IMG/VR virus record: IMGVR_UViG_3300008226_000156
Source: a virus
Length of the DNA stretch: 5,967 bases
Direction: 5' to 3' (one strand)
Shown here: positions 1-5,967 of the stretch, one piece after another
How positions within the stretch are numbered: the first letter of the stretch is position 1
Layout: each line of letters begins with the position of its first letter
Translations under genes and position numbers: made by a program
The notes under the pieces: model-generated
What the model saw: only the letters and a program-made list of their open reading frames with translations
The model's database searches: none
What the model was told of the DNA's origin: nothing

Positions 1-123
1 CTAGTAAAACATTTTATGACCGTTTTAATTCATTAATAGAATGTGGTCTTTCAAAAAGTTTTATCATGGCCATAGAAAATAATTCTTCTAATGTTGTCCC
101 GTTAATTAGAGAAATTACAATTA
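1..123. repeat. Terminal direct repeat, left copy; identical to 5845-5967 (circular-genome overlap)
   Basis: Base-by-base reading: ctagtaaaacattttatgacc...gagaaattacaatta occurs at 1-123 and again at 5845-5967. The repeat lies inside one continuous reading frame, so it marks circular permutation or assembly overlap rather than an LTR or att site. Confidence 0.95.
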
Positions 124-248
124 ATTTTGGAAGCCAAACTCCTTCCGATTATGCCATACCTGAATTACGAATGGCTGCTGGCCTAGATGTATCACTTATG
201 GCAAAAATGAAAAATAAATCTGAACGCCCACAATTGAGAGCAATATAA
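1..248 (+). CDS. gII: 3' end of the gII-like replication initiator (wrap-around continuation of 4749-5967; stop TAA at 246-248)
   Basis: The reading frame is open from base 3 (bases 1-2 complete the codon begun at 5844). The track ORF 66-248 is only the last 60 codons, starting at an internal Met. The C-terminal text ...FYDRFNSLIECGLSKSFIMAIENNSSNVVPLIREITINFGSQTPSDY... parallels the gpII C-terminus. Confidence 0.9.
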   Translation, partial: SKTFYDRFNSLIECGLSKSFIMAIENNSSNVVPLIREITINFGSQTPSDYAIPELRMAAGLDVSLMAKMKNKSERPQLRAI

Positions 249-249
249 A

Positions 250-519
250 ATGTTTACTATCGACTGCATGAAAGATCACTCAGAAGTTCAAACTCGTGAA
301 TTCACGAAGAATAATGAAACTAAAAAAATGTACTCGCAAGATTTGTTTGCTCATCTTGGCGGGCCATTCCCACAAAAAATATCTGTATCAATCGAAGGGC
401 CAGAACATGCTCTAGAAATTGGTAAATACAAATTAACTCAAGAATCTTTTAAGGTCGGCCAGTACGATCGTTTAGAACTTGACGGATTCAACCTAGCTAA
501 AACATTAGTTAAGGCTTAA
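250..519 (+). CDS. gV: ssDNA-binding protein (Ff gpV-like), 89 aa
   Basis: Starts 2 nt after the gII stop. Its size matches gpV (87 aa). The segment KLTQESFKVGQYDRLELDGFNL resembles the M13 gpV segment HLSSFKVGQFGSLMIDRLRL. A GAGAG sequence lies upstream. Position immediately after gII/gX matches Ff. Confidence 0.85.
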   Translation: MFTIDCMKDHSEVQTREFTKNNETKKMYSQDLFAHLGGPFPQKISVSIEGPEHALEIGKYKLTQESFKVGQYDRLELDGFNLAKTLVKA

Positions 520-524
520 TAGTT

Positions 525-746
525 ATGAAATATTCTCCAATCTGTGACGGGAATATTATTGAAAATTCTGACGGTGCATTAGCGTGCTCGGGTAGTTGGT
601 TTACTCAACCTGCTTATGTTCCGTTTGATATGAATCAGATTGATCCTGTATTAGCAACCATGCTTTTTACGGGTGGCTTATTTCTGGTTTTCACCCCTTG
701 GATAACCGCTATTGGTTTTTCCTATATTTTAAAAATGATTAAGTAA
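525..746 (+). CDS. Small membrane protein of unknown function, 73 aa (in the g7p/g9p position; candidate minor virion or assembly protein)
   Basis: AAGG lies about 10 nt upstream of the ATG and the gene is tightly packed between gV and the coat gene. The polar N-terminal half carries Cys residues, followed by a long hydrophobic C-terminal stretch VLATMLFTGGLFLVFTPWITAIGFSYIL. I recognise no family. Confidence 0.55.
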   Translation: MKYSPICDGNIIENSDGALACSGSWFTQPAYVPFDMNQIDPVLATMLFTGGLFLVFTPWITAIGFSYILKMIK

Positions 747-757
747 GGATATTTATT

Positions 758-901
758 ATGGATGCTGCTGCCGTAACTGCTATGACTAGCGCTGTGGATT
801 TCGCAACAATTATCACTGGTATTGCTGCCGTTGCCGCTGTATTGGTTTTGCCAAAAGTTGCAATGAAAGGTGCTCGAATGGTACTTGGTATGATTCGTTA
901 A
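758..901 (+). CDS. gVIII: Major coat protein (g8p-type), 47 aa, with no cleavable signal peptide
   Basis: Not in the ORF track (too short). AAGGA at 745-749 sits 8 nt before ATG 758, and an in-frame TAA at 740-742 prevents any upstream extension. The translation MDAAAVTAMTSAVDFATIITGIAAVAAVLVLPKVAMKGARMVLGMIR has the typical inovirus coat layout: acidic N-terminus (D2, D14), one hydrophobic helix, basic C-terminus (K33, K37, R40, R47). A strong terminator follows. Confidence 0.8.
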   Translation: MDAAAVTAMTSAVDFATIITGIAAVAAVLVLPKVAMKGARMVLGMIR

Positions 902-924
902 TATTAACTTTTGTTAATAGGATT

Positions 925-952
925 GGGGGGCAGAAATGTCCTCCTTTTTTTT
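925..952 (+). terminator. Rho-independent terminator downstream of the major coat gene
   Basis: GGGGGGCA (925-932), GAAA loop (933-936), TGTCCTCC (937-944) form an 8-bp stem that includes two G-U pairs, followed by T8 (945-952). The position corresponds to the known Ff terminator after gene VIII. Confidence 0.75.
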
Positions 953-1033
953 ATGTTGGATTTATATTATTGGACGTTTTTTATAGCAGGTATTTTTTCA
1001 GGTTTTTTAGTTTGGAAAACTTTATCTAGCTAA
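953..1033 (+). CDS. Possible 26-aa hydrophobic peptide (g7p/g9p-sized); speculative
   Basis: ATG 953 to TAA 1031-1033 encodes MLDLYYWTFFIAGIFSGFLVWKTLSS, a single TM-like helix similar in size to the Ff g7p/g9p proteins (32-33 aa). No recognisable Shine-Dalgarno, and it starts inside the terminator T-tract. Confidence 0.2.
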   Translation: MLDLYYWTFFIAGIFSGFLVWKTLSS

Positions 1034-1063
1034 TAAAAATAAATTTAAAAAATGAATGCTCTC

Positions 1064-1080
1064 AGGCTTATTTTAAGCCT
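1064..1080 (+). other. Perfect 7-bp hairpin (AGGCTTA ttt TAAGCCT) in the gVIII-gIII intergenic region
   Basis: Read directly from the sequence. Function unknown; possibly an RNA processing or stability element, or a regulatory site. Confidence 0.4.
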
Positions 1081-1120
1081 ATATGAGGGGTATATTTTCA
1101 AACCCTAGTACTGCTATCGG

Positions 1121-1148
1121 TTAAAAGAGAACTCGATTTTAGTATATT
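1121..1148 (+). promoter_or_regulatory. Candidate sigma70 promoter for the gIII-gVI-gI block
   Basis: TTAAAA (1121-1126), a 16-nt spacer, then TATATT (1143-1148), about 20 nt upstream of ATG 1169. Ff also has a promoter after the gVIII terminator. This is a motif match only, in AT-rich DNA. Confidence 0.3.
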
Positions 1149-1168
1149 TTTTGATCAGGTTTTTTCTT

Positions 1169-2833
1169 ATGAAATTATTTTTAATTTTATTACCTTTACT
1201 TTTATTTTCAGAATTTAGTTATTCATCATTAAATTCTCCGCTTTCTGATTCTTGCCCCTATGGTTACAGGAATTCTGTAACATCTATTTTTGGTCAAAAA
1301 AGACCTGACGTTCCTTCATGCAAAGATTTATATGGCTGGGCTGAAACTGGTCCTGCTGGTTGGTCTACTACTAGTACTAACTTGTGTGTTCTCGAACAGG
1401 TTACTGCTTCTAATTGTGCTGATCCAGAAGATGATACAGAAAACACTGGTGGTTGTTATAAAGATGATCCAAGCGGATGCCCTTCCCTTAAAGACTGCAC
1501 AACTGCATCGGGCAATACATTTTCTTTATCTGAAAACAAAAATTGCTCTGATTACACTGAATCTAATGATCCAGCGATTTGCGGCGAATCTGCGGGTTTG
1601 ATTGTTTGTTTTGTTAATGATGGTGGTGCTGACGGTGGTGCTACTGATGGAACAACCTATACAGGTGGTGATGGTACGGGAAGTGAAGGTGGTGATGGTA
1701 CGGGTAGTGAAGGCGGTGGCGGTGGCGAAGGTGGCGGTGAAGATGATAGAACCACAAATGAAAATTCTTGCGGTATAGGTCAGATAGATGGGGATGCTGG
1801 ATGCGAGCCAATTCCAGATAATTGCGGTTATGTTAACGGTTCTTATCAATGTGCTAATCCAGAGCCTCCCAGTGGATGCGGAACTATTCAAGCACCGGGC
1901 GAATTACCGATAGAGGATTGTTTTGAGCAAGAGGAAAACTGCGGATGGTTTGGTGCTGCGGGTCAAGAAAAATATGGTTGCTTAGATGTTACCAATGATC
2001 CAACTTGTGAAGGTGGAATAATTATTAATGGTGTTTGTAATAATGAAGGTCAAGAGCCAACTAGTTGCCCATCTGGGTATAGTCTTGTAAATGGTGTGTG
2101 TGAGAATTATCAATCATGCCCTATCGGAACCTCTAAGAATTCTTTAACAAATGCTTGTGAAGCAGACGATTGTCCAACGGGTAAATATATGCACATGGGG
2201 CAATGCTTAACAATCCCCGAGCCTCCATCGGCTGAAACTGGTGGTGAAACTGGTGGTGAAAATCAACAACCCAATGAAGTTGATTTAAGTTCAGTTAATT
2301 CAAATCTTAATGAAATAAATAATTCTATAAAAATAGCGGATTCAAATAATGTTAATAAACTGACTCAGGTTAAAAATTCAGTTGATAGCGTAAAAACATC
2401 GGTTGATTCAGTTGGTGAAAAAGTCGATACAGCATCTACAACAAATTCAGAGAAATTAGACAAGCTTAACGATACTGTTTCTAAGATGAATTCATGCGAA
2501 GAGGATGGTGGGGCAAAAGATACATTGCTTTGTAATAAAACGACCGTCTCTATGGAACATACAGTTATTTTAAATACCACATCTGAAGTCATGACAGATT
2601 TTTATAATCGAATCTCTAATGCCCCCATTGCTCTAATGTTTACTGACTCATTCGAAATATTCAATCAAGATGGCCAGTGCTCTGATCTTGTGTTTGATCT
2701 ATCAGACGTTTTTGGGACTGTGATTAGATCAGATGCTCATTGTGTATTACTCGAAATGATACGAACCCCACTTGGTATTTTAATGATACTGGTTTTCTCG
2801 ATCGCTGGTATACGTGTAATAGGGACTGCTTAA
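1169..2833 (+). CDS. gIII: Minor coat / adsorption protein (g3p-like), 554 aa, cysteine-rich and multi-domain
   Basis: ATG 1169 gives a typical signal peptide, MKLFLILLPLLLFSEFSYSS; the track's start at 1151 is a TTG. It has a Cys-rich N-domain, a Gly-rich linker GGADGGATDG..GGDGTGSEGGDGTGSEGGGGGEGGGEDD (compare the GGGS/EGGGS linkers of Ff g3p), a second Cys-rich region, a short ETGGETGGE linker, a heptad-patterned segment, and a C-terminal membrane anchor TPLGILMILVFSIAGIRVIGTA. It lies between the coat gene and the g6p-position gene. Confidence 0.8.
   Translation: MKLFLILLPLLLFSEFSYSSLNSPLSDSCPYGYRNSVTSIFGQKRPDVPSCKDLYGWAETGPAGWSTTSTNLCVLEQVTASNCADPEDDTENTGGCYKDDPSGCPSLKDCTTASGNTFSLSENKNCSDYTESNDPAICGESAGLIVCFVNDGGADGGATDGTTYTGGDGTGSEGGDGTGSEGGGGGEGGGEDDRTTNENSCGIGQIDGDAGCEPIPDNCGYVNGSYQCANPEPPSGCGTIQAPGELPIEDCFEQEENCGWFGAAGQEKYGCLDVTNDPTCEGGIIINGVCNNEGQEPTSCPSGYSLVNGVCENYQSCPIGTSKNSLTNACEADDCPTGKYMHMGQCLTIPEPPSAETGGETGGENQQPNEVDLSSVNSNLNEINNSIKIADSNNVNKLTQVKNSVDSVKTSVDSVGEKVDTASTTNSEKLDKLNDTVSKMNSCEEDGGAKDTLLCNKTTVSMEHTVILNTTSEVMTDFYNRISNAPIALMFTDSFEIFNQDGQCSDLVFDLSDVFGTVIRSDAHCVLLEMIRTPLGILMILVFSIAGIRVIGTA
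1664..1741 (+). repeat. Coding tandem repeat: 24-bp unit x2 (1664-1687, 1688-1711; 1 mismatch), followed by a degenerate GGY-GGY-GAR tract
   Basis: ggtggtgatggtacgggaagtgaa / ggtggtgatggtacgggtagtgaa, then ggcggtggcggtggcgaaggtggcggtgaa. This encodes GGDGTGSE GGDGTGSE GGGGGEGGGE within the g3p linker. Confidence 0.9.
2234..2257 (+). repeat. Coding tandem repeat: 12 bp x2 (gaaactggtggt), encoding ETGG-ETGG (second g3p linker)
   Basis: Read directly from the sequence; the third unit is degenerate (gaaaatcaa). Confidence 0.85.
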
Positions 2834-2834
2834 T

Positions 2835-3140
2835 ATGACTACGCCAACAGTTCCAACACCTCAAGAATGCTCTTGGTATGACTATACATGCGGCTTTGAG
2901 TATTTAGTTAATGAGATTGAAGTAATTATTCTAGGTTTTTTTTATGACTTAATGAGTGCTTTAGCCAGTCTTTTTGAATCTATACCCGTGCCTGATTTTG
3001 TTTCTCAAATACCAACCTATCAGTTACCAGAATTCTTTTTATATTTAACTGATATTCTTCAAGTCTATGAGGGCTGCCAGATCGTAATGGGTGCTTATCT
3101 GATTAGATTCATAATTCGTCGTATTCCGTTCATAGGTTAA
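2835..3140 (+). CDS. Small hydrophobic minor coat protein candidate (g6p position), 101 aa
   Basis: Starts 2 nt after the gIII stop. Its size is near Ff g6p (112 aa). Hydrophobic segments are IEVIILGFFYDLMSALASLF and IVMGAYLIRFIIRRIPFIG. The gIII-gVI-gI order is conserved across inoviruses. The assignment rests on position and composition only. Confidence 0.6.
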   Translation: MTTPTVPTPQECSWYDYTCGFEYLVNEIEVIILGFFYDLMSALASLFESIPVPDFVSQIPTYQLPEFFLYLTDILQVYEGCQIVMGAYLIRFIIRRIPFIG

Positions 3141-3144
3141 TAAA

Positions 3145-4257
3145 ATGGCTATTAGTGCTTATGTCGGCTTGCCCGGCTCTGGTAAATCTTATGGGGTTGT
3201 TGAGAATGTAATTATTCCAGCTCTGAAAGAAGGTCAAACGGTCTTCACTAATATCCCGATGAAAACTGAGTACTGTTTTGAGAAATACGGTAACTCGGTC
3301 ATCCCCTTTGAAATATCTGAAATCATTGAAAATCCTAATTGGTGGACGGAAGTATTCGAAGCAGGGGCAATTTTAGTTATAGATGAGCTTTGGAGGTTGT
3401 GGGCCGCTGGGATCACCAGCAATAAGGCAAGAATGCAGGATAAAGAATTCTTAGCCGAACACCGTCACCTAGTTAACCAACACACGGGTAAATCTACGAG
3501 TATTTGTTTTGTAACTCAAGATTTAGCTCAGATTTCTAACTTTGCTAAGTTACTAGTTGATAAGACGTTTAAATCTACAAAATTAGATGCGGTGGGTGCT
3601 AATAATCGTTTCCGTGTCGATATTTATCAGGGCCAAGTCTCTGGTACTAATATTCCTGATAAAAGCTTAATAACTCAGAAATTCTGCAAATATGATAAAG
3701 ATGTTTATGCGGCTTATGTTTCACATACTAAATCAGAAATTGCGGGGGACGAATCCCGATCGGATGATAGATTCAATTTTCTAAAATCTAAGGCGTTTAA
3801 ATTCTTGGTGATAGCGTTATTCGTGCCAGCTTTTGTGGCTTATAAAGGTCTATCAGAAGTAAACGAAACATATTATAAAACTCCTGATCCAGTTGAAGTT
3901 GTGCCAGGGGAAAATGTTTATCCAGGGAATGAGATTGCAGTAAATACGGGGGCTGTAGCGGTGGCAATTCCTAAAGTAAGAAAGTTTACATTTTTAAGTG
4001 AGATTGACGACGTTTATATTAGCTTCAATATGGGTGCTTTTCCTGATCTTATCTATCAGTTAACAGTTGAAAACGACGGGGCTTATAATTCGGTGTTTAC
4101 TGCTGACCAGTTGGCACTTTTGGATTACTCGTTAACGCCTATTTCAACCTGTGCGGTTAGGGTTACAGGGCCAGATTTTGACAGCGTAGTTTTGTGTCGT
4201 TCTGCTAAAAAGGGACGTAATGCTATAGAAAGAGCTGTTAGCACAACCAGAGATTGA
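3145..4257 (+). CDS. gI: Assembly ATPase, Zot / gpI family, 370 aa
   Basis: N-terminal Walker A GLPGSGKS (nt 3166-3189), Walker B-like ILVIDELW, a single TM FKFLVIALFVPAFVAYKGL around residues 217-235, then a C-terminal domain of about 135 aa. This is the typical Zot/gpI architecture and gene position. Confidence 0.92.
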   Translation: MAISAYVGLPGSGKSYGVVENVIIPALKEGQTVFTNIPMKTEYCFEKYGNSVIPFEISEIIENPNWWTEVFEAGAILVIDELWRLWAAGITSNKARMQDKEFLAEHRHLVNQHTGKSTSICFVTQDLAQISNFAKLLVDKTFKSTKLDAVGANNRFRVDIYQGQVSGTNIPDKSLITQKFCKYDKDVYAAYVSHTKSEIAGDESRSDDRFNFLKSKAFKFLVIALFVPAFVAYKGLSEVNETYYKTPDPVEVVPGENVYPGNEIAVNTGAVAVAIPKVRKFTFLSEIDDVYISFNMGAFPDLIYQLTVENDGAYNSVFTADQLALLDYSLTPISTCAVRVTGPDFDSVVLCRSAKKGRNAIERAVSTTRD

Positions 4258-4487
4258 TATTGAGTAATCCCGTAGGGATAAATAACCGCTTTTGATCTAC
4301 TACCAAGGCATCACTATTTCGATGCCTCTCACGGGCGCATACGTCCTTCCTATCCATATCAATCCTAGCCCTGATTAACGCCTTTTGATTTTTGCTGTTA
4401 AGCATCTGCCCAAGCAAGCGACGGAGTCGCGGCTGGGTAGTGCTGTAGAACGTACTTAATGTTCTACTCTTGTGTGGTGGAGCACAA
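4258..4487. promoter_or_regulatory. Main intergenic region: structured and relatively GC-rich; presumed packaging signal and replication origins
   Basis: No credible ORF. Hairpins at 4267-4279 (ATCCC gta GGGAT), 4306-4327 (AGGCATC/GATGCCT, 8-nt loop), 4418-4430 (GCGAC gga GTCGC) and 4445-4467. My hand count gives about 52% GC over 4321-4440, against about 25% for bases 1-60. Confidence 0.7.
4445..4467 (+). promoter_or_regulatory. Predicted (+)-strand origin nick hairpin (Ff hairpin-D analogue)
   Basis: GTAGAAC [GTACTTAAT] GTTCTAC followed by TCTTGT. The f1 origin reads GAGTCCAC [GTTCTTTAATA] GTGGACTC TTGTTCC, with the gpII nick at CTTT^AATA. The loop is near-identical, the stem differs but remains complementary, and the 8-mer ACTCTTGT is shared. 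The orientation matches the coding (+) strand. Predicted nick between T4457 and A4458. Confidence 0.6.
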
Positions 4488-4688
4488 TTATTCGAGCTCT
4501 GCGAGCAGTTCAGCGGTTGTTTTGTTCAAAAAATGAGCAGCCTTTTCGAGCATTTCAAGATTTAATTTCTCTATCTCCCCGCTCTCTATTCTTGATATTG
4601 ATGCTCTCGTAGTTCCTGCTGCATCTGCTAATTCTTGACCTTCTAAACCAGCATCTCTTAAGTATTTTATTAATATCTTTGCTTTCAT
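4488..4688 (-). CDS. XRE/Cro-CI-type helix-turn-helix transcriptional regulator, 66 aa, divergent from gII
   Basis: MKAKILIKYLRDAGLEGQELADAAGTTRASISRIESGE... carries the HTH_3-like core (QELADAAGTTRASISRIESG). It is the only minus-strand gene, and its arrangement relative to the replication gene mirrors rstR/rstA of CTXphi. Confidence 0.8.
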   Translation of the reverse strand: MKAKILIKYLRDAGLEGQELADAAGTTRASISRIESGEIEKLNLEMLEKAAHFLNKTTAELLAELE

Positions 4689-4689
4689 A

Positions 4690-4719
4690 TTGATTTCTTA
4701 GTTATCGGAGTGTTACATT
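4690..4719 (+). promoter_or_regulatory. Candidate gII promoter overlapping the palindrome
   Basis: TTGATT (4690-4695), an 18-nt spacer, then an extended -10-like TGtTACATT (4711-4719). The -10 element lies within the left arm of the palindrome, consistent with repression by occlusion. Motif-level evidence only. Confidence 0.3.
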
Positions 4720-4728
4720 GGCGTAACA
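4711..4728. promoter_or_regulatory. 18-bp palindrome TGTTAC-attggc-GTAACA; candidate operator for the XRE regulator
   Basis: Perfect 6-bp inverted arms with a 6-bp spacer, centred in the 60-bp divergent region between the regulator start (4688) and the gII start (4749). Confidence 0.5.
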
Positions 4729-4748
4729 TCTTCACGGATTATGGAATA

Positions 4749-5967
4749 ATGATAGATAAGCTTGAACTAAGGATACCGTTTAAAGACGAGCATTGCATCT
4801 TCGCACCTGATCGCTCTAGCGCTGTTTTACCTAGTTTTGACAAGTACATTATTAATGATGGCTTAGAAACTCGCACAACTCGATCTATCGACCACGAATC
4901 AACAATTATTAATTCATTCGAAACTCACTCTTATGAATCTTTAGCTAGCTCTTTTTCAGGGGTTGCTTTCTGCATTATGAGCAAAGGTAATGGCGGTTAT
5001 CCGTTTCCTTATATTATGCTTAAATGTTCACCTGCAAAAATCCTTCAAGGGCATAATGTATTCGGCTTTGATGATCCTAAGCTTGGCTTTCTTGAGATGA
5101 TCGGCACGTTGTTAGAATCCTATCCTACTGTTTTTAATGATGTAGATTTTTTACGATCCGAACTAATGCAAATAGATTGCACGTATTTTTCTAGATTTGA
5201 AAATCAAGGTTTAGCAGAGCAGGCGATTAAAGCGCTCTCAACAACTTCTAACGGACAAATCAAAGGAAGATCAACTTTTGAAACTAGTGTTTATTGGAAT
5301 ACTGTGGGTGGTAGCTCTGGTCGTAGTGGCGGCTCTCACATAACACGGGTAGCATATTTAAAACTCCCAGAAGTAATGAACGAAATAGCAGAACTAGAAA
5401 AAGTAGTTAAAAAACTTGGAAGGCAAAAAAGCTGTAGTCTCTCGGATAATAAAAAACATAAAAGAACTTATGACAGGTTAAAATCTCTCAACTCAGTTAA
5501 AGATTATTGCGTTGGAATGGTAAGATTTGAAGGCCGCATAAAAGCTCGTAAACTTAGGGATTCGGGCATCCCAACAAACATGATTAAATTTATAAAATAC
5601 TGCTCTGATCGTAAAGAAAGCACGATTCAAGACTTATGGCACATGGCTTTCGATCCTATATTTAAGACCTTTGAAGGGCTAACACTTATGAAAACAGATG
5701 ATAAAAGTATTCTAGAATCAATTGAAAAAAATCTAGTAACTGTTAGTGATAAAGGTCGGGTTAACCGTAGGCGTGCAAATTCCGCGCGTGGTTTTTACTT
5801 TGAGTTGAAATCAATGGGTTATGCTTTCGTTAAATCTTCAACTCCTAGTAAAACATTTTATGACCGTTTTAATTCATTAATAGAATGTGGTCTTTCAAAA
5901 AGTTTTATCATGGCCATAGAAAATAATTCTTCTAATGTTGTCCCGTTAATTAGAGAAATTACAATTA
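4749..5967 (+). CDS. gII: Rolling-circle replication initiation protein (Ff gpII / Phage_CRI family), 5' part. The frame runs off the window end and continues at 1-248; 447 aa in total on the circle.
   Basis: Hand translation from ATG 4749 shows no stop through 5967, and the frame is continuous with the 66-248 ORF (5910 = 66 + 5844, same phase). It is absent from the ORF track only because no stop lies inside the window. N-terminus MIDKLELRIPF, and motifs LKCSPAKILQGHNVFG, IDCTYFSRF, SNGQIKGRS, ETSVYWN, VAYLK, MVRFEGRIKARKL, FKTFEG and SNVVPLIREI, match from memory the M13/f1 gpII motifs MIDMLVLRLPF, KASPAKVLQGHNVFG, VRFEARIKTRYL, FKAFEG and NNVVPLVRFI. Confidence 0.92.
   Translation, partial: MIDKLELRIPFKDEHCIFAPDRSSAVLPSFDKYIINDGLETRTTRSIDHESTIINSFETHSYESLASSFSGVAFCIMSKGNGGYPFPYIMLKCSPAKILQGHNVFGFDDPKLGFLEMIGTLLESYPTVFNDVDFLRSELMQIDCTYFSRFENQGLAEQAIKALSTTSNGQIKGRSTFETSVYWNTVGGSSGRSGGSHITRVAYLKLPEVMNEIAELEKVVKKLGRQKSCSLSDNKKHKRTYDRLKSLNSVKDYCVGMVRFEGRIKARKLRDSGIPTNMIKFIKYCSDRKESTIQDLWHMAFDPIFKTFEGLTLMKTDDKSILESIEKNLVTVSDKGRVNRRRANSARGFYFELKSMGYAFVKSSTPSKTFYDRFNSLIECGLSKSFIMAIENNSSNVVPLIREITI
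5688..5967 (+). CDS. gX: Candidate gX-like protein: in-frame internal start within gII, sharing its C-terminus (wraps to 248; about 134 aa)
   Basis: ATG 5688 is in the gII frame. It is preceded by GAAGGG (5672-5677) with 10 nt of spacing. In the alignment FEGLTLMKTDDKSILESI versus M13 FEGDSMNIYDDSAVLDAI, this Met falls at the same position as the M13 gene X start. Confidence 0.55.
   Translation, partial: MKTDDKSILESIEKNLVTVSDKGRVNRRRANSARGFYFELKSMGYAFVKSSTPSKTFYDRFNSLIECGLSKSFIMAIENNSSNVVPLIREITI
5845..5967. repeat. Terminal direct repeat, right copy; identical to 1-123
   Basis: Same 123-nt string as 1-123. This implies a 5,844-bp circular unit. Confidence 0.95.

Follow-up and report, generated by a model that had tools for sequence, protein, structure and literature searches.

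A conserved array of cysteine-pair modules in the middle of the adsorption protein of a small marine filamentous phage

We analysed a 5,967-nt stretch of viral DNA (IMG/VR record IMGVR_UViG_3300008226_000156; hereafter the window) and found that the g3p-type adsorption protein encoded in it carries in its centre eight consecutive cysteine-pair modules, m1 to m8. This central region adds a new domain variant to a type of protein that is already known, and it probably serves as a conserved stalk or co-receptor module. Our best explanation, to which we give a probability of about one half, is that nt 1748-2230 encode a conserved middle ectodomain in which a hairpin-array stalk is combined with a conserved binding core. 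To our knowledge, the mechanism of filamentous-phage entry is understood for a few proteins only (those of Ff, IF1/IKe and CTXphi), all of which have globular N1/N2-type domains. The protein described here is a g3p-class protein with a different ectodomain, a predicted array of disulfide-stapled hairpins for which our searches yielded neither a curated family nor a solved structure, and the finding changes no general principle.

The adsorption gene and the layout of its product

The 5.8-kb genome is a complete one and belongs to an inovirus, a small marine filamentous phage; the unit genome is 5844 nt once the 123-bp terminal repeat is taken off the 5967 nt. The adsorption ORF is its largest structural gene, with the coat gene on one side and the g6p-like and Zot/gI genes on the other (Table 1). 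Its 1683 nt make up 28.2% of the window, which agrees with the figure of about 28% in a preliminary description of this DNA, and 28.8% of the unit genome. The ORF opens at TTG 1151 (560 aa), from which all residue numbers of the protein are counted; the alternative ATG 1169, giving 554 aa (P0001), is likely to be the start. The dN/dS values of 0.04-0.5 across the gene confirm that the plus strand is coding. Three ORFs on the minus strand beneath the region (1526-1891, 1982-2113 and 2133-2228) were not accepted as genes: all relatives conserve the protein of the plus frame, in which replacement changes are far rarer than silent ones (dN/dS about 0.1). Neither strand gave a match in Rfam or tRNA scans.

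Judged by position and architecture, the product of the ORF is an inovirus g3p/pIII/CoaA-type adsorption protein, as the preliminary description had proposed. Its C-terminal part matched phrog_1698 ('minor head protein; receptor binding', E = 1.2e-4), as well as phrog_3942 and phrog_7187, and the C-terminus of CoaA of Pseudomonas phage 36-2 (blastp, E = 8e-4). When 50,697 phage records were searched by megablast with the whole window and by tblastn with the whole protein and with the central region, nothing was returned beyond unrelated Ralstonia podovirus genes at E >= 3. The best blastp E-value against M13 g3p was 0.85, and no Pfam match to the g3p N1/N2 domains was obtained at E <= 0.1 for the whole protein or at E <= 10 for the central region. 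The family comprises about 15 sequences, all uncultured (metagenomic or prophage); a second word-indexed homologue search with a domain profile added two fragments and no more. The eight full-length relatives are metagenomic inoviruses or Oceanospirillales prophages in which the gene always lies between gVIII and gVI/Zot, and the homologues in two prophages have the same neighbours as the gene in the window. Among the prophage hosts are Saccharospirillaceae and Bacterioplanes MAGs and GCA_052730335.1.

Two hydrophobic segments, aa 1-27 and 529-560, were detected by a hydropathy scan, and the signal peptide is probably cleaved after SYS. The N-terminal ectodomain (N-domain), a candidate primary-receptor and host-range domain, had no family match in Pfam, NCBIfam or PHROGs and no fold match. 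In linker 1, 15-mers with at least 40% Gly span aa 158-204, and the DNA contains tandem repeats of 24 nt (x2.3, 1663-1718), 12 nt (x2.1, 1618-1642) and 6 nt (x2.7, 1712-1727). Linker 2 contains a perfect 12-nt tandem repeat (x2.4, 2233-2261). The first linker differs in length among homologues; the second is GT-, PT- or DP-rich in them and differs in both composition and length. The long predicted helix begins at a conserved motif, VDLSSVNSxLDxI...ADxNN, with D378, L379, N383, L386 and N399 invariant. The C-terminal domain contains a Cys loop (C449-C461), a Cys pair (C510-C531, nt 2678-2743) and a terminal hydrophobic helix (aa ~531-559). When the full-length family profile was compared with the PDB, the only matches were weak ones of coiled-coil type to paramyxovirus F and influenza HA2, over profile positions ~377-513. 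These heptad-repeat matches to the helix and the C-terminal part were taken as compositional, and matches of the helical region to Syntaxin, TraP and IcmG were set aside as coiled-coil noise.

Table 1. Features of the window and of the adsorption protein
Feature	Nucleotides	Residues	Strand	Basis or remark
ssDBP gene	250-519			window gene order
gVIII-like major coat gene	758-901			window gene order
g3p/CoaA-type adsorption (minor coat) protein gene	1151-2833		+	position, homologues, coding signal
Signal peptide	1151-1225		+	hydropathy scan, aligned homologue N-termini; core LFLILLPLLLF
N-terminal ectodomain	1226-1615	26-155	+	10 Cys; fastest-evolving part of the protein
N-domain Cys		35, 57, 79, 89, 102, 110, 116, 132, 144, 153
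Gly-rich flexible linker 1	1616-1747	156-199	+	Gly content, DNA tandem repeats
A-half	1760-1987	204-279	+	m1-m4; family-specific
Central Cys 1-8		207, 218, 225, 234, 243, 257, 264, 277
m1	1769-1804	C207-C218	+
m2	1823-1852	C225-C234	+
First PEPPS	1859-1873	from 237	+	between m2 and m3
m3	1877-1921	C243-C257	+
m4	1940-1981	C264-C277	+
B-half	1997-2218	283-356	+	m5-m8; CPxG...GxC hairpin repeats
Central Cys 9-16		286, 296, 306, 317, 323, 336, 341, 352
m5	2006-2038	C286-C296	+
m6	2066-2101	C306-C317	+
m7	2117-2158	C323-C336	+
m8	2171-2206	C341-C352	+
Second PEPPS	2216-2230	from 356		Pro-rich start of linker 2
Linker 2	2219-2275	357-375	+	Pro-rich start, then ETGG repeats
Long predicted alpha-helix	2276-2491	376-447	+	AF2 H380-447, low confidence
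C-terminal virion-anchor domain	2492-2830	448-560	+	PHROG and CoaA matches
C-terminal Cys		449, 461, 510, 531
g6p-like gene	2835-3140			phrog_974
Zot/gI gene	3145-4257			PF05707, E = 6e-25

Cysteine modules and their predicted fold

Translation of 1151-2833 gave 30 Cys, 10 in the N-domain, 16 in the central region and 4 in the C-terminal domain, exactly as counted in the preliminary description. The Cys density is 5.4%; six proteins that occupy the g3p position in deposited inoviruses have 1.9-3.9%. The five module peptides quoted earlier and both PEPPS motifs are present verbatim. The reading of the region as a string of short similar modules stands as far as its periodicity is concerned, while the number of modules is eight instead of five, CGIGQIDGDAGC, CGTIQAPGELPIEDC and CGWFGAAGQEKYGC having been missed; nor do the PEPPS motifs exactly bracket the array, since the first of them lies inside it.

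Internal repeats were analysed by comparing sub-profiles of the region with one another (hhalign), with 100 column shuffles as the null. The results showed that the periodicity is significant. The comparison of m1+m2 with m3+m4 scored 27.9 (null 9.9+-2.5; 90% probability), a score reached by none of the 100 shuffles. The scores of m2 against m4 (25.2, null 8.2+-2.1; 95% probability) and of m6 against m7 (23.8, null 8.8+-2.1; 89% probability) were likewise above all the shuffles, as was that of m6 against m8, with a probability of 49%. At the level of sequence profiles, an origin of the A-half by internal duplication of a four-Cys double module is strongly supported. Modules m6-m8 fit the CPxG...GxC motif and m5 does so more loosely. 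At the DNA level only two weak similarities of 20-23 nt (75-78%) connect the modules, unlike the linkers with their near-perfect tandem repeats, and a recent DNA duplication was therefore rejected as the origin of the modules.

In two independent AF2 runs, exactly one beta-hairpin was predicted, with low to moderate confidence, at each central Cys pair. The full-length run had a pLDDT of about 42, too poor for a fold search, and only its secondary structure was used. The run on the central region (alignment of 13 rows) reached a pLDDT of 60.5, with 68-85 over aa ~310-355 (m6-m8) and less than 50 over aa ~237-304 (m3-m5). The predicted secondary structure is thus a row of eight isolated hairpins. 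We infer one disulfide bond per consecutive Cys pair. Pairing within modules is supported by the gain and loss of modules in whole two-Cys units among the relatives and by the two Cys per unit found in repeat proteins outside the family (see below). We consider it very probable that the central region is anatomically a hairpin array.

The preliminary description had likened the modules to EGF/furin-type knotted repeats and had set them apart from the N1/N2 domains of Ff and CTXphi. The second statement was supported, in that no profile, PDB-sequence or Foldseek match places the region among those domains. The central region had no significant family match in Pfam, NCBIfam or PHROGs; its family profile had zero matches to PDB sequences even at E <= 10; and Foldseek with the central model (pLDDT 60.5) against PDB and BFVD gave no significant match and listed no g3p domain. 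The likeness to EGF and furin did not hold. The bonds of EGF, EB and furin domains are interleaved and involve 6-8 Cys; an EGF unit has about 40 residues and six Cys (1-3, 2-4, 5-6), and CRD modules of the furin/TNFR type have 4-8 Cys, whereas the unit found here has 2 Cys in 10-15 residues. No Pfam model of the EGF family matched any of 8 family members even at E <= 10, no match to furin (PF00757) or TNFR (PF00020) was found either, only CC and EB coming up below their cut-offs, and the Foldseek matches of this kind, all with E > 0.2, were non-significant (EGF domains of Pfs25 and NELL1, E >= 0.33; R-spondin Fu1-Fu2 and the CRDs of CD40, 4-1BB and TNFR1, E = 0.6-3, TM 0.15-0.2). Two-Cys hairpin repeats do partly overlap Pfam EB (PF01683), CC (PF04942), cEGF (PF12662) and the C5-C6 sub-loop of EGF. 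In the region from the window, CC reached 13.4 bits, short of its cut-off at 20.6 (E = 0.086), and EB stayed below its own, the best match, in a single member of the eight compared, having an E of 0.038. Given no significant match in Pfam, NCBIfam, PHROGs, PDB or Foldseek, we concluded that the central region is probably neither a g3p N1/N2 fold nor a bona fide EGF/furin repeat.

Conservation of the centre and variation in module number

None of the 16 central Cys varies among 8 full-length homologues, which are 44-78% identical in this region. Averaged over pairs, identity is 59% in the central region (54% when its Cys columns are ignored), 28% in the N-domain and 23% in the C-terminal domain. 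Close pairs show 35-55% identity over the N-domain and 74-82% over the central region, the domains other than the N-domain being 73-98% identical. The dN/dS of the central region is 0.10-0.11, against 0.27-0.50 for the N-domain. Conservation of the central region extends over phages from several genera of marine gammaproteobacteria, and the N-domain diverges fastest. Of the 51 invariant positions, 36 (71%) are C, G or P, the pattern expected of a purely structural scaffold; conserved stretches beyond the scaffold are PIPDNCGY, PEPPSGCGTI, CFEE, GGxxINGVCN and DDCPxGKY, and Y227, Y232, F258, E259 and D279 are among the conserved residues outside it. The loops of m1, m3, m4, m6 and m7 differ between homologues. 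In one pair of relatives (P0003 and P0004), dS is 1.3-1.4 in the N-domain and central region versus 0.29 in the C-domain, and the two former appear to have been exchanged together relative to the latter.

Module number varies between related phages, a point raised in the preliminary description. The number of B-type modules among the relatives is 0, 4, 8 or more. P0009 has 8 additional Cys in extra B-type modules, while the B-half is absent from L009, with 8 Cys, and from P0025, with 6 Cys (m1-m3 only). The A-half was found in every relative, the last two included, and by sequence it is specific to this family.

The profile of the central region matched, over its positions ~83-160 (m5-m8) only, about 75 unrelated long repeat proteins of bacteria and insects in 2-11 stretches each, with a best E of 4e-18. 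These uncharacterised surface proteins carry tandem C-P-x-G-[YT]-x-L-x-N-G-x-C units with 2 Cys each, like m5-m8; unlike the protein from the window, they are long monotonous arrays without a phage context. Some of them pass the Pfam EB threshold, e.g. P0012 at 38.6 bits. Membership of m5-m8 in a widespread C-P-x-G-x(5-9)-[G]-x-C hairpin repeat is strongly supported by these profile matches. The likeness lies in a short Cys/Pro/Gly motif, so it may have arisen by convergence.

Possible roles of the central region in phage entry

The pIII protein of Ff has two ectodomains on Gly linkers and four consecutive disulfides, and its N1 domain binds TolA (PMC10175506). It occupies the same gene position in Ff (M13/f1/fd) as the protein studied here (gVIII - gIII - gVI - gI), and both have a signal peptide, two ectodomains and low-complexity Gly-rich linkers; by extension the comparison takes in CTXphi pIII and the CoaA adsorption proteins of Pseudomonas phages. 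All disulfides of Ff pIII join consecutive Cys, as we propose here, and the M13 g3p precursor has a Cys pair, C372-C389, before its hydrophobic anchor, like C510-C531 (PMC10175506). The differences lie in the Cys content (30 against 8 in Ff pIII), in the middle domain (an eight-unit predicted hairpin repeat against a globular beta-barrel), in the predicted helix of roughly 70 residues after linker 2, and in the domain order, the conserved domain being the inner one and the variable domain the N-terminal one.

The best explanation, a conserved middle ectodomain with stalk and binding core, would work as follows. The adsorption protein would be exported via Sec, and on reaching the periplasm each Cys pair would be stapled by DsbA-type oxidation, all pairs being consecutive. 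Each of about five subunits at the tip would in this way carry a rod that is rigid, resists proteases and is tethered by the flexible Gly-, Pro- and Thr-rich linkers. The fast-evolving N-domain would be the first to touch the host, in a host-specific manner and presumably at a pilus; the B-type hairpins would serve as a stalk of adjustable length; and the invariant A-half would carry out a step common across hosts, most likely engaging a conserved envelope component.

The A-half is tentatively regarded as a putative conserved co-receptor binder. Its role would be similar to the binding of TolA by N1 in Ff and CTXphi, with an unrelated fold and a swapped domain order. The TolA-binding domain of Ff and CTXphi is the N-terminal one; the reversed order proposed here was counted against the co-receptor reading. 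In addition, the C-domains of TolA show little sequence conservation from one genus to another, which makes it less safe to argue from a conserved domain to a conserved target. We consider it doubtful that the whole of a more specific proposal is correct, namely that the A-half is an undescribed secondary-receptor-binding domain replacing N1-TolA in marine Oceanospirillales inoviruses, with a copy-number-tunable B-type stalk and reversed domain order.

The strongest alternative, although somewhat unlikely, is that all eight modules, the A-half included, are a rigid spacer that has no ligand of its own and projects the N-domain. This would agree with the predominance of C, G and P among the invariant positions, with the variable module number and with the presence of B-type modules in long repetitive surface proteins. 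The nearest Foldseek neighbours, all non-significant, are also shafts or Cys-rich spacers (adenovirus fibre, reovirus sigma1, TNFR and EGF arrays); the top ones in BFVD, adenovirus fibre and reovirus sigma1, had E = 2e-3 and TM 0.15 with a low-confidence monomer model. The latter two are alike in concept, with a stalk of repeated beta-hairpins and a variable distal receptor-binding head, but their shafts occur as obligate trimers (triple beta-spiral) and have no disulfides. A pure spacer does not readily account for the conservation of non-scaffold residues and inter-module linkers, seen in the identity that remains without the Cys columns and in a dN/dS of 0.1. This constraint is above that of usual spacers and of the virion-anchoring C-domain, and every relative keeps its A-half even though spacing is already provided by flexible linkers.

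It is improbable that the Cys-rich region is a novel EGF/furin-like knotted domain that sets the adsorption specificity. The preliminary description had suggested a new receptor-binding architecture, which is compatible with the lack of N1/N2 similarity, with the exposed position of the ectodomain on flexible linkers, with the variable loops of five modules and with the apparent joint exchange in P0003/P0004. As a host-range determinant, however, the region is doubtful: no other part of the protein is as conserved across phages of different host genera, the loss of four modules (L009, P0025) or the gain of at least four (P0009) is tolerated, and its two-Cys units match no EGF, furin or TNFR model. 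A stalk or secondary-receptor role fits better with a central region that is the most conserved and under the strongest purifying selection and an N-domain that evolves fast, and we think it probable that the central region does not determine host range.

A diverged g3p N1/N2 fold or metal-ligating, zinc-ribbon-like Cys are very improbable: the low AF2 confidence leaves room for remote fold similarity and no positive point was found, whereas the region has 16 Cys in 146 aa against 6 in about 200 aa of M13 N1+N2, Pfam, PHROG and PDB profiles and Foldseek gave no g3p domain, and the neighbouring central Cys, 5-14 residues apart, form no CxxC or CxxH motif, for which reason metal binding was rejected. 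Extracytoplasmic Cys pairs are oxidised by the Dsb system, and the signal peptide suggests that those of this protein would be too.

Should the A-half prove to bind a conserved component of the envelope, it would reveal the way in which uncultured marine inoviruses get across this barrier. It would also offer a compact, periplasm-foldable modular scaffold, with consecutive disulfides and units of 10-15 residues, on which retargeted M13-type phages or display libraries could be built. The co-receptor reading, if true, would mean that filamentous phages have a third structural way of entering their hosts, in which the variable head comes first and the conserved binder second. Even if it is a stalk only, the region clearly illustrates the evolution of repeat number in the adsorption protein of a phage.

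By Zot (30-41% identity), the closest deposited phages are Pseudomonas 36-2, PMBT54 and Alteromonas phiAFP1, whose morphogenesis module is related to that of the phage in the window. Their adsorption-position proteins have 14-17 Cys, without an eight-module array or an A-half. Those of 36-2 and PMBT54 share with the protein studied here the C-terminal motif '...xHC-x(10-12)-hydrophobic helix', and that of phiAFP1 has a short Cys cluster (CPNGQCPTGCGTFDIGGGPVFVC). The CoaA of 36-2 has a single B-type module (CPAGYSWSGTTC) flanked by Pro-rich linkers, an instance of this module as a generic spacer.

Genome setting and assignment of the adsorption protein

The first and last 123 bp of the window (1-123 and 5845-5967) form an exact direct repeat, and the window is therefore a circularly permuted complete inovirus genome with a unit of 5844 nt. 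The gene order is canonical for an inovirus; no Rfam families or tRNAs were found in the window. Judged by Zot, the closest deposited phages are the Pseudomonas phages 36-2 and PMBT54 (~40% identity) and the Alteromonas phage phiAFP1 (30%), and no DNA-level match to the window was found in the phage collection. Since no secretin (gIV-like) gene is evident in the window, where only rep, the g3p-like gene and Zot exceed 150 aa, the phage presumably uses a secretin of its host. A PilQ-like protein is encoded in the related PMBT54.

Features of the window (nucleotide positions) and cysteine modules of the adsorption protein (residues counted from TTG 1151)
Feature	Position	Match or sequence
rep (gII-like, Phage_CRI-type)	~4674 to window end, crossing the junction	
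60-aa ORF, C-terminal, gX-like end of rep	66-248	
ssDNA-binding protein	250-519	PF02303
Small ORF	525-746	phrog_4800
Major coat	758-901	phrog_2186
Small ORF	911-1033	
560-aa adsorption-type ORF	1151-2833	
g6p-like protein	2835-3140	phrog_974
Zot/gI	3145-4257	PF05707, E = 6e-25
Divergent HTH repressor	4488-4688	
m1	C207-C218	CGIGQIDGDAGC
m2	C225-C234	CGYVNGSYQC
m3	C243-C257	CGTIQAPGELPIEDC
m4	C264-C277	CGWFGAAGQEKYGC
m5	C286-C296	CEGGIIINGVC
m6	C306-C317	CPSGYSLVNGVC
m7	C323-C336	CPIGTSKNSLTNAC
m8	C341-C352	CPTGKYMHMGQC

The adsorption gene takes up 28% of the genome, as estimated in the preliminary description. Its real start is probably ATG 1169, since gene calling gave a 554-aa product (P0001) and the homologues begin with MK. 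The product is a g3p by architecture and context, namely gene position, signal peptide, Gly-rich linkers and a C-terminal Cys pair before a hydrophobic helix. This pair (C510-C531) directly precedes the terminal helix, as C372-C389 (precursor) does in M13 g3p, and a "...xHC" motif before the helix is common to the window, 36-2 and PMBT54 proteins. The C-terminal part matches phrog_1698 'minor head protein; receptor binding' (E = 1.2e-4), and no homology to g3p N1/N2 was found for the window protein. The adsorption protein of phiAFP1 (L011:2153-3706, minus strand) has an isolated Cys hairpin module, CPNGQCPTGCGTFDIGGGPVFVC.

Two types of cysteine repeat in the central region

The ORF contains exactly 30 cysteines, distributed 10/16/4 over the N-domain, central region and C-terminal domain, in agreement with the earlier count; the 16 central ones make up eight consecutive pairs. 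All five peptides quoted in the preliminary description occur in the translated ORF, and its string of short modules is real, with eight members instead of five. The two PEPPS motifs said to bracket the string are also present, but the first sits between m2 and m3.

The family alignment was split into module sub-profiles, which were compared by hhalign; for the null, the columns of one partner were shuffled 100 times. The probabilities were 90% for m1+m2 against m3+m4 (score 27.9), 95% for m2 against m4 (25.2), 89% for m6 against m7 (23.8), 84% for m1 against m7 and 49% for m6 against m8. Shuffled scores were 8-10 +- 2-2.6, and the observed values were reached by 0/100 shuffles, except in the coarse comparison of m5+m6 with m7+m8 (2/100). 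The internal periodicity is thus significant, and from these comparisons the region consists of two repeat types: the A-type, a 4-Cys double module in two copies (m1-m4), and the B-type, a CPxG...GxC unit (m6-m8) of which m5 is a looser relative. The modules are old at the DNA level, sharing only 75-78% identity over 20-23 nt, in contrast to the near-perfect tandem repeats of the linkers on either side.

An exhaustive HMM search with the central-region profile against 1.84 billion representatives gave 86 significant matches, about 75 of which cover only profile positions ~83-160, in 2-11 stretches each; these are long repeat proteins, with E-values that sum many short motif matches. P0011 has ten copies of CPSGKERVNGAC...., and P0013 and P0020 look bacterial and combine a signal peptide and a C-terminal TM segment with >10 CPxGxxLxNGxC units; insect examples are a Culex 'cell wall cysteine-rich protein' and an uncharacterised protein of Aricia agestis. 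Some of these outside proteins pass the Pfam EB-module threshold or touch cEGF/EGF_TEN. The phage region did not reach the EB threshold (best match in any family member, E = 0.038), and against the CC model the window region scored 13.4 bits, below the cut-off of 20.6. A single B-like module, CPAGYSWSGTTC, flanked by Pro-rich linkers, occurs in the CoaA of phage 36-2 (L010:4114-5439). Modules m5-m8 thus represent a generic building block, the two-Cys hairpin, for so short a motif either by descent or by convergence; this block may be recurrent in inovirus tip proteins.

Relatives, module number and rates of evolution

A word-indexed search of 5.8 billion proteins yielded eight relatives; the HMM search added only fragments and one relative of partial architecture, and scans of genomes and viral contigs added seven further loci. 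Two long contigs were examined, and in both the gene belongs to an integrase-bearing prophage, with a Phage_coatGP8 gene on one side and DUF5455 plus Zot on the other. Two unannotated ORFs (~60-90 and ~440-450 aa) stand between Zot and the integrase there (L001:13296-14921, L002:13257-14831), with no Pfam match and no counterpart in the window. The named hosts are Saccharospirillaceae and Bacterioplanes MAGs, that is, marine Oceanospirillales-type Gammaproteobacteria. One contig, L005 (CAYFHS010000086.1, 2169 nt), which carries the homologue P0008, is binned in an 'uncultured archaeon' MAG; as the homologues are otherwise in gammaproteobacterial prophages, the contig was most likely misbinned and does not come from an archaeal inovirus.

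In the nine full-length proteins, the 16 central Cys and 35 further positions are invariant over aa 200-360, and 36 of these 51 are C, G or P. The homologue P0009 has extra modules, one between m5 and m6, three between m6 and m7 and two after a Pro-rich linker, while L009 and P0025 pass directly from m1-m4 and from m1-m3, respectively, to linker and helix. Modules are always gained or lost in whole 2-Cys units. Module number does vary among relatives, as had been asked, but only in the B-type units, with a constant A-half.

Mean pairwise identity is 59% in the central region (54% without the Cys columns), 28% in the N-domain, 38% in the helix and 23% in the C-terminal domain. The N-domain is the most diverged region in all three closest pairs: N-domain, central region and C-terminal part are 35%, 74% and 73% identical between the window protein and P0002, 55%, 82% and 98% between P0003 and P0004, and 39%, 78% and 73% between L008 and P0006. 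Nei-Gojobori dN/dS, with dS saturated in most comparisons, was 0.10-0.11 in the central region, 0.04-0.08 in the helix plus C-terminal part and, roughly because of that saturation, 0.27-0.50 in the N-domain. Between P0003 (L016:44-1693) and P0004 (L017:3973-5631), dS is ~1.3-1.4 in the N-domain and Cys region, against 0.29 in the helix and C-terminal part. Such a drop indicates that recombination had a breakpoint near linker 2; the whole ectodomain, N-domain and Cys array together, appears to be swapped between phages as one cassette, separately from the virion anchor.

At the beginning of the N-domain is a conserved C-P-x-G-x-R-N motif (CPYGYRN, aa 35-41, window 1253-1273) that resembles the first residues of a B-type module. 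Its C35 and G38 do not vary among the 9 proteins, where the only other invariant N-domain Cys are C89, C102 and C132.

Predicted structure and possible role

AF2 gave low confidence for the full-length protein (nine sequences, pLDDT 42.5) and pLDDT 60.5 for the central region (13 sequences), with 72-78 over aa 200-220, 68-85 over aa ~310-355 and <50 in between. Both low-confidence runs placed exactly one beta-hairpin on each Cys pair; predicted strands start at the first Cys in m2, m3 and m4 and end at the second in m2 and m3. Foldseek with the low-confidence central-region model found nothing significant in PDB (best E = 0.24) or BFVD, where adenovirus fibre shafts came first (E = 1.8e-3, TM 0.15), and no g3p N1/N2 entry was in either list. 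The non-significant PDB list was headed by the meckelin Cys-rich region, Pfs25 EGFs, TNFR CRDs, R-spondin furin repeats and reovirus sigma1, and central-region sequence profiles had no match in PDB. Intramodule disulfides are suggested by the hairpin predictions, by relatives that gain or lose 2-Cys units as wholes or not at all (P0025, for instance, has m3 but lacks m4), by the outside repeat proteins, whose unit has two Cys, and by the precedent of Ff pIII, in which all four disulfides join consecutive Cys (PMC10175506).

The exposed part of this g3p-class protein holds a conserved, strongly purified repeat domain of eight two-Cys units between flexible linkers, with a constant, family-specific A-half and a generic B-half of variable copy number; the distal N-domain evolves fast. 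Each unit would be a hairpin closed by a disulfide between its two consecutive Cys, and we give this hairpin-array anatomy a probability of about 0.8. The disulfides would form in the periplasm during translocation, and the array would be a rigid, protease-resistant rod. The N-domain would make the host-specific first contact and the B-units would set reach, and it is likely that the central region is not the host-range determinant. More tentatively, the A-half may have a co-receptor role in a host-independent step, most plausibly binding of a conserved envelope component, which would be a functional analogue of N1-TolA binding with an unrelated structure. The main rival, a Cys array that is purely a stalk, would fit the predominance of C, G and P among the invariant positions, but non-scaffold residues and inter-module linkers are strongly conserved too, and we consider it rather unlikely. 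The reading first proposed, in which the region is a new EGF- or furin-type domain for primary receptor binding, is improbable.

The adsorption protein is of a known kind; its middle domain belongs to no curated family and has no solved or predicted structural neighbour. The domain occurs only in a small family of about 15 uncultured sequences; no counterpart was found in 50,697 deposited phage genomes and no description in a literature search. The Cys array leaves general principles unchanged, would moderately surprise an inovirus specialist and offers a concrete, testable handle on marine inovirus entry.

Both linkers contain near-perfect in-frame tandem repeats, 24 nt x2.3 at 1663-1718 encoding GGDGTGSE in linker 1 (within 1618-1727) and 12 nt x2.4 at 2233-2261 encoding ETGG in linker 2. 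Homologues have other units (GDP, GDGSSS, PTD, GTDP) and other lengths, so linker length evolves by slippage. The long predicted helix (window 2276-2491, aa 376-447) begins at the invariant motif VDLSSVNSxLDxI...ADxNN. The family profile weakly matches paramyxovirus F heptad repeats (7ki4, E = 1e-4; 'VDISSQISSMNQSL' of HRB) and influenza HA2 (E ~5e-3), which probably reflects coiled-coil composition; less probably, the helix would give the phage tip a neck made of a pentameric coiled coil, or an element that refolds like a fusion protein.
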